A DNA stretch of 63,955 bases from Armatimonadota bacterium (GTDB lineage Bacteria; Armatimonadota; Fimbriimonadia; Fimbriimonadales; Fimbriimonadaceae), in contig JANNQV010000034.1 of NCBI GenBank assembly GCA_031400935.1, positions 1 through 63,955 on the forward strand, written 5' to 3'. Positions 1-63,955 of this stretch are shown here, piece after piece. The position numbers were made by a program, and so were the translations under genes. The first letter of the stretch is position 1; the number at the start of each line of letters is the position of its first letter. Under the pieces are notes generated by a model. It saw nothing but the letters and a program-made list of their open reading frames with translations, searched no databases and had not been told where the DNA came from.

Positions 1-2
1 AA

Positions 3-173
3 TGGGTGACCGAAAAGGCATACGACAATCCGCGATTTGTTGAAGACATGGTTCGGGAAGTTGCCCTCAAGTTTGATGCAGATTCGAGGGTGACTTGGTA
101 CGAAATTGAAGTTGAAAACCAGGAGTCAATCCATGCGCACAATGCATACGCATTTTTGGAGAGGGCAAAATAG
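3..173 (+). CDS. folE2: GTP cyclohydrolase FolE2 (type IB), 3' end only (partial)
   Basis: Not in ORF track; manual translation from nt 3 gives [21 protein letters not shown]...[14 protein letters not shown]...*, matching the FolE2 C-terminal motifs (NP.FVED, ESIH.H.A). Confidence 0.85.
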
Positions 174-179
174 TTGGAA

Positions 180-341
180 GGGTATGGGGTATGGGGTTTG
201 GGGTGCAGGGTATAGGGTTTAGGGTAAGGGGTCAGCACCCAATCAAATTTAGCGAATCGCTACTACGTGCTTGCGAAACTTCGGTATTTCATTTGGAGAC
301 CAAATTGGCGGATTCCAGACCCTAAACCCTAAACCCCATAC
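180..341. repeat. 7-periodic repeat element with inverted arms: G-rich arm 180-232, C-rich arm 319-341
   Basis: gggtatg gggtatg gggtttg gggtgca gggtata gggttta gggtaag gggt ... accctaa accctaa accccat, between two convergent stop codons. Confidence 0.9.
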
Positions 342-351
342 TCCTCCGAAA

Positions 352-1278
352 CTACTCCTTCTTCGCTCCGTCAGAAATCCACTGCTCAATCTTAGCGATC
401 ACAGCCGCAGGCATCGAACCTGTAGGAGGCATTACTTTTCCTTGCCCCTTTAGATTATGAAGAATCGAGCTTGAAGCTGGATTGCCTGCGACGACAATTG
501 CTCGTCCACGGCTTCCTGCCATTACGCTTTCATAGCTTGTCAGTCGAACTCCGCCAGAAGGGCGTGCGCCATGGCACCCTGCGCAATTGCCCATAAAAAT
601 TGGCTCGACATCTTTCCAAACCAGGCCAGTTGAGACTGGTTTGACTTCTTTAGTAACGCCACGACCGGGTGAAAAAACAAAGTCCGAAGCTGCGGCTTTA
701 ACTAAAAACTCTAGTTGATCGGCAAAGACAATCGTGTCTTTTGTAACTCCGTTTTCGGTTACATGCCAAACAAATCCACGAGCAACTCCAAGTAGGTCGT
801 CAATCAAAATAGTGGCCGAAGTATTTGGCCTCTTCAAAAACGTTACATCAACTTCTTTGACTCCAAATCCCTTCATTTTTCGAGCCTTGCCCGGCTTGGC
901 GCTTCCAATTGCCTCAGAAAATTTGGGATCAAAAAACGCCGACCATGCCCAAAGATCATCGCCCAAGAACGAAACCGCAGCATTTTCGGCGGCAGGGGCT
1001 TCAGTGTACGTAGAGGATTTCTTATTGTAAGTCCAAACTGTTTTGCCGTCAGTCACGATTTCTTTGTCGGCTGTGTCAATTCGAATCATGTTCGGTTTGA
1101 GTGCCGAAATCTTGGCCTCTGTGGGGTTCCCGCCAATCGGAGTTATCGAAACAGTCAGCGCAACGCTCGGCGCAGCTTGCATCTTATCGGCATGAAGCTT
1201 GACTTGAGCGGATGGGGTTTGAAAAACGAAGGCGGCGGCAAGCGGCCCAGCGGCAAGAATAAAAAGCAAAGATTTCAT
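352..1278 (-). CDS. Secreted LolA-like protein fused to a C-terminal c-type cytochrome domain (Planctomycete cytochrome c-like)
   Basis: Signal peptide; LolA-like 'KPNMIRID...IVTDGKTVWTYNK'; C-terminal 'VEPIFMGNCAGCHG...MPP...IEQWISDGA' with CxxCH. Start at 1278 or 1287. Confidence 0.75.
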   Translation of the reverse strand: MKSLLFILAAGPLAAAFVFQTPSAQVKLHADKMQAAPSVALTVSITPIGGNPTEAKISALKPNMIRIDTADKEIVTDGKTVWTYNKKSSTYTEAPAAENAAVSFLGDDLWAWSAFFDPKFSEAIGSAKPGKARKMKGFGVKEVDVTFLKRPNTSATILIDDLLGVARGFVWHVTENGVTKDTIVFADQLEFLVKAAASDFVFSPGRGVTKEVKPVSTGLVWKDVEPIFMGNCAGCHGARPSGGVRLTSYESVMAGSRGRAIVVAGNPASSSILHNLKGQGKVMPPTGSMPAAVIAKIEQWISDGAKKE

Positions 1279-1326
1279 AGAATTCACAAAGACAACATTT
1301 TGACATACGTTCGCCCAGCCGCATTG

Positions 1327-2430
1327 CTACGGTTGGTCTCGAAAGTTACTTTGAGCATAAACGCCCAGAGATTTGCAATGTTCGATCATGATTTCGTCCT
1401 TTTCACCTATTTTTGAACAACAAATTGCATTCACGATTCCATTGCAATCATCTGGACTATACAAGAGATTTGGAGTTTCAAGCAATTCCACTAATCCAGC
1501 CGTTTTTTGCGTGTTTCCATCAATGCAAACAAACGGAGTCCCGGCCTTTGCTGCAAAAATAGTAGGATGAAATCGTCCGCCTAAATGAATTGAGGCGCGA
1601 TTTATGAGCGCGATCAATTCGTGGTGAGCAAAATCCTTGCTAGAAAAAAGCGGGCAATCCAAATCAAGCCTTTCATAAAGACGATGATCGGTCGGAGTGC
1701 TTGCTGCAAAGACAATTGCTAAATCACGTTGTCGCAGGGCATCAATCCACAATTTGACATTCTCAATAGCCCAACTTCCGGCGTTCGCGCTTCCTGTGAG
1801 CACGGCGTATGGGCCATCAACCCCATGTTCCGAAAGCCAAAGATCAACCGTTTCGGAATTTGTTGGTTGGGCCAAAAACGCACAATCGGCACCCAATTCG
1901 GCATTCCAGCAGCGATCTATTGCAAATCGAAAAGAAACCGGTTCTCGTACCACCAGCCGATCAACCTTAGAAAGTATTTTGTCAACAAGGGCATTCATTG
2001 ACCCATCTCCTAAGTCAATCGAACAATTCACAACCCAAACCGGACATTTTCGAGACTCGATTATTCGGTCAATGATTGAAAGCCATGCGGCCGTCTGCGG
2101 CTGAGGATGAAGTGTTCCTTCTCCGTTCACAACGATCAGGTCGGCATTTTCGAGCGCAGATTGCCAATTCCGCATGAGCAAGTGAGCTCCCAGTTTTCCA
2201 AGCGGGTCGCGCCAATTTGATTTCGGCCCACGGGGAGCCCAGCGATATCCAAGCGAAAAGGCCCACTTTGGATTGCGAATTTCAGTACGCCGAATTCCAG
2301 TGATTGTTGCTTCTGGATAGGTTGCTTGCAAGCCTCGAACGAGTTCTGAGGTAGTCGCCTGGCTACCCCAATTTTCATCATATCGGTTGTCTAGCAGCAA
2401 AACTATTTGCTTTATTGGAAATTCAGGCAT
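1327..2430 (-). CDS. Polysaccharide pyruvyl transferase family protein
   Basis: NWGS near the N-terminus, 'VVNGEGTLH', 'VREPVS', 'GADCAF', 'GGRFHPTIFA..AGTP' motifs. Confidence 0.8.
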   Translation of the reverse strand: MPEFPIKQIVLLLDNRYDENWGSQATTSELVRGLQATYPEATITGIRRTEIRNPKWAFSLGYRWAPRGPKSNWRDPLGKLGAHLLMRNWQSALENADLIVVNGEGTLHPQPQTAAWLSIIDRIIESRKCPVWVVNCSIDLGDGSMNALVDKILSKVDRLVVREPVSFRFAIDRCWNAELGADCAFLAQPTNSETVDLWLSEHGVDGPYAVLTGSANAGSWAIENVKLWIDALRQRDLAIVFAASTPTDHRLYERLDLDCPLFSSKDFAHHELIALINRASIHLGGRFHPTIFAAKAGTPFVCIDGNTQKTAGLVELLETPNLLYSPDDCNGIVNAICCSKIGEKDEIMIEHCKSLGVYAQSNFRDQP

Positions 2431-2540
2431 ATAATAGGTTAGTTCGTGATTTGTGATTCGTTGCTCTTCACCAAATTAACAGGTGCTTTGAACGAAAAAC
2501 TCGTGACGATTAGTCATTTCTTGCGAAGGAGGATGAAAAC

Positions 2541-3482
2541 ATGTTTCGAAAAGCATTTACTCTTATAGAACTTTTAGTCGTGATTGCCATTATCGCCATT
2601 TTGGCGGCAATCCTTTTCCCGGTGTTTGCTCAAGCTAAGGAGGCGGCGAAAAAAACTGCAAGCCTCTCAAACACAAAGCAAACTGGTACGGCAATTCAGA
2701 TTTATGTTACTGATTTTGACGATCTATACCCGCTATGCCATGGTGTCAATGATAATGGTACATATGCTGTCGCAAGGTGGAACGGCTATCCCGCCGGATG
2801 GGATAGCGTTACATACGAGTTTGGGGACTCTGTCATGTGGGGGAATTCCATAATGCCGTACATGAAGAATGACCAATTGTTGGAAGCTCCTGGAATGCCA
2901 TTAGTAAAAATGAACAGCGTATTTGGGGCAGCGGCGTATGCAAATCCCCGTAAGAAGCCAGGAGCTACCAGTTTGGTGATCAACGGATTAATCAATGCAT
3001 ATTCCGGAACTGCTGTAGCAAACCCATCGGATTTAGTAATCTTGTGGTACGGCTTTGGAAAGGAAAATTTGCTTGGCGCGATTAATATGGAGCCAGCACT
3101 CAATTGTGGTGCTGTCACTGAGTGTCGTTTCAACCCAGCGGGATTGCCTGCTTCAACCACGTATACGGGAAACACGGCACGAGGGGATATTTTCTGGGTT
3201 TCGTACTCGTCTCCGACCAATGATTCTGTTTGGTTCTATGCACGGGGCATGAACATGGGTAGAGCGGATAGTTCAGCAAAGTTCTATCGGATGGGGGGAT
3301 CACCAAATGTCCCACTGACAAATAATAAAGACCCGTTTCGAACCTATGGAAACAACGGTGACTACTGGCTCACCGTGCATCGATGCGCTCCAACCGGCTC
3401 TACCGTTTATTATTCTAGTTTCTTTAGGCCAGATACTGAGCTTAGAGCTACTCCAGGAACGGCTGGAATCTGCTTCCCATAG
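2541..3482 (+). CDS. Prepilin-type N-terminal cleavage/methylation domain protein (DUF1559-like)
   Basis: AFTLIELLVVIAIIAILAAILFPVFAQAK; strong RBS AAGGAGG; degenerate H-X9-DG region 'GMNMGRADSSAK'. Confidence 0.9.
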   Translation: MFRKAFTLIELLVVIAIIAILAAILFPVFAQAKEAAKKTASLSNTKQTGTAIQIYVTDFDDLYPLCHGVNDNGTYAVARWNGYPAGWDSVTYEFGDSVMWGNSIMPYMKNDQLLEAPGMPLVKMNSVFGAAAYANPRKKPGATSLVINGLINAYSGTAVANPSDLVILWYGFGKENLLGAINMEPALNCGAVTECRFNPAGLPASTTYTGNTARGDIFWVSYSSPTNDSVWFYARGMNMGRADSSAKFYRMGGSPNVPLTNNKDPFRTYGNNGDYWLTVHRCAPTGSTVYYSSFFRPDTELRATPGTAGICFP

Positions 3483-3490
3483 GAGTGAAA

Positions 3491-3631
3491 ATGAAAAAAA
3501 TTGGTCAAATACTGATTCTTGTGATTGGATTTTCAATATTGTACGGTTGTGCATCTGAACCAGCGGCACCAAATACAAGTGCTCCTGCAGAGGGCGGCCG
3601 CGGCGATAGATCAGTCGGAAAGGACGGATAA
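3491..3631 (+). CDS. Small 46-aa lipoprotein (unannotated)
   Basis: RBS AGGAG at 3481; MKKIGQILILVIGFSILYGC|ASEPAAPNTSAPAEGGRGDRSVGKDG*; positive n-region, hydrophobic h-region, lipobox LYGC; 8 nt after the prepilin-like gene. Confidence 0.75.
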   Translation: MKKIGQILILVIGFSILYGCASEPAAPNTSAPAEGGRGDRSVGKDG

Positions 3632-3689
3632 GTCAGTTGTCAGTTGTTGGATTCAAAACCCGATAACTGACAACCAACAACCAATAACG
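3632..3689. repeat. 7-periodic TTGTCAG/CCAACAA-type repeat with inverted arms
   Basis: gtcagtt gtcagtt gttgg ... ataactg acaacca acaacca ataac between convergent stops. Confidence 0.75.
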
Positions 3690-3696
3690 ACTTCAT

Positions 3697-4728
3697 CTAC
3701 GACCCAGCGAATCTTGTCAGCGCCTCGCTCAAAGTTCGAGCCGTGTAATTGACCATCGGAATGCTGTTCGCATAGTCCATTCGGGTCGGTCCGATTACTG
3801 CAATCGTTCCTGCCTCGATCGAACCCACATAGAATGTCTGCCGAACCATTGAAAAGTGATGAAGCTCAGGATTGCGATGCTCTTTGCCGATGGTGACTGG
3901 CGTCGTTTCATCGGATGGGGCATGAAGGCTGTCAATCAAAAGGTCAGTTTGCTTGAATTGATCAACCAGATTGGCGAGCATCGAAGCGTCGTGGCGATAT
4001 TCAGGCTGGCCGAACAAGAATTCCTCGCCGTGGGTGACTAGCTTGCCACGAGTTAGCTCCCTAGCCATTCCTTTGAGGGCAGTGATTGTGATTTGAGCCA
4101 ACTGTTGACCGGATTCTGGGTTCAATTCACCTGGGATTTTCAACTTCGGAAGCGTACGAATCGGCTTGTTGATACATTCTCGCTGAAGCCACTCGTTGAT
4201 CTGCCCAACATCGGCGAGGGTCAATCCGGTGGGACATTCCACTAGCTTGTTATGGACATCGCCATTGCTCAACCCAAGGACGACCAGTGCTTGATGCGGT
4301 CCGAAGGCGCTTACGATTGCGCTTTTGACCATTACATTTGCTCCTTTAACAGTTGTGGCAACGGAAAGAAGGTGCGTCATTCGGCTGAGAACTCGTGTCG
4401 TCTCGCTCAAAAGTTCTCGCAGTGCCTCGCCCTCCTGCGCAGTCTTTACTTGTTTCCGATTAGCATTTTCAGGAGGCTGTAATTGGAGCAAATTGTCAAT
4501 ATAAAATCGGTACCCTTTGTCGCTTGGAATTCGGCCAGCGGAAGTGTGCGGCTGTTCGAGATAGCCTTGCTCGCTCATTTCTGCAAGCTCGTTCCGGACC
4601 GTTGCCGATCGAACGCCTAGGTCGTATTTTACAGTGAGCAGTTCGCTGGCAATCGGCTCTGCGCCAGCGACGTATTCCACGACAACGGCATGGAGGAGGA
4701 TTCTCTTTCTTTCTGGCAGTGATTCCAT
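3697..4728 (-). CDS. hrcA: Heat-inducible transcription repressor HrcA
   Basis: 'SATVRNELAEMSEQGYLEQPHTSAGRIPSDKGYRFYID' and 'IGPTRMDY'. True start is ATG 4728; the ORF-track extension is translated repeat DNA. Confidence 0.95.
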   Translation of the reverse strand: MESLPERKRILLHAVVVEYVAGAEPIASELLTVKYDLGVRSATVRNELAEMSEQGYLEQPHTSAGRIPSDKGYRFYIDNLLQLQPPENANRKQVKTAQEGEALRELLSETTRVLSRMTHLLSVATTVKGANVMVKSAIVSAFGPHQALVVLGLSNGDVHNKLVECPTGLTLADVGQINEWLQRECINKPIRTLPKLKIPGELNPESGQQLAQITITALKGMARELTRGKLVTHGEEFLFGQPEYRHDASMLANLVDQFKQTDLLIDSLHAPSDETTPVTIGKEHRNPELHHFSMVRQTFYVGSIEAGTIAVIGPTRMDYANSIPMVNYTARTLSEALTRFAGS

Positions 4729-4739
4729 GAGAGTGCTAG
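4713..4739. promoter_or_regulatory. CIRCE-like operator overlapping the hrcA start codon
   Basis: Minus strand CTAGCACTC-N9-CACTGCCAG versus the consensus TTAGCACTC-N9-GAGTGCTAA; exact 9-nt spacer. Confidence 0.65.
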
Positions 4740-4759
4740 TTTCAAGTTTACTTGGCTCC

Positions 4760-4908
4760 GATTGGTTCGGGTTTGTTCGGGTTCGTTCGGATTGGGAAGA
4801 GAGCATAGGACTTGTAGAACTTTTAGGACATATTCGTCCTACGAGTCCTACCTGTCCTATTGAGTTTTCAAACCCGAACCCCCGAACCAACCCGAACGAA
4901 CCCGAACT
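4760..4908. repeat. Composite palindromic repeat: outer ~10-mer GTTCGGGTTT/AACCCGAAC arms, inner ~9-mer AGGAC../..GTCCT arms
   Basis: ggttcgggtttgttcgggttcgttcgg ... ggacttgta gaactttta ggacatatt / gtcctacga gtcctacct gtcctat ... aacccgaacccccgaaccaacccgaacgaacccgaac. Confidence 0.85.
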
Positions 4909-4958
4909 AAATCCAAAGGGCAACCCCATACCCTTGTTCATGCGTCATAACTATCGCT

Positions 4959-6752
4959 ATGCATTGGATCGCACTCGCACTTGGCACAATGACTTTTCAA
5001 GCTCCCGAAGAGGCTTTTTTCGATGAACTCAGAACGGCTGTCTCTTCGAACAACCCGGCAAAAGTGATTCCGCTGTTTGCGAACCGCCAATACTCAGAAT
5101 ATTTTCTGGCAGCTTCGGGCAGAAGGCAGATGCGAAACTTTCGCGTTCACATGATTCCCGCACCGCCTGGAAGAACAAAGGAGGGTGCTTTTTGGGCAAT
5201 TTTTTCGGCTCAACATGAAATTCAATCCGATCATGACATCGTGCATCCCGTGATTCGAACTGGAGACGGCTATCGTTTAGGGCCAGAAATCGCAGAATGG
5301 GAACCTGATCCTTACCGAATCCAGCATCTTGACATTTCTGCAAAGCTTTTTCCGGCGACTTCGAAGCTTTGGGTGGATTGCAACGCGAAAATCATGGTCG
5401 GCAAAAGTGCAATTGCGCAAATGTTCCGGCTTGGGCTTCAATATTCGTTGCTTTCGGCACAAGCTGATTCAAAGCCTTTACCAACGATAAATGCTTCGGA
5501 AACAGAAATTACGCGTCCAAAAGACGGTCAATTAGTGAAAGCTGGAGGACTCGTTGTGTTTTGGAGCACCAATCCAGCAAGCCAAATTCGATTTGTATAT
5601 GATGGCAATGTACGAAGTGCCGAAGAAGACAAGATCAGCAGCAGCTTTGCCTACCTCACAGCTTGGTGGACGCCAAGCATCGGAAGGCTTCCGCATACAA
5701 CCACGACTCAAGTTGAAGGACCGAAAGATTGGGTGATTGTGAGCGAAGGCGAATCTGCCCCAGCAACTATGGTGCCGAGCGGCCCGGATCGACAAGTAGT
5801 TTCCTTTCGATGCGACATTCCGATTTCGTTCCCAAAAATTGTCGGTGGCAAATATTCGCTCGCGGCGGAAACGAGCGATGCTGGAAGAACCTTTCGCTCG
5901 TATCAAATCGAACCCGTCGAAAAGGATCGCGGCGAGCGCGACGTCGCCGCAATCCGCGAAGCTGTGAAATGGTACGAAGTCAACATTGGCAAGTTTCCAT
6001 TCTCTAGCTACTCATGCTTCGATGCAGACACGTATTACGGCATCGAGAGTTACAGCTACACTCTATTGAGAAGAAACATCACCAGCCGATTCGTGACCCA
6101 CGAGCTAGGACACACGTATTTCGGCGGTTTGGTGCCATGCGCTTACACGAAGGACACGTGGAATGAGAGCGTGACGCAATATGTGGACAGCGTTGTTTAT
6201 CACAACAATTCGGATCAAACTTTAGAGGGCGCATTGCGAACCATTCAGGTACCTGTTCCACTCTCCAAAATGTCCATTCCGCATGAATTTCAAAGCGCGA
6301 CATATTCACGCGGCGCTTATGTTTTGAAAATGCTGGAAAACGAGATCGGTTTGGATGCGATGCTTGCCGCGCTCCGAGAAATGGTCGCGACTCGAAAGGG
6401 AATGGAAACGACTTGGCCGATCATCCGCACCTATTTTGAGAAATCTTCGGGGCAAGACCTCAAGTGGTTTTGGGATCAGTGGGTAACTATGGCAGAGTAT
6501 CCGACCGTTTCAGTCAAGAATTTCAACACCGTTCAAGTCGAAGGAAAGCCGAGGGTTTTCGTGACCCTAAAGCAAGATGGAAACCGCATCTTCAAAATGA
6601 AAGTGAAGATCATCTTGCGGCGGCATACGGCAGTTAAAGAGCAGGTTGTAACAATGCAAGGAAATCAGGAATTGTTTCGAATTGACTCGCCATTCGAGCC
6701 CCTTGAGGCAAAGATTGAGGTGTTTGGTTTGGCATTGGCGAATGTGAAGTAG
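4959..6752 (+). CDS. Secreted M1-family (gluzincin) metallopeptidase
   Basis: YYGIES (GXMEN-like), HELGH and downstream 'WNES' Glu, 'YSRGAYVLKML', 'DLKWFWDQWV'. Confidence 0.85.
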   Translation: MHWIALALGTMTFQAPEEAFFDELRTAVSSNNPAKVIPLFANRQYSEYFLAASGRRQMRNFRVHMIPAPPGRTKEGAFWAIFSAQHEIQSDHDIVHPVIRTGDGYRLGPEIAEWEPDPYRIQHLDISAKLFPATSKLWVDCNAKIMVGKSAIAQMFRLGLQYSLLSAQADSKPLPTINASETEITRPKDGQLVKAGGLVVFWSTNPASQIRFVYDGNVRSAEEDKISSSFAYLTAWWTPSIGRLPHTTTTQVEGPKDWVIVSEGESAPATMVPSGPDRQVVSFRCDIPISFPKIVGGKYSLAAETSDAGRTFRSYQIEPVEKDRGERDVAAIREAVKWYEVNIGKFPFSSYSCFDADTYYGIESYSYTLLRRNITSRFVTHELGHTYFGGLVPCAYTKDTWNESVTQYVDSVVYHNNSDQTLEGALRTIQVPVPLSKMSIPHEFQSATYSRGAYVLKMLENEIGLDAMLAALREMVATRKGMETTWPIIRTYFEKSSGQDLKWFWDQWVTMAEYPTVSVKNFNTVQVEGKPRVFVTLKQDGNRIFKMKVKIILRRHTAVKEQVVTMQGNQELFRIDSPFEPLEAKIEVFGLALANVK

Positions 6753-7024
6753 CCGTTGCAAGTGTTGGACCGCGGAGCCGCGAATACGGCAACATTCCAA
6801 AAATTGTCCATGGCCAGATCCGAATCCCCTCCGTGGAGCCACTTTCACGACAAAAGAATCAATTTTGAAGGCCAAGCTCCGCGCTAAAAAGGAACACACA
6901 TTCTGAATCGCCAATTTTTGGAACTTTGAATGGCCCGACTCATAGGAATTCTACAAATGCCTTCCATAAAGTAGTAAATTTGCCATAAAAACGACTACTA
7001 TAGAGAAACGTACCGGAGAAATTT

Positions 7025-8266
7025 ATGAAACGACTACTATTCTCAATCATTGCAGCCGCAGCTTTGGCAAGCAGCGCATTTGCCGGAGGCGACCCAGTCG
7101 CGGCGCTCAAGGCAATCACCGATTACCGAACTTCTGAACTTACGAAAGCAAGAACGGCCTCTACTCCGATTGATGCAAAGGTTTACAATGCCAAGGTCAC
7201 CGAAGTCAACGTAAAGGTGTTGCAGATGGCAAAGGAAGCTGTGTCAGGGGTTGAAGCAAGCAATGTTGAGCCTAGTCAGGGCCTCGATTTCGCACAGCTT
7301 TTTCAGCTTGCAAAAATGCCGAAGGAAGCTTGCGAGTCAGCAGAGCGATTTCTAGCTTCAAAGCCCGATGCGATGAAATCATATCAAGCTCAAAACATTA
7401 TGCTCACCAGTTGCAATGAACTTGGCGAAGGCATGATGATTATGGAATTGCTGCAAAGCATCGCCCCTCCTAGCGCTATGGCAGTATATGGCTTGGCGAC
7501 ATCAACCGCATACTATTATTGCGAGACGATCAAGACTTCGGTCAGCGTGGATGCCGCGATCGCCGCGATCCGATTGGTCGAAGCGAATGTCCGGCTCTCA
7601 GCTCCTGCAAATGACCCAGAGAAGGCAAGAATGCGCGCTTCGATTTCTCTTTTGGCAGAGGCAAAAGCTGAACTTTTTGCAGATACAAAGCGAAAGCCAG
7701 AAGCCATAGTCGTAATTGATAATGCGCTTGCTGAATTAGGCGAAAAATCTCCGGAAGCGAGGAGCTTAAATGGATTCAAAAAGCGGATGGTAATGATTGA
7801 TGCACCCGCACCTGCTCTTGCATTTGAAAAGAGCTATGGCACTTTCACTGGCCTTGGAGCTCTTAAAGGAAAAGTGGTCATCGTGGACTTTTTCGCGCAC
7901 TGGTGCGGCCCGTGCATAGCCTCTTTTGGCGACATGAAAAAGCTTTACGCCGACCTCAAGCCTAAGGGTCTTGAAATCATCGGATTCACAACCTATTACG
8001 GCTATTACAAGAAAGAGAACACCGAAAAGCGAGACATGGCAAAAGATGTCGAGTACGCCAAGATGGGCGATTTCATTAAGGAATTTTCACTTCCTTGGCC
8101 GGTCGTTTATGGAGATCGCACAAACTTTGAAGCCTATGGCGTGACGGGGATTCCTCACGTGGCAGTTGTTGGGCGGGACGGAGTCGTTCACAAAATCAAA
8201 GTAGGCTATTCGGCTGCCAGTTTTGCAGAATTTCGAACGGAAATTGAAGAGCTAGTCGGCGGTTAG
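7025..8266 (+). CDS. Secreted TlpA/ResA-like thioredoxin with helical (TPR-like) N-terminal region
   Basis: Signal peptide; 'KGKVVIVDFFAHWCGPC', 'YGVTGIP'. Confidence 0.85.
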   Translation: MKRLLFSIIAAAALASSAFAGGDPVAALKAITDYRTSELTKARTASTPIDAKVYNAKVTEVNVKVLQMAKEAVSGVEASNVEPSQGLDFAQLFQLAKMPKEACESAERFLASKPDAMKSYQAQNIMLTSCNELGEGMMIMELLQSIAPPSAMAVYGLATSTAYYYCETIKTSVSVDAAIAAIRLVEANVRLSAPANDPEKARMRASISLLAEAKAELFADTKRKPEAIVVIDNALAELGEKSPEARSLNGFKKRMVMIDAPAPALAFEKSYGTFTGLGALKGKVVIVDFFAHWCGPCIASFGDMKKLYADLKPKGLEIIGFTTYYGYYKKENTEKRDMAKDVEYAKMGDFIKEFSLPWPVVYGDRTNFEAYGVTGIPHVAVVGRDGVVHKIKVGYSAASFAEFRTEIEELVGG

Positions 8267-8270
8267 TTTC

Positions 8271-8410
8271 TTGGAGTGCGCGGGCTTGACCGCGCTATTG
8301 ACTTGCAACAGATAAGCAAGAAGGGACATTGGCAGCAGTCTTTGTCCCTTCTTTCGTCTTCAACTTTAGGATTGTCAAGTAAATGCCCGGTCAAGCCCGC
8401 GCACTCCCAA
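8271..8410. repeat. REP/MITE-like long hairpin element
   Basis: Perfect 20-bp inverted repeat GGAGTGCGCGGGCTTGACCG (8273-8292)/CGGTCAAGCCCGCGCACTCC (8388-8407), with inner IR AAGAAGGGACA (8318-8328)/TGTCCCTTCTT (8343-8353). Confidence 0.85.
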
Positions 8411-8434
8411 ACGCCCGTAGTAGACTAGAACGCT

Positions 8435-10336
8435 ATGGCATCGGAACGTCGCGTTGTAGTTGTTGGCGGAGGGCTTGCTGGCCTCATGGCGACAATGAAG
8501 CTCGCAGAAGCTGGCATCAAAGTCAAGCTGGTCAGTCTAGTTCCGGTTAAGCGAAGCCACAGCGTTTGCGCTCAAGGCGGCATCAATGGCGCCGTGAATT
8601 TGCGCGGCGAGGGCGATTCGCCAAACCTTCATTTCGAAGACACGATCACTGGTGGCGATTTTCTAAATCATCAACCACCTGTTATGCGGATGTGCGAACG
8701 TGCACCCGCGATTATTTACCTTCTGGATCGCCTTGGTGTTCCGTTTAACAGAACAAACGAAGGACTTTTGAGCTTCCGCAGGTTCGGTGGCACACTCAAG
8801 CATCGAACCGCTTATGCAGGTGCGACAACTGGTCAACAGCTTCTTTACGCCCTAGATGAGCAAGTTCGAAAATGGGAAGCGGCAGGCATGGTCGAGAAAT
8901 TTGAGGGTTGGGAGTTCTTGGGAATTGCGAAGGATTCCGAAGGACGATGCCGTGGCATAACGGCGCAAAACCTTCGCGACATGACGATTCATGGGATCGC
9001 CGCAGATGCTGTCGTGATCTGTTCAGGCGGAAATGGCGTCGTTTTCGGAAAATCCACAAATTCCATGATAAATGTCGGTTCGCCCGTGAGCCTTTGCTAT
9101 CAACAAGGGGCAGTCTATGGAAATCCAGAAATGGTTCAAATCCACCCAACTGCGATTCCAGGCGAAGACAAATGCAGGCTCATTTCAGAGTCTGTTCGTG
9201 GCGAAGGCGGACGGCTTTGGACTCCTAGAGACCCAATGGATTCCCGCCCAGTCGCCTCGATTCCAGAAGATGACCGTTGGTACTTTTGCGAAGAGCTTGA
9301 CCCAGTTTATAAGAACCTATTAAGTCGGGATATTGTCAGCTTTATCATCTACTGCGTCTGCCGAATGAATAAGGGAGTCGGTGGAAAGCAGCAAGTGTAT
9401 TTGGACATCACGCAGCTTCATGAAAGCAAAGGCGGGCCATATTCTCGCGAAATCATCAACGACAAATTAGAAGGCGTTTTGGAAATCTATGAGAAGTTCA
9501 TGCGCGAGGACCCGATTGCCGTTCCGATGAGAATCTATCCGGCAGTGCATTACACGATGGGCGGGCTTTGGGTGGATTACGCAACGAATTCGGACGGCAT
9601 GATAGACGTCAACTCTCACCGAAACCAAATGACTAATATTCCAGGGCTTTATGCGGCTGGCGAATGTGACTATCAATATCACGGCGCAAACCGCTTAGGT
9701 GCGAATGCGCTCCTTTCGTGCCTATATGGCGGCGAGATCGCGGCACAGGGCGTATCTTCGTATATAAGTTCAATGGAAGCGGGATGGGATTCAGCCGAGT
9801 CTGTGGTCTCTGAAGCGGCATCGGAGCGTAAATCGCAATACCAAGGATTGAAACAATCGAGCGGCGAGGAGAATCCCTATCGTCTCCACGCCGAACTGAG
9901 TGAAGTCATGTGGAACAAATGCGGCATTTGGCGAACCCAACGTGACCTTCTCTCCGCAATGTCTGATCTAGATTCACTTTCAGAACGGGCGAAGCAATGC
10001 AAGCTGCTTGATGATTCCGATTGGGTGAATCAGTCGGTGCCGTTCACTCGCTCGCTGCAGAACATGATCGAAATGAGCAAGGCAATTGTCGGCGGAGCCA
10101 TCGTTCGGGAAGAAAGCCGGGGGGCGCACTTCAAGATGGATACTCCAAACCGAGACGATAAAGGTTGGCTATGCACGACAAAGGCGACCTTCACACCAGA
10201 TGGGCCATCGTTTGATTTGAGCGAGACGATTGATTGCAGGTTCATTGCACCAAGGGCAAGGAAATATAGAATCAATCAGAACATGATCGTAAAGGAGATC
10301 ATGGGTGAAGAGGCGTTGGCTGGAGTCGAGGTGTAG
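8435..10336 (+). CDS. sdhA: Succinate dehydrogenase/fumarate reductase flavoprotein subunit
   Basis: GGGLAG, covalent-FAD motif 'RSHSVCAQGGIN', 'QIHPT', 'HYTMGG', 'HGANRLGANAL', 'REESRGAH'. Confidence 0.95.
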   Translation: MASERRVVVVGGGLAGLMATMKLAEAGIKVKLVSLVPVKRSHSVCAQGGINGAVNLRGEGDSPNLHFEDTITGGDFLNHQPPVMRMCERAPAIIYLLDRLGVPFNRTNEGLLSFRRFGGTLKHRTAYAGATTGQQLLYALDEQVRKWEAAGMVEKFEGWEFLGIAKDSEGRCRGITAQNLRDMTIHGIAADAVVICSGGNGVVFGKSTNSMINVGSPVSLCYQQGAVYGNPEMVQIHPTAIPGEDKCRLISESVRGEGGRLWTPRDPMDSRPVASIPEDDRWYFCEELDPVYKNLLSRDIVSFIIYCVCRMNKGVGGKQQVYLDITQLHESKGGPYSREIINDKLEGVLEIYEKFMREDPIAVPMRIYPAVHYTMGGLWVDYATNSDGMIDVNSHRNQMTNIPGLYAAGECDYQYHGANRLGANALLSCLYGGEIAAQGVSSYISSMEAGWDSAESVVSEAASERKSQYQGLKQSSGEENPYRLHAELSEVMWNKCGIWRTQRDLLSAMSDLDSLSERAKQCKLLDDSDWVNQSVPFTRSLQNMIEMSKAIVGGAIVREESRGAHFKMDTPNRDDKGWLCTTKATFTPDGPSFDLSETIDCRFIAPRARKYRINQNMIVKEIMGEEALAGVEV

Positions 10337-10340
10337 TCGA

Positions 10341-11531
10341 ATGGTCTGCTCAGTTTTGGGTTATTCACTTCTTCTGACAAACCTCGCCCCAACCGCTTTA
10401 GCGCAGGAGGATCGCTACTATACGTTTTCAACAGTGCGCGAGTTAGCTCAAATTGCAGTCAAAAGGAAGCAGTTCCCCGCAATCGGGATCGTAGTAATGC
10501 GAAATGGGAAAGTCTTGGGCGAGTCCTACATCGGGACTAGATCAGCTACGGGTTCGGATCAAGTTACAGCGAATGATCGTTGGCTGGTCGGTTCAATAAC
10601 AAAGGCAATGACGGCTACGATGATTGCAAAGCTGATTTCAAACGGCAAGTTGCAATGGAATCAGAAACTTTCAGATGGCTTGCCGAATGTGCCCATGAAA
10701 GTAGAGTATCGGAACGCAACACTGCATCAGCTTTTAAGCCATGTTTCCGGTGTGCAGGCCGATACGGGAATCGGTTTGAACTCCACGATCACACCAGCGG
10801 AGATGGTTAAGATCACGTCGAAAGCTTCCACACCAACAATTGCTCGTTCGGAATATGCAAAGCATCTGCTTTCACGCCAGCCAGTGGGCAAGCCCGGACT
10901 CCAGTTCGAATATTCGAACGGCGGCTACGCCGTGGCTGGGAGCATTGCCGAGCATAAGACAAAGATGAGCTTTGAAACGTTGATGCAAGACCTTGTTTTT
11001 GGTCACATCGGCATGAAGTCAGCTCGTTTTTGTTCACCAGGAGAGACGGGCATGCCAGGCGCCGCCAAGCAACCTATGGGGCATACTTTGGCGGCAAACG
11101 GCAACGGAAAGAGTCCATTTTCGCCGTATCTGTTTCAATTCAAGCCCGCCTACATGGTGTTTGGCCCTGCAGGAATTGGAACCGCAATGACAGTGATGGA
11201 CCTCGCCCGCTTTGGACAGTATCAGCTGGACGGTTTGAACGGCAAAAACCGATATTTGACGCAAAGCGAGTTTCGACGATTGCACACTCCATACGCTGCT
11301 GGCGCCAAAAATTATGGTTGTGGGTGGGTATTTGTGGATCGCTTAGGGGAGACGGCAAGCTTTCACAACGGCTCAGACGGCTCGTTCTATTCCTATTTGA
11401 TTGTTTTGCCGAAATCAAGGGTCGTGGTTGCAGCGATTGCAAATTGCGGCCCTCCCACGGACGAGGAGTCGGCTCTGGAAACGGCCGCTTGGAGCGGGGT
11501 TAAATGGGCTCGGTCGAGGATCGACAAATGA
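10341..11531 (+). CDS. Secreted serine hydrolase, beta-lactamase class C/AmpC-like family
   Basis: 'GSITK' (SxxK), 'LLSHVSG', 'FEYSNGGY' (YxN), 'HNGS'; RBS GAGGTG before ATG 10341. Confidence 0.85.
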   Translation: MVCSVLGYSLLLTNLAPTALAQEDRYYTFSTVRELAQIAVKRKQFPAIGIVVMRNGKVLGESYIGTRSATGSDQVTANDRWLVGSITKAMTATMIAKLISNGKLQWNQKLSDGLPNVPMKVEYRNATLHQLLSHVSGVQADTGIGLNSTITPAEMVKITSKASTPTIARSEYAKHLLSRQPVGKPGLQFEYSNGGYAVAGSIAEHKTKMSFETLMQDLVFGHIGMKSARFCSPGETGMPGAAKQPMGHTLAANGNGKSPFSPYLFQFKPAYMVFGPAGIGTAMTVMDLARFGQYQLDGLNGKNRYLTQSEFRRLHTPYAAGAKNYGCGWVFVDRLGETASFHNGSDGSFYSYLIVLPKSRVVVAAIANCGPPTDEESALETAAWSGVKWARSRIDK

Positions 11532-12088
11532 CCCGTTGCCCTTGGGCCGTCGGCGAAATTTACGAACGCTACCACGACGAAGAATGGGGTGTACCGTGCC
11601 ACGACGAACGCCACCTCTTTGAAATGCTCAACCTGGAAGGGGCGCAAGCAGGGCTAAGCTGGATCACGATTCTCAAGAGGCGGGAAGGCTACCGTGCGGT
11701 TTTCGACAACTTTGACCCCACGCGTTGTGCCAACTATTCAGATGAAGAGCTTGAAGAAAAGCTAAAGGACGAGCGGATCATTCGAAATCGGCTCAAGGTC
11801 TTTGGAGTGCGGAAGAACGCTCAGGCCTACCTTAGGCTTTGCGAAGAATTCGGCTCGCTCGACACGTATCTTTGGGGATTTGTGGATGGCAAACCGATTC
11901 AAAATCGCCTGGAAACCATGAGCGACATTCCAGCAAATTCACCGCTCTCAGATCGGATCAGGAAGGATTTGAAGAAGCGCGGATTCACATTCGTTGGCTC
12001 AACCATCGTTTATGCCTATATGCAAGCGATCGGAATGGTGAACGATCATTTGGTGGGGTGCCAGCGGTGGGGAGAAGTTGGGAGCTAG
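11528..12088 (+). CDS. tag: DNA-3-methyladenine glycosylase I
   Basis: 'RCPWA...YHDEEWGVP', 'LEGAQAGLSW', 'IIRNRLK', 'GFTFVG', 'NDH...C'. Confidence 0.95.
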   Translation: MTRCPWAVGEIYERYHDEEWGVPCHDERHLFEMLNLEGAQAGLSWITILKRREGYRAVFDNFDPTRCANYSDEELEEKLKDERIIRNRLKVFGVRKNAQAYLRLCEEFGSLDTYLWGFVDGKPIQNRLETMSDIPANSPLSDRIRKDLKKRGFTFVGSTIVYAYMQAIGMVNDHLVGCQRWGEVGS

Positions 12089-12089
12089 C

Positions 12090-12173
12090 TGTTGGCAATA
12101 ACTCTCGATTAACAATCAAGAACCAACAACGGCCAGTTAACAACCGCCAACTACTTGCCAACAACCAGCCAAC
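12090..12173. repeat. Degenerate 7-periodic CCAACAA-type repeat tract
   Basis: tgttggc ... acaatca agaacca acaacgg ... aacaacc gccaact acttgcc aacaacc agccaac after the tag stop. Confidence 0.55.
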
Positions 12174-12259
12174 GCTTCAGAAAAGGTAAACTCAACCTTC
12201 TTGTTATTCTGCGGCAGACGGATCGCTGAACTTGTTTCGGGTTTTGGAAAAAAAAAATC

Positions 12260-12604
12260 ATGGTATACCGGCCGCTGCGATACGAGCAGATGATGAATGC
12301 CGCTGAGACGTACGATGTGCGCGCTCGGCGAATGTTCAACGGCATGGGGATTTATACCGGCGAAAAAATGTTCGCCTTTCTCTACGAGTCTGAAATTGGG
12401 CTAAAGCTCTGCCCAGAAGACCTTGATCTCATTCGGAAAATGCCTGGCTCTGGCATCCTTAGGCCCGATCCTGAAGGCGAGCCAATGCGCGAATACGTAA
12501 TGCTCCCTCTAAATTTGCTCGACAATTACGACCTGTTTGTCAGTTGGGTGGACCGAAGCGTTGAGCACGTGAAAAAGAAGGCGCAACAGCAGACAGTTGT
12601 TTAG
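12260..12604 (+). CDS. TfoX/Sxy N-terminal domain protein
   Basis: 'RRMFNGMGIY...MFA', '...MREYVMLP', 'WVDRS' pattern and size typical of the TfoX_N family. Confidence 0.8.
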   Translation: MVYRPLRYEQMMNAAETYDVRARRMFNGMGIYTGEKMFAFLYESEIGLKLCPEDLDLIRKMPGSGILRPDPEGEPMREYVMLPLNLLDNYDLFVSWVDRSVEHVKKKAQQQTVV

Positions 12605-12772
12605 AAGCTCAAGGGTATAGGGTTTGGGGTGACTATTGGCTGCTAAGTTGTCTCTAAGGACACTAAATCGTCGCTCTTGTCACTGTTGCCCCTCCATTTT
12701 TCATAGCACATGAATGTTCACAACGACATTCGAGCGACTCCCGAGCGACAAAGGCGACAATCTAGCGACAGC

Positions 12773-12802
12773 AAAAAGGGGAAGAGAACAAAGCCTCTTC
12801 CC
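12773..12802 (-). terminator. Probable intrinsic terminator of the pilus/secretin operon
   Basis: GGGAAGAG-N8-CTCTTCCC stem followed on the minus strand by a T-run, 40 nt past the secretin stop; flanked by heptamer tracts (12614-12630, 12808-12838). Confidence 0.6.
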
Positions 12803-12841
12803 ACTACTTGTTATTGGTTTTTGGTTGTTGGTAACTGAATA

Positions 12842-15568
12842 TTAACCGCCGCCGCCGTTGCCCTTGCCGTTCATCTTTTCTTTTGTTAAGTCAAGAGGAT
12901 TGGCTTTTTCGCTTGATCGCGGATCGGCAGCAGTGCTCTTGTTCTTTGAGTCAACAATTTTTGCTGTTACAAAGAACACGATCTCCTTTCTCGATCGGGT
13001 CGTCTCAGTTCTGCTGAAGATTCGCCCGATGATCGGAAGATCTCGCAGAATTGGAATTCCGCCGTACGATTTCTTGTCTTGGTCGCTGATTAGGCCGCCA
13101 ATTGCAATCGTTTCGCCATCGAGCATGTTGAACACTAGGTCGGCCTTTCGGTCGCTGGTTTGAGGCAGTTGCCCTCCACCGATAACCGTTTGGAACCCAC
13201 GTAGAATCGAAAGGCTTGGCGTCATCTTTATCGTCATCGTTCCATCTTTTCCAACTCGAGGTGTAACGTTTAGCGTTACGCCAACATTGACTTTGTTAGT
13301 TGTTACTGTTGAGCCCGTCTGAGTTGATTGAATGGATTCTACATATCGAACCGTATCTCCGACGAAGATCATGCTTTCTCGGCCGTCAAGAGCTATTGTA
13401 TTCGGACGCGAGATCAAGTTGTTCTTAGTTGTCAATTGATCAAGGACGCCTTCAAACGATCCGCCATGGCTTCGATGAGAGTTGTCGAGTTTGATTCCAC
13501 CTTGGCTTGCCACTGTGCCTAGCGCGTTGTTTAACCGAAGCGTTCCCAATTTAGCGCCTGTAAAGATAGACCAGTCAAGGCCTACAGCCGTGATGTCTTC
13601 CTTGCTAAGCTCTAATACTCTGAGTTCGAAAGCTACCTGGTATGGCTCAATGTCCAGCGATCCAAGAAGCATTTTCGCTTCGTCAATCTGCGCTTTTGTT
13701 CCATAGACCAAAAGCTTCATCGGTTCAGTGCCGCGAACGACAGATTTTGATTCGCTTGTTCCAGTTTCTTTGCTAACTTCAGCACCAGTTCCACCTTGTC
13801 CCGAAGCTGCGTTTGCGCCATTCTCGCCCGATCCGGTTTGACTTCCGGTATCCGTAGAAGTAGAAGTTGCAACGCCTTTTGCGCCCGGTTCGACAGGTGA
13901 AGGCATCATGCTGACTGAAATTCCGCGAATGTATTTGATTACTTCGTTCATTGCAATCGCTGGCTCGATCCATTTGAGATCAAGAATCTCATAGACTCGA
14001 TCCGCGTTTGCACCCACTGCAGGAACTGCAATTCCGAGCGCCTTTGCGATGCTTCGGTCAGTGGAAGCAGCAACATAGGCCAGGTCGTCAACGCCATTTG
14101 CAGGGCCGCTGATTACTAGCAATTTGGAAGCATTAGCTTGCCCCATTACGCCTGCATTAGCAACTGAAATCTTGAAGCTGCTCGCTCTTGGATCGCGTGA
14201 TGCCATATTCTTCACGGCGTCGAGGACTACGTCCTCGGTTGGGCTGTAAAGTGGAATCGCGCGAGTTTCGATCGCGGCCGCCCCCGTTAGGCTGTTTGCT
14301 TCTGCGATACTCTTATCGAGCTTGGCAACAAAGTTCTCAACTTCGATCATTCGCTCAGCCGTTGCAACAACTACGATGTACGTGTCTTTGCCTGCGGATC
14401 CTTCAGTTTCAGAAGATAGTTGAACGGTTGAACCCTGGGCTTCAGCCGTGGCCGTAGCACCTTGCGACGCGCTTGCACTTCCGGACGCACTTTTGTCGCC
14501 CGATGCCCCGCTACCTTGTGCACTTGCGCCTCCAGAAGTTCCAGCCGATCCGGAACCTGAGTTTGTAGTTGAACCTGTTCCTGTTACCGTCTTCGCAGAA
14601 ATCTTTTCTGTTGGAAGAATCAAATCGTAGTAGCCATCTGAAGCCATTTGAGGAAGAGCTTTCAGGCACGCGGCCTTAATCTGCTTTCCTTCACCGCTTC
14701 GAAGCTGAACTACTCTAGTTTCGGCAGCGTCGTCCAGCTTGCCGATCACTTGTCGAATCGCGTCGCTAAATCGAGCTGACGTTGTAACCAAATACGTTTT
14801 GCCGATTTTCGTATATCGAACGCTGGCAATTGTCGTTACAAGGTTGAGCGCTTCCGTAAGCGTTACGTCTTGCAAATTGACAGATACTCTGCCCGCAACA
14901 TCGGGTGATGCAACGATGTTCACGCCTGATTGATCAGCAAGTGCTCGCAAAATTAGAACTAATTCTGTGTTGCTGAAATCAAGCGAAACCATCATTTCCG
15001 CGGGTGACTTCGGAGTTTTCACTCCGACGCTTGCCATCGCATTGTTCAGGTTTGGCAGATAGGGTGCGACAGGAGTTGCCGATTCAATCTTGATTGCTTG
15101 ACTCGCAAACGGGCTAGCAATTGGCGGGACCTTTTCTGGAAACGGTTCGCCTTTGAACGATTCAGTCGAACTCTTTGCGGCAACTATTGCTCCAAAATTT
15201 ATCGCCCAGCCACTTTCCGACTTCTTGAAACTTGGCACCTTGTTGCCCGGCGCATCCATATAAACCGCAACTCGTAGACTTGGCGGTCTGCCATGCCAAG
15301 CTGATCTCACAGAGCTTACGCCCTGAAAATCTACAGGTTCTTTCGTAAATTTGCCATGGAACTTGGTCTTCTTAAAATCGTAGAAAAAGACTTTGCCCTT
15401 AAAAGCTGATGAAACCTTGGGTTTCGGCAGATTTGTTCCATTAATGAAGATTTCAAGGCCGTTTTCTGCCTTTGTCGTTTTGAAGCCTTCGAACTTCGAT
15501 TGCGCGTCAACAGAACCCGCAATCACAGCGCTAAGGCCAAGTATTGTTATTAATTTAATCATTTTCAT
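12842..15568 (-). CDS. pilQ: Outer-membrane secretin (PilQ/GspD family) with AMIN-like N-terminus
   Basis: 'VSLDFSNTELVLILRALADQSGVNIV', several N3-like repeats, secretin C-domain 'DGETIAIGGLI...GIPILRDLPIIGRIF...EIVFFVTAKIV'. Confidence 0.9.
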   Translation of the reverse strand: MKMIKLITILGLSAVIAGSVDAQSKFEGFKTTKAENGLEIFINGTNLPKPKVSSAFKGKVFFYDFKKTKFHGKFTKEPVDFQGVSSVRSAWHGRPPSLRVAVYMDAPGNKVPSFKKSESGWAINFGAIVAAKSSTESFKGEPFPEKVPPIASPFASQAIKIESATPVAPYLPNLNNAMASVGVKTPKSPAEMMVSLDFSNTELVLILRALADQSGVNIVASPDVAGRVSVNLQDVTLTEALNLVTTIASVRYTKIGKTYLVTTSARFSDAIRQVIGKLDDAAETRVVQLRSGEGKQIKAACLKALPQMASDGYYDLILPTEKISAKTVTGTGSTTNSGSGSAGTSGGASAQGSGASGDKSASGSASASQGATATAEAQGSTVQLSSETEGSAGKDTYIVVVATAERMIEVENFVAKLDKSIAEANSLTGAAAIETRAIPLYSPTEDVVLDAVKNMASRDPRASSFKISVANAGVMGQANASKLLVISGPANGVDDLAYVAASTDRSIAKALGIAVPAVGANADRVYEILDLKWIEPAIAMNEVIKYIRGISVSMMPSPVEPGAKGVATSTSTDTGSQTGSGENGANAASGQGGTGAEVSKETGTSESKSVVRGTEPMKLLVYGTKAQIDEAKMLLGSLDIEPYQVAFELRVLELSKEDITAVGLDWSIFTGAKLGTLRLNNALGTVASQGGIKLDNSHRSHGGSFEGVLDQLTTKNNLISRPNTIALDGRESMIFVGDTVRYVESIQSTQTGSTVTTNKVNVGVTLNVTPRVGKDGTMTIKMTPSLSILRGFQTVIGGGQLPQTSDRKADLVFNMLDGETIAIGGLISDQDKKSYGGIPILRDLPIIGRIFSRTETTRSRKEIVFFVTAKIVDSKNKSTAADPRSSEKANPLDLTKEKMNGKGNGGGG

Positions 15569-16239
15569 TTCGGGTTTCCTCCCACGCTTAACGTGATGGT
15601 TTTGCCATCTTTCTTACGAATCACAACTTTGTTCTTTTGAACCGAGACGACCTTGTGGTCGCCATCCAAATCTTGGCCTTCCTTTATCAGCCTCTGATTT
15701 CCCTGTGCATCGCTAATCACAACAGCGTTTTGATTGCCTCGGATGACTCCAGAAACGGAGAACTGAGGACCCTGTGGAATAGCTGGCGGCAATGTACCAG
15801 GATTACCTAGTCCCAATGGATCAAGGCTTCCAGGCATCAGTGGCATAGGTGGAATATTCAAGTCAGCTCCACGGTATGACCTTTGCACCGGCCTTTGAAC
15901 TGGCGGGGTAACAGGCTTAGGTACTTCAATCTGCTGCAGAGCCTCAATGGGTTCAAACGGGTCTCGAGTCTGAAGCGCCATTGTATAAAGCTGCCCTAAC
16001 GGGTCAGATTTAGGATTGTCCGCTGAATACTCCTTTTCGGCATCCGATTTTGCGGCAAGTTCATCTTCTCCAACAATTGGTTTATCAGCCGAGTACTCCG
16101 CTTCAGCAGCAGACTTTTTGGCTACTTGAGCTGTTACCGGCGCATCGGGTCCTGAACTCATGAATTGAAATGCTCCAACTCCGAGAACAACCACGACAAG
16201 GGCTATAACCACAATGAGTTTTTTCTTTTCGTTGTTCAC
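15565..16239 (-). CDS. PilP/GspC-like type IV pilus assembly protein
   Basis: N-terminal TM, 'RDPFEP', Pro-rich linker, beta domain 'VSGVIRG...AVVI...LIKEGQDL'; lies between pilO and the secretin. Confidence 0.7.
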   Translation of the reverse strand: MNNEKKKLIVVIALVVVVLGVGAFQFMSSGPDAPVTAQVAKKSAAEAEYSADKPIVGEDELAAKSDAEKEYSADNPKSDPLGQLYTMALQTRDPFEPIEALQQIEVPKPVTPPVQRPVQRSYRGADLNIPPMPLMPGSLDPLGLGNPGTLPPAIPQGPQFSVSGVIRGNQNAVVISDAQGNQRLIKEGQDLDGDHKVVSVQKNKVVIRKKDGKTITLSVGGNPK

Positions 16240-16967
16240 AATGAGCCTCCCTTAGCTTGTGAAAGTGTTGCGATTGCTTTTCCATCTTGTGGCTTTTGCG
16301 GCGCTGCGTTTGATGGTGAGCCTTGGTTTGTCGGCGTTTTTGGACTGTCAAGGTCAATTTCTACCTTTGGGTATCCAAGATCTTCGCCCGATGCGGGTTT
16401 AAACAGAAAAGCCCGAAGTTCAAGAGTAACATCCAAAACCGAATATCCCGCTTTATCGCCAGTGGCTAGTTTGGGTGTTAGAGAAACGGTTCTCACAGCG
16501 ACAATCTTTGGAAAGGCTTTCATGGCATTCACAAACTTCATTACCGCTTGATAGCGTCCCTTTCCTTTGATTTCGATTGAAAGCTCTGAATAGGGTTTTT
16601 CATTCTTCTTCGGTTCTTTCCCTTTCTTGCTGGTGTGAACCGTCACGAACGGCCTTACGCCAAAGACTTTTACGCCGCTCTCATTTCCAAATTGCTCAAG
16701 CTCTTTGAGCATGGTTGGAACGTAAGCTAGTTCAGGGATATTCTGTTCTAGGTGCGCTAATTCTGTTGCGCTCGCTTGTGCCATAAGTTTGGCTTCATCG
16801 AGCTCAACTTGCAATTCTTGAGGTTTTCTTGCTTCTGCCTTTAGTCGCCTTAGATTTGAAGATTTTTCGGAATTACTGTTAAACAGCATGAATGTCATGC
16901 CTCCACCAGCTAATGCGATCACTCCAGTCATAGCGAAATATACAAGGGCTTTCTTACCTAGTTTCAC
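16236..16967 (-). CDS. pilO: Type IV pilus assembly protein PilO
   Basis: TM plus coiled coil, 'IPELAYVPTMLKEL', 'GRYQAVMKFV...FPKIV'; operon position. Confidence 0.85.
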   Translation of the reverse strand: MKLGKKALVYFAMTGVIALAGGGMTFMLFNSNSEKSSNLRRLKAEARKPQELQVELDEAKLMAQASATELAHLEQNIPELAYVPTMLKELEQFGNESGVKVFGVRPFVTVHTSKKGKEPKKNEKPYSELSIEIKGKGRYQAVMKFVNAMKAFPKIVAVRTVSLTPKLATGDKAGYSVLDVTLELRAFLFKPASGEDLGYPKVEIDLDSPKTPTNQGSPSNAAPQKPQDGKAIATLSQAKGGSL

Positions 16968-17566
16968 TTCGATGCCTCCTTTGCTTCGTCTTTCACTTTG
17001 ACCTCTTCGACGGAACCAGCAACACCTGCCAAAACGTCGAATTCGATTCCTGTAGCTGACTGCATCATTCTCTCCTGAGTGTTCTTTAGTGCGACACCAT
17101 CAAGTTGTTCGCATCCTTGCATTCTCAAAATGAATTCACCAACGGTCTGTAGCTGTGTGCTCATGCCGGAAAGCGTGACTTCTATAGGCTTGCTTGGATC
17201 TGACCCTTGGCATCTCAGGTTAGTGATATAGATTCCTTTTGGAGTCTGAATCGTGAGATGGTTTAGGATAGAATCCCATTTTGCGGTCAATTCTTGGGCA
17301 CTCTTGAGAGTGACAAGCTTCGGCTGCATAATTGCAATCTGTTTTTGAACCCCTTCGATCTCAGTCATTAGAGGCTTCACTTTGTCAGCTTCTAACTTCA
17401 TAGCGGAAATCTCTCCGTCGAGAGTTTCTCCGACCACGAAGAAGAAGCCGCAACCTATCATTACAAATCCCGCTACACCTGCAAGAACAACAAGTGCTGT
17501 TTGGGACTTTGCTGATTCGCGGCGCTGCGCAAGTCTCTGTTCTTCAATTAAATTTATAAATGGCAT
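16964..17566 (-). CDS. pilN: Type IV pilus assembly protein PilN
   Basis: N-terminal 'INLI' PilM-binding motif, TM, coiled coil, 'W..IL..L....P.GI'. Confidence 0.85.
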   Translation of the reverse strand: MPFINLIEEQRLAQRRESAKSQTALVVLAGVAGFVMIGCGFFFVVGETLDGEISAMKLEADKVKPLMTEIEGVQKQIAIMQPKLVTLKSAQELTAKWDSILNHLTIQTPKGIYITNLRCQGSDPSKPIEVTLSGMSTQLQTVGEFILRMQGCEQLDGVALKNTQERMMQSATGIEFDVLAGVAGSVEEVKVKDEAKEASK

Positions 17567-17581
17567 TGATTTACTCCGACC

Positions 17582-18685
17582 TTAAGCAACCTTCAATTTT
17601 TCGGCTTTTACAAATGACCTCATTGCAAGTCCTGTGGCGATGCTAAGCTCTGCACCAGCTCCCCAATCTTCATGACCAGAAAAGGTGAATCTGGGGTTAT
17701 CGAAAACTCCCGCTGCAATCGTTGAAATTCCAAGTTTATGAGCCATGTATTCTGCTAGCCCAGGTAGCCTTGCGCCACCTCCTGTGAGCAAAATGGCTTC
17801 TACCGACCTGTTTTGATCGCCTTCGATTTGTTGCGATTGGAAATAGTTCAATGAACGCCGAATCTCACGAATGAGATCATCAATGTGGGGCTGAACGACT
17901 CTCAATGGCGGATTCTCTTTAGGCGATGCCTCATCAACCAATAGGGAAATATCAAGCTGCGACTTGCCGTTTTCGGCTTCTTCGTCCGACATCCTAAAGT
18001 AGTTTTTCAGAGCATCGGTAAGCAATTGGCCGCCTTGCGAAATGGATCGTGTCATCGTAAACACACCCTGTTGCACAACGGAAACAGTCGTGCAAAAAGA
18101 GCCAACATCAACCATTGCCAAGGTCTTTTCTTTCCAACCTCCACCTTCATCAGCTTCGACAAGTGAACGATAGGAAGCAAAAACTTCGACATCAACGGAT
18201 TCTGCGGTTAGCCCTGCGTGCTTAATTGCAGCCATGCGGCTTTCAACAACTTCTTTTGGCGCAGCCACAATTAGCACATCCATTTGCTTGTCATCAGTCT
18301 TGCCGATGATTTCAAATTCGATGTAGCTATCATCAACTGAACTTGGAACATAGCGTCCAGCCTCAATCTTGATTGACTTTCGAAGAGACGTTTCCGACAT
18401 TTGTGGAATTCGTACTGTTCGAACGATCACTGAAGCACCTGCCACAGCGATATGAGCGGAAGACGCACCCATGTGGCCTTTCGCCATCGCGGCTCTGATT
18501 GCATCTCCTACAGCTTCAGGATCAATGATCACGCCATCGCGAACAGAATCGTCGGGCATCGGAGCTTCAACAGCCTTACCTAGCACCCATCCTGAAGATG
18601 AACGTTCGATTTCGACAATTCGTATGGTGCTATGGCCAAGATCAACCCCAACCACAGACTTTTTGCCAAAGAATTTAAGCGACAT
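17582..18685 (-). CDS. pilM: Type IV pilus assembly ATPase-fold protein PilM
   Basis: 'VGVDLGHSTIRIVE', 'VDVG', 'EIRRSLNYF', 'LTGGGARLPGL'. Confidence 0.95.
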   Translation of the reverse strand: MSLKFFGKKSVVGVDLGHSTIRIVEIERSSSGWVLGKAVEAPMPDDSVRDGVIIDPEAVGDAIRAAMAKGHMGASSAHIAVAGASVIVRTVRIPQMSETSLRKSIKIEAGRYVPSSVDDSYIEFEIIGKTDDKQMDVLIVAAPKEVVESRMAAIKHAGLTAESVDVEVFASYRSLVEADEGGGWKEKTLAMVDVGSFCTTVSVVQQGVFTMTRSISQGGQLLTDALKNYFRMSDEEAENGKSQLDISLLVDEASPKENPPLRVVQPHIDDLIREIRRSLNYFQSQQIEGDQNRSVEAILLTGGGARLPGLAEYMAHKLGISTIAAGVFDNPRFTFSGHEDWGAGAELSIATGLAMRSFVKAEKLKVA

Positions 18686-19169
18686 TTTCTACTCCTTTCT
18701 TAAAGGCCTGGACACTGATCCATTCATCTAGGGCACTCTTCGGGAATCTCCATCGGCCTTCGATCAAGATTCCTGGAAGTTGGCCTTCATGCGCCAAGGC
18801 TTCGATAGTGTTTGGATTTACTCGTAAATAGTGAGCCGCTTCTCGTAATGTGTACATCGTATGCTGAGTTGCAACGAGCGATCTGAAGAGCTGATTCATT
18901 TGCTCCGGGGCCAAGAACAGTTCAAGACGAACGATATTGCTCGAACCAAATGGGACAGAGGGTGGTTCGGGCACTAGGATAGGCTCAGCAGTTACGGCAT
19001 CTACCGCAAACTCAAAGTCGTCGGGTTCTGCGCCCGAACCTGGAGGTGATGGATTCGCTTGAACTGGCTCCTCACCTTCATGAAAATCAATCGGCGTATA
19101 GGGCTCGCTTCCCAAATTGTTGGTTGCGGCATTTTTTGCTGCTTGACGAATGGCATCGGCAAAGTTCAT
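18675..19169 (-). CDS. Excisionase-like (HTH_17) DNA-binding protein with acidic Pro-rich N-terminus
   Basis: 'YTLREAAHYLRVNPNTIEALAHEGQLPG..IEGRWRFPKSALDEWI'; overlaps both neighbours. Confidence 0.85.
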   Translation of the reverse strand: MNFADAIRQAAKNAATNNLGSEPYTPIDFHEGEEPVQANPSPPGSGAEPDDFEFAVDAVTAEPILVPEPPSVPFGSSNIVRLELFLAPEQMNQLFRSLVATQHTMYTLREAAHYLRVNPNTIEALAHEGQLPGILIEGRWRFPKSALDEWISVQAFKKGVENVA

Positions 19170-19987
19170 GCTGCCTCCTGTCGGCCATTGAACTGGTTGA
19201 TGACCTCATGCATCAAAAAACCGTCAACCAATTTGAATTTCTTGGCCATGCCAATGAGAAGCGCATTGTCTGCAAGCTGGCTAATCAATCGAGGTGTACC
19301 ACCAGTTTCCCTATGTATCTCATAAACTGCATCTGGTGTGAAAATGCTTAGCTCTCCGGTGTATCCTGCAACCCGAAGACGGTGCAAAATCAGTTCTCCC
19401 GTTTCTTGAACATCCAACGGCATGAGCGTGTACCGAATCGCAAGGCGTTGCTCAAGCGCAGGCGCTTTCGCAATCTTTCCTCGAAGTTCGTTTTGCCCCA
19501 AAAGAACTAGCGTTATAAGAAACTGATCGTTCATTTGGCAGTTTAGAAGCAGCCTAAGCTCTTCCAATGTATTAGTTGAACGAACCAAATGCGCCTCGTC
19601 AATCATGAGAACGATTTGCTGACCACGTTCATAGTACGCGAGGAGTTCTTTGTGCAAATCTTGAATCAGTACTTGGCGATTCCGAGACGTTGCTTCTACT
19701 CCGAGTTGCGAGAGAATTTCCTGCAAAATCTGAATCGGAGTAAGGATCGGGTTTACGATCAAGACCACTTTGTGTCGGATCGGATCAAGTAAATCAAGTA
19801 ATTTACGACTGATTGTCGTCTTCCCAAGTCCGATGTCGCCGGAGAGCATTGCTGCGCCTTTTGTGCGCGAAATTGCATAGTGCAACATCATCAGCGCATC
19901 TTCGTGCCCACGGCTTAAGTAGAGAAAGCGAGGGTCTGGCGTTAAGCTAAACGGCGGTTCTTTAAGTCCCCAATACGATTCGTGCAT
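19166..19987 (-). CDS. ExeA/GspA/MshM-family AAA ATPase
   Basis: 'YWGLKEPPFSLTPDPRFLY', Walker A GDIGLGKT, Walker B 'MIDEAH', 'LEELRLL', 'GQNEL', 'GGTPRLI'. Confidence 0.9.
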   Translation of the reverse strand: MHESYWGLKEPPFSLTPDPRFLYLSRGHEDALMMLHYAISRTKGAAMLSGDIGLGKTTISRKLLDLLDPIRHKVVLIVNPILTPIQILQEILSQLGVEATSRNRQVLIQDLHKELLAYYERGQQIVLMIDEAHLVRSTNTLEELRLLLNCQMNDQFLITLVLLGQNELRGKIAKAPALEQRLAIRYTLMPLDVQETGELILHRLRVAGYTGELSIFTPDAVYEIHRETGGTPRLISQLADNALLIGMAKKFKLVDGFLMHEVINQFNGRQEAA

Positions 19988-20040
19988 AGTCGTCTCCGAG
20001 TTTGATCCCAGTATATTTTTCGGTGTCTACGTATAAAAAC

Positions 20041-20069
20041 TTCAGCACAACTTTCAAAGTTGTGCTGAA
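20041..20069. promoter_or_regulatory. Perfect 14-bp inverted repeat with 1-nt spacer upstream of the pilus operon (putative operator)
   Basis: TTCAGCACAACTTT-C-AAAGTTGTGCTGAA, 54 nt upstream of the ExeA-like start. Confidence 0.5.
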
Positions 20070-20380
20070 AAACTTAACAATTGGCTAGAGGGCTCAGCCA
20101 GAAGTGTGAAAAAGGTCAAATGGCAGGCTCCACTTGGTGCAAATGCGCCAAAGTTTTGACTTTTCGCCAAAGAGTTGAATCCTTTGTTTGGCAGAATTCG
20201 AGCCGGGCAAGCAAAAGGGTGCATAGGTTTTGGGCAGCCACCCGATTGGATTGCCTGCTAGCAAGCAGTGCAACCACAAATGAAACATTCCACAAACAAG
20301 CACGGTGTTACGAACAATTGGCCAAAATCCTAGTGAGGCTCGGGGCATATTGAACTCCAAACCCGCCATAATTGATTACC

Positions 20381-20917
20381 ATGAGCACCTTGCTCCTTGA
20401 TCCAGTAAACATGCGAAGGACGTTAGGCCGTATTGCTCATGAGATTCTAGAAGCCCATTCAGGAGCCGACGATCTCGTTGTCGTCGGAATTCTACGGCGA
20501 GGCTGGCCCGTCGCGAACCGCCTAGCGTTTGCAATGTCACAAATCGAGGGGCTACCCATTTCTGTCGGCAAGCTCAGTTCTGCCCGGCATCGGGACGATC
20601 GTCCAAAAACCGAGGTAGATGAAAGCGAGATTCCATTTGAAATCACCGGGAAAACAGTCATTCTTGTAGATGAGGTGATTTACACGGGTCGAACGATCCG
20701 AGCGGCGCTCGAAGAACTCTTCGACCATGGGCGCCCTAAGAGTGTCGAGCTCGCAGTTCTTATTGATCGGGGGCATCGTGAGCTTCCGATACAGCCTCAA
20801 TATGTGGGAAAGGTTGTTCAAACGGAACGGGGAGACCGGATTATTGTGAAGGTTGCAGAGCTGGATGGCGAAGATGGCGTTCTGCTTGAACATGAGAATG
20901 AAGGGGCTGCGGTCTAA
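20381..20917 (+). CDS. pyrR: Pyrimidine operon regulator/uracil phosphoribosyltransferase PyrR
   Basis: 'RIAHEILE', 'VDEVIYTGRTIRAAL', 'LIDRGHRELPI'. Confidence 0.95.
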   Translation: MSTLLLDPVNMRRTLGRIAHEILEAHSGADDLVVVGILRRGWPVANRLAFAMSQIEGLPISVGKLSSARHRDDRPKTEVDESEIPFEITGKTVILVDEVIYTGRTIRAALEELFDHGRPKSVELAVLIDRGHRELPIQPQYVGKVVQTERGDRIIVKVAELDGEDGVLLEHENEGAAV

Positions 20918-20918
20918 T

Positions 20919-21896
20919 ATGGCTCGAAACCTCTTGGCGATTCGCCACCTAGAAAAATCGCAGATGGTCGAGCTGATTGAGTTAGGTGCCGATATGAAAC
21001 GGCGAGTCCTAAATGGCAGTGAACTGCCGGATATGAGTCATTTTGTTTTAGGAATGCTTTTCTTCGAAAACAGCACTCGAACTCGAGTGAGTTTCGAGCA
21101 AGCTGCCCGATATTTGAAGATGCAAACGGCGATTTTTTCTACTTCTGCAAGTTCGATGAGCAAGGGAGAAACGCTAAAGGACACGATACTTACACTTCGT
21201 TACGAACGACTTGACGGGCTTGTGATGCGGCACCGTTTCTCAGGCTCGCTTCAGTTGGCTTCAAGATATTTTGGCGGCCCTGTAATCAACGCGGGAGATG
21301 GGCAGCATGAGCACCCAACTCAAGCCTTAGGCGATGCGCTGACAATTTTGGAGCGTAAAGGGACAATTGAAGGACTGAAAGTAGCAATTGTCGGTGATGT
21401 TTCCCACTCAAGGGTTGCACGCTCGAACGCGTGGCTGCTAAGTACTTTAGGGGCCGACGTCCGGTTCGTTGGTCCAAAGACACTTATGCCGAACCAGGCC
21501 GCACGGTTGCCGGGCAGAGTCTTTTATGACCTTGCTACTGGAATCGCGGACGCCGACGTTGTCATGTGTCTCCGGTTGCAAAAGGAGCGCATGGACAGCG
21601 GCCTCATTGCTTCTATAAGCGAATACGCGAAGATGTACCAGATCAATCGAAACTCGCTCATTTGGGCGTCTCCTGACGCTATGGTCATGCATCCAGGTCC
21701 AATAAACAGGGGCGTCGAGATTGATGATTCGGCTGCTGACGGAGAGCGATCCGCCATCAGTGCTCAAGTTGAAAATGGAGTGTTCGTCCGGATTGCGGCA
21801 CTCTACTGGACATTTCAAAAAGAATCCTCTCAGGCACAAAACGAGACCATGACAAAAGGCAAACACTCCAAAAAGTCAATGGAGGTTGCTCCTTGA
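20919..21896 (+). CDS. pyrB: Aspartate carbamoyltransferase catalytic subunit
   Basis: 'FFENSTRTRVSFE', 'NAGDGQHEHPTQAL', 'HSRVARS', 'RLQKER', 'HPGPINRGVEI'. Confidence 0.97.
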   Translation: MARNLLAIRHLEKSQMVELIELGADMKRRVLNGSELPDMSHFVLGMLFFENSTRTRVSFEQAARYLKMQTAIFSTSASSMSKGETLKDTILTLRYERLDGLVMRHRFSGSLQLASRYFGGPVINAGDGQHEHPTQALGDALTILERKGTIEGLKVAIVGDVSHSRVARSNAWLLSTLGADVRFVGPKTLMPNQAARLPGRVFYDLATGIADADVVMCLRLQKERMDSGLIASISEYAKMYQINRNSLIWASPDAMVMHPGPINRGVEIDDSAADGERSAISAQVENGVFVRIAALYWTFQKESSQAQNETMTKGKHSKKSMEVAP

Positions 21897-23215
21897 ACAT
21901 TCTCTTGAAAAATGGCCGAATTCTCGATCCTTCTCAGAATCTCGACTTTGTTGGATCAATTTTGATCGAAGATGACCAAATCGAAGCGTATGGCCCAGAC
22001 TTGCGCCAAGTTGATGCAGACGAAGTTTACGATTGCTCCGGTTTGTGGATTTGCCCTGGGCTTGTTGATCTTCATGTTCACCTGCGTGAACCTGGCCAAG
22101 GGCATAAGGAAACAATTGTTTCGGGAACACAGGCGGCTGCGGCTGGAGGGTTTACGAATATATGCTGTATGCCAAATACCGATCCGCCGCTCGACAATCC
22201 GGCACTCATAGATTTCATTTTGGATCGGGCAGCTTCTCCGGAGGCTGGTGGTGTATTCGTGGCTCCGGTGGGCGCTTTGACCAAAGGAATGAAGGGCGAG
22301 CAGCTAACAGATTTAGCGGCCATGAAACGAGCCGGCATTGTTGCCGCAAGCGATGAAGGATCGCCCATCCAGAGTTCCTTAGTCATGCAACGGGCAATGG
22401 AATACTGCGTTCAATTAGGCCTGCCGATCATGGCGCATTGCGAAGACACTGCTCTTACCGATGGTGGGGCAATGAACGATGGCGCGATAAGCGCGATGCT
22501 GGGTTTGCAAGGTATTCCACGAAGCGCCGAAGAGGTCGCCGTCATGCGAAACTGCCTGCTTTCGCTCAATACGGGTTGCCAAATTCATATCATGCGGATC
22601 AGCACATGGGGAGCGGTCGAAATGGTTCGAAAGATGAAGGACCTTGGCGGGAACATCACATGCGAAGTTGCGCCTCAGCATTTTGTGTTTACTGAAGATG
22701 CAGTTGGTGAATTTGATACGACTTTCAAAATGTCGCCTCCTCTTCGAACTCAGGTGGACGTTGACTTGGTCATGCAAGCACTAAGCGATGGCACAATTGA
22801 TTGCATTAGCAGCGATCATTCGCCACATGCGATGCACGAAGTCGAATCTCCTTTTGACGAGGCACCATTCGGAAACACTGGCTTAGAATCGGTCGTCGGC
22901 GTTACGTTAACGCATCTCATGCATACGGGTGTGCTTACTCCGTTGAACACGATCCGCATGCTAAGCACTGCACCGGCGCAGATTTTGCGAATTGATGCTG
23001 GAACATTGAAACCCGGCGAGACACCTGTTGCTCAGGTGACAGTGATTGACCCCGATTGTGCCTGGACTTATGATGTTAACCGTACATTCAGTCTCAGCAA
23101 AAATTCACCCTTTCATGGCATGAAGCTCAAAGGGAAGGTCATGCTCACTTTTTGCGGAAGCGAGATATACAGGGATGCACTGTTTCCAAATACGAGATAT
23201 GCGTCGGTCCTTTAG
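21893..23215 (+). CDS. pyrC: Dihydroorotase (class I, long form; possibly atypical)
   Basis: 'DLHVHLREPG', 'MPNT.P', 'HCED', 'KMSPPLR', 'SDHSPH', 'APFG'; one metal-ligand His appears to be replaced (HIMRIS). Confidence 0.9.
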   Translation: MNILLKNGRILDPSQNLDFVGSILIEDDQIEAYGPDLRQVDADEVYDCSGLWICPGLVDLHVHLREPGQGHKETIVSGTQAAAAGGFTNICCMPNTDPPLDNPALIDFILDRAASPEAGGVFVAPVGALTKGMKGEQLTDLAAMKRAGIVAASDEGSPIQSSLVMQRAMEYCVQLGLPIMAHCEDTALTDGGAMNDGAISAMLGLQGIPRSAEEVAVMRNCLLSLNTGCQIHIMRISTWGAVEMVRKMKDLGGNITCEVAPQHFVFTEDAVGEFDTTFKMSPPLRTQVDVDLVMQALSDGTIDCISSDHSPHAMHEVESPFDEAPFGNTGLESVVGVTLTHLMHTGVLTPLNTIRMLSTAPAQILRIDAGTLKPGETPVAQVTVIDPDCAWTYDVNRTFSLSKNSPFHGMKLKGKVMLTFCGSEIYRDALFPNTRYASVL

Positions 23216-23450
23216 GGGTATGTGGTATGGGGTTTAGGGTACGGGGTTTGGGCTCTGGCGAGTCAGGTACAGCGTAAATGAGAAATAAATTTATGAAGTT
23301 GGTTACAAATGTGTTTCGGGCCCTCGCCTTAAGCTCTAAGACCACAAACCTAAGACCATCACCCAATACTCAATACCCAATACCACATACCCAGTACCCT
23401 AAACCCCATACCACATACCATAAACCCCATACCCCATACCCCATACCCTA
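23215..23450. repeat. 7-periodic element: G-rich arm 23215-23256, long C-rich arm 23341-23450 (about 15 units)
   Basis: ggggtat gtggtat ggggttt agggtac ggggttt ... cccaata ctcaata cccaata ccacata cccagta ccctaaa ccccata ccacata ccataaa ccccata ccccata ccccata. Confidence 0.9.
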
Positions 23451-24201
23451 CATTTTATTGCTGATTCCCGTCTTGCTTGTCGCCTCCTGCAATTTCCAAC
23501 CACCACCCGATCCGAACGACCCTGCGGCAGGTTCGGTGATGCAAGCAGAGGTCATGCAAAGAAACCTCAGTTGGGCTTCAGAATCGCTAACCAATCGGGC
23601 TTTCAATCGCCAATTGACTCAGGAAGATGCAAGTGTAAAGCTTCAAAAATACGCCGAAGAACTTTCAAATTCGATACCAAAGGATGGAATCAATCCTTCC
23701 GACGCATGGCGATATGGCGAAGTGCTCCGAACCGCAAAACAATGGGATCGTGCAGAAGTAGTGTTCAAGTTAGCTTCCGATAATGCACGGCGAACGAAGG
23801 ATGAAGATCGGTTTGTAAACGACACACTTCACTATGCCGAAGCTTTGGCAGAAAATAAAAAAATTGCCGAAGCAATCAGCTCCGTGCGTTCGACTTTTTC
23901 GGTTACAGATGCAAGTAAAGCACCCATTTTGTTTGGCACTCTATACCAAGTAGTCCCTGCCGCCGAAAAGGTTGGCTTTAAGCTCGAATTGGCTAAACTG
24001 TTGGAAGATGCAATTGAGCAGCACCGAAAAGTGATTGTTGATGCCAATACGGATTCAGGAGCAGCATTCATCGCAACTCGGCAACACCATGTGATGAGGG
24101 CTTGGGAAAGCGTCATTTCGCTGTATCGCGCGGCAGGGCGCACTGACCTAGCGGATGAGGCTCGGAACAAGAGAGATAACTCGGGAATGATTGGGATATG
24201 A
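23278..24201 (+). CDS. Putative lipoprotein with TPR-like helices; start uncertain
   Basis: Lipobox-like 'ILLLIPVLLVASC' followed by an all-helical domain; the N-terminus reads through the heptamer array. Confidence 0.65.
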   Translation: MRNKFMKLVTNVFRALALSSKTTNLRPSPNTQYPIPHTQYPKPHTTYHKPHTPYPIPYILLLIPVLLVASCNFQPPPDPNDPAAGSVMQAEVMQRNLSWASESLTNRAFNRQLTQEDASVKLQKYAEELSNSIPKDGINPSDAWRYGEVLRTAKQWDRAEVVFKLASDNARRTKDEDRFVNDTLHYAEALAENKKIAEAISSVRSTFSVTDASKAPILFGTLYQVVPAAEKVGFKLELAKLLEDAIEQHRKVIVDANTDSGAAFIATRQHHVMRAWESVISLYRAAGRTDLADEARNKRDNSGMIGI

Positions 24202-24243
24202 AAAATGGCTTCTTAACGTCGCTAGGTATCCTCTAGTTCGCCC

Positions 24244-25020
24244 ATGTACCGTACGCTGTTTCAAATTGGCTCGTTCGAAGTGCCCAGCTTTGGCGTCATG
24301 GTGCTCGTTGGCTTTTTGGCGGGACTTTGGTTTGCCCGTCGTCGAGCTTCAACGTTTGGATACACACCTGACCAAGTTTCAGATGTGGCCTTTTGGGTTC
24401 TGTCAGCAGGAATTTTTGGTGCACGGCTTGCCTATATCCTGATCGAGCTTCCTTATTACTTAAAAAACCCAAACGAGATCATACAGCTTCAGTTTAAGGG
24501 CCTCACAAGTTTTGGCGGAGTGATTTTGGCTGCATTCGCAGTTTTATGGCAATCAAAGCGGTTAAAAACAAACGCACTCCAACTAATGGACTGCATCGCG
24601 CCGAGCTTTCTCATAGGGCATTTCTTCGGGCGAATCGGCTGCTTGCTAAATGGCTGTTGCTATGGCGGAAACTGCGATTTGCCTTGGGCGATTCATGTAA
24701 TTGAAAAGCCTGGACTCTTCCATCCCGCTCAAATTTACGATGGATTAATGAACCTAATTGGCCTTGCAATTTTTTTCATAGCATTCAATAAGAAGCAACT
24801 AGGCATCGGTCAAACAAGCGGATTTGCCTTTATCGTCTACGGATTGTCCAGATTCATTTACGAGTTTTGGAGGGCAGGGGAAACCTCGACAACTATTGGA
24901 AGCCTGCCAATAACCGAAGCGCATGTCATGGCACTTATCGTTGTTGCATTCGGTGCAGTGTTATGGTTTAAGGGCCAAAAAGCTAGCTCGATGAACCTAG
25001 AAGCTGAGGCCATACCATGA
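24244..25020 (+). CDS. lgt: Prolipoprotein diacylglyceryl transferase
   Basis: 'GARLAY', 'GL.SFGG', 'GRIGCLLNGCCYG', 'HPAQIYD', 'RFIYEFWR'. Confidence 0.95.
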   Translation: MYRTLFQIGSFEVPSFGVMVLVGFLAGLWFARRRASTFGYTPDQVSDVAFWVLSAGIFGARLAYILIELPYYLKNPNEIIQLQFKGLTSFGGVILAAFAVLWQSKRLKTNALQLMDCIAPSFLIGHFFGRIGCLLNGCCYGGNCDLPWAIHVIEKPGLFHPAQIYDGLMNLIGLAIFFIAFNKKQLGIGQTSGFAFIVYGLSRFIYEFWRAGETSTTIGSLPITEAHVMALIVVAFGAVLWFKGQKASSMNLEAEAIP

Positions 25021-25982
25021 CGTTTGCTACTCTCCTCGATGCGATGGCTGGAAAGAGGGCGCTTGTAATCGGCGATTTGATGCTGGATGAGTACATTTTT
25101 GGTTCTGCTACTCGAATTTCTCCCGAAGCTCCCGTCATGGTGATTCGACATTCTAGGTCTCATCAAGTTCCCGGAGGTGCGGCAAATGTTGCTCGAAACA
25201 TGCAAGCTTTAGGAGGCCAAGTTTCCCTTGTCGGGTTGATTGGCAATGATGATGCGGGGCGTTTTCTTTCGAACGAATTGGGCGAATCGGGTTCGGTTGG
25301 CGGCCTAGTGGTTGATGGCGAACGCATGACCACAAGAAAAACGAGGGTTGTCGCTGACCATTCCCATCAGGTTCTGCGAATTGACGCGGAGTCGGATGAG
25401 CCGATCTCAGAATCTGTCGAAAATCGCTTGATTGAAGCCACCCGAATGGCGGCCATTGAGGCCAATGTGATTGTTTTGAGCGATTATCGGAAAGGAACGT
25501 TGACGGCAAATGTCGTTGCAAACGCAATTTCCATCGGACAGGAATTGGGCATCCCGATTCTTGCAAACCCCAAACCGCAAACCCTCAATCGGTACCGCGG
25601 GGCGAGCCTCGTGAGCCTGAACCGAAGCGAGGCTAGTATTGCGATAGGGGAGGAACGCTCAATTTCAATTGATGCAGCCTATCAAGTGGCTTGTCAAATT
25701 AGGAATGAAGGTGATTTTGGTGCGGTTTTGGTAACCCTCGGCGAGGACGGAGCAGTAGTTTCTGCCCCGAATGAAATCCGAATCACTGCACCAAGAGTAG
25801 AAGTCGCCGATCCTGCTGGTGCGGGTGACACTGTCATCGCTGCGACTGCTCTTGGCGTTTCTGCCTTCGGCTTTGTTCCAGAAGTTTTTCAACTAGCCAT
25901 CGAACTTGCGGCAAGCGTCGTGCAGCATGTCGGGGTCGCAGTTCCGTCGGAAGGGGATTTGAGGCGGATTCGGGGGAAGTGA
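25017..25982 (+). CDS. D-glycero-beta-D-manno-heptose-7-phosphate kinase (HldE/RfaE domain I, PfkB family)
   Basis: 'GDLMLDEY..G...RISPEAPV', 'GGAANVA', 'LSDYRKG', 'D..GAGDTV'. Confidence 0.85.
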   Translation: MTFATLLDAMAGKRALVIGDLMLDEYIFGSATRISPEAPVMVIRHSRSHQVPGGAANVARNMQALGGQVSLVGLIGNDDAGRFLSNELGESGSVGGLVVDGERMTTRKTRVVADHSHQVLRIDAESDEPISESVENRLIEATRMAAIEANVIVLSDYRKGTLTANVVANAISIGQELGIPILANPKPQTLNRYRGASLVSLNRSEASIAIGEERSISIDAAYQVACQIRNEGDFGAVLVTLGEDGAVVSAPNEIRITAPRVEVADPAGAGDTVIAATALGVSAFGFVPEVFQLAIELAASVVQHVGVAVPSEGDLRRIRGK

Positions 25983-25984
25983 GG

Positions 25985-26083
25985 TGGAAGTTTTGGATTG
26001 TGGATTTTGGATTAGAGCGGAAGGCGGAGAACGGAATACGGTCAACTGACAACCAACAACCCTAAACCCCAAACCCCAAACCC
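25985..26083. repeat. Mosaic of four different heptamer families between convergent genes
   Basis: tttggat tgtggat tttggat | agcggaa ggcggag aacggaa tacgg | aactgac aaccaac aacc | ctaaacc ccaaacc ccaaacc. Confidence 0.85.
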
Positions 26084-27237
26084 TTTCCTTCCGGCATCCT
26101 CCTCGTCGCAATCAACGCCAAAACCGCCAGCCCCGTTCCCATGTAAAAGGGAAGCTGATAATTGCCCGTTTGTTGCCAAACAAATGCGCCGATGACAGGC
26201 AATGAAACCGCCGCGACATGGTTCATTGTTACTCCCATCGCAAGGCTTGGAGTGAGTTCGCCTGGACGCACTATCCGGTTCAAATACAGGTTGAATCCGA
26301 TAGAAAACGTGAATAAAACGTTGTCAATGATGTAGAGCGCAAAGAGCACAAATACGTTCTGGATGGTCGCGTATCCGAGAAACAAGACAATAATTGCAAT
26401 TGCATAAATGGTAAGCGGTTTTTTTTCGCCAACCCGATCAATAAATGCCCCCATGCGCGGAGCTGCAACCGCACTCAATATCGAGTTTGCAAATCGGAGC
26501 AGCAAAATGGTTTCGACCGGCACATCGTAGACCATTACGAGTGTAAAGAGCGCAAATATGCCAAAAATCTGACGACGGCAGCCTTCCAAAAATTGCAAGA
26601 CATAATACAGTCCATATTCGCGGCGAAATATGAGCGGTTGCCTTTCGCCACCAGAAGCGTGATGGCTCAGCCTAAGTAGCAATACACCGCCAACCATAAT
26701 GGCGACGCCCGCAACCCAAAAATACGTGTGGTAGTCGAGTTTCAGAGTTCTAGAAGCCAGCCAAGAAAGCCCTAAAGCGACAATGGTCGCGATGGCTCCG
26801 ACCGACCTCATCCTTCCAAAATGGTGCCCTTCGTTCATTCCCTTGGCTAGGTGTAAAGTGATTGCAGGCGAAACAGACGACCATAGGTGAAAGCCGATAG
26901 ACCAAAAAGTGGTGACCACCACAATTGGCCAAAATTTGCTTTGGGTCGCAGTAAGTGCGATACCGAGACCGCAAATGCCAAGTCCGATTCCAGCGACGCG
27001 GGTTTCTGGAAGAAGAACCAAGATTCCCGCCATGAGTGCGGCGATGAGCCCAGGAGTTTCGCGTATCCCTTCCAAAATTCCCAATTGCATTGGGGTGGTG
27101 CCTAGCGAATCTTTGAGGAACGGTACGAAAACGCCGTCGTACATTGCGAATCCGAAGAAGAATAGAAAGTTGACTGCCGCAAATAAAACCCAGTCGCGAC
27201 GAAGCAGTTTGGCTGATTCTTCGCTGAGGATTGGCAT
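26062..27237 (-). CDS. MFS transporter
   Basis: About 12 hydrophobic segments, 'G..IDRVG.K' loop; the last codons (GLGFGV*) come from the heptamer tract. Confidence 0.85.
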   Translation of the reverse strand: MPILSEESAKLLRRDWVLFAAVNFLFFFGFAMYDGVFVPFLKDSLGTTPMQLGILEGIRETPGLIAALMAGILVLLPETRVAGIGLGICGLGIALTATQSKFWPIVVVTTFWSIGFHLWSSVSPAITLHLAKGMNEGHHFGRMRSVGAIATIVALGLSWLASRTLKLDYHTYFWVAGVAIMVGGVLLLRLSHHASGGERQPLIFRREYGLYYVLQFLEGCRRQIFGIFALFTLVMVYDVPVETILLLRFANSILSAVAAPRMGAFIDRVGEKKPLTIYAIAIIVLFLGYATIQNVFVLFALYIIDNVLFTFSIGFNLYLNRIVRPGELTPSLAMGVTMNHVAAVSLPVIGAFVWQQTGNYQLPFYMGTGLAVLALIATRRMPEGKGLGFGV

Positions 27238-27345
27238 TCAAAGAGTTTAGCTGGTTAATTGATTGGCATTGCTTTTGATGAGTTGGCCCAAATAGGCCAT
27301 CTATTCGGGCCATATTATGAACCGAATACGTGTCATAATCGGTCC

Positions 27346-28461
27346 ATGACCGCGAAATACATCCATCAGCTTCCAGATTGGCCGGAATTTCGATTTGATG
27401 CTGCAGCGTTGCTACAACCTTTGACAATTGCTGCAAACAGCCAAGGACTGCTGATCGGCCGACTAGAAGGACTCGGTTTCGGTGAGCTTCAAGATGCCAA
27501 GCTTGAGGCAATCTCTGCCGAAGTGATCCAGTCCGGCGCGATTGAAGGCGAACGTTTGGACAACGACCTTGTCAGGTCGTCCATCGCTCGGCGATTAGGC
27601 ATTGACACAGCAGGCGTACCAAGCGGCGACCACCACGTGGAGGGAGTGGTTGAGATGGCAATTGACGCCGCGGACCACGCCGAACAAGTGCTAGATTCCG
27701 AAAGACTTTTCCGCTGGCAAGCAGGAATGTTCCCAAATGGAATTGGGCCGCATGGCCGAATCCGAACTGGTGACTGGCGCGACGATGCAAAAGGACCTAT
27801 GGTGGTAGCTTCTGGACCTGTTGGGCATGAGCGGATTCACTATGAAGCTCCGTTTGCTGAAAAACTTGAGAACGAAATGAAGTTGTTCCTAACATGGTTT
27901 GAAGCAGACCAGGGCCTCAACGGAATTCTCAAGGCCGGACTTGCACATTTGTGGTTTGTAACCATACATCCTTTCGATGACGGAAACGGCCGAATTGGCC
28001 GAGCAATCCTCGATATGGCGTTGGCAAGGTCCGACAAGCGCACTTGGCGATGCTACAGCGTCTCAGCCCAAATCGAACGCGAGAGAAAGAACTACTACGA
28101 TTCGCTCGAACGAGCGCAAAAGGGATCATTAGATGCTACGGAGTGGCTGTTCTGGTACACGGGCTGCCTGACTCGTGCGCTAAACCATGCCTCCGAAACA
28201 GTTTCCGGGGCCATTCATCGCACGAAATTCTGGTCAGTTCATGCTGAAACGAACCTCAATGAACGGCAACGCGTGGCAATAAAGCGAATGTTAATGGGAT
28301 GGGAGGGAAAAATGACTCGGAAAAAGTGGATGAAGATGTTCGAAATTGCGGAGAGCAGCGCAAAGCGTGACTTGTCAGAACTGGTGGAATACGGCATATT
28401 TCGAGTTAGCGAAGCTGGCGGTCGAAGCACGTCGTACGAACTACTTCAAACTTCCTACTAG
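27346..28461 (+). CDS. Fic family protein (DUF4172-Fic-HTH)
   Basis: 'YIHQLPDWPEF' N-terminus, canonical HPFDDGNGRIGR, C-terminal HTH 'AKRDLSELV...GGRSTSY'. Confidence 0.92.
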   Translation: MTAKYIHQLPDWPEFRFDAAALLQPLTIAANSQGLLIGRLEGLGFGELQDAKLEAISAEVIQSGAIEGERLDNDLVRSSIARRLGIDTAGVPSGDHHVEGVVEMAIDAADHAEQVLDSERLFRWQAGMFPNGIGPHGRIRTGDWRDDAKGPMVVASGPVGHERIHYEAPFAEKLENEMKLFLTWFEADQGLNGILKAGLAHLWFVTIHPFDDGNGRIGRAILDMALARSDKRTWRCYSVSAQIERERKNYYDSLERAQKGSLDATEWLFWYTGCLTRALNHASETVSGAIHRTKFWSVHAETNLNERQRVAIKRMLMGWEGKMTRKKWMKMFEIAESSAKRDLSELVEYGIFRVSEAGGRSTSYELLQTSY

Positions 28462-28527
28462 GAATCCATACAAACCTGATTTCGTAGCAGTACCCAGCTA
28501 CAGCTCACCATTCCCAGCAATACCCAT

Positions 28528-29586
28528 CTACTCTAACAACGAAATCTGTCCTGATTCCAACTCTAGAAGCCTCTGCTTTCGCCATATCCCGCCGCCGTAG
28601 CCGCAAAGAGTTCCATCGCTACGAATGACCCGATGACAGGGGATGAGGATGGCGATTCGGTTGTCGCCATTTGCCTTTCCTACTGCCCTTTGAGCATCTG
28701 GCTTGCCAATGTTTGCCGCCATTTCGCCATACGAGCGGGTTTCACCGTATGGAATCGCAAGCAGTTCCTTCCACGCTGATTCCTGAAACTCTGATCCCGG
28801 AGCCGAAAGTGGAACTGAAAATTCCTTTCGCTCACCCCGGAAATATTCACTCAGTTCCGTTTCCAATTGTTGAAGCAGTTTGTTCGAACCCGGAGCAAAA
28901 TGGCAGTCCAAACGTTTTTGCAGAGTCGTTACTTGTGCAGGAAGCATTCGCCTTTCAGCAAATTCGAGCAAAACTAGCGCTTCCGAAGTTGCACCTGCGA
29001 TCATAGGCCCTAGGGGAGTGTCAATCCATTTCAGCAGAACGGGAGTTTTGCCTCTTGCCATGCTTGGCGGAAATCCAAACGCCCTTTGAAAAGCGTCGCG
29101 AAACCCGCTGGTTGACTCAAATCCTGCATCCATAGCTGTCTCGATCACTTTTACACCGTTCCTCAATTGCGAAAACGCCTCACCCAATCTTCTTCCGCGG
29201 GCGAAGGCTTGAAAAGTCATTCCAAAGTTCTGTTTGAAGTATCTCCGAACACGAGAAGGCTCGATATTGTTCGACCGAAGGTCTCGATCTCGAATCTTAT
29301 GATCTGCCGATGATTCTACAAGTTCGATTGCGCTACGAACCCAAGTCGGCGTTATTGATCCGACTTCCAATGGTCGGCATAACTTGCACGGACGATAGCC
29401 TGCAAACACGGCTTCTCGGGGCAATGAAAAGAACTCGACGTTCTTGGCCAACGGCGTTCGGGCTTTGCATCCAGGGCGACAAAAGATTCTTGTCGTTTTG
29501 ACGGCGACAACAAAAATGCCTTCAAATTGGGAATCTGAATTAGCAACTGCATGATACATTTCGTCGAAACTTGGCAATAGAATCAT
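28528..29586 (-). CDS. ada: Bifunctional Ada: Zn-binding methylphosphotriester domain, AraC HTH, O6-methylguanine methyltransferase
   Basis: 'FCRPGCKAR', 'YRPCKLCRP', 'GFESTSGFRDAF', 'IPCHRV'. Confidence 0.95.
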   Translation of the reverse strand: MILLPSFDEMYHAVANSDSQFEGIFVVAVKTTRIFCRPGCKARTPLAKNVEFFSLPREAVFAGYRPCKLCRPLEVGSITPTWVRSAIELVESSADHKIRDRDLRSNNIEPSRVRRYFKQNFGMTFQAFARGRRLGEAFSQLRNGVKVIETAMDAGFESTSGFRDAFQRAFGFPPSMARGKTPVLLKWIDTPLGPMIAGATSEALVLLEFAERRMLPAQVTTLQKRLDCHFAPGSNKLLQQLETELSEYFRGERKEFSVPLSAPGSEFQESAWKELLAIPYGETRSYGEMAANIGKPDAQRAVGKANGDNRIAILIPCHRVIRSDGTLCGYGGGIWRKQRLLELESGQISLLE

Positions 29587-29758
29587 GAATTGAGAATACA
29601 CGCATTGCAATCTTGGCGACGCCGAAAAGTTGACAAGTATGTTGGAATGTGACTTGTCCGTCCCGCCAATGCAAAGATTTTGAAATGCGTCACGCTAGGG
29701 TATCCTTTGAACTTAGCCCGAACCGCCGAGTTGCGCGGGCAACAATTTCAAGGACCCT

Positions 29759-30268
29759 ATGCGAGTTAGAAACAAAGAAATGCGAGCGCGCCGACAACGA
29801 AAAGAAGAGCGCGTCAAACAAATTATCAAAGACATCAAGGCTGGAACTTATGTCAAGGCAGTAGCCGTAAAAGCTGAACCCAAAGTAAAGATTGAGCCAG
29901 TCAAGAAGCCAGTTGCGGTTAAGCCAGAACCGAAGCCAAAGGCTGAATCGAAGCCAGAGATTGAAACTGTTGAAGAAGCCGTAGCCGTTGAAGCAACGGT
30001 TGAGGCTATAGTTGTTGAGAAACCTGCGAAGGCAATAGCAGCTCCTAAGGCCGAAAAACCTGCCAAGGCAGTAGCAAAGCCAAAAGCTGAAAAACCTGCG
30101 AAAGCTGAAGCAAAGCCAAAAGCTGAAAAACCTGCCAAGGCAGTAGCAAAGCCAAAAGCTGAAAAACCTGCGAAGGCTGAAGCAAAGCCAAATGCAGAAG
30201 CGAAGCCAAAATCTGGAAAGCCTAAGGCCGCCACCGCAAAGCCAAAGAAAGCTCCTGCTAAAAAATAG
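29759..30268 (+). CDS. Lys/Ala/Pro-rich histone H1-like protein
   Basis: Basic N-terminal helix, then five 12-aa EKPAKA(V/E/I)AKPKA-type repeats. Confidence 0.7.
   Translation: MRVRNKEMRARRQRKEERVKQIIKDIKAGTYVKAVAVKAEPKVKIEPVKKPVAVKPEPKPKAESKPEIETVEEAVAVEATVEAIVVEKPAKAIAAPKAEKPAKAVAKPKAEKPAKAEAKPKAEKPAKAVAKPKAEKPAKAEAKPNAEAKPKSGKPKAATAKPKKAPAKK
30017..30196 (+). repeat. Coding tandem repeat, 5 x 36 nt (last four units alternate A/B, giving a 72-nt higher-order unit)
   Basis: gaaaaacctgccaaggcagtagcaaagccaaaagct / gaaaaacctgcgaaagctgaagcaaagccaaaagct alternating. Confidence 0.9.
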
Positions 30269-30291
30269 GCAATCGTCGGAATTCAAAAATC

Positions 30292-30323
30292 AAAAGAGCC
30301 ATCGCATTTGCGATGGCTCTTTT
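30292..30323. terminator. Bidirectional intrinsic terminator
   Basis: AAAAGAGCCATCGCA-TT-TGCGATGGCTCTTTT between convergent genes. Confidence 0.9.
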
Positions 30324-30343
30324 CTTGTTTCAAAAACGAGAAG

Positions 30344-31063
30344 CTAACCAGCCAATTTGGCAGTTGTAGTCGCATCGAGATGAACTCCAGGGCCCATCGT
30401 CGAACTCATCGTAATCGTCTTTATGAACTTGCCCTTTGCTGTTGAAGGCTTGGCCCTAATCAAAGCATGAAGCGCAACAAGGAAATTTTCCTTTATCTGT
30501 GCTTCGGTGAAGCTCGCTTTCCCAATTCCCATGTGCACCACGCCAGCTTTGTCAATTCGATATTCGACACGAGTTGCGCCCTTAATTTCCTTTACCGCTT
30601 GGCCGATGTTGCTAGTTACCGTTCCATTGCGCTTGTTGGGAGTCTTTGGGCCGAGCACTCGTCCAACTTTACCAAGTTGGGGAGCCATTTCATCGGTCGC
30701 CAATACCACATCAAAATCTTTGAACCCAGCAAGAATTTTCGCGATCAGGTCTTCATCGCCGACTACATCTGCACCAGCTTCCTCGGCTTCTTTTGCCAAT
30801 TCGCCTTTTGCGAGAACGGCAACTTTTTTGATTTTTCCAGTTCCATGAGGAAGGTTGGTAATTCCTCGAACGTTTTGGTCTGACTTTCGGGGATCAACTC
30901 CAAGTCGAACGGCCAAGTCAATGGACTCGGGGAATTTTGCGGTTGCAGACTTTACAACGATGCCAATGGCTTCGTCGAGTTCGTAGAATTTGGTCGCGTC
31001 AACCGATTTTGTCGCCTCAAGATAGCGCGGCGAATGCGCATTTTTACGTATGTTTTTTCTCAA
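30344..31063 (-). CDS. rplA: 50S ribosomal protein L1
   Basis: 'KFPESIDLAVRLGVDPRKSDQNVRG..LPHGTGK', 'LGRVLGP-like GRVLGPK', 'SSTMGPG'; TTG start with GAGG RBS. Confidence 0.97.
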   Translation of the reverse strand: MRKNIRKNAHSPRYLEATKSVDATKFYELDEAIGIVVKSATAKFPESIDLAVRLGVDPRKSDQNVRGITNLPHGTGKIKKVAVLAKGELAKEAEEAGADVVGDEDLIAKILAGFKDFDVVLATDEMAPQLGKVGRVLGPKTPNKRNGTVTSNIGQAVKEIKGATRVEYRIDKAGVVHMGIGKASFTEAQIKENFLVALHALIRAKPSTAKGKFIKTITMSSTMGPGVHLDATTTAKLAG

Positions 31064-31074
31064 ATTTTAACCTC

Positions 31075-31110
31075 GTGGTGCGGGCGTTCCAAGTTCATTG
31101 GAACTCCCAC
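31075..31110 (-). promoter_or_regulatory. Putative L1-binding autoregulatory mRNA leader
   Basis: Minus strand GUGGGAG-UUCCAA-UGAAC-UUGGAA-CGCCCGC-ACCAC immediately before the RBS; resembles the GUGGGAG...ACCAC L1-binding fold. Confidence 0.6.
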
Positions 31111-31335
31111 AAGATGGGTAAAGAATACCACATTGAGCCTGATGTCGGGTAACAAACTCTCGATTTTGGAAGAATTGAAAGGGACTTGACTAGAAAGATG
31201 CGCCCGCATACCGAAGGCGACTCTTGATGAGCGCTATCTAGAATTCTTGGCTAGCAAGCTCCTATGAAGTATCATTTGGCAAGAGATTGAGTCGAAAACT
31301 CAATCAATTTCAATTCAGCATCCCAAGATTCACTC

Positions 31336-31773
31336 ATGATTCGTAAAGCTCTTAAGGATTTCCAATGGGACGGCGTGGATGTCTTGCCCTACAAGGAAAC
31401 GGGCACTCATTTCAAGTCCATCTCACGCCAAACGCTTTTTGCTGACGGCGTTGACATCCCAGTTGAACTGCGCTATTTTGAGATTTTAGCGGACGGATAT
31501 TCGACCCTTGAACGGCACGAGCACGAGCATGTTGTCATGGTGATTCGTGGCTGCGGCGAGGTCTTTGTGGGTTCAAAAGTCACCGAAATTGGGCTTCATG
31601 ATATCGTGCATATCCCTCCGATGACGTGGCATCAGTTTCGGGCAAATCTGGGCGAACCGCTGGGGATTCTGTGTTTGGTTAGCTGCAAAAGAGATCGGCC
31701 TCAAAGGCCGGAAGGTGCAGATTTAGATCAACTTAGCGAGATTGATTCGGTTAGGGAGTTCTTAAGGGTATGA
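31336..31773 (+). CDS. Cupin domain protein
   Basis: 'STLERHEHEHVV...G.G', 'DIVHIPPMTWHQF'; overlaps the metY start (ATGA). Confidence 0.85.
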   Translation: MIRKALKDFQWDGVDVLPYKETGTHFKSISRQTLFADGVDIPVELRYFEILADGYSTLERHEHEHVVMVIRGCGEVFVGSKVTEIGLHDIVHIPPMTWHQFRANLGEPLGILCLVSCKRDRPQRPEGADLDQLSEIDSVREFLRV

Positions 31774-33053
31774 GTGCCCGCGAATTTGGATTTGAAACCC
31801 GAATGCTTCATGCCGGACAAATTCCTGATCCATACGTGGGTGCCCGTGCGACCCCAATTTACCAAACGACTTCGTATGTGTTTGGCGACACCGACGAGGC
31901 AGCTCACCTCTTTGAACTAAAGCAGTACGGCAACATCTATTCGCGAATTAGCAATCCCACGACTGCGGTTTTGGAAGAACGAGTGGCGTCTCTCGAGGGT
32001 GGAACGGGCGCTGTTGCCGTCGCAAGCGGCATGGCGGCTCAATTTGGCATGGTAATGACACTTTGCAGTCCGGGCGACCACATGGTTGCTTCGAATCAGC
32101 TATACGGCGGAAGTTTGACTCAACTTGCCCACACGCTCAAGAAATTGTCGGTGGAAGTGACATTCGTTGACCCTTCCGATATAAATGCCTGGGAAGCGGC
32201 GATCATTTCCAAAACTAGACTTTTGTTTGTCGAGACCATCGGAAATCCTGTCGGGACTATCGCCGACTTAGAGGCTCTCGGCAAATTGGCGAAGGCAAAG
32301 CACGTTCCGCTTGCCGTTGACAACACATTTGCAACTCCGTATCTATGCCGCCCGATTGAATGGGGCGCGACGATTGTGATACATAGCGCGACGAAATTCA
32401 TAGGCGGACATGGAACCAGCATCGGCGGAGTCGTGGTAGATTCTGGAGACTTTGATTTCTCGGAATTCCCTACCATAGCCGAACCTTCAGATTCGTATCA
32501 TGGGCTCAAGTTTTTCGATACATTTGGGCACTACGGATTCTTGATGAAGCTTCGTGCTGAGACGGTGCGAGATACGGGTGCGTGCATCTCGCCGTTCAAT
32601 TCCTTTTTGCTGTTGCAAGGGCTCGAAACGCTGTCATTGCGAATGGAAAGGCACGTTTCAAATGCTCAGGCGGTTGCAGAGTTTTTGGAAGCTCATCCCA
32701 AAGTTGCCAAAGTAAATTATGCGGGTTTGCCAAGCCATCCGCATTTCGATTTGGCAAAGAAGTATCTGCCAAAGGGTCCTGGGGCGGTTATGTCGTTTGA
32801 AATCAATTCGGGCACCGACGACGCTCGGTTGGCTGGCAAGAATTTCATCGAGTCGCTTGAACTGTTTTCGCATTTGGCAAACGTGGGAGATGCAAAGAGT
32901 TTGGTGATCCACCCCGGCTCAACAACGCATCAACAGCTATCGGATGCTGAATTGGAAGCTTGCGGAATTGCTGCTTCGACGATTCGGCTTTCTGTCGGAC
33001 TAGAAACAACGGAGGATTTGCTATGGGATTTGGATCAGGCTTTGGGGCACTGA
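31770..33053 (+). CDS. metY: O-acetylhomoserine aminocarboxypropyltransferase (sulfhydrylase)
   Basis: 'PIYQTTSY', 'YSRISNPT', PLP site 'HSATKFIGGHG', 'HLANVGDAKSLVIHP.STTH.QL'. Confidence 0.93.
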   Translation: MSAREFGFETRMLHAGQIPDPYVGARATPIYQTTSYVFGDTDEAAHLFELKQYGNIYSRISNPTTAVLEERVASLEGGTGAVAVASGMAAQFGMVMTLCSPGDHMVASNQLYGGSLTQLAHTLKKLSVEVTFVDPSDINAWEAAIISKTRLLFVETIGNPVGTIADLEALGKLAKAKHVPLAVDNTFATPYLCRPIEWGATIVIHSATKFIGGHGTSIGGVVVDSGDFDFSEFPTIAEPSDSYHGLKFFDTFGHYGFLMKLRAETVRDTGACISPFNSFLLLQGLETLSLRMERHVSNAQAVAEFLEAHPKVAKVNYAGLPSHPHFDLAKKYLPKGPGAVMSFEINSGTDDARLAGKNFIESLELFSHLANVGDAKSLVIHPGSTTHQQLSDAELEACGIAASTIRLSVGLETTEDLLWDLDQALGH

Positions 33054-33061
33054 CGAGTTTC

Positions 33062-33116
33062 AGCCCCCTCCTTTTAGCGAGGAACGAGCAAAGAGGAAGG
33101 GGTTGGGGGTGGAGTT
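33062..33116. repeat. GC-skewed palindromic element (intergenic copy)
   Basis: agccccctccttttagcgaggaacgagcaaagaggaaggggttgggggtggagtt; close sister copy at 46663-46715. Confidence 0.85.
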
Positions 33117-33184
33117 CCGGAAACGGCAAGTTTAACGTCCATCAATTCCGTTCAGGGTCTTTAGGTGTGGGTCATTTTTGGATT

Positions 33185-33280
33185 CTGGCACCCCTCCGGG
33201 GTGCTGAGATAGGGCGTGCTCTGAACCCGGAGTCTCACAGATTCGACTCCGGGCTATTAAGCTTCGATCCCTTCAGGACC
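33185..33280. repeat. REP-like multi-hairpin element
   Basis: GCACCCC-TCC-GGGGTGC (33188-33204), CCCGGAGTC-N10-GACTCCGGG (33226-33253), then TCC-CTTC-AGGA. Confidence 0.65.
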
Positions 33281-33326
33281 GTTTTTCGACAATTCGGATC
33301 GGGGCTCGAAATTGGGGTTCAAAATA

Positions 33327-33848
33327 ATGGAAAACATGATTAGTTGCGACATTAGACTCAACAGCGCGTTCACAAACGAGCAAAGGGCTCGTTACCAAAG
33401 TGCCAGCACAATTCAAAAACTGTTAAGAGATTCAAAGACAATCGCAATCGTCGGACTTTCAACGGAGAAAACGAAAGCCAGCAACATGGTGGGGTCGTAC
33501 CTTCAAGACGCAGGATATCGGGTCATACCGGTCCACCCCAAAGCCGATGAAATATTGGGTGAAAAATGCTATCCAACGCTCTTAGAGATTCCTGACAACG
33601 TGGACATCGTTGATATTTTCCGCCCAGCAAACGAGGTTCAAGGAATTGTCGAGCAAGCAATCCAAATTAAAGCAAAAGCAATCTGGATGCAGCTACGAAT
33701 TGTGAACTTTGAAGCCGCAGAGTTAGCGATTGAAAATAGACTTCATGCCATCGTGGATAAGTGCATCAAGATGGAACATGGAAGATACAGCGGGATGCTT
33801 CATTGGGCGGGAATGAATACGGAAATCATTTCTGCGAGGCGCCGATAG
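33327..33848 (+). CDS. CoA-binding protein (YccU-like)
   Basis: 'TIAIVGLS', 'GYRVIPV.P', 'VDIVDIFR', 'WMQL', 'DKCIKMEH'. Confidence 0.9.
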   Translation: MENMISCDIRLNSAFTNEQRARYQSASTIQKLLRDSKTIAIVGLSTEKTKASNMVGSYLQDAGYRVIPVHPKADEILGEKCYPTLLEIPDNVDIVDIFRPANEVQGIVEQAIQIKAKAIWMQLRIVNFEAAELAIENRLHAIVDKCIKMEHGRYSGMLHWAGMNTEIISARRR

Positions 33849-33885
33849 AATTGGCGCATTCCCAAACTACGCTGGAAATGGAACT

Positions 33886-34398
33886 TTGCTTTCTCAAATC
33901 CCGGTATTCTCTCCAAGTGTTGAGAACTCTGCGTTGGAAGTGGAAGCGCAGGTGACTAGGCAACAATGGTCGGTGCGAGTTCGCACCCAAAATGAACCTA
34001 CGGTCACCGCTCCTCTAAGAGGGGCTAATTTGTGTTTGCTCGACACCCTGAGCTTTGACCCAAAAGCAAAGCTCCCATGTTCTCTCGAATCGGCCCTTGC
34101 GTCGTATGGAGCCGACATAGTCACCGGATTCAAGCGCGTTTTGAATCAGAAACGTGTCGAGGTCTTTTCGATTGAAGCGGATGTGAAAGCCAGTGTTGAA
34201 AATCCGATGGTTCACATCGGAGTCGTTGGAGAATTCGGCTCTCCGAGAATCGATCAGATTCGGGCAACACTTTACGTCACAGCAAACTGCGAGAGAAATC
34301 TCCTTGAAACCCTTTTGGCGACCGTCTTGGAACGGTCGCCACTTCACCAAACCCTGATTCGAGCGACTGAAATTCAGGTTCGGCTCGTAAGCTCGTGA
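33886..34398 (+). CDS. OsmC/Ohr-fold protein (start uncertain; canonical catalytic Cys pair not evident)
   Basis: 'P.SLESALASYGADI...IEA.V...I.ATLYV...RSPLHQTL' follows the OsmC pattern P.E.LL.AL.(C)...(C)P....L. Confidence 0.6.
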   Translation: MLSQIPVFSPSVENSALEVEAQVTRQQWSVRVRTQNEPTVTAPLRGANLCLLDTLSFDPKAKLPCSLESALASYGADIVTGFKRVLNQKRVEVFSIEADVKASVENPMVHIGVVGEFGSPRIDQIRATLYVTANCERNLLETLLATVLERSPLHQTLIRATEIQVRLVSS

Positions 34399-35558
34399 GA
34401 AACACCATGTACAGACTCCAAACTGAAGACCAAAACTTGATCAACAAACTTGCCACTATCGCGGATTCAGCCATTGCACCCCATGCCGGCGACGTTGATG
34501 CGAACAGCCGTTTTCCAAAAGAAGCCCTGTCTGCACTTGCATCTGAGGGCTACTTTGGCTTGACCGTCCCGACCGACTTCGGCGGTCAGGGGAGAGGCCT
34601 CAGGGTTGCCGCCGCGGCGGTCGAGACTGTTTCACAGCGCGACGCAAGCGCAGGCATGGTCTTTTTGATGCACTTATGCGGAATCCAGGCGTACATCGCG
34701 AATCCAATCGCATGTGGCGACTATTTGCGCGCCGCAGCAAAGGGTGACCACCTTACGACTCTTGCCTGGAGCGAGCGAGGCAGCCGCAGCCATTTTTGGG
34801 CTCCGATGAGCGAAGAAACTCAGAATGGCGAAACGGTTTCTCTCAATGGCGTCAAGAGCTGGGTTACGAGTGCAGGTGAAGCGGATGGCTATGTGGTAAC
34901 AACGAGAGTTGCTGGCGCAGAAAGCCCAATGGCGATCACGCTATATACTGTGGAAAAGGGAGATTCTGGATTCAAAATCGAGTCTGCCTGGGACGCGTTA
35001 GGTCTAAGAGGCAATGCAAGTGCGCCGATGGTAATGCAAAACCTCACGATTCCAAAGTCGCGGGCAGTTTCGAACCCAGGACAAGGTATGGACATCATGA
35101 TGGGAGCAGTGCTTCCCATGTTTGCAACTGGCAACTGCGCATGTTCTATCGGTATTTCAGAAGCGGCATTTTCGGCTACCCAGGGCCACCTTGGAGCCTC
35201 GAAATTGCTGCATCTCAATCAATCGCTGCAAGACATTCCAGTTTTGCGAGACCGGTTGGCAAGGATGAGAATAAGAATTGACCAGGCGCGTTCGTACTTG
35301 GCAGATACGTTCGACAAGATCGAGTCAGGCGATCCCGCGACGATGCTGCATGTCTTAGGAACAAAGGCGCAGGGAGCGGAAGCCGTCTTGGAAGTAACAG
35401 ACATTGCAATGAGGGCTTGCGGAGGCGCGGCTTTCAGCAAGCACTTGAGCTTGGAGCGAAATTTCAGGGATGCTAGAGCTATGACTGTGATGGCGCCCAC
35501 AACAGATGTTCTGCACGATTTCATGGGCAAGGCTTTGCTCGGCATGGAGTTGTTTTAA
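34395..35558 (+). CDS. Acyl-CoA dehydrogenase-family flavoprotein
   Basis: 'LAWSE.GS', 'LNGVKSWVTSAG.AD', 'LGLRGN.S', 'GGAAF....LERNFRDAR'. Confidence 0.9.
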   Translation: MRNTMYRLQTEDQNLINKLATIADSAIAPHAGDVDANSRFPKEALSALASEGYFGLTVPTDFGGQGRGLRVAAAAVETVSQRDASAGMVFLMHLCGIQAYIANPIACGDYLRAAAKGDHLTTLAWSERGSRSHFWAPMSEETQNGETVSLNGVKSWVTSAGEADGYVVTTRVAGAESPMAITLYTVEKGDSGFKIESAWDALGLRGNASAPMVMQNLTIPKSRAVSNPGQGMDIMMGAVLPMFATGNCACSIGISEAAFSATQGHLGASKLLHLNQSLQDIPVLRDRLARMRIRIDQARSYLADTFDKIESGDPATMLHVLGTKAQGAEAVLEVTDIAMRACGGAAFSKHLSLERNFRDARAMTVMAPTTDVLHDFMGKALLGMELF

Positions 35559-36371
35559 ATGCCAGAACCAATTCAAATTGGCGCCGTAGCGTATGATGCC
35601 AAAGTTGTTGTGATCTGGGACATCATTCGGGAGTTTTTTGAAGCCGAAGGCGCTCCGATAGACTACACCCTATATACAAACTACGAAAAGCTTGTGGATG
35701 CGCTCCGAGCCGGACAAGTGGAAATTGCCTGGAATTCGCCTCTTGCTTGGGTAGATTCTGAACGAAGGCTTGCCCCAGGCTGTCGTGCGATCGCGATGCG
35801 CGACACAGACCAAGATCGCGTCTCGCACATATTAGTGCGAACCGATTCCGGAATCAATTCGATTGCCGATCTAAAGGGCAAAGCGGTCGGCTTTGGCGCG
35901 AAAGACTCGCCACAAGCAACACTCATTCCAATAGGGCTTTTGCTGCGAAACGGACTCTCAGAAGGTGCGGACTATACGGGCAAGAGATTTGATGTTCTTG
36001 TCGGCAAGCATGGCGACCATATTGGCGGCGAAAAGGACGCGCTGCAGGCCCTACTAATTGGCGAGGTTGACGCGTGCTGTTGCCTTGATTTGAATTGGGC
36101 ACTTTGGAGCCAAGATGGGACGGCGGACGCCTCTAAAGTTCGTATTCTTGCAACGACAGAGCAGTTCGACCATTGCGTTTTCACCGTCGCCCAGTCGTTT
36201 GATCGGGAACGAGAAGGACAATTTCTAGACGTATTGTTCCGTATGACATACGAAAATCCCGATCATCGCGAGATGATGGACATGGAAGGCTTGAGGGAAT
36301 GGAAAATCGGGCGGACATCTGGTTTTGGACCGCTGAATGAGGCTGTCGGCATGATGGGCTACTTCGAATGA
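35559..36371 (+). CDS. PhnD/SsuA/transferrin-fold substrate-binding-like protein without signal peptide
   Basis: 'NYEKLVDAL.AG.V.IAW', 'I.SIADLKGK.V.FG..DS'; no N-terminal h-region; His-rich 'GKHGDHIGGE'. Confidence 0.8.
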   Translation: MPEPIQIGAVAYDAKVVVIWDIIREFFEAEGAPIDYTLYTNYEKLVDALRAGQVEIAWNSPLAWVDSERRLAPGCRAIAMRDTDQDRVSHILVRTDSGINSIADLKGKAVGFGAKDSPQATLIPIGLLLRNGLSEGADYTGKRFDVLVGKHGDHIGGEKDALQALLIGEVDACCCLDLNWALWSQDGTADASKVRILATTEQFDHCVFTVAQSFDREREGQFLDVLFRMTYENPDHREMMDMEGLREWKIGRTSGFGPLNEAVGMMGYFE

Positions 36372-37507
36372 GCCTTCCCCTATTCCCTGTAACGACGGTA
36401 GGAAGCTGGCCTCGCCCGCGCGATCTAATTTTGGCGCAACGGCGCAAGCAAATTGGAACGATCACAGCCGAGGAGTTTGAGAAAGTTGCTGATGATTGCA
36501 TCGCGAATCTGATTCAAATTCAAGAACGGATTGGGCTAGATATTCTGACCGACGGCGAGCAGCGACGAGACAATTTCTATTCCTTTGTTGCTGAAAAGCT
36601 CGACGGCGTTCGCTTGATGACTCTTTCAGAGATGCTCGACCTCGTGGACGACCGGCAGGGATTCGAAGAGCTTCTGGACCGGCTCGACGTGCCCTCAACG
36701 GCTATCAAAAACCCGACGTGTGTGGGTCGAATTTCGAGGCGATCACCGCTTGCGGTTCACGAAGCGAAGTTCGTCAAATCGCTGACTAGCCGTCCGCTCA
36801 AGGTTCCGTTGCCTGGTCCTTACCTGCTCACAAGGGCTATGTGGGTTCCAGAGGTTGCAGGCAAGCACTACGACAGCAAGGAAGAACTCGCCGAAGATGT
36901 GCTGAAGATTTTGATCGAGGAAATTCAGGAGCTTGCTGACTTGGGAGTTGAGTTCGTCCAACTAGATGAGCCGGTTTTGACTGAACTTGTGTTCACGCAA
37001 GGGCAAACGCGAACGTTTATGTGCGCTGCTCTTGCTGCTAGAAAGGACCCGGCAGAAGAACTCGAATTCGCCGTTAAACTGATGAACCGAATTGCAGAAA
37101 GCACTCCCGCAACAGTTAGGCTTGGAATGCACGTTTGCAGAGGTAACTGGAGCACAAAGGAAGTGACTTTGCTATCAGGTAACTACGGCCCTTTGGAGCA
37201 GTACTTCGCTCGAATGAATGTTCAGCAGCTTGTTCTGGAATACGCGACACCACGCGCTGGCGACTTGATTACCTTTCCCGAAAAGGAACTTGGGCTTGGC
37301 GTTGTAAATCCTCGAACAGCGGAGATTGAAACGCCGGAAACGATTTGTGCTCGGATTGAAGAAGCCTTACAGTTTTGGCCCAAGGAAGCGATTTTTTTGA
37401 ATCCGGATTGTGGGTTTGCTACTTTTAGCGAACGAGAAATGAACTCGCAAGAAATCGCGGAGAGGAAAATGGAGTCAATTGTGGAAGCCGCAAGAAGGAT
37501 GAGGTAG
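36368..37507 (+). CDS. Cobalamin-independent methionine synthase II family (single-barrel MetE C-domain)
   Basis: 'TTVGSWPRP', 'TDGEQRR', 'VQLDEP', Zn ligands 'HVCRGN', 'LEY' and 'PDCGF'; lacks the N-terminal MetE barrel. Confidence 0.9.
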   Translation: MSLPLFPVTTVGSWPRPRDLILAQRRKQIGTITAEEFEKVADDCIANLIQIQERIGLDILTDGEQRRDNFYSFVAEKLDGVRLMTLSEMLDLVDDRQGFEELLDRLDVPSTAIKNPTCVGRISRRSPLAVHEAKFVKSLTSRPLKVPLPGPYLLTRAMWVPEVAGKHYDSKEELAEDVLKILIEEIQELADLGVEFVQLDEPVLTELVFTQGQTRTFMCAALAARKDPAEELEFAVKLMNRIAESTPATVRLGMHVCRGNWSTKEVTLLSGNYGPLEQYFARMNVQQLVLEYATPRAGDLITFPEKELGLGVVNPRTAEIETPETICARIEEALQFWPKEAIFLNPDCGFATFSEREMNSQEIAERKMESIVEAARRMR

Positions 37508-37579
37508 TTCAAAACTTTTCCCCATTCCTTCCCCATTTTGAGATTTCGACTACCAAACGGTGTTAAATAGCAGTTCCGA

Positions 37580-38233
37580 ATGACCCTCGATGATCTAAGA
37601 GTCCAAGCCTTGCAATGCACAGCGTGCCCGCTTTCTTCACGGAGGAGGAATGTGGTCTTTGGCGAGGGCAATCCGCGCGCGCCATTGGTGCTGGTCGGTG
37701 AGGGTCCTGGCGAAAACGAGGACGCGACGGGGCGACCTTTCGTCGGAAGAGCCGGCCAGCTCCTTGACAAAGCTCTGCTGGATTGTGGATTGACACGAGA
37801 GCATGTTTACATTTGCAATACAGTGAAATGCCGAGCGTGCGATTGGACGTCTGGGAAGCCTGTGAATCGCGCTCCAACTATTGAAGAAACCGATTCTTGC
37901 CGCCAATGGCTACTGCCTCAGCTTTCCTTGATTGCTCCGAAAGTGATTTTGTGCATCGGGGCTCCGAGCGCAAAAAACCTCATTAAAAGGGATTTCAAAA
38001 TCACTCAAGAGCGGGGGAAGTTTTTTCAATCGGAAATGTCTAAATGCATCATGGCCTGCCTGCATCCCGCATACATTCTAAGACAAATGAACATCTCAGG
38101 CGATGGTGGATATTCGCTGTTGGTGGCTGATATTGCTAAGGCGTGGGAGGCTGCGATTCGATTGCAAGTCAAGGATGAGCCCGACTCGTTGAAGAAAACT
38201 CAAGACGTTCCGCCTCAACATGTTCTATTCTAA
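37580..38233 (+). CDS. Uracil-DNA glycosylase family 4 (Fe-S)
   Basis: 'CTAC.L', 'VGEGPG..ED..GRPFVG.AG', 'N.VKCR', 'HPAYILR'. Confidence 0.92.
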   Translation: MTLDDLRVQALQCTACPLSSRRRNVVFGEGNPRAPLVLVGEGPGENEDATGRPFVGRAGQLLDKALLDCGLTREHVYICNTVKCRACDWTSGKPVNRAPTIEETDSCRQWLLPQLSLIAPKVILCIGAPSAKNLIKRDFKITQERGKFFQSEMSKCIMACLHPAYILRQMNISGDGGYSLLVADIAKAWEAAIRLQVKDEPDSLKKTQDVPPQHVLF

Positions 38234-38239
38234 GAGCAG

Positions 38240-39655
38240 ATGCGCGTCGCCGACCTTTTGAAACTTCTCGAAGAGTGTCCGATCGTCGCCTCGGTTCAGG
38301 CGGATGAGGGGATGCCGCTTGATTTCCCACCGACAATTTGGAGCCTCGCTGAGTCAAGTCTCAATCAGGGTGTTAAGGTGTTGAGGCTTCAAGGTACTGA
38401 GAACATTCGATATGTTCGACAGAGGTTCGATGGTCCGATTATCGGACTCATCAAGAAGCAGTATCCAGATTCTGAGGTTTACATCACGCCGACCGCAAAG
38501 GAAGTTGCAAGACTCATCGAACTTGGTTGCGAAGTGATTGCTTTCGATGCAACCCCACGACACCGCCCAAACAACGAATCCCTAAGCACGTTAGTAAAGA
38601 AGATTCACCAAGCTGGGAGACTAGCACTTGCAGATTGCGATTCATTGGAATCTTGCAGGTTTGCGGCCGATTCGGGTGCGGACATCTTGAGTACAACACT
38701 GTGCGGTTACACGCCGGATTCGCCTCCCGCTGTGAGCCCAAACTTCGAACTAGTGCGGGTTGCTATGGGGCTTGGCAAGCCAGTTCTGGCTGAGGGTCGT
38801 TACTCAGAACCTTGGCAAGTGGAAGTAGCTACGATGATGGGTGCGAAAGGCGTTGTCATTGGTGGGGCCATAAACGACCCAATCAAGCAAACCAAACGGT
38901 TTGTTTCGGCTGCCAATCACTTTTCGGGCCCGGTTGGAGCAGTAGATATTGGTGGAACATGGATGCGGTATGCGTTATTTGGCTTGGATGGCGAGATTGT
39001 TCGAAGGGAAAAAATTGAAACGCTTCCCACTGCGAAGGAGAGACTGGAATGGATTCAATCTCAGGTTCTACTAGATAAGGTTGAACGGGTTGGAATCAGT
39101 TCCGGCGGCACGGTTCATCCACACACGAATACTGTAATCGAATCCAAACCGTTCATTCCAGACAACGAGTGGTGCTGGTTCGACCGAATCTTTCCGTTGC
39201 CGAGAATCGGGAACGTCCAAGCCCTCAACGACGGCCTAGCCACTGCCTGGGGGCACTATTGCCACCCCCAATTCGCTGGAAGACGGGTAGCCACTCTGGC
39301 TTTGGGTACGGGAGTCGGATTCGGGCTTGTAGACAAAGGCCAAATGCTGATGGGGCAGCATGGCGGCTACCCAAGAATCAACGATATTCCCACTGTTTTG
39401 GGCGAGACCTTTGAAGAACTTCTCGGTGGTGCTGCACTGACTCCCGATCCAACTCCAACCCAGAAACTGCGAGCCATCGAAGCTGGCCATTGCGCCGTTC
39501 AATTGATCAACAGCCTGTACTATCCTGATGAAATCGTAGTTTGCGGAGGAGTCGGGCTATGCGATTGGATGGATTTGGGATTGCCGAAAAGCCCGTTTGG
39601 TGCGGATGCTGGACTCTACGGCGCGGCAGCACTAGTGCGGTTTCGGCCGTTTTAG
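38240..39655 (+). CDS. Fusion of N-acetylmannosamine-6-P epimerase (NanE) and ROK-family kinase
   Basis: N-half 'SVQA', 'PIIGLIK', 'VYITPT', 'TTLCGYT', 'AEGR', 'VVIGGAI'; C-half 'AVDIGGT', 'LND', 'LGTGVGFG', 'AGLYGAA'. Confidence 0.85.
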   Translation: MRVADLLKLLEECPIVASVQADEGMPLDFPPTIWSLAESSLNQGVKVLRLQGTENIRYVRQRFDGPIIGLIKKQYPDSEVYITPTAKEVARLIELGCEVIAFDATPRHRPNNESLSTLVKKIHQAGRLALADCDSLESCRFAADSGADILSTTLCGYTPDSPPAVSPNFELVRVAMGLGKPVLAEGRYSEPWQVEVATMMGAKGVVIGGAINDPIKQTKRFVSAANHFSGPVGAVDIGGTWMRYALFGLDGEIVRREKIETLPTAKERLEWIQSQVLLDKVERVGISSGGTVHPHTNTVIESKPFIPDNEWCWFDRIFPLPRIGNVQALNDGLATAWGHYCHPQFAGRRVATLALGTGVGFGLVDKGQMLMGQHGGYPRINDIPTVLGETFEELLGGAALTPDPTPTQKLRAIEAGHCAVQLINSLYYPDEIVVCGGVGLCDWMDLGLPKSPFGADAGLYGAAALVRFRPF

Positions 39656-39664
39656 GTCGTTTCT

Positions 39665-39735
39665 TGTTGCCAATGGCACAAATTCCAGTTAACCAATGAC
39701 CAATAACCAGCAACAAACAACCGGCAACCAACACC
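39665..39735. repeat. 7-periodic CCAATAA/CCAACAA-type tract
   Basis: taaccaa tgaccaa taaccag caacaaa caaccgg caaccaa. Confidence 0.7.
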
Positions 39736-39750
39736 GAACCATAATGATCC

Positions 39751-40950
39751 ATGAACTTGACACGAGAAAAACTAACCCAAGCCGCTGATCTCGTTGCGAA
39801 AAGCGAAGCTGACGTTTGGATCACTTTTGTTCGAGAAACAGCAAGCAATTCAGACCCAGTACTCCCATTGATACTCGAAGGCGGGCTCACTTGGCAGAGC
39901 GCAATGATCGTAACGAAATCTGGAAAGAAAATCGCTGTTTTGGGTAATTTTGATGCCGATCCGCTTATGGCAAGTGGCGATTGGGATGAAGTTATTCCGT
40001 ACATTCAGTCCATTAGAGAGCCGCTCCTAGAAGTTTTGGAGCGAGAAGTCGGTCCTGGCGGCAAGATTGCACTGAACTACTCAACAAATAATGACAAAGC
40101 CGACGGACTCTCTCACGGGATGTATCTAGCGCTCTGCAAGCATCTAGAAGGCACTCGTTTTGAGAATTCGATTGTCAGTGCCGAGACGATTTGCGGCGCG
40201 CTTCGAGGGTTGAAAACGCCGACAGAAATCTCTCGGATCAGAAAGGCACTTGAGGCGACCGACCAGATGTTTGAGGACATAAGCGAGTTTGCAAAAGTCG
40301 GAGTCACTGAGAGAGCAGTTTTCGACCATGTTCATCATTTAGCAAATGAACGCGGCCTCGGCTTCTCTTGGGATCCAAACGGCGACCCGATCGTAAATTC
40401 GGGTCCAAATTCAATGGTCGGCCACGGCATTCCGTCCGACCAAATTCGAATTGAGGCCGGACACATTTTTCATGTAGATTTGGGACTGTTGTGGGAAGGC
40501 TATGCATCGGATATTCAACGAAGCTGGTACGTTTCTTCGTTATCTGAAACCGAAGTACCCCATGACGTCCAACAAGGATTCGATGCTGTACACGGAGCGA
40601 TTTCGGCAGGGGCAACAGTTCTCAAAGGCGGTGTGTGCGGGTGGGAAGTTGATGCTGCTGCTCGTTCATTTTTGGTCTCTCAAGGTTATCCTGAATACAT
40701 GCACGCATTCGGCCATCAAGTAGGAAGGTTTGCCCACGACGGAGGCGCAGTCTTGGGCCCACGATGGGAGCGATATGGAAGCACTCCATTGACTCCAATT
40801 CAAGCTGGCGAAGTTTATACGCTAGAACTAGGAGTTGACATTCGGGGAAGAGGCTATTTGGGAATTGAGGAAATGGTTCATGTTACTGATTCCGGTATCG
40901 ATTGGCTTTCCGAAAAGCAGAACACGATCTGGGTCTTGCAAGGTTCCTAA
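39751..40950 (+). CDS. Xaa-Pro peptidase family M24
   Basis: 'LRGLKTPTEI', 'HVDLG...GYASDIQR', 'HAFGHQVG..HD', 'TLE.G', 'IEEMV'. Confidence 0.9.
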   Translation: MNLTREKLTQAADLVAKSEADVWITFVRETASNSDPVLPLILEGGLTWQSAMIVTKSGKKIAVLGNFDADPLMASGDWDEVIPYIQSIREPLLEVLEREVGPGGKIALNYSTNNDKADGLSHGMYLALCKHLEGTRFENSIVSAETICGALRGLKTPTEISRIRKALEATDQMFEDISEFAKVGVTERAVFDHVHHLANERGLGFSWDPNGDPIVNSGPNSMVGHGIPSDQIRIEAGHIFHVDLGLLWEGYASDIQRSWYVSSLSETEVPHDVQQGFDAVHGAISAGATVLKGGVCGWEVDAAARSFLVSQGYPEYMHAFGHQVGRFAHDGGAVLGPRWERYGSTPLTPIQAGEVYTLELGVDIRGRGYLGIEEMVHVTDSGIDWLSEKQNTIWVLQGS

Positions 40951-41005
40951 CAACCAATTCGCAACACCGTTCGTACTTTGGACGTAAAATCAAAACAACA
41001 GCTTT

Positions 41006-42070
41006 ATGAAAGATTTCGACCGCCGTTATCAACTCATCGTTTTTTGGGTTTTAGTCGCAATCATCATGATTGTTGCAGCCCTCATGCTCGAGCCATTTGT
41101 ACCGGCAATTGTCTGGGCTGTTGTTCTTGCAGTTTTGATGCACCCGCTCTTCCTAAAATTCGGGGGCGAAAAGAACCCAAATATGGCTGCTACAGCCACT
41201 ACTTTGGCTGCTCTCGGCATCATTGGCATTCCTCTCTTGTTGATTGGAGGAGTGCTTTTTGTCCAAGTCAATGGGTTTGTGCACGAATTCCAGGGAGGTG
41301 CCCCACCTGGACAGTCGGTTTTCGATTTGAACTACCTTGGAGCCGAACTTGACAGATCCCTCGGCCCAACAATCCACAACCTTTCGCCAAATTTCACATT
41401 TTCGGGTTGGATTGAGCAGAATCGAGACACAATCGCTGGATCTGTTTCAGCTCCGCTCGGCAAGGTACTCATTTCCTCCACGAAGGGAATTCTGACTTTT
41501 GTCGTCGCATTTTTGACAATGTTCTTTATGCTTAAGGATGGCAAGAGCCTGAAAGAGCCGACGCTTGCGCTCATACCTTTGCCACACGAAACCACTGAGA
41601 ATATTCTGCTCAAATTGGGCAAAACCATCCAAGCCGTATTCAAAAGTGTAGTTCTCGTTGGAATCGCGCAAGGAACGTTGGCAGGGCTTGCGTATTGGGT
41701 TGCTGGAGTTCCAAATTCGCTTATGTGGGGGGTTGCAACGGTGGTCCTTTGCATGGTTCCGCTGCTGGGCGCGCCGATTATCTATTTGCCGATGTCTTTC
41801 TTGCTTGTCATTCAGGGGCATTCGTGGCAAGGGATTGGTTTGGCGGCGTTTTGCTTGATTATTGTCAGTAATATAGACAACATCTTAAAGCCGTGGATTA
41901 TCGGCTCCGAAATTGATTTGCATCCGATGGCGGTGTTCTTTGCGTTGCTTGGCGGACTGTTGTTTTTCGGCCCAGTTGGGTTGATGGCTGGGCCGTTGGT
42001 TCTTACGCTAGTTTTGGCCGTTCATGACGTATTGAGAGAGCGAAGGAAGTTGGCTTCGGAGCCGATCTGA
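41006..42070 (+). CDS. AI-2E family transporter
   Basis: Multi-TM; 'IDNILKP.IIG...LHP...F..LGG...FG.VG...GP'. Confidence 0.9.
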   Translation: MKDFDRRYQLIVFWVLVAIIMIVAALMLEPFVPAIVWAVVLAVLMHPLFLKFGGEKNPNMAATATTLAALGIIGIPLLLIGGVLFVQVNGFVHEFQGGAPPGQSVFDLNYLGAELDRSLGPTIHNLSPNFTFSGWIEQNRDTIAGSVSAPLGKVLISSTKGILTFVVAFLTMFFMLKDGKSLKEPTLALIPLPHETTENILLKLGKTIQAVFKSVVLVGIAQGTLAGLAYWVAGVPNSLMWGVATVVLCMVPLLGAPIIYLPMSFLLVIQGHSWQGIGLAAFCLIIVSNIDNILKPWIIGSEIDLHPMAVFFALLGGLLFFGPVGLMAGPLVLTLVLAVHDVLRERRKLASEPI

Positions 42071-42082
42071 TTTTGGGAGGCA

Positions 42083-43024
42083 TCACGGAGTAAAAATCTG
42101 CCCCATCTTCACAACTTCAAAATCCTGCCCGCGCAAATCTTTGAGCCGGTTGATGTCAGTGTCATTCCACCGTGAATCCGGCACACCAGATAGAAACCAA
42201 TCTCCGCCATTGTCTGCTACAAACATCCCATATTTCTTTAGTGCCCGAAGGATCACTTGGCATACTGCCGGATAGCCAGTTATGTTGAAACTCGCTTTGA
42301 GCCGAACTCTCATTCCCATAGGCGGCAAATTCGCATTAGTGTTGCTTGATGCCCAATGGGTTGCAGGGTGAGTGTAGGCTCTTCTTGTTGCTTGAACTGT
42401 GAACCGTAATGCATGGCGAATTTCGCCGAGCTGAACCGCTTCGTCGTATCTCACTAAGCCTGGGAAAATGGGAAGCCCGGCGGCATCTGCGCTCGTCCAT
42501 CCATCCGGTCGCAAGGCGTTAGATCGCATATTGAAAATCGCCCCTGAACCGCATTGCCATCCGTTTCCTTGCGGGTACGAAGAAAACGTTTCATACAGCT
42601 TCAAAGAGTCACGCTGAATGACAAGAATGTGCCGATCACCAGTTGAACTCGAACCGCCTTCAATCGGAGGATTTGCTGGGATCGGATACGGCCCAGGATC
42701 GCTTTCTTCCCAGTATTCGAAAGAGACTGGAGCAAGCGGCTGTCGCTTTCCAACTACGACGTATGGAATTCCGAATGGCCCTCCATCCCAAAACGCACCG
42801 AAATCGGGATGCAGCCTGTCTAGCAATCCTATTGAAGTGATAATAGCGTTGGAATTTGGATCAATAAGGGCCCCATCAATTGGCGTATTCCAAGGGTTGT
42901 TGTTCGGGAATGGGCGATAACCGCGCATGTTGGCGTTTACACCGAGATTGGGAATGTGATGACCAGACGGTGGTAGTTGGGTTTTGGCTAGGGAAGCAAT
43001 CCCAATTAGTATACAAAGTGACAT
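42083..43024 (-). CDS. Conserved secreted hypothetical protein
   Basis: Long ORF with conserved-looking motifs 'NPWNTPI', 'GDRH', 'WTSADAAGLPIFPGLVRYDE', 'ALKKYGMFVADNG'; start 43024 or 43063. Confidence 0.75.
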   Translation of the reverse strand: MSLCILIGIASLAKTQLPPSGHHIPNLGVNANMRGYRPFPNNNPWNTPIDGALIDPNSNAIITSIGLLDRLHPDFGAFWDGGPFGIPYVVVGKRQPLAPVSFEYWEESDPGPYPIPANPPIEGGSSSTGDRHILVIQRDSLKLYETFSSYPQGNGWQCGSGAIFNMRSNALRPDGWTSADAAGLPIFPGLVRYDEAVQLGEIRHALRFTVQATRRAYTHPATHWASSNTNANLPPMGMRVRLKASFNITGYPAVCQVILRALKKYGMFVADNGGDWFLSGVPDSRWNDTDINRLKDLRGQDFEVVKMGQIFTP

Positions 43025-43093
43025 GGTATTTCCTTTTTGTCGCCACCCGACATTAGAATACACCAGATTTTGGAATCTTGATAGAAATTTGCC

Positions 43094-44167
43094 CTAGTCC
43101 ACCCAATCTGCAGCAAAGATGTTGGTCTCACCACGGACTTTTCCGTTGCGATTGGAAGCCCAGAGGATTTTCTTTCCATCGCGTGAGAACATTGGAAAGC
43201 CGTCGAAGTCAGAAGTGTAAGTTATCCGTTCAAAGAACAAGCCGTTTACATTGATCATCCATAGATCGAATTCCCTTCCCTTTTTGTCCCCAAAGTTAGA
43301 GGCAAAGATGATTCGTTCGTTGTCTGGATGCAGAAACGGGGCGAACGAAGCTGTTCCAAGCGAGGTGATCTGCCGGTTGTTGCTGCCATCGGCGTTCATC
43401 ATCCAAATTTCGAGCTTGCTTGGGCGCACTAAGTGGTCTTTCAGCAAAGCTGAATACTCCGTTCGCTCTTCTGGAGATTTCAAGGTTGAGCGGCGATAGA
43501 CGATAGAACGCCCATCCCAACTGACAAACGGGCCGCCATCGTAGCCGAACTCGTCTGTCAATCTTCGGATATTTTTGCCGTTCAAATCAGAGCGATAGAT
43601 GTCCAAATCGCCTTGGAATGCGCCTGTAAAGGTCATGTATTTGCCGTTCGGATCAATGGTGGTTTCGGCGATGTATTCGTTTCGGTCAAGAACTTTCTGC
43701 AATCCGGTTCCATCCGGACGAACCCTATAGAGGCTGAATTGGGGATTCACCATCCATACATAGCCTTTGCTGTGGTCAATGGCTGGTTGAGCGCCTTCGT
43801 TCTTTTCGTGCGTGCTCGAGAAATAAATCCACTTCATATCCGGCGAAAAATAGCTGCAAGTGCATCGCCCTTTACCGGTGCTGATCAGTTTTTTGCCTGA
43901 GCCATCGGCATTCATCACGATGATCTGCTCATCCGGCCATTCGGGCTGGCGAGTTTGATAAATGATTTTCGTGCCGTCTTTGCTCCAATAGGCCTCTGCG
44001 TTTTGTCCGCCGAAAGTCATTTGGCGAATGTTCTTGATGTGTCGTTCTTTAGGATTGGCTTCGATTGCGAGCGAAGGAGTCCATTGACTCATCGAACTCG
44101 GAATTTGTGTCACGGACATAGGGAGAACGGACGAAGAAAGGGCGACAACGAGCGAAGAAATGATCAT
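43094..44167 (-). CDS. TolB-like PD40 beta-propeller protein
   Basis: Repeated '(F/W)S.DG..I.(Y/F)' blades, 'NAEAYWS', 'FDGFPMFS.DGK'. Confidence 0.88.
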   Translation of the reverse strand: MIISSLVVALSSSVLPMSVTQIPSSMSQWTPSLAIEANPKERHIKNIRQMTFGGQNAEAYWSKDGTKIIYQTRQPEWPDEQIIVMNADGSGKKLISTGKGRCTCSYFSPDMKWIYFSSTHEKNEGAQPAIDHSKGYVWMVNPQFSLYRVRPDGTGLQKVLDRNEYIAETTIDPNGKYMTFTGAFQGDLDIYRSDLNGKNIRRLTDEFGYDGGPFVSWDGRSIVYRRSTLKSPEERTEYSALLKDHLVRPSKLEIWMMNADGSNNRQITSLGTASFAPFLHPDNERIIFASNFGDKKGREFDLWMINVNGLFFERITYTSDFDGFPMFSRDGKKILWASNRNGKVRGETNIFAADWVD

Positions 44168-44383
44168 GAATCTAATATCAGTTTACGCAATAGTATGGAT
44201 TGCTTGTTTCATGATTCGAAGCTTTGGAGCTATACAAAAATGTAAAGGAACTATGGATTGGTATGACTCTCTTGAAATCGCAAAACTCCGATTTCTGGAA
44301 TTCTTGTCGCAATGCCTTGATTTTGGAGAAGTCTGGCGCAACCGACAGGCAACTTTAGTTCGTACACCCCGAAAGGTCCGAAA

Positions 44384-46081
44384 ATGAAATCTCCAATCTC
44401 AAAACTCTTCGTATCAACCGTATTGCTAGCTATCTCGACTGTTGCACTGTCCCAAGGCGTAAAGCCCGAAAACGCTGTGGAATACTTGAAGCTTTCTGCC
44501 GAGGCTGAAACTTTCGTTCGAAGCGGCAATTTCAAAGATGCACTCCCAAAACTCAAGAAGTTAAAGGAGATATATCCGCGAGATGGAGACGTTCGATACT
44601 CACTTGCCCAAGCTCTATTGAATCAAGGCAAACCAAAGGAAGCGATTCCAGAATATCTTGCGGCAATGGAACTCGGAGCGTTTGCGAACAAATTCAAAGC
44701 CAATTGTCTTTACGATTTGGCCTGTTGTTATTCCAAATTGGGCGATTCTTCAAAAGGGTTCTCTTATTTGGGCCAGGCGCTTGACGCAGGGTTTAGAGAC
44801 ATCGGCCACGTTCGGACTGATGAAGACCTTTTGCCACTTCGAACAAACAAAGATTGGATTCGGTTGACCGGGCAAGACGACGTTTCAAAAATGTCACGAG
44901 ATGAAGCCTGGCGATACGATCTGTGGTTTTTGAATCGGGAATTGCGGCGCATTCATTTGAATCCGTATCGAAGTTTCACGCCAAAGCAGTTTGACGATCA
45001 TGTAAAGAAGCTGAATTCTCAAATTCCTAAGCTTGCGGATGAGCAGATCATGGTTGGATTTCAGCGACTGATGGCTATGGCCGGAGACGGTCACACGGGA
45101 ATGCGGCCGGATTTAAAGTCGCCAATGGTCAGGCAACTTCCAGTCCAATTGTTTTGGTTTGAAGACGGGATGTACGTCACGGCGGCATCGAAAGAACATG
45201 CCGATTTAGCAAGTGCAAAAGTCGTGCGAGTTGATGGCAAGAGCATCGAAGAGCTTTTCACGGCATTGAATCCGCTCATTTCACAAGACAATCCAATGAG
45301 CGCGAAAGCTACTTTTTCGCACCGCATTAGCTTTCCTGGGTTGATGTTTGGCGCAGGTGTAGCTTCGAAAAACGATTCTTTAACTCTGAGCATTGTTGAT
45401 ACTACGGGCAAAATTCGAGATGTGAATTTGAAGTGCGATTTAGTGTCGCCAGATGCGACTTGGGTAACCGCTCGCAACGGTGCGACAAACCCTGAACCGC
45501 TATATATGAAGAATCGCCAAAAGGCGTATTTTGCCGAATTTTTGCCAGACCTAGGCACAATGTACGTTCAATACAACGCCGTACGGAATGATCCAGCAGA
45601 GTCGCTGACTTCTTTTTCAGATCGAGTCTTCAAGGAAATGGACGAAAAGCAGATTCAGAAACTGATCCTAGATGTTCGATGGAATGGCGGGGGCAATACA
45701 TTTCTCAGTCGGCCGTTTCATGAAGCCATCATGAGGCGAGAACGATTCAATCAGAAAGGCAATCTCTTCATAATCACAGGCCGAAACACCTTTTCTGCCG
45801 CCCAGAATTTTGTGACCGACATAACGAGATTCAGCAACCCGATTTTGGTTGGTGAGCCGACTGGTTCTTGCCCCAACTTTGTTGGCGAGACCATTCGATT
45901 CACTCTTCCTTTTTCCAAGGCAAATTGCAGCGTTTCTGACCTTTATTGGCAGCGGTCTTGGCCAATGGATCACCGAATTTGGATCGCGCCAGACCTTCCA
46001 GCTCCACCGGTTTTCAGCCTTTACAAAGAGAATCGTGACCCTGCTATGGAGGCGATTCGGGCGTTTCTTGAAGCTAAATGA
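44384..46081 (+). CDS. Secreted TPR plus S41-like peptidase
   Basis: Signal peptide, TPRs ('YDLACCYS'), 'DGHT', 'LDVRWNGGGN', 'TFSAA', 'VGEPTG'. Confidence 0.8.
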   Translation: MKSPISKLFVSTVLLAISTVALSQGVKPENAVEYLKLSAEAETFVRSGNFKDALPKLKKLKEIYPRDGDVRYSLAQALLNQGKPKEAIPEYLAAMELGAFANKFKANCLYDLACCYSKLGDSSKGFSYLGQALDAGFRDIGHVRTDEDLLPLRTNKDWIRLTGQDDVSKMSRDEAWRYDLWFLNRELRRIHLNPYRSFTPKQFDDHVKKLNSQIPKLADEQIMVGFQRLMAMAGDGHTGMRPDLKSPMVRQLPVQLFWFEDGMYVTAASKEHADLASAKVVRVDGKSIEELFTALNPLISQDNPMSAKATFSHRISFPGLMFGAGVASKNDSLTLSIVDTTGKIRDVNLKCDLVSPDATWVTARNGATNPEPLYMKNRQKAYFAEFLPDLGTMYVQYNAVRNDPAESLTSFSDRVFKEMDEKQIQKLILDVRWNGGGNTFLSRPFHEAIMRRERFNQKGNLFIITGRNTFSAAQNFVTDITRFSNPILVGEPTGSCPNFVGETIRFTLPFSKANCSVSDLYWQRSWPMDHRIWIAPDLPAPPVFSLYKENRDPAMEAIRAFLEAK

Positions 46082-46178
46082 CACCCTGAATCAAACCTAA
46101 AATGGTATACTTTGACTTCGAATCACTGCCGCACATGATGCCGGGTTGCCCGGGTGGATGCGATAGCGGAGTTAATAT

Positions 46179-47825
46179 ATGGCAAAAATTGAAGCAGAAA
46201 TTCTGTCAGCTGCGGCTGGCAACCTGGAAGTTGAAGAGAAGTCAGATTCCAACCTGATTCTTGAAGAATGGGCCAACAAAGACTACGAGTGGGGCTGGAC
46301 TTCGAACATCGAGGCAGACACTTTTGAACCGGGCCTGAACGAAGACGTAATCAAAGCCCTCTCCCTGAAAAAAGGCGAACCTCAATGGATGCTCGATTGG
46401 CGACTCAAAGCCTACAAGCACTTCCTCACTCTGAAAGAGCCAACTTGGCCGAACGTCAATTACGAACCTGTTGATTTGCAATCCATCAGCTATTATTCGG
46501 CTCCAAAAATGAAGCCTCTGTTGGATAGTCTGGAAGACGCTGATCCAGAAATACTCAAGACTTTCCAAAAGCTAGGGATTCCAGTTGAAGAGCAAAAAGT
46601 GCTCCTCAACGTGAAAGGGGCGGCGGCGAGTGCAGCGGATGCTCTTGTGAGTTCTGGCGAAAAGCCCCTCCCTTTTTCGAGGAACGAGAAAGAGGGAGGG
46701 GTTGGGGAGGGAGTTGTGCCGGACCAGCCAAAACAAAGGCCCAACGTCGCTGTTGACGCCGTCCTCGACTCCGTCTCAGTCGTCACCACTTTCAAAGCAG
46801 AACTCGCCAAGCACGGAATCATTTTCTGCTCGATGGGCGAGGCGATCCAAGAACACGGCGAACTTGTTCAAAAATACTTAGGCTCAGTTGTGCCCTATAG
46901 CGATAACTATTACGCAACTCTGAACTCGGCGGTATTCACTGATGGCAGTTTTGTCTATATTCCTAAAGGCGTTCGATGCCCGATGGAATTGAGCACCTAT
47001 TTCCGAATCAATGCCGCAAATACCGGTCAATTTGAACGAACGCTAATCGTCGCCGAGGAAGGCGCATTTGTCAGCTATCTGGAAGGTTGCACCGCCCCGA
47101 TGCGAGACGAAAACCAGCTTCACGCCGCAGTTGTTGAACTCGTCGCGATTGGTGACGACGCGACAATCAAGTATTCGACCGTTCAAAACTGGTATCCCGG
47201 CGACAAAAAGACCGGCAAAGGCGGCATCTTCAACTTCGTGACCAAACGCGCGATCTGCATGGGCAAGCGAAGCAAGGTCACTTGGACTCAGGTGGAAACA
47301 GGTTCGGCGATCACTTGGAAATATCCAAGCGTTATCCTCAAAGGCGACTACAGCATTGGCGAGTTTTACAGCGTTGCCCTGACTGCCAATAAACAGCAGG
47401 CAGACACCGGCACCAAGATGATCCACATCGGGAAGAACACCCGTTCGACCATCGTTGCAAAAGGGATTTCGGCTGGAAACGGGCAGAACACCTATCGCGG
47501 TTTGGTGCGGGTGAATCCCGGCGCCGATAACGCCAGGAACTACTCACAATGCGATTCGATGCTTATGGGCGACCGTTGCGGCGCTCACACATTCCCCTAT
47601 ATTGAGGTCAAAAACCCAACTGCAACAGTCGAGCACGAGGCCTCAACTTCCAAGATCGGCGAAGACCAGATTTTCTACATGAACCAGCGCGGAATCGCCT
47701 TGGAAGATGCAGTAAACATGATCGTGTCTGGATTCTGCAAAGAGGTCTTCCGGGAGCTTCCTATGGAGTTTGCTGTTGAGGCGCAGAAGTTACTTGGAGT
47801 GAGTTTGGAAGGAAGCGTCGGGTAG
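46179..47825 (+). CDS. sufB: Fe-S cluster assembly protein SufB
   Basis: '[22 protein letters not shown]', 'YLEGCTAP', 'ITWKYPS', 'HEASTSKI'; carries an insertion of about 40-45 aa near residues 145-190. Confidence 0.97.
46663..46715. repeat. Palindromic element copy located in frame inside sufB
   Basis: agcccctccctttttcgaggaacgagaaagagggaggggttggggagggagtt; shares cgaggaacgag and aaagagg.aggggttgggg..ggagtt with 33062-33116. Confidence 0.85.
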
Positions 47826-47934
47826 CTCTCGTATGAGTCTGTGACGTTTCTGTGACGTTGTGAGCTTTAGAATATTCCGTAGAGGGAACCAAGCAACCAG
47901 AGATTCTGGTTTGGGCACCTAAAGGGAGAAGAAT

Positions 47935-49581
47935 ATGAAACTCACAAATCAAGAAGTACGTTCGAGCATCTTTCGAACGCTTACAATTCTAGCTGCTTGC
48001 ACGCTCTTTGCTTCTGCTTTTGGTATCAGCCGCTACTCGTTTCGAGCACTGCAACATTCCGGATTTGGTGGCGCTGTATTAGGCATCTGGGGCGATTCGT
48101 CAACCTGCGGAGTAGACGACAACGTATTGGGAAACACACAAGCCTGCGTCTGGCGATCATCCAACAACTGGGAGTTAGAACTTCTGCCTGCCGCTCCAGG
48201 AACCAACAGCGCGGCGAATGCTGTTTGCAACGATGGCAGCCCAGCAGTATTCTATGTTGTCGGCAGTTCTGAAACTCCAAGCGGAGTCATGAAACCGGTC
48301 TATTGGACCGAGGACTTGCCTGGCGTATTCACGGTCCACCTCCTCCCGACTCTTGGCGGAGCAAGAGGCGAAGTCCGAGGAGTTTATGGAGTAAGGAGAA
48401 ACGGTAATCAAGTTTGGTTCCTAATCGGCGGGTCACAAACCAGCTCCGGAGAAATGCACGCCACACTTTGGCGAGACGCAAACCAAGATGGCCAGTTTTC
48501 AACTGAGGAAATGATAGATCTCGGGACTCTGGGAGGACCCAACAGCGAAGTTCTGGCGGCGAGAGCCTGGGATGGCGACTACGGATTTGACGGTGTTGGC
48601 ATCGTCGGAAGAGCGCAGACTCCATCAGGCCAATGGCATGCAGTCAACTGGGCCGAGGGTCCATTTGGAACATTCAATATTGTTGACCGCTATCCATTTG
48701 GCGTTACCAGCACCTTCACACAGCTCGGCGGCTTCGATACTCACCGCGTCGCCTGCGGCGCAACTCTCACGGCAAACAGTAGTTCAATTGCCTTCAAGGA
48801 AGCTTGGGCAGAGTTTATGCCAATACCGCTAGCAGTTCCGGGATTCCATAACACGACCGCCAGCGCCTGTAACGGGACACCGTATGGTGACGTTACGGTC
48901 GGCTCTGCTTGGAACGAAACAACAAGCCCATTGACAATTGCCTGGAACACCATTGACGCGCTGTCTCGGACAAGACCCTATCCGCTTTCCTTGATGTTTG
49001 ATGGTTTTGAACAAGGATCGAAATTTACAGTTCAGGACATTGGTCGAGGAGCTATGGTTGGGTCGAATAAACCAACTGGAATGGAATTTGACGCCCCAAT
49101 GGCATTGGTGGCTGATGGAACACAACTCCCTGACATCGTGAAAATCACCAAGGGACGTCCGGAAGCAAAGTATAACGAGACCGATCTCTGGCACGCAAGC
49201 GATGGGAAGACAATACGTATCGATTCTTCCAATAGAACGGGCCAGAGCATAATCTCTCTGGACCTAAGTTTTCACGAGGACGAGAACGCAGACGGCGACT
49301 TCGATGATCCAGGCGAAGGTCGGTTTCGAACACGTATCATCGGCAACGCCAATGCCTCGGCGCAGGTGGATTTGCAAGTGTTTAACTTTGGTTCCAGTAC
49401 TTGGGACACGATAGGAACCCGCACAGCTTGCCTGTGGTTCTGCGATTATGTTGACTACATAACGACGCCAGGCCATGTTAACCCGATAACTGGCGAAGTC
49501 CGCGTCCGTGCGACCTTCACTCCGCTAACGGGCAGCGTCAAAAGCGTAGAGATTGATCAATTAGTGATTGGAACGAATTGA
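47935..49581 (+). CDS. Secreted HAF-repeat-like protein with beta-sandwich C-terminal domain
   Basis: Signal peptide; 'LPTLGG', 'IDLGTLGGPNS', 'HA.LW' repeats; Asp-rich DxNxDG loops. Confidence 0.7.
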   Translation: MKLTNQEVRSSIFRTLTILAACTLFASAFGISRYSFRALQHSGFGGAVLGIWGDSSTCGVDDNVLGNTQACVWRSSNNWELELLPAAPGTNSAANAVCNDGSPAVFYVVGSSETPSGVMKPVYWTEDLPGVFTVHLLPTLGGARGEVRGVYGVRRNGNQVWFLIGGSQTSSGEMHATLWRDANQDGQFSTEEMIDLGTLGGPNSEVLAARAWDGDYGFDGVGIVGRAQTPSGQWHAVNWAEGPFGTFNIVDRYPFGVTSTFTQLGGFDTHRVACGATLTANSSSIAFKEAWAEFMPIPLAVPGFHNTTASACNGTPYGDVTVGSAWNETTSPLTIAWNTIDALSRTRPYPLSLMFDGFEQGSKFTVQDIGRGAMVGSNKPTGMEFDAPMALVADGTQLPDIVKITKGRPEAKYNETDLWHASDGKTIRIDSSNRTGQSIISLDLSFHEDENADGDFDDPGEGRFRTRIIGNANASAQVDLQVFNFGSSTWDTIGTRTACLWFCDYVDYITTPGHVNPITGEVRVRATFTPLTGSVKSVEIDQLVIGTN

Positions 49582-49821
49582 CGGCGAACCTACCCACTTC
49601 AGTTGCAAAGGTCAAAGCAAATCTTCTTGACCTTTGGATCGCCTTGCGGGCAAGTGGACATGGAAACAAATCATTCATTGCATCATCGTTCAAGCATAAT
49701 TGGAAAATTGAATTAGCAATGAGACGACGAAAATTTTTTCGATCTCTTGAGCGGAGCTTGAGCGTTGCATGCGTTCCCACCTCCCCCGGAAAACCCAAAT
49801 TGGAGTACGATAAGGATACAT

Positions 49822-50187
49822 ATGGCACTACCTCCACATATTCCGCTTGCCGTTCGGATATTCCCTCACCTGGCTGAGTGCGCCAGCGAAGGTAAAAGAA
49901 CGAACGTAGACCAGCTTAGCCAGTTTGTAAATGGCGAAACTCGCCTTTTCAACAAATCGCTCGCCTGGATTCGAGACTACCTTTGCGTTGAGCACAATCT
50001 GCCGCTCATCACGGTCATCGTGCAGAACAATGGCAAAGACACAACTTCGAACAGCTTTGCGCCGGCACAGCTTACGGCTTTGAACAAAGAGCAGTACGAT
50101 CAGCTTCGGACTGAGACCTTGGAAAAGGTTTACGCGTATCCGCGCTGGATTCCTGTTTCTGAAGCTCTCAAACGAATGTTTGAGTAG
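49822..50187 (+). CDS. Hypothetical protein (possible winged-helix)
   Basis: RBS AAGGA before ATG 49822; 'L..I..Y.C..HNLP.ITVIV' and 'E..KVY.Y..W' pattern. Confidence 0.6.
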   Translation: MALPPHIPLAVRIFPHLAECASEGKRTNVDQLSQFVNGETRLFNKSLAWIRDYLCVEHNLPLITVIVQNNGKDTTSNSFAPAQLTALNKEQYDQLRTETLEKVYAYPRWIPVSEALKRMFE

Positions 50188-50227
50188 GTTTTGTTCAGGA
50201 TGATCTTTTCGGAGGAAAAGAGCCTAG

Positions 50228-50512
50228 ATGGACAAAAAACCATGGTTCATTCCCGATCTTGAGGCCAATTCATCCACCATTATTGTCGGCGGCGAAAGGC
50301 ACATCGTAAAGCTCATTGACGCCAACTTGCGTCGTCAGGGTCATACATTTTCTTTAGCGACAAATCGAGTTGATGCCTTAAAATCATTGGATTCAGGTCA
50401 CTATCAACTCTGCATCCTTGCAGGTGACCTATTCGATAGCATTGCCGACGATTTTGAATCTGAGATTCGAAGGAATCCTGAATTTGATTCACTTCAAGTT
50501 CTAAGGCTTTAG
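50228..50512 (+). CDS. Truncated, degenerate receiver-domain-like protein
   Basis: RBS GGAGG; 'ERHIVKLIDANL.RQG......N..DAL' resembles the N-half of a REC domain but lacks the acidic residues and C-terminal Lys. Confidence 0.5.
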   Translation: MDKKPWFIPDLEANSSTIIVGGERHIVKLIDANLRRQGHTFSLATNRVDALKSLDSGHYQLCILAGDLFDSIADDFESEIRRNPEFDSLQVLRL

Positions 50513-50576
50513 TATTCCGGAACCCATTTTTCTGAAAACGGGGTAAACATCTGTTAGAGCAAGAAGGCATTAGAAC

Positions 50577-51176
50577 ATGGAACCAACTGGAATTTCCCCT
50601 ATACCAACCAAATCAAACAACACCGCGCTTTGGGTCATATTAGCGATTTGTGTCGGCGGTTTATGTATCGTCGTGCCGATTCTAGCCGCCATTCTGCTTC
50701 CAGTTTTCGCACAAGCAAAACTGGCGGCCAAACAAACTGCAACGGTTGCCAACGCAAAGCAGCACGCCTTCGGGCTGATTATGTATACCGCTGATTGGGA
50801 TGACAAGATGCCTCATGACAACTGGTGTGATTCGACAAGTCAGTACATCAAGCACGAAAATGCTTTTGCGTCCAAAATTGAGCAAAGGGGCGAAGAGACC
50901 CGCTACGACTTTGCATTGACGGCGACATTGTTAGGCAAATCTGTGAGAGATGTTGAGGATATTCGAATCTCAATCATGACTTTTGAATCCAAGAACAACG
51001 AGAAGAACCAAGTCGGCGGTCCAGAGCTACTGCCGATGCCTGGTCGGTATAGGGTGTCCGGCACTAACAGCAAGGGTAGCTGCACCTCATTCGTTGACGG
51101 CCATGTGAAGATAATTCGTGACGACCAGTTTCCAGATGGGTTAGATGATAGGGGAATGTTCCGAGTTCGTCCGTGA
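50577..51176 (+). CDS. Pilin-like DUF1559-type membrane protein lacking the class III cleavage motif
   Basis: 'ILAAILLPVFAQAKLAAK...N.KQ.......Y..DWD..P' and terminal 'FVDGHVK'; no G|FTLIE. Confidence 0.75.
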   Translation: MEPTGISPIPTKSNNTALWVILAICVGGLCIVVPILAAILLPVFAQAKLAAKQTATVANAKQHAFGLIMYTADWDDKMPHDNWCDSTSQYIKHENAFASKIEQRGEETRYDFALTATLLGKSVRDVEDIRISIMTFESKNNEKNQVGGPELLPMPGRYRVSGTNSKGSCTSFVDGHVKIIRDDQFPDGLDDRGMFRVRP

Positions 51177-51184
51177 GCCTCGCC

Positions 51185-51232
51185 TGACAGGATAAATCCT
51201 ATTCTATGGGTGACAGGATTAATCCTGTCCTA
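51185..51232. repeat. Tandem pair of 22-nt palindromic units (REP-like; possible bidirectional terminator)
   Basis: tgacaggataaatcctattcta / tgacaggattaatcctgtccta; the second unit contains the perfect palindrome GACAGGATTAATCCTGTC. Confidence 0.75.
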
Positions 51233-52534
51233 CAATGGTTTCGTCAAATCGCTATACCGGAGCATTGCCGTCCAAACTGAAGTCTTTCCCTCATCCATTC
51301 GCGTCCAAATCGGGGCGATGATTCCCTTATGAGCCGAAATGTTGTTGTAATCTCCAAAGAACTGGCCTGAAGTCGGCAAGAAAGGCGATTCGCTGATCTT
51401 TCTTTCTGTAAATGAAGTGCCGCCATCTACGGAAAAAGCTACGTAAACATCTGTTTTGTTATCGTCGTAGGCTCGGCGATCGTAATAAACAGCATAGACA
51501 TGGCCCGAGCTTTGGTCAATAGCAAGCCAAGGCAAGAACTGCTGCTTTCCTGCCGGGTCCTGGTTGATTCGCAATGGCTTCGTCCAAGTGTCTCCCTTAT
51601 CAGTCGACTTAATCAAGAAGATGTCGGTGTCATTGGTGCCGTTTCGCTGGTCGGCAAACAGAACATAGAGGTGCCCATTGAACCTGCCTGGGCTGTTATC
51701 CACCATCAAAACAGGCATTCCATTGCTTCTGTTGATTCCAGGAATCGTCATTTCCCATCCATCGTGTTGCTTTGAAATTTCAAGGTCTTTTTTCAGCCAA
51801 GTTTTGCCGCCATCTATTGAGCGGTCAAACCAAAGCATCTCGGCATTGGACCAGCAAACAAAGATGTTCCCCGCTGAATCTATGGCGGGAACTGCACCTT
51901 CGGTTGTGTTATCTCCGTCAAGGCAGTCACCAGAAACATCATTGATCTTAAATGCCTTTGACCAGGTCTCTCCAGCATCTTCAGATTGGCTGAACATGAT
52001 ATTGGATCGCTTGAGCGGATCCCTCGAACCGTAAGTGTCGAATTGGGTCCAAGTGCATACAAGCGTTGGCTTTGTTGGGTGGGCTGCAGCCCATTGCTTG
52101 TCCTGATCTGCCGGGTGATTTTCACCAATGGATGCGCCTCTTGACCATGTCCTTCCGCCATCCAAAGATTTCTGGCAGACGATTCTGTCAATCCAACGTT
52201 CACCTCCGCCATTTGATAGATGAAAGAAATAAAAGTTGCCCTTTGAATCGGATATAAGGGTCGGATCGCCATGAACTCCAAACGGCGAAGTAAGTTTCGT
52301 TTCTTCCCAGGTTACGCCCCAATCGCTCGTGAAAATTGCCTTGTCGAGAATGACTCCTGCAACGACAACTTTTGGATTTGCTTGGCTGATCGCAATGCTA
52401 GGCTCACAAGGCGCCATGCCTCCCCCTCCCATGGGAGAGATTTTCAAGTTTTTGAAGGACACTGGTGCTTGAGCCAGGGTAGAAGACGAGGGCAGAAAAG
52501 CGATCGCTAAATTGAGAAATGGTGCGATAAACAT
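51230..52534 (-). CDS. Secreted BNR/Asp-box (sialidase-like) beta-propeller protein
   Basis: Multiple S.D.G.TW Asp-boxes, 'EPSIA', 'F.GDY..I'. Confidence 0.85.
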   Translation of the reverse strand: MFIAPFLNLAIAFLPSSSTLAQAPVSFKNLKISPMGGGGMAPCEPSIAISQANPKVVVAGVILDKAIFTSDWGVTWEETKLTSPFGVHGDPTLISDSKGNFYFFHLSNGGGERWIDRIVCQKSLDGGRTWSRGASIGENHPADQDKQWAAAHPTKPTLVCTWTQFDTYGSRDPLKRSNIMFSQSEDAGETWSKAFKINDVSGDCLDGDNTTEGAVPAIDSAGNIFVCWSNAEMLWFDRSIDGGKTWLKKDLEISKQHDGWEMTIPGINRSNGMPVLMVDNSPGRFNGHLYVLFADQRNGTNDTDIFLIKSTDKGDTWTKPLRINQDPAGKQQFLPWLAIDQSSGHVYAVYYDRRAYDDNKTDVYVAFSVDGGTSFTERKISESPFLPTSGQFFGDYNNISAHKGIIAPIWTRMDEGKTSVWTAMLRYSDLTKPL

Positions 52535-52619
52535 ACTCCGTAGAGACTACCGTCAAAGAAACGAGACAAAGTATTCGAAATTCGCCTTCATCACATTAAA
52601 TCGTAACATTTCGTTAGTC

Positions 52620-53990
52620 ATGTTAAGGTTGAATATAAGCGTGAAGCGCCCGAAATCCATCATCTCCGCCACGACTCTCTTGCCTATTCTTTTTGGCGTG
52701 TTCACGAATGATGCAAGGTCACAGTCGAATGTCGGTATAGCTTCACCTACTTCGCTTGCAAACGAGCTTTCTACCCTCAAGTCTCGTTCTGCCGAAGTTG
52801 CGAAGGCAATGGGCGCGCTAACCGCTGCTTCCAACGGCGAACTCAGCCAAGACGTTTTGGCGCAAATTCAAAGGTGCCTTGACGAATTAAAGGACATTCG
52901 AATCCGGGTTGACAACATTGAGAAATGGATTGCTTCAAACGGAAAAACGCCGCCAGCACCGCCAGCAGCTGATCCCAAAGCTCCAAAATTCGGGCTGTAT
53001 ATTCAATCTCAATACCGCGACACGAACAAAGTCGGAGGAAGCAACGACGCCTTCTCGCTTCGCCGTGTTCGGCTTGGCGCGACGATGCCGATTGACGAGA
53101 AGCTCTCTATCCGTATTAGCGCCGATATTGCTTCTGGAACGACGACCAACACAGCTCTGTTAAAGGACGCATTTGCGAAATACGAATTTGGCAAGCCAAA
53201 TGGAAAAGCACTCAATGATGTTCAATTTGGCCAAATGAATATGCCACTAGGTTTTGAGATCGAACGTTCCTCAGCGGATCGAGAATTTCCAGAACGCGTA
53301 GCCTACAATCGCACTTATTGGTCCGGTGAGAGATCGAGAGGTATTAACGCTCACTTTGCGGTGAACTCCAAAACCCAGGCTCAAATCGGTGCCTGGAATG
53401 TCTTGAGTCAGGGTGACCCAGAACAATCTACGATTGCCCCAGGCCCAGAAAACCGTCTAGGAATGTCAGCGGGAATTCGTCACTATGCCAAAGACTTTCA
53501 AGTTGGTCTTTCAGGTTTTGTAGGAGAACGGCCCTCGATTTCTACAACCTACGTGGATGGCGGCACGATCACGGTGAACCATCCGCGAGTGGAGCGTGAG
53601 TTCATTTATGCCGATTTGTACGTGCCAAGTTTGTTCCGAACCAAGGCTTTCTTAAGAGGAGAAGCGATGTGGGGGCAAGATCGCATACCGCTAGCTCCAG
53701 GTGCAAACCAATCGGTGCAGGCACCTCGACTTGCAAACAAGGTGAGTGGTGGCCAAGTTCAACTTGGATACCAATTAGATCCAAAGAACCAAATGAACAT
53801 CCGTTGGGATCAGTTAGATCCGAATACTTCGTTTGCTAACGATGTTCAGACTACATGGGGATTTGCGTTCGCGCACTACCTTCATGCCAATGCACGGGTC
53901 ACACTGGCTCATGAAATCACTACAGACAATGCTATTTCAGTTCAAAAGAAGTATCAGGCGACGACCCTAAGGGTGACGTTTAAGTTCTAA
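52620..53990 (+). CDS. Outer-membrane porin (OprO/P-like) with N-terminal coiled coil
   Basis: 'F.LRRVRL', 'LKDAF', 'GQ...P.GFE...SS....FPER', terminal Phe; start uncertain. Confidence 0.75.
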   Translation: MLRLNISVKRPKSIISATTLLPILFGVFTNDARSQSNVGIASPTSLANELSTLKSRSAEVAKAMGALTAASNGELSQDVLAQIQRCLDELKDIRIRVDNIEKWIASNGKTPPAPPAADPKAPKFGLYIQSQYRDTNKVGGSNDAFSLRRVRLGATMPIDEKLSIRISADIASGTTTNTALLKDAFAKYEFGKPNGKALNDVQFGQMNMPLGFEIERSSADREFPERVAYNRTYWSGERSRGINAHFAVNSKTQAQIGAWNVLSQGDPEQSTIAPGPENRLGMSAGIRHYAKDFQVGLSGFVGERPSISTTYVDGGTITVNHPRVEREFIYADLYVPSLFRTKAFLRGEAMWGQDRIPLAPGANQSVQAPRLANKVSGGQVQLGYQLDPKNQMNIRWDQLDPNTSFANDVQTTWGFAFAHYLHANARVTLAHEITTDNAISVQKKYQATTLRVTFKF

Positions 53991-53994
53991 CTTC

Positions 53995-54205
53995 TTTGTT
54001 CGGATTCGTTCGGTTTGGTTCGGGGGTTCGGGTTTGCGCGAGCTCGTTAGGAAGCGTTTGAAATACTGAAATATCCATGGCGAGTCTTCAATTGACCAAA
54101 GATTCGAAAATCCGTACCTAATCAGATGGGCTCAGGGCGGCACCGAACAAGTCCGAACCAACCCAAGCTAATCCGTCGAATCCGAACAAAATCACACAAC
54201 CCGAA
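53995..54205. repeat. Second composite ~10-mer GTTCGG/CCGAAC inverted-arm element
   Basis: 53998-54036 equals the reverse complement of 4869-4907 at 37/39 nt; right arm ccgaacaagtccgaaccaacc...tccgaacaa. Confidence 0.85.
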
Positions 54206-54241
54206 TCTTGCTTCTGTGCCGCACCGTTGCCTCAAACAATG

Positions 54242-55441
54242 CTACGGAGTAATGAGAAAATTTACTCGATTTTGTTCCATCATTGGCTGTTTTTTGCCAT
54301 CAAGAATCGCATATCCGTGTAATGATGGAGACATACCGTTACCTCGAAAGCTGACACGGATTCCCATTGAAACGTTTACGCTTCCACCCGATTTGTAGAG
54401 GCCATTTGCAAGATCGTTTTTTAGATTTGGAAACTTGGATGCTAGGCTGTCGTACGGAACCTTGCCAGAATCAACGAAATTCTCAAATGGCAATTCTGTT
54501 CCTTCCAGTTTGGAGCCATTCTCTGCGATTTTGCTGGCAAATCTATCCTTCAATGCCTCCCAGCGATTCTTCCTCGTCCACTTCTGTGGCTCTGGCCTTA
54601 TTGCTGAAAGTAATGCCTTGAGAACCTCTGCACACTCTTCTTTTGAAAAGTGCCCTTGAACGAAAATCAACTCGTCCAACAACTTTCCATCGGCGTAAAA
54701 GGTCTCCTTCCATTTAGATTGAAATTCCGTCAATAGCTCGAAGACGGTCATCACTTTCCCAGGCTGGAACTCAATTCCGCCTGTTCTCAAAAATTCCGGT
54801 TCAGCATCTGTGGGTTTGAGCGGGCGTTTTTTAGAACTGACCGAGTTTCCATGCCCAATGGTCTCAGAACCTCCAATCGGCGTAAAATATGTGTACTCGG
54901 ATGTATCAATCCTGGCAACAGGTGCTAAACCAACTTTTATCTCTAGGGATTCGCCATTCATAATTGCATTCATTAGGCCTTGATTAAGCCCTGCCAGTTT
55001 TCCGAGTTTATTTTGAGCCGATTCGTCTAGGTCCCAGAATGACATTCCCTCACCTAGGGCTTTGATCGTTGATGGATCCAGACTCATCAGCATATCCGTT
55101 AGCGAGCCAGATGTCGTTGTGCCAAATTCGGACTCCGGGGGCTGCGCTCTTACTAGGCATGTAGTTTCTCCAAACTCCTTCCTAGTTCGCTGGAGCACCC
55201 AACTCAATAGTTTTGCTCGCTCTTTAGAAGTGGTGTCCCTAGGAGACTTCAATTCTGGAATCGTATCGGTTAAGAGCAGCTCAATGACTATCGGCCGCTT
55301 GTGATCTGCCAATGTTGCGCGTAAGTTTGTTTCCCATTTTGCTTGTTTCTCAGCTCCATTATTGGGCAATTGAGAAACAGGTGATGAAGAGTTAACTTGG
55401 TGATTTCCCAAGGCTAAAAGGACGATAAAGGCTGATATCAT
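54242..55441 (-). CDS. Secreted hypothetical protein
   Basis: ATG overlaps the upstream stop (TAATG), RBS GGAGG; hydrophobic N-terminus; 399 aa; no recognisable family. Confidence 0.65.
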   Translation of the reverse strand: MISAFIVLLALGNHQVNSSSPVSQLPNNGAEKQAKWETNLRATLADHKRPIVIELLLTDTIPELKSPRDTTSKERAKLLSWVLQRTRKEFGETTCLVRAQPPESEFGTTTSGSLTDMLMSLDPSTIKALGEGMSFWDLDESAQNKLGKLAGLNQGLMNAIMNGESLEIKVGLAPVARIDTSEYTYFTPIGGSETIGHGNSVSSKKRPLKPTDAEPEFLRTGGIEFQPGKVMTVFELLTEFQSKWKETFYADGKLLDELIFVQGHFSKEECAEVLKALLSAIRPEPQKWTRKNRWEALKDRFASKIAENGSKLEGTELPFENFVDSGKVPYDSLASKFPNLKNDLANGLYKSGGSVNVSMGIRVSFRGNGMSPSLHGYAILDGKKQPMMEQNRVNFLITP

Positions 55442-55824
55442 TACCCACCTCCTGGAGGGGTTGGAATTGCGGTGCCAAAGCAATCAGTCCAAGTACCATT
55501 AAATGGCTCCGGGCCAGAATAGGGATGAGTCCCCGAACCTGAACCATCTGAGTGCAAATAGAATTCTAAATTCTCGACACAGGTTCCCGAAGGCGGCGTA
55601 TAGCTGATATAATAAGTTGAAGAGCCATAGTAGCTCCATGTGCCTGGGTAACTGCCAGTCCATCCAGTAGGACATCCGCCGCTCGCACTAATTATTCCGA
55701 CGTTTTTGGGAGGGCAGTTACAAACTTTTTGTGTAGAGGTATACACAAGGTAGTGTATTGGAACAGTCGGTCCCTGAAACGAACTCAAGCTAGCGGAGAG
55801 AGAGAGAGAGAGAATTGTAACCAT
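55441..55824 (-). CDS. Small secreted Cys/Gly/Tyr/Pro-rich hypothetical protein
   Basis: 127 aa, 5 Cys; the signal-like N-terminus is encoded by a (TC)9 tract. Confidence 0.6.
   Translation of the reverse strand: MVTILSLSLSASLSSFQGPTVPIHYLVYTSTQKVCNCPPKNVGIISASGGCPTGWTGSYPGTWSYYGSSTYYISYTPPSGTCVENLEFYLHSDGSGSGTHPYSGPEPFNGTWTDCFGTAIPTPPGGG
55796..55813. repeat. (GA)9/(TC)9 dinucleotide simple sequence repeat
   Basis: gagagagagagagagaga beginning at about codon 4 of the 55824 ORF. Confidence 0.95.
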
Positions 55825-55893
55825 ACTTTTGAGTATACAATTAAAACAATCTGTGTCAAGCCGTTATTTGTCTACTATTAGTATTCCCAGAAA

Positions 55894-57513
55894 TCATGCA
55901 ACTTGAATCTTGCTTCGATGCCTTACCGCAGCTTCAACCAGACCAGCAAACAACGGATGCGGGCGATTTGGCCTTGACTTGAATTCAGGGTGTGCCTGAG
56001 TTGCAATGAAAAACGGATGATTCGGCAATTCGATCATCTCAACCAGACGGTAATCAGGCGAAACACCCGAAATCACCATTCCCTTCTCCAGCAAAAGTTC
56101 GCGGTAATCGTTGTTCACTTCGTACCGATGGCGATGGCGCTCATCTGCTCGTGAACTGCCATACAACTTGTGAGCCAATGTCCCCGCAGAGATATTGCAC
56201 GGCCACGACCCAAGCCGCATGGTTGCGCCTTTGTCAGTTACTGTTTTCTGTTCTGGCAATATGTGAACAACAGGAAAACGGGGATTTGGCATAACTTCTT
56301 CGGTGTTCGCGCCTTCCAGGCCGCAAACATTTCTGGCATATTCGATAACTGCCATTTGAAGCCCGTAGCAGATTCCTAAGAACGGCAATCCCGTTTCTCT
56401 TGCAAATTGGATCGCCCGAACTTTGCCTTCAACCCCACGTTCGCCAAAGCCTGGCGCAACGATCAAAGCGTCGTAGCCAACTAAAAATTCTTCCACTGGT
56501 TTGCCGTTTTCAAGCGAATCGCTCTCGATCCAATCAACCTGCACCCTTGCATCACTTGGAATACCAGCATGGATCAGCGACTCGTTGATTGATTTATAAG
56601 CATCGCCGTTGCTCGTATACTTCCCGACTGCAGCAATTCGGCACGTATGAGTTGGGTTTTTGAGAACGCGAACAATGTTTTCCCATTCGGTGATATTTTT
56701 ATCTCTTGATTCCAATCCAAGTCGCTCTACAACAAATTCTCCAAGTCCTAACTCCTCATATTTCAAGGGGACTTCGTAAATGGTTTCGACGTTCAACGAT
56801 TCGACTACAGCGCGGCTCGGCACGTCGCAAAAGAGCGAGATTTTCTCTTTTACGTCTTCAGGGAGGGGGACTTCAGTTCGGCAAACCAAAACATCGGGCG
56901 AAATGCCAATCTCCCTAAGCTTGATAACTGAATGTTGAGTCGGTTTAGTCTTGATTTCATCCCACGGCCCAACGCTAGGAACCAAAGTGACGTGAACATA
57001 GAGCGTGTTTTCCGCTCCAACGTCCTTTCTCATTTGGCGAATGGCTTCTAAGAATGGGAGGGATTCGATGTCTCCAACAGTTCCGCCAATTTCAGCGATC
57101 ACGACATCGGCTTCTTGTTCTTTGGCGATGTTGAAAAGCGATTCTTTGATCTTGTTTGTTACGTGAGGAATGACTTGGACAGTCGCGCCAAGGTAATCGC
57201 CACGCCTTTCCGCCTCGATAACTGCCTGATAAACTTTGCCCGCCGTTACTGATGAGCCGCCCGAGCAGCTAACGTCCATAAACCGCTCGTAATGACCTAA
57301 ATCGAGGTCGGTTTCGGCGCCGTCATCGGTCACAAAGACTTCGCCATGCTGGTAGGGGTTCATCGTTCCCGCATCCACATTAATATATGGATCGAGCTTC
57401 ATCGGAGCGACGGTGAAGCCTCGATTTCGGAGAATTCGGCCAAGGCTTGCGGTAGTGATGCCCTTTCCTATGGAACTGACAACGCCTCCGGTTACAAAAA
57501 TGTACTTGGCCAC
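55894..57513 (-). CDS. pyrG: CTP synthase
   Basis: '[16 protein letters not shown]', 'GICYGLQ', 'RHRHRYE', 'HPEF'; GTG start behind GGAGG. Confidence 0.97.
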
Positions 57514-57658
57514 GATTTCCTCCGATGCCCCCAACGCAATACGACGCTACCGATTGGCAAAAAGCCGCTCGGCAAAGACCTTGGTGGGGTCTTAGGAAGT
57601 ATACGGCATTTGGTATGGAATTGTGCGTTTTTTTGCGGGTTTTGCTAAAATCTCAAGC

Positions 57659-59134
57659 CTAAATCGGTAGCGTAGCTTGCCCCGATTTAGTTGTAATTCC
57701 TGCCATCTCGCCAGTTTTATGGCTATTGGCAAACGGATCGCGCTCTACTTCTGCAGAAATCGGAATCGGATAGTCGCCATTGAAACAAGCAAGGCAAAAC
57801 TGGTCGCTTGGTTTGCCGACGGCTTTTACCGCACCCAAAATGGAAAGATAACCTAAAGAGGTGGCGCCGATATGCTTCCGGATTTCTTCAATCGTCCATT
57901 TCGCCGCGGCGAGCTCGCTCTTGGTGCACATATCCACGCCATAAAAACACGGCCAAGCGATTGGGGGAGCCGTGATCCTCACGTGAACTTCCTTTGCTCC
58001 AGCAGAGAACATTAGCTTAACGATTTGTCCGGTTGTCGTGGCTCGGACGATTGAGTCGTCCACCAAAATGACTCTTTTTCCTTGAATATGCTCATCGAGA
58101 GGGGTCAACTTCATTCGAACACCAGATTCCCGGAGCTTCTGGTCCGGCTGAATAAAGGTTCGATGAATGTAGCGGCTTTTGACCATTCCTTCGCAATACG
58201 GAATGCCGCTTTGACGTGCATAGCCGATCGCCGCCGGGATACCGCTATCTGGAACCGGAACCACAATGTCAGCTTCGATAGGATGCTCGATAGCCAAGTT
58301 TTCACCCATCCGTTCCCGAGCTGTGTAAAGCAGAGTTCCGTACATTCTGGAATCTGGCCGGGCAAAGTAAATGAACTCGAAAAGGCACATCGCTTTTCGT
58401 TTTGGCTGAACCGCTTGCGCAAACCGCATTCCGCGTTCGTCAATGATGACCATTTCGCCAGGTTCAAGTTCGCGGTCAGCAATTGCACCAACGGGGCCGA
58501 AAGCGCACGATTCGCTTGCGATCATCCAACCCTCGCCAAGAGTGCCGACAATCAAAGGCCGAACGCCGTTTGGATCGCGAAATCCCAAAACCATCGTCGG
58601 AGTTACAACAGTGCAACTGTACGCACCTTCGATTTTTTTCATGGCGGCAGAAACGGCATTTTCCGGCGAAAGCGTCTGAAGATAATGGACGAGAAGCCGC
58701 GCGATCACTTCAGAATCGCTAGTCGAGTCAAATGCTTCACCGTCAGCTTCCATCTCATCGCGAACTTGCTTTGCGTTAATCAAGTTGCCGTTATGGGCAA
58801 CGGCTATTTCGCCGACGATGCTTGTGCAAAAAATCGGCTGCGCATTGAGCCTGTTTGAACTCCCCGTAGTGGAATATCGCGTGTGGCCGACCGCCATGTG
58901 CCCGGGCATTTCGGCAAGAATGGGTTCGGTGAAGACTTGGCTCACAAGCCCCATGTCTTTGTACATGTGAACCTGAGTGCCATCGGAAACAGCGATTCCG
59001 CAAGATTCTTGGCCGCGATGCTGGAGCGCGAATAGTCCGAAAAAGGCGAGGCGGGCGGCTGATTGCTCTGGCGAATAGATGCCAAGGACTCCGCATTCTT
59101 CCTTCAGGCGATCATCTCGTTGGGCCAGTTCCAA
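57659..59134 (-). CDS. purF: Amidophosphoribosyltransferase
   Basis: Propeptide then 'EE|CGV', 'QHRGQE', 'GHTRYST', 'VDDSIVRATT', 'C.YGVD', 'CLACF.GDYP'. Confidence 0.97.
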   Translation of the reverse strand: MELAQRDDRLKEECGVLGIYSPEQSAARLAFFGLFALQHRGQESCGIAVSDGTQVHMYKDMGLVSQVFTEPILAEMPGHMAVGHTRYSTTGSSNRLNAQPIFCTSIVGEIAVAHNGNLINAKQVRDEMEADGEAFDSTSDSEVIARLLVHYLQTLSPENAVSAAMKKIEGAYSCTVVTPTMVLGFRDPNGVRPLIVGTLGEGWMIASESCAFGPVGAIADRELEPGEMVIIDERGMRFAQAVQPKRKAMCLFEFIYFARPDSRMYGTLLYTARERMGENLAIEHPIEADIVVPVPDSGIPAAIGYARQSGIPYCEGMVKSRYIHRTFIQPDQKLRESGVRMKLTPLDEHIQGKRVILVDDSIVRATTTGQIVKLMFSAGAKEVHVRITAPPIAWPCFYGVDMCTKSELAAAKWTIEEIRKHIGATSLGYLSILGAVKAVGKPSDQFCLACFNGDYPIPISAEVERDPFANSHKTGEMAGITTKSGQATLPI

Positions 59135-59214
59135 GTTGACAGTATACCGACGGAATTCTTCAATTACGGATAGTTGAAGGGAATTATTGACTCTTTAGCG
59201 AAGTATTCTGTTTC

Positions 59215-61824
59215 GTGGGCTCAGAACGACTGCTTACTTTTGTCATGACCGACGTAGTCGGGAGCGTCGCCATGTGGGAGCACAATCGCGCTGCTGCCTC
59301 GGAAGCTATTGCTCTTTTGGAACAGATTACAGAATCTCTAACACATAAATATAGAGGCACTGTTCACAAAAAAAGAGGAGAAGGCGATAGCTTCTTCCTA
59401 ACTTTTGAAAGCCCATCAGGTGCCATCCATTTTGCTGCAGATTGGAACGTAACATTGCAAAAAGAAAGGTGGCCGACTGAAGAAGAAATCACCTGCCGAA
59501 TTGCTATTCGAACTGGGATTGCCGAATCTCGTGACGGCGACTATTATGGCGTTCCCATTAATCGTTGCGCGAGAATGAGGTCGCTTGCAGGGCGAAAGCA
59601 GATTGTGATTTGTTCGGCAACTTGCGATTTAGTTCGTGAAACTTTGCCGACAGGTACTTCATTGGAACCTGGAGGGGAAATTCAACTCCGAGATGTCGAG
59701 CTACCTGAGCGGCTCTATCTTCTGCGCATTGAAGGGGTTGAATGTGAATCCAAACTTCTGTTTGGCGGTTCACAGCAAAACCACAATATGCCTCCTCGGC
59801 TCACAAGCTTCGTCGGCCGCGAAACGGAGCGCGAACGAATCGAATCTGCATTGCGATTTCATCGGCTGATTACTTTGCTAGGACCAGGAGGAAGCGGCAA
59901 GACTCGCTTGAGCGAAGAAATCGCCGAAGGATTTTCCGAGGAAATGACGGATGGGGCATGGTTTGTGGGACTTGCAGATTGCAGAACTCAAGCAGATGTC
60001 GAACAAGCGATTTTTCGTTCTGTCCGTGCTCCGCTTCAAGTTTCAGAGCCAATTTTTGATTCCATTGTTTCGGCGCTTGAGCGAAAACACGCGCTTCTGG
60101 TCATTGATAATTGCGAACATCTCGTGAAATTAGCCTCAAAAACGGTTCACCGATTGCTTTCAGATTGTCCTAGAATTCGAATTTTAGCTACGAGCAGATC
60201 GCCACTTGGCTTGATAGAAGAAAAAGTACTGTCTGTTGGGCCTTTTGAAGTACCGAGGCATTCAACGGAAGTGAATTTGGAAGAGTTGAAAGGCAACACT
60301 GCCGTCCAACTCTTTTTGGAACGCGCCGCTGCAAAAGATGCCTCGATAGAATTGACGGATGCCAATGCAAAGGGCATTTCTAGGATTTGCCAGCGGCTTG
60401 ATGGAATCGCATTGGCAATCGAGCAAGCCGCCGCACATGCAGGGCGACTCTCCATAGAGCAGATTGCAGATCGCCTAGAACATAGCTTTTCACTTCTGAG
60501 AAGTGTTCCAGATTCAGTTGATCCGCGCCATCAAACGATGATCGCAACCATAGATTGGAGCGTAGAACTTCAGTCAGATCTAGCGCAAAGCCTCTTTTTT
60601 GCTCTTGCGAACATGGTTGGATCTTGGCCGTTAGAAGCCGCTTCGGCGTTGGGGAAGTCAATTGGGCTCGATGAAGAATCGGCTGTTGAAGTTCACGGAG
60701 AGTTGATTGACGGCTCCTTAGTGCAGCGTTTCGAGACTCCCGATGCTGGCACCCGATATCGTCTGTTGGAAACAGTTCGCGAATTTGCGCATAGCAGGGC
60801 CCCAATTCTCGACAATGTTCAACAGGCCCATCTTGATTGGTGCCAAACGGTCGCCAAACGTGCCGATCAGGAGCTTTTGGGCCCGAATCAAGCTTCATGG
60901 CTTCGCAGGTTGGAATGGGAGAGCGGGAATCTGAAGCAAGCTCTGGAGTTTGCTTTTGCCAATGATGCGGATGATCTTGTTCACTTGACGGAGTCGCTGA
61001 AACGGTACTGGGTTCGAACGGGGCTATATCAAGAAGGTGCAATTTGGCTCGAACGAGCACTCGCAATCGGCCCTTCAGCGGAGCCACGGCTAAGGGCTTC
61101 GATGCTGAATGCGCTTGGGGCATGTCGGTGGAGACTGGGGGAGAATGACATTGCCGAAAAGCGCTATCGGGAGAGTTTGGCTTTGTGGGAAGCAATGAAC
61201 GATTCGGACCAAATTGGTGCATTGTGTACAAACTTGGCAATTTGCGCGACCGATAGGGAGGATTTTGAGGGTGCCAACAGACTATATGAACAGAGTTGCG
61301 CCGCGTTTGAACAAGCAAAAGACAGCAGGGGGCTGGGCAGTGCTCTAATGAATCTGGGTTTTCTTTGCTTGCGAACGCATGAGAACGAAAAAGCAAGGTC
61401 GGTACTTCTAAGGGCGGAGGGGTTTTTGCGAGATGCTGGGCACTGGCAAGATGCAGATTATGCAAGCGCAAGCATTGCCTGGATCGAACTAGACAATGGA
61501 AATCCCAAACAGTTTAGGGAGCGTATGCTTGCGGCCATCAATTCGGCACTCGAAATGCACGATTCCTCGTTGCTGCAAGCAATAGCATTGGAAGCAGCAA
61601 CGCGAGCCTTTAGTGCTGATTCAAAGAATGGAGCGAGAAACGAACTTCTCGAATGTGTGATTTCGGGTCCGCAAGAGTACAAGTCGAAAGGAACTGGCGT
61701 TTCAGAAATTGATGTAGTCAAGGAATGGATCAAAGTCAACAGCTTTGCTGAAAAGGGTGGTCCTGAAATGTTCAGGTTTGCAGGAGAAATTACTAAAGTT
61801 GTCGAATGTTTCGCCAACGCCTGA
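59215..61824 (+). CDS. Class III adenylate/guanylate cyclase - STAND NTPase - TPR signalling protein
   Basis: 'TDVVGS', 'GEGDSF', 'DYYG..INRCAR'; 'TSFVGRE', GPGGSGKT, 'LLVIDNCEH', 'ATSR', 'LDGI.LAIE.AA'; C-terminal TPRs. Confidence 0.9.
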   Translation: MGSERLLTFVMTDVVGSVAMWEHNRAAASEAIALLEQITESLTHKYRGTVHKKRGEGDSFFLTFESPSGAIHFAADWNVTLQKERWPTEEEITCRIAIRTGIAESRDGDYYGVPINRCARMRSLAGRKQIVICSATCDLVRETLPTGTSLEPGGEIQLRDVELPERLYLLRIEGVECESKLLFGGSQQNHNMPPRLTSFVGRETERERIESALRFHRLITLLGPGGSGKTRLSEEIAEGFSEEMTDGAWFVGLADCRTQADVEQAIFRSVRAPLQVSEPIFDSIVSALERKHALLVIDNCEHLVKLASKTVHRLLSDCPRIRILATSRSPLGLIEEKVLSVGPFEVPRHSTEVNLEELKGNTAVQLFLERAAAKDASIELTDANAKGISRICQRLDGIALAIEQAAAHAGRLSIEQIADRLEHSFSLLRSVPDSVDPRHQTMIATIDWSVELQSDLAQSLFFALANMVGSWPLEAASALGKSIGLDEESAVEVHGELIDGSLVQRFETPDAGTRYRLLETVREFAHSRAPILDNVQQAHLDWCQTVAKRADQELLGPNQASWLRRLEWESGNLKQALEFAFANDADDLVHLTESLKRYWVRTGLYQEGAIWLERALAIGPSAEPRLRASMLNALGACRWRLGENDIAEKRYRESLALWEAMNDSDQIGALCTNLAICATDREDFEGANRLYEQSCAAFEQAKDSRGLGSALMNLGFLCLRTHENEKARSVLLRAEGFLRDAGHWQDADYASASIAWIELDNGNPKQFRERMLAAINSALEMHDSSLLQAIALEAATRAFSADSKNGARNELLECVISGPQEYKSKGTGVSEIDVVKEWIKVNSFAEKGGPEMFRFAGEITKVVECFANA

Positions 61825-61864
61825 GCTGTGGGGTAATTTTTCTGACTTGGGCGTGGAGGAAAAA

Positions 61865-62401
61865 ATGAGTAAAAAATTATCAAGAAGAGAGGCGATTGTC
61901 AGTATTGGAGCAACTACGGCAGCCGCAGGGCTAGTTTCCATTCCGAGAGAAGGACGCGCGAACGATGCAGTAACCATGAAAGATCAGAAAGCGAGAATCA
62001 TCGTTGTCTTGCCGGTATCTGGTAATAATCCAATTGTTATTGCACCGCTTCAAGCAATTGCGGTTAATGGCTCAAGTTTGCACGTTGACGTTATGAACCA
62101 GGGTCCGGGTCCAAATCCAGCCGACTTTCGATTAGAGTTTAGAACACGTAATGCGTCAGGAGCAGAAGTCACGTCCCCATTACCAGGGATTTCACTCAAT
62201 ACTGTGTCCGAAGATATTAAACTACTAGCGGTTAATAACGTATGGAGCAAGAACTTTCCGTTTATCTCTGCAGCCATTTTTCCAACGTATCTGCTTACGA
62301 TTATGGTGTTTGAGGTTCTAGCCAATGGTACTGAGTTGTATAGAACAGAATCGAAGACGGAAATTTTTTGGGGCAAGCCTGCCCCATCAAAGGCCACTTA
62401 A
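61865..62401 (+). CDS. Tat-exported Ig/CARDB-like protein
   Basis: RBS GGAGG; MSKKLSRREAI plus h-region (twin arginine); beta-rich body with 'SGNNPIV' and 'V.NQG'. Confidence 0.7.
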   Translation: MSKKLSRREAIVSIGATTAAAGLVSIPREGRANDAVTMKDQKARIIVVLPVSGNNPIVIAPLQAIAVNGSSLHVDVMNQGPGPNPADFRLEFRTRNASGAEVTSPLPGISLNTVSEDIKLLAVNNVWSKNFPFISAAIFPTYLLTIMVFEVLANGTELYRTESKTEIFWGKPAPSKAT

Positions 62402-62415
62402 CTAAAGTTCTTGAT

Positions 62416-62454
62416 TAGCAACTAGCTTTCTTAAGCCAAGCCGCGGGGATTAGC
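62416..62454 (-). pseudogene. Degenerate duplicate of the rpmB 3' end
   Basis: 35/39 nt identical to 63068-63106; encodes IPAAWLKKASC versus IPAAWLKKASY. Confidence 0.8.
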
Positions 62455-62589
62455 ACAAGACAAAACCCAATCTTGTTTAAGATGATACATAACTCCCTAT
62501 AGTGCAGGAATTCTGAGCATAGTGGTCGAACAAATGGCAGAAGACCTTTCGAGTGCAAGTACTGGATTCGATTGGTCAAGGAGGAAATA

Positions 62590-62982
62590 ATGGAACAACA
62601 AGCAATTGTTTGGGCGCCGACACCTTTGTCGGGAAACAATCCGATCGTTACTGTGCTTATTGATGCATATGCTCCCATTGAAAAAGTCTTCACGGTCACC
62701 GTGAAAAACATAGGTGGAGCAATTGGCATCTTTCATGTCAGGCTAGTTGGAGTTTTTAAAGACGGATCCTCAAGGGATACAGCTTTGCCTGGATTCGGCG
62801 CTAATGCCACAACATCAGCTGACTTCAGTTTAGAACCAGGGGAATCCAAAAATGTGTCCTTCGCATACGAGAGAGATACAGGTGAGTTTGATGAATACAC
62901 GCTCCTCTCGTACATCGAAGAAAATGATGGCGGGGCTTACGTAGTGCGCAGAATTGGAAGCACTTTGCTACATTTCAGATAG
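62590..62982 (+). CDS. Signal-less paralog of the upstream Ig/CARDB-like protein
   Basis: RBS AGGAGG; shares 'P.SGNNPIV', 'V.V.N.G', 'RL', 'LPG...N' with 61865-62401; 'LEPGES' CARDB-like motif. Confidence 0.7.
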   Translation: MEQQAIVWAPTPLSGNNPIVTVLIDAYAPIEKVFTVTVKNIGGAIGIFHVRLVGVFKDGSSRDTALPGFGANATTSADFSLEPGESKNVSFAYERDTGEFDEYTLLSYIEENDGGAYVVRRIGSTLLHFR

Positions 62983-62992
62983 CCTGAATTTT

Positions 62993-63019
62993 TGGTCGTT
63001 GGCATTCTGCCAACGACCA
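62993..63019. terminator. Hairpin between convergent genes (probable rpmB terminator)
   Basis: TGGTCGTTGGCA-TTC-TGCCAACGACCA, 12-bp perfect stem. Confidence 0.55.
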
Positions 63020-63066
63020 TGAACGTAGCAATTGCCTTTTCAAAAATCTGAAAGGAACGTACGGCT

Positions 63067-63330
63067 CTAGTAACTTGCTTTCTTAAGCCAAGCCGCTGGG
63101 ATTGGCTTAAGGCCGCATAGCACCATATTGAACTGAGCGCTCTTAAGAACGGTCGTCGCGATTTTGAGCGTCACAGTGCCGTGGGGAGTCTTGACTCGAA
63201 CCAAATGAAGGTTCGGAGATTGGAGCCTGTTCTTTTTGGGTGCGCGAAATTTCCACTGACCGGAATGCCGGTGGCGAATGTGCTTCGCGTTGTTTGCTCT
63301 TTTGCCGCTTACTTGACAGACTCTAGCCAT
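63067..63330 (-). CDS. rpmB: 50S ribosomal protein L28
   Basis: 'MARVCQVSGK', 'R...PNL', size and basicity; Zn-ribbon incomplete (C- type); C-terminal extension. Confidence 0.85.
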   Translation of the reverse strand: MARVCQVSGKRANNAKHIRHRHSGQWKFRAPKKNRLQSPNLHLVRVKTPHGTVTLKIATTVLKSAQFNMVLCGLKPIPAAWLKKASY

Positions 63331-63572
63331 GATATTCACTTCCCCAGCCTAAAGCCGGGACACGGTTAGGAATGATACTCTGTTTTGCAGGCTGAGTTCA
63401 AGGGAGGGGGCGGAGATGGTGGTGTCCTAATTTGAGATTCCCGTCATAATTGAAGGATTATGAATACAATTTTAAATTTCTTTGTTTGGCTAGGCAAAGT
63501 CGCAAGTTGGGCACTCGCTGGGATTGTTCTTTACAATCAAGCTAGAGCGCATTTTGCATGAGCGAAGTCCAA

Positions 63573-63953
63573 TCAGCTCTCACTAACAATTGAAGCGCGT
63601 ACGGCCTCAGACGGTGAATTAACGGGAGGCTTCCGCAGGACCGCGTAGAACTTACGCCGTTCGGTCCCTTCGATTGGCGACGACCAGGCGTAGCATTGAG
63701 TTGCCTGATCGTTACCTCTAATGTCGAAAACGTGTACAACGCCATGCCAGGCAGTTTGCCCTTGGAATTGCTCATGGACTTCAACAACGGCGGCAAGATC
63801 GGCTTCGCAGTCATGAAGCCCCTCAACAGCTTGTTTAAGCTGGTCTACGCTTACTTCGGCTATTTGTCTAAATCCTCTGCTTGTGGGTTTGTTTGCGCGG
63901 GAGTTCGACTGATCTTTCGTTCCTGAACCTTTAGGAAAGTGTCGATATAGTCT
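63573..63953 (-). CDS. Conserved hypothetical protein missing from the ORF track (frame open to the window edge)
   Basis: Manual translation ...IAEVSVDQLKQAVEGLHDCEA...VHEQFQGQTAWHGVVHVFDIRG...CYAWS...KFYAVLRKPPVNSPSEAVRASIVSES*; protein-like; start unclear (ATA at 63863 behind GAGGA, or beyond the window). Confidence 0.6.
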   Translation of the reverse strand, partial: RLYRHFPKGSGTKDQSNSRANKPTSRGFRQIAEVSVDQLKQAVEGLHDCEADLAAVVEVHEQFQGQTAWHGVVHVFDIRGNDQATQCYAWSSPIEGTERRKFYAVLRKPPVNSPSEAVRASIVSES

Positions 63954-63955
63954 TT

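Follow-up and report, generated by a model that had tools for sequence, protein, structure and literature searches.

The described systems closest to the MetE-II protein of this locus are the C-terminal barrel of MetE and the MesA-MesD families (PMC7857596), which share with it the Meth_synt_2 fold, the H/C/E/C zinc ligands and the S/E/D homocysteine residues at identical positions. Like MesA-MesD, MetE-II lacks the folate-binding N-terminal barrel of MetE, but it differs from all of these in an added loop of 13 residues in which Cys/Sec219 is invariant, and from MesA-MesD in its partners, which are OsmC-like, ACAD-fold and SBP-like proteins or TusA/DsrE proteins rather than corrinoid proteins or MesX. 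The similarity is distant (89 bits to the MesD structure 3rpd and about 100-111 bits to full MetE). According to the passages of Price et al. 2021 (PMC7857596) cited here, MesD depends on an accessory protein and on oxygen, frequently lies close to a flavin reductase, and in most cases occurs together with MetH. Both MesD and MetE-II are single-barrel MetE homologues with accessory non-corrinoid proteins (for MetE-II the accessory dependence is predicted), and both occur in aerobes, usually alongside MetH, with a flavin enzyme nearby. Their accessory proteins are of different families, however, and those passages describe neither sulfur-carrier partners nor the Cys/Sec residue for MesD. Methionine synthase activity has been proven for MesD and is hypothetical for MetE-II. 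MesX had no match in the window's genome, in a search where the control genomes gave no match either.

The Listeria 1ypx-type "MetE-II," a putative B12-independent methionine synthase family with a solved structure, has a similar length and the same HxCRGN and LEY..R.GD motifs, and aligns with our protein over residues 8-374 (110 bits); compared by sequence, it differs in having no cysteine at the Cys219 position (HMMER alignment). Another related system is the Rv1679/Rv1680/Rv1681 cassette (NF049984, NF049985, and NF049973), which contains the same ACAD-then-SBP-like pair. NF049984 and NF049985 (Rv1680 SBP-like) are the best NCBIfam matches of the two window proteins, which differ in scoring below the curated cut-offs (397.9 bits against 600 for the ACAD and 217.3 against 400 for the SBP-like protein); the ACAD is related to the Rv1679/FadE16 family. 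The window pair instead adjoins OsmC-like and MetE-II genes, and a search of the window's genome gave no Rv1681-type radical SAM partner. Two Chloroflexota loci (L101 and L102) carry the trio complete with its radical SAM gene, and SBP-radical SAM fusions exist. In our literature search, the locus names of this cassette appeared in no title or abstract of the five papers naming either locus.

Persulfide relays of the TusA/DsrE (TusBCD) type end at a catalytic cysteine, as in the tRNA thiolation relay. MetE-II in other lineages resembles them in that DsrE-family and TusA-like domains with a conserved Cys lie directly beside a conserved Cys/Sec enzyme, occasionally with a cysteine-desulfurase-like gene nearby. 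It differs in that the terminal enzyme is a MetE-family zinc TIM barrel and not an ATP-dependent thiolase, that the TusA matches fall just below the Pfam cut-off, and that the window version has no TusA/DsrE genes.

Layout of the Locus

The window (the whole 63,955-nucleotide stretch of DNA that was analysed) contains seven open reading frames at 31336-37507, all in one orientation on the + strand (Table 1). The junctions are ATGA for cupin/MetY, GTGA for OsmC-like/ACAD (34395-34398), TAA/ATG for ACAD/SBP-like (35556-35561), and ATGA for SBP-like/MetE-II (36368-36371). The seven co-oriented genes and the junction letters agree with the preliminary description, which had reported tight coupling among the last four. 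Gaps of 258 nt between MetY and the CoA-binding gene (taking its TTG start) and of 37 nt between the CoA-binding and OsmC-like genes leave a single seven-gene transcript putative, and consensus scans for promoters and terminators gave sites no more frequent than in shuffled sequence. The further claim of a seven-gene unit did not hold, since the cupin, MetY, and CoA-binding genes recur beside the module in only 1/59 loci retrieved with the SBP-like protein (L005) and lie outside the conserved unit. The MetY gene of the window is a possible functional context for the module. A Cys_Met_Meta_PP homologue (31% identity) is found upstream of the module in a planctomycete locus (L187).

Table 1. Coordinates of the seven genes and of the MetE-II insertion within the window
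Feature	Position	Strand	Evidence and remarks
Cupin_2 protein, 145 aa	31336..31773	+	Pfam 37.1 bits; local neighbour, outside conserved module
MetY-type O-acetylhomoserine sulfhydrylase, 427 aa	31770..33053	+	Pfam Cys_Met_Meta_PP; NCBIfam TIGR01326 (OAH/OAS sulfhydrylase) 604.6 bits, cut-off 495.1; local neighbour
CoA_binding_2 protein	33312..33848	+	Pfam 129.6 bits; start uncertain; local neighbour
OsmC-like protein, 170 aa from TTG start	33886..34398	+	Pfam OsmC 30.4 bits, cut-off 27.5; real start uncertain
ACAD-fold flavoprotein, 387 aa	34395..35558	+	Three Pfam Acyl-CoA_dh domains
PhnD/PtxB-fold SBP-like protein, 270 aa	35559..36371	+	Pfam Phosphonate-bd 113.6 bits
MetE-II, single-barrel MetE paralogue, 379 aa	36368..37507	+	Pfam Meth_synt_2 119.7 bits
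Family-specific 13-residue insertion of MetE-II (residues 209-221)	36992..37030	+	Gap in E. coli MetE (MAFFT)
Cys219 codon TGC of MetE-II	37022..37024	+	Same column is TGA (selenocysteine) in homologues

A Four-Gene Module Conserved Across Phyla

Only the last four genes (33886-37507), encoding the OsmC-like, ACAD-fold, PhnD/PtxB-fold, and MetE-II proteins, form a conserved unit. Using the SBP-like protein alone as query, we retrieved 59 related loci, with an OsmC-like gene nearby in 52, an ACAD gene in 53, and a MetE-II gene in 51. All four occur together in 43/59 loci (42, plus L055, whose OsmC-like gene was seen by Pfam alone), which span about ten phyla and in which the gene order is shuffled. 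Among the remaining 16, only three (L054, L057, and L059) lack a member despite clearly sufficient flanking sequence; one (L061) has no MetE-II within 2.1 kb past the SBP-like gene, and in most of the others the contig ends on the side where the missing member is expected. The linkage of the four genes is far beyond chance. It is also rare and patchy, with the module present in 7/251 genomes of the sample from the window's phylum, the window's own included.

The expectation of a real cross-phylum module was thereby borne out, and our literature search found no description of it, in keeping with its being called undescribed. Co-location was not universal. In a sample of 201 Planctomycetota genomes, 26 have the MetE-II family and 22 of these gave no match to the SBP-like protein, which counts in part against the preliminary reading. 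Conversely, some ACAD-SBP pairs stand apart from MetE-II, as do those beside an Rv1681-type radical SAM gene.

MetE-II Retains the MetE Active Site and Adds a Cys/Sec Residue

MetE-II is a single-barrel MetE paralogue whose zinc and homocysteine site is complete and whose extra loop is, judging by the alignments, adjacent to the active site. The zinc ligands are H255, C257, E291, and C348 (mapped onto E. coli MetE H641, C643, E665, and C726), and the homocysteine-binding residues are S13, E64, and D200 (mapped onto S433, E484, and D599). Because the protein retains all seven, which do not vary among 33 family members, the ligand of the zinc is expected to be homocysteine-like. The insertion with Cys219 directly follows the DEPxL substrate strand and is missing from C. 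albicans MetE too (HMMER alignment). Cys219 is invariant in 33/33 Cys-type sequences.

In other members, the Cys219 column holds an in-frame TGA, at 8 genome loci and in 73/73 metagenome contigs. A hairpin lies 15 nt after the TGA, with 5/6 third-codon positions invariant against 0-3/6 in flanking segments; it is not present in the window's own Cys-type sequence. SelA and SelB scored above their cut-offs in 5/5 TGA-type genomes tested. Sec-type MetE-II is therefore a candidate selenoprotein family with a SECIS-like hairpin, and our literature search did not find such a family in print. Cys/Sec pairs typically indicate nucleophilic or redox-active residues. A MetE-like zinc enzyme with an extra reactive cysteine, replaced by selenocysteine elsewhere, probably has an undescribed role in sulfur amino acid metabolism. 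The Cys219/selenocysteine alternation is a key feature of the locus that was absent from the preliminary description.

The ACAD-Fold, SBP-Like, and OsmC-Like Partners

Both known catalytic-base positions of acyl-CoA dehydrogenases are non-acidic in the ACAD-fold protein: F243 aligns with the "ER" glutamate of isovaleryl-CoA dehydrogenase 4o5m, and M366-A367-P368 aligns with the YEG motif of 3pfd (PDB alignments), within a motif (vMAPt.D) kept across 51 sequences. It is therefore not an ordinary acyl-CoA dehydrogenase, consistent with earlier suspicion. Among its NCBIfam matches are two that score far under the respective cut-offs, to 3-sulfinopropanoyl-CoA desulfinase (120 bits) and to SfnB (82 bits).

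The PhnD-like protein had been proposed to be cytoplasmic, and its AlphaFold2 model (pLDDT 96.5) agrees: the first predicted beta-strand spans residues 5-10, which leaves no space for a signal peptide. The top Foldseek matches are the oxyanion binders PtxB, PhnD, HtxB, ArrX, and AioX at 13-20% identity, so the modelled fold appears to be that of small-oxyanion binders. Invariant polar residues across 42 sequences include R81, D82, D84, D116, S117, Q119, H151, D153, E158, H205, and C206. No transporter genes lie beside the SBP-like gene in the window.

The OsmC-like protein resembles OsmC/Ohr thiol peroxidases in matching the Pfam OsmC domain above cut-off, but both peroxidatic cysteines are missing. 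In an alignment of E. coli OsmC (NC_000913.3) with the family, the window protein has Asp77 at the Cys59 position and Ser151 at the Cys125 position; over 47 members, Cys59 is replaced by Asp (42) or Glu (5), and Cys125 by Ser (32), Ala (14), or Gly (1). No column of this alignment has Cys in at least 30% of members. A further difference from the peroxidases is the fusion of the OsmC-like domain to a TusA-like domain in some lineages.

Sulfur-Carrier Genes Accompany MetE-II in Other Lineages

In Planctomycetota, MetE-II mostly adjoins TusA-like, DsrE-like, and TusA-OsmC genes instead of ACAD/SBP genes, and such genes flank it in 9/10 of the loci fetched (8 Cys-type and the one Sec-type). The DsrE partner scores 50.8 bits (Pfam); the TusA-like partners, at 24.2 and 28.3 bits, are below the Pfam cut-off of 28.6 and have a conserved Cys. 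Among metagenome loci, a TusA-OsmC fusion is directly upstream of Sec-type MetE-II in 37/39 with enough flank, and a DsrE-like gene is upstream in 29/30. One protein is a TusA-MetE-II fusion (P0149). Cysteine-desulfurase-like Aminotran_5 genes adjoin the module in L047 and in metagenome locus L138 (judged by its ORFs, L176 has the same cluster), and rhodanese genes are nearby in L019 and L023. A tblastn search of the window's own genome found no TusA/DsrE cassette of the planctomycete or metagenome type; the sulfur link for the window locus thus rests on homologues.

Proposed Function and Alternatives

The four-gene set probably serves the synthesis or handling of sulfur amino acids by a route that has yet to be described. 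Our best reading, to which we assign a probability of about 0.38, is a covalent relay in which Cys/Sec219 passes sulfane sulfur to the zinc site and homocysteine is formed. Residue 219 would be charged with sulfane sulfur, forming a persulfide or selenopersulfide, and swing it onto the zinc, where a C-S bond would form to a C4 amino-acid precursor. MetE-II would then match MetY in its product while being fed by the relay and independent of free sulfide, and the homocysteine would be methylated by the split MetH of the organism. In many lineages, the sulfur would arrive via TusA-like, DsrE-like, and TusA-OsmC proteins, near which a cysteine-desulfurase-like or rhodanese gene is sometimes found. 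In the window version the source might, conjecturally, be a sulfur oxyanion or organosulfur anion processed by three proteins: the ACAD without its base, the cytoplasmic PhnD/PtxB-fold oxyanion binder, and the OsmC-like protein that has no cysteine.

This reading starts from what is observed: the conservation of the module, the residue pattern, the Cys/Sec alternation with its SECIS-like hairpin, and the partner genes. That sulfur is the group relayed is our inference, as are the choice of carbon substrate, the way the reaction runs, and what ACAD and SBP contribute. In favor of a relay are the complete MetE zinc and homocysteine site, the Cys/Sec position beside it, and the sulfur-carrier, desulfurase-like, and rhodanese genes accompanying homologues. 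A base-less ACAD with sub-cut-off desulfinase and SfnB matches would suit it, as would the modelled oxyanion-binder fold of the SBP-like protein, and the ACAD, SBP-like, and MetE-II proteins are tied together by an adjacency that has outlasted rearrangement and by one triple ACAD-SBP-MetE-II fusion (P0145). Against it, we know of no MetE-fold enzyme that performs thiolation, the characterised members being known to alkylate a thiol already present. The weak TusA scores, the missing cassette in the window's own genome, and the occurrence of the ACAD-SBP pair without MetE-II also count against it.

The main alternative, which we consider somewhat less likely, is that MetE-II belongs to a fifth folate- and cobalamin-independent ("core") methionine synthase family and methylates zinc-bound homocysteine. 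The ACAD, SBP-like, and OsmC-like proteins would make or carry the methyl donor in a flavin-dependent and probably oxygen-dependent manner, as MesX and a nearby flavin reductase may do for MesD. Cys/Sec219 would assist, perhaps by accepting a methyl or methylene group transiently or by serving the zinc site as a redox guard. Retention of every zinc and homocysteine residue speaks for this, since diverged non-synthase relatives lose such residues, and the MesD precedent does so too (both from the cited passages of Price et al. 2021, PMC7857596). MetY directly upstream in the window and L005, with the distant homologue in L187, fits homocysteine as the MetE-II substrate equally well, and LysR regulators beside four metagenome cassettes recall, by analogy, the metR-metE arrangement; both points weigh against a sulfur relay. 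An S-methyl_trans (MetH-type) gene is present in 47/48 module genomes, and 45/48 are without full-length or split MetE. In one genome (G031; 10 Mb, completeness uncertain), no S-methyl_trans, Meth_synt_1, or Met_synt_B12 match was found and MetE-II was the sole Meth_synt_2 match. MetE absence is, however, the baseline in the window's phylum (8/251 genomes have MetE), so no complementarity with the module is demonstrable, and the patchiness of the module also argues against a synthase. In the window region and 8 related loci, no C1, folate, or SAM gene was linked to the module and neither a SAM nor a B12 riboswitch turned up, which likewise tells against the preliminary proposal that the module recovers a methyl or methylthio group. 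The recurrent TusA, DsrE, desulfurase, and rhodanese partners would have no role in methyl transfer, and by chemical reasoning residue 219, once converted to a thioether or selenoether, would give up a methyl group poorly.

It is less probable again that MetE-II is a salvage or repair reductase, holding at its zinc a form of homocysteine or methionine that has been oxidised or conjugated (for instance a mixed disulfide, persulfide, S-sulfonate, or sulfoxide) for attack by Cys/Sec219, with the enzyme adduct resolved by thiol proteins (TusA-like, DsrE-like) or the flavoprotein. Cys/Sec alternation is a hallmark of thiol oxidoreductases, which make up nearly all prokaryotic selenoproteins according to the cited part of PMC13188914. 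Partner proteins bear cysteines, the module holds an OsmC-fold (peroxiredoxin-fold) partner and a flavoprotein, and AhpC/TSA and CMD (AhpD-like) genes adjoin it in L008 and L049. TusA and DsrE are nevertheless known as sulfur carriers and not as general reductants, the OsmC-like protein is without any cysteine, no thioredoxin or thioredoxin reductase is linked, and the oxyanion-binding protein would be left without a role unless the substrate were an S-sulfonate or sulfinate.

That the four are neighbours without shared function (an ordinary fatty acyl-CoA dehydrogenase, a binding protein strayed from a transporter, a peroxidase of the stress response, and a MetE fragment acting by itself) is barely credible and already contradicted by the conservation data: each protein does fall in a generic Pfam family, and MetE-II and the ACAD-SBP pair are each found without the other, but the genes stay together across about ten phyla as their order changes, their coding regions overlap, the catalytic residues of the ACAD and OsmC-like proteins are absent, the SBP has neither signal peptide nor transporter genes beside it in the window, and fusion proteins exist.

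Conservation of the gene row

ORF calls confirmed the seven co-oriented genes of the preliminary description, and Pfam and NCBIfam matches named them, in order, as Cupin_2, a MetY-type O-acetylhomoserine/O-acetylserine sulfhydrylase, CoA_binding_2, OsmC, a three-domain acyl-CoA dehydrogenase (ACAD) fold, Phosphonate-bd (PhnD-like) and Meth_synt_2. The last four, which we call the module, encode an OsmC-like protein, the ACAD, an SBP-like protein of the PhnD/PtxB fold and MetE-II, a single-barrel MetE paralogue. Their GTGA, TAA/ATG and ATGA junctions read as first described, and the cupin and MetY genes also meet in an ATGA. There are gaps of 258 nt after MetY and of 37 nt before the OsmC-like gene, no credible Rfam match was found between positions 27000 and 42000 of the window at E values up to 1, and consensus promoter and terminator scans returned sites no commoner than in shuffled sequence. 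The tight coupling of the last four genes stands, but a single operon of all seven, as originally claimed, is therefore not shown.

Several inverted repeats can be seen by eye in the 258-nt gap, where neither an Rfam match (E up to 1) nor a terminator-like site was called. Rfam searches of eight related loci at gathering score returned nothing, and riboswitches gave no regulatory clue.

Using the SBP-like protein alone as query and one genome per species, we retrieved 59 homologous loci (51-89% identity), assigned by their record titles to Armatimonadota, Verrucomicrobiota, Planctomycetota, Acidobacteriota, Myxococcota, Latescibacterota, Krumholzibacteriia, Chloroflexota, Actinomycetota (Rubrobacteraceae), Nitrospirae and Bacillota. 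A tblastn search of these loci with the proteins of the window detected the OsmC-like gene in 52, the ACAD in 53 and MetE-II in 51 of them. All four genes occurred together in 42 loci, or 43 when the OsmC-like gene of locus L055, detected by Pfam alone, is counted, and the neighbourhood analysis across phyla thus upheld their association. Among the remaining 16 loci, only L054, L057 and L059 lacked a member despite clearly sufficient flank; most other incomplete loci reach a contig end on the side where the missing member is expected. Gene order varies (OsmC-ACAD-SBP-MetE, ACAD-OsmC-SBP-MetE and OsmC-SBP-MetE-ACAD), yet the genes remain linked, which argues for selection on the linkage; a chance neighbourhood is essentially excluded.

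The cupin, MetY and CoA-binding genes recurred by tblastn in just one of the 59 loci, that of the closest relative (L005), and we no longer treat them as a unit with the rest. Greedy clustering of flanking ORFs found no further conserved gene in the 59 loci, a method that mis-calls antisense ORFs in GC-rich loci and to which we preferred tblastn and Pfam. The module is present in 7 of 251 sampled genomes of the window's phylum, counting the window organism's own (G000), and its high identity across phyla together with this patchy distribution suggests a mobile accessory module. In Salipaludibacillus neizhouensis DSM 19794 (L055), the only cultured, named carrier among those seen, the genes ACAD-SBP-MetE-II-OsmC are directly preceded by a complete ABC transporter of the Opp/Dpp type (SBP_bac_5, two permeases and two ATPases) and by an alpha/beta hydrolase.

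MetE-II keeps the MetE active site and adds a cysteine loop

MetE-II (379 aa) matched PF01717 (Meth_synt_2) with 119.7 bits against a cut-off of 21. We aligned it with E. coli MetE from NC_000913.3, taking the zinc and substrate residues as named by Price et al. 2021 (PMC7857596). The zinc ligands His641, Cys643, Glu665 and Cys726 correspond to H255, C257, E291 and C348 of MetE-II, the homocysteine-binding Ser433, Glu484 and Asp599 correspond to S13, E64 and D200, and all seven are invariant among 33 family members. With the entire homocysteine and zinc site conserved, homocysteine, or a similarly shaped ligand, probably sits at the MetE-II zinc.

Full-length folate-dependent MetE has an N-terminal folate-binding barrel (Meth_synt_1) that MetE-II lacks: the single barrel scored 21.5 bits over 37 residues against Meth_synt_1 (cut-off 27) and 131 bits against TIGR01371 (cut-off 930). 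Directly behind the DEPxL strand, MetE-II has an insertion that E. coli MetE lacks (residues 209-221), and this stretch includes an invariant Cys219. The insertion is missing from C. albicans MetE, and the Listeria protein 1ypx has no cysteine at this position. Of 8,000 candidates scored in a search with MetE-II, 7,957 were homologues at E 1e-10 or better, the best 120 listed being all at least 62% identical. A FastTree phylogeny, read with no branch support considered, set the family well apart from E. coli MetE as a tight clade. Nor is MesD close, as the match to its structure 3rpd reached only 89.3 bits (E 2e-24); the criterion for MesD similarity in PMC7857596 is about 55% identity or more. 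The partner protein MesX (DUF1852, PF08908) had no match in the 95.6% complete G000, but the same was true of 14 of 14 control genomes.

Single examples of TusA-MetE-II (P0149) and ACAD-SBP-MetE-II (P0145) fusion proteins were found. Most such "long" versions of SBP or MetE-II are represented by one sequence each, carry partial domains and give weak Rosetta-stone hints at most, a reservation that does not extend to the recurrent fusions (P0123-P0130) of an SBP-like domain to an Rv1681-type radical SAM domain.

Selenocysteine forms

In eight loci (L013, L024, L025, L029, L030, L031, L032 and L051), the MetE-II gene contains exactly one in-frame TGA, always in the Cys219 column. All eight share a hairpin that begins 15 nt past the TGA and has a 6-bp G+C-rich stem and a 6-nt loop; the window's Cys-type gene has no such hairpin. 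Synonymous sites are frozen within this SECIS-like element, with five of six third-codon positions invariant among the eight loci versus zero to three of six in neighbouring 18-nt windows. SelA and SelB scored above curated cut-offs in each of the five genomes tested among the eight. When TGA is read as U, the L031 gene encodes a full-length protein of 380 residues that includes one U and every zinc motif.

An exact motif scan of metagenome sequence identified 73 contigs, each with the TGA in frame inside a MetE-II homologue and similarity on both sides; the scan required the hairpin sequence and is no independent evidence on the hairpin. Sec and Cys forms are interleaved within one Verrucomicrobiota/Planctomycetota clade of the tree. 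The TGA-type homologues, as distinct from the window copy, are therefore a candidate new selenoprotein family. No MetE-like selenoprotein was found in the accessible text, supplementary tables aside, of selenoproteome surveys, reviews from 2022 and 2026 and a 2022 preprint on new families, nor among the listed records that join selenoprotein, SECIS and methionine synthase, as far as those records go. The alternation of Cys and Sec in a loop adjacent to the zinc site points to a nucleophilic or redox catalytic role for residue 219.

The ACAD, OsmC-like and SBP-like proteins

The ACAD aligns over its full length with solved ACADs. Unlike the acyl-CoA dehydrogenases that carry out alpha,beta-dehydrogenation, it has no catalytic glutamate at either of the two positions that we take to be those of the ACAD catalytic base: the YEG motif is replaced by M366-A367-P368, with Ala367 at the glutamate, and the helix-G glutamate of isovaleryl-CoA dehydrogenase corresponds to Phe243. 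The M-A-P motif is conserved in 51 sequences. An ordinary fatty acyl-CoA dehydrogenase, the possibility that the preliminary description had set against its own proposal, does not fit a protein that lacks both glutamates.

OsmC/Ohr peroxiredoxins use peroxidatic and resolving cysteines, and the OsmC-like family has neither. Asp77 and Ser151 of the window protein take the places of Cys59 and Cys125 of E. coli OsmC, respectively; across the family these columns hold Asp/Glu and Ser/Ala/Gly, respectively, and no cysteine is conserved anywhere. The ESM Atlas placed the protein in generic OsmC clusters only.

The SBP-like protein matched PF12974 (113.6 bits) and, by Foldseek, PtxB and PhnD (E 1e-22, TM about 0.74), and it resembles the oxyanion binders PtxB, PhnD, HtxB, ArrX and AioX at 13-20% identity. 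Although it shares fold and profile with the periplasmic PhnD/PtxB ABC binding proteins, its first strand already spans residues 5-10 of the model (pLDDT 96.5), so it has no signal peptide. Transporter genes are neither adjacent to it in the window nor recurrent beside it in the 59 loci. Invariant His, Asp, Glu and Cys residues are unusually dense in this protein, and we infer that they resemble an enzyme or metal site more than they do a transport receptor. The family is compact, with 111 representative clusters at E 1e-30 or better.

The best NCBIfam matches of the ACAD and SBP-like proteins were the Rv1679-family ACAD (NF049984, 397.9 bits, below the cut-off of 600) and the Rv1680-family SBP-like protein (NF049985, 217.3 bits, below the cut-off of 400). 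The Rv1681-family radical SAM model matches the radical SAM half of the Chloroflexota SBP fusions. Two Chloroflexota loci, L101 and L102, carry ACAD, SBP-like and Rv1681-type radical SAM genes as trios, and four actinobacterial loci have bare ACAD-SBP pairs. The window differs from the ACAD-SBP-radical SAM cassette in having the pair, with both members below model cut-offs, and no radical SAM partner; tblastn with the radical SAM domain of P0126 found none in G000, and none lies in the window region. Trios and bare pairs together show ACAD-SBP to be an independent unit that combines with different end enzymes. We also considered the radical SAM gene as an anaerobic substitute for the ACAD and rejected this, as both are present together in L101 and L102. 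We found no functional study of the Rv1679-Rv1681 cassette; in the accessible parts of the literature that contains these locus names, they appear in neither titles nor abstracts.

Sulfur-carrier genes beside MetE-II

Loci of Verrucomicrobiota and Planctomycetota carry three genes between SBP and MetE-II: a TusA-like gene, a DsrE-family gene (50.8 bits) and a TusA-OsmC fusion. The TusA-like protein has a conserved Cys and scored 24.2 bits, just under the Pfam cut-off of 28.6, such that the TusA assignments are sub-threshold. On the Sec-type metagenome contigs, the TusA-OsmC fusion was directly upstream of MetE-II in 37 of the 39 with more than 800 nt of flank, and a DsrE-like gene was upstream in 29 of the 30 with more than 1400 nt; within flanks of 3 kb or shorter, SBP was seen on 1 of 73 contigs and ACAD on 0 of 73. 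A TusA/DsrE cassette of this type is absent from G000.

Among 201 Planctomycetota genomes, 26 had the MetE-II family (three with TGA), 12 had SBP-like and only four had both. Ten of the 26 loci were retrieved, and nine of them (eight Cys-type, one Sec-type) have DsrE-like and TusA-like genes beside MetE-II, so the carrier genes are not Sec-specific. The tenth, L187, reads OsmC-SBP-MetE-ACAD with a Cys_Met_Meta_PP gene upstream. Together with the metagenome counts, these numbers make MetE-II separable from ACAD-SBP. The co-location that the preliminary description took as its test thus holds for loci retrieved with the SBP-like protein, but not for most of the sampled Planctomycetota with MetE-II.

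Other genes near the module encode cysteine-desulfurase-like proteins (L047 and L138, and presumably also L176, which shares the ORF cluster of L138), rhodaneses (L019 and L023), AhpC/TSA, a CMD protein and an EgtB-like protein, and LysR regulators stand beside four metagenome loci. The recurrence of DsrE, TusA, desulfurase and rhodanese neighbours indicates that sulfane sulfur is probably trafficked to or from MetE-II. In an acidobacterial locus, L028, the module is immediately followed downstream by a DinB_2 plus FGE-sulfatase protein, the domain arrangement of EgtB-type sulfoxide synthases. Separately, a PCC (PF03479) domain protein lies between SBP-like and MetE-II in the Verrucomicrobiota loci L013, L019, L021 and L023.

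Methionine synthases in module genomes

In G000, MetE-II is the sole Meth_synt_2 gene. MetH is split over two contigs, into a homocysteine and pterin half of 647 aa and a B12-binding and reactivation half, and a YitJ-like homocysteine S-methyltransferase-MTHFR fusion is also present. We searched 48 of the 59 module genomes, leaving out 11 short loci; absences are soft in genomes reached through loci, which have no completeness values. An S-methyl_trans gene occurred in 47 of the 48, whereas full-length MetE occurred in only two and split MetE in one, leaving 45 without either.

This MetH-present, MetE-poor pattern resembles that of MesD/MesX. MetE is rare in the window's phylum anyway (8 of 251 genomes), so we gave the pattern no weight and rejected a complementary distribution of module and MetE as uninformative. 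As a genome with the module as its only synthase, G031 alone qualifies, and having no completeness value it was too weak to use. In an Armatimonadaceae MAG with the module (G034), MetH lies in several pieces in different frames, reflecting either a pseudogene or indel errors of long-read assembly.

Proposed function and alternatives

The homocysteine-like site, Cys/Sec219 and the sulfur-carrier neighbours together lead us to favour a sulfur relay, in which residue 219 would pass sulfur on to the zinc site for formation of a C-S bond there, with homocysteine as the product. We hold this reading tentatively, at a probability of a little under 0.4, and to our knowledge relay-fed C-S bond formation has no precedent in the MetE family. 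The ACAD, SBP-like and OsmC-like proteins would serve as an alternative feeder, taking sulfur out of an anionic sulfur compound.

A more complete version, which we consider unlikely as a whole, would make MetE-II with Cys/Sec219 a new type of homocysteine-forming zinc TIM barrel and an unlisted selenoprotein family, and the ACAD/PhnD-fold pair a new desulfurising feeder. The sulfur for the C-S bond would be protein-bound sulfane sulfur from the relay, giving transsulfuration without cystathionine or free sulfide. The base-less ACAD and its cytoplasmic PhnD-fold partner would form a two-protein desulfurising unit feeding MetE-II, and would be the same pair as in the uncharacterised actinobacterial Rv1679/Rv1680-type cassette.

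The nearest alternative is that the module is a methionine synthase, of a fifth cofactor-independent kind. The intact MetE site, the precedent of MesD and the MetY gene upstream speak for it, and we rate it as somewhat improbable. A methyl relay through Cys/Sec219 was demoted as the main mechanism on chemical grounds and in view of the sulfur-carrier partners. A repair reductase appears quite improbable.

The module would represent an unrecognised branch of sulfur amino-acid metabolism in bacteria of soils, fresh waters and the sea, with carriers that include Armatimonadota, Verrucomicrobiota, Planctomycetota, Acidobacteriota, Myxococcota, Chloroflexota and some Bacillota and Actinomycetota. 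Its putative catalytic residue, Cys/Sec219, is found in no described MetE-type enzyme; the candidate selenoprotein family is currently truncated by gene callers; and the module is tied to an uncharacterised ACAD/SBP-like(/radical SAM) cassette known from NCBI models. Whether the product is homocysteine from relay sulfur or methionine from a fifth cofactor-independent synthase, pathway-reconstruction tools would need a new rule, and the predicted cobalamin and sulfur dependence of these abundant environmental phyla would change.

Other genes of the region

Coordinates of features in the window and in related genomes (G), contigs (C) and loci (L)
Feature	Source	Positions	Strand
DUF4172-Fic protein	window	27259-28461	
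Ada	window	28528-29610	
198-aa ORF	window	29690-30286	-
Cupin_2, MetY, CoA_binding_2	window	31336-33848	+
MetY to CoA-binding gene gap	window	33054-33311	
Module	window	33886-37507	+
Family-4 uracil-DNA glycosylase	window	37580-38233	
NanE-ROK fusion	window	38240-39655	
MetH, homocysteine and pterin half	G000 (L064)	C61:74211-76154	
MetH, B12-binding and reactivation half	G000 (L066/L068)	C27:265695-266993	
YitJ-like fusion	G000 (L065)	C15:1608-3443	
MetH in pieces	G034	C113:29378-32949	
ACAD, SBP-like, radical SAM trio	L101	7078-9959	
ACAD, SBP-like, radical SAM trio	L102	7036-9944	
DinB_2 plus FGE-sulfatase protein	L028	10054-11376	
PCC domain protein	L013	2728-3144	
PCC domain protein	L023	9254-9838	
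ABC transporter and hydrolase	L055	563-6475	

Upstream of the gene row, the DUF4172-Fic protein and a full-length Ada (Zn-binding, AraC HTH and methyltransferase domains) have no apparent relation to the module. The 198-aa ORF between Ada and ribosomal protein L1 had no Pfam or NCBIfam match. On the 3' side, the uracil-DNA glycosylase gene precedes one for a 471-aa protein in which a NanE-type N-acetylmannosamine-6-phosphate epimerase domain is fused to a ROK kinase domain, and both genes also lie 3' of the module in L005.
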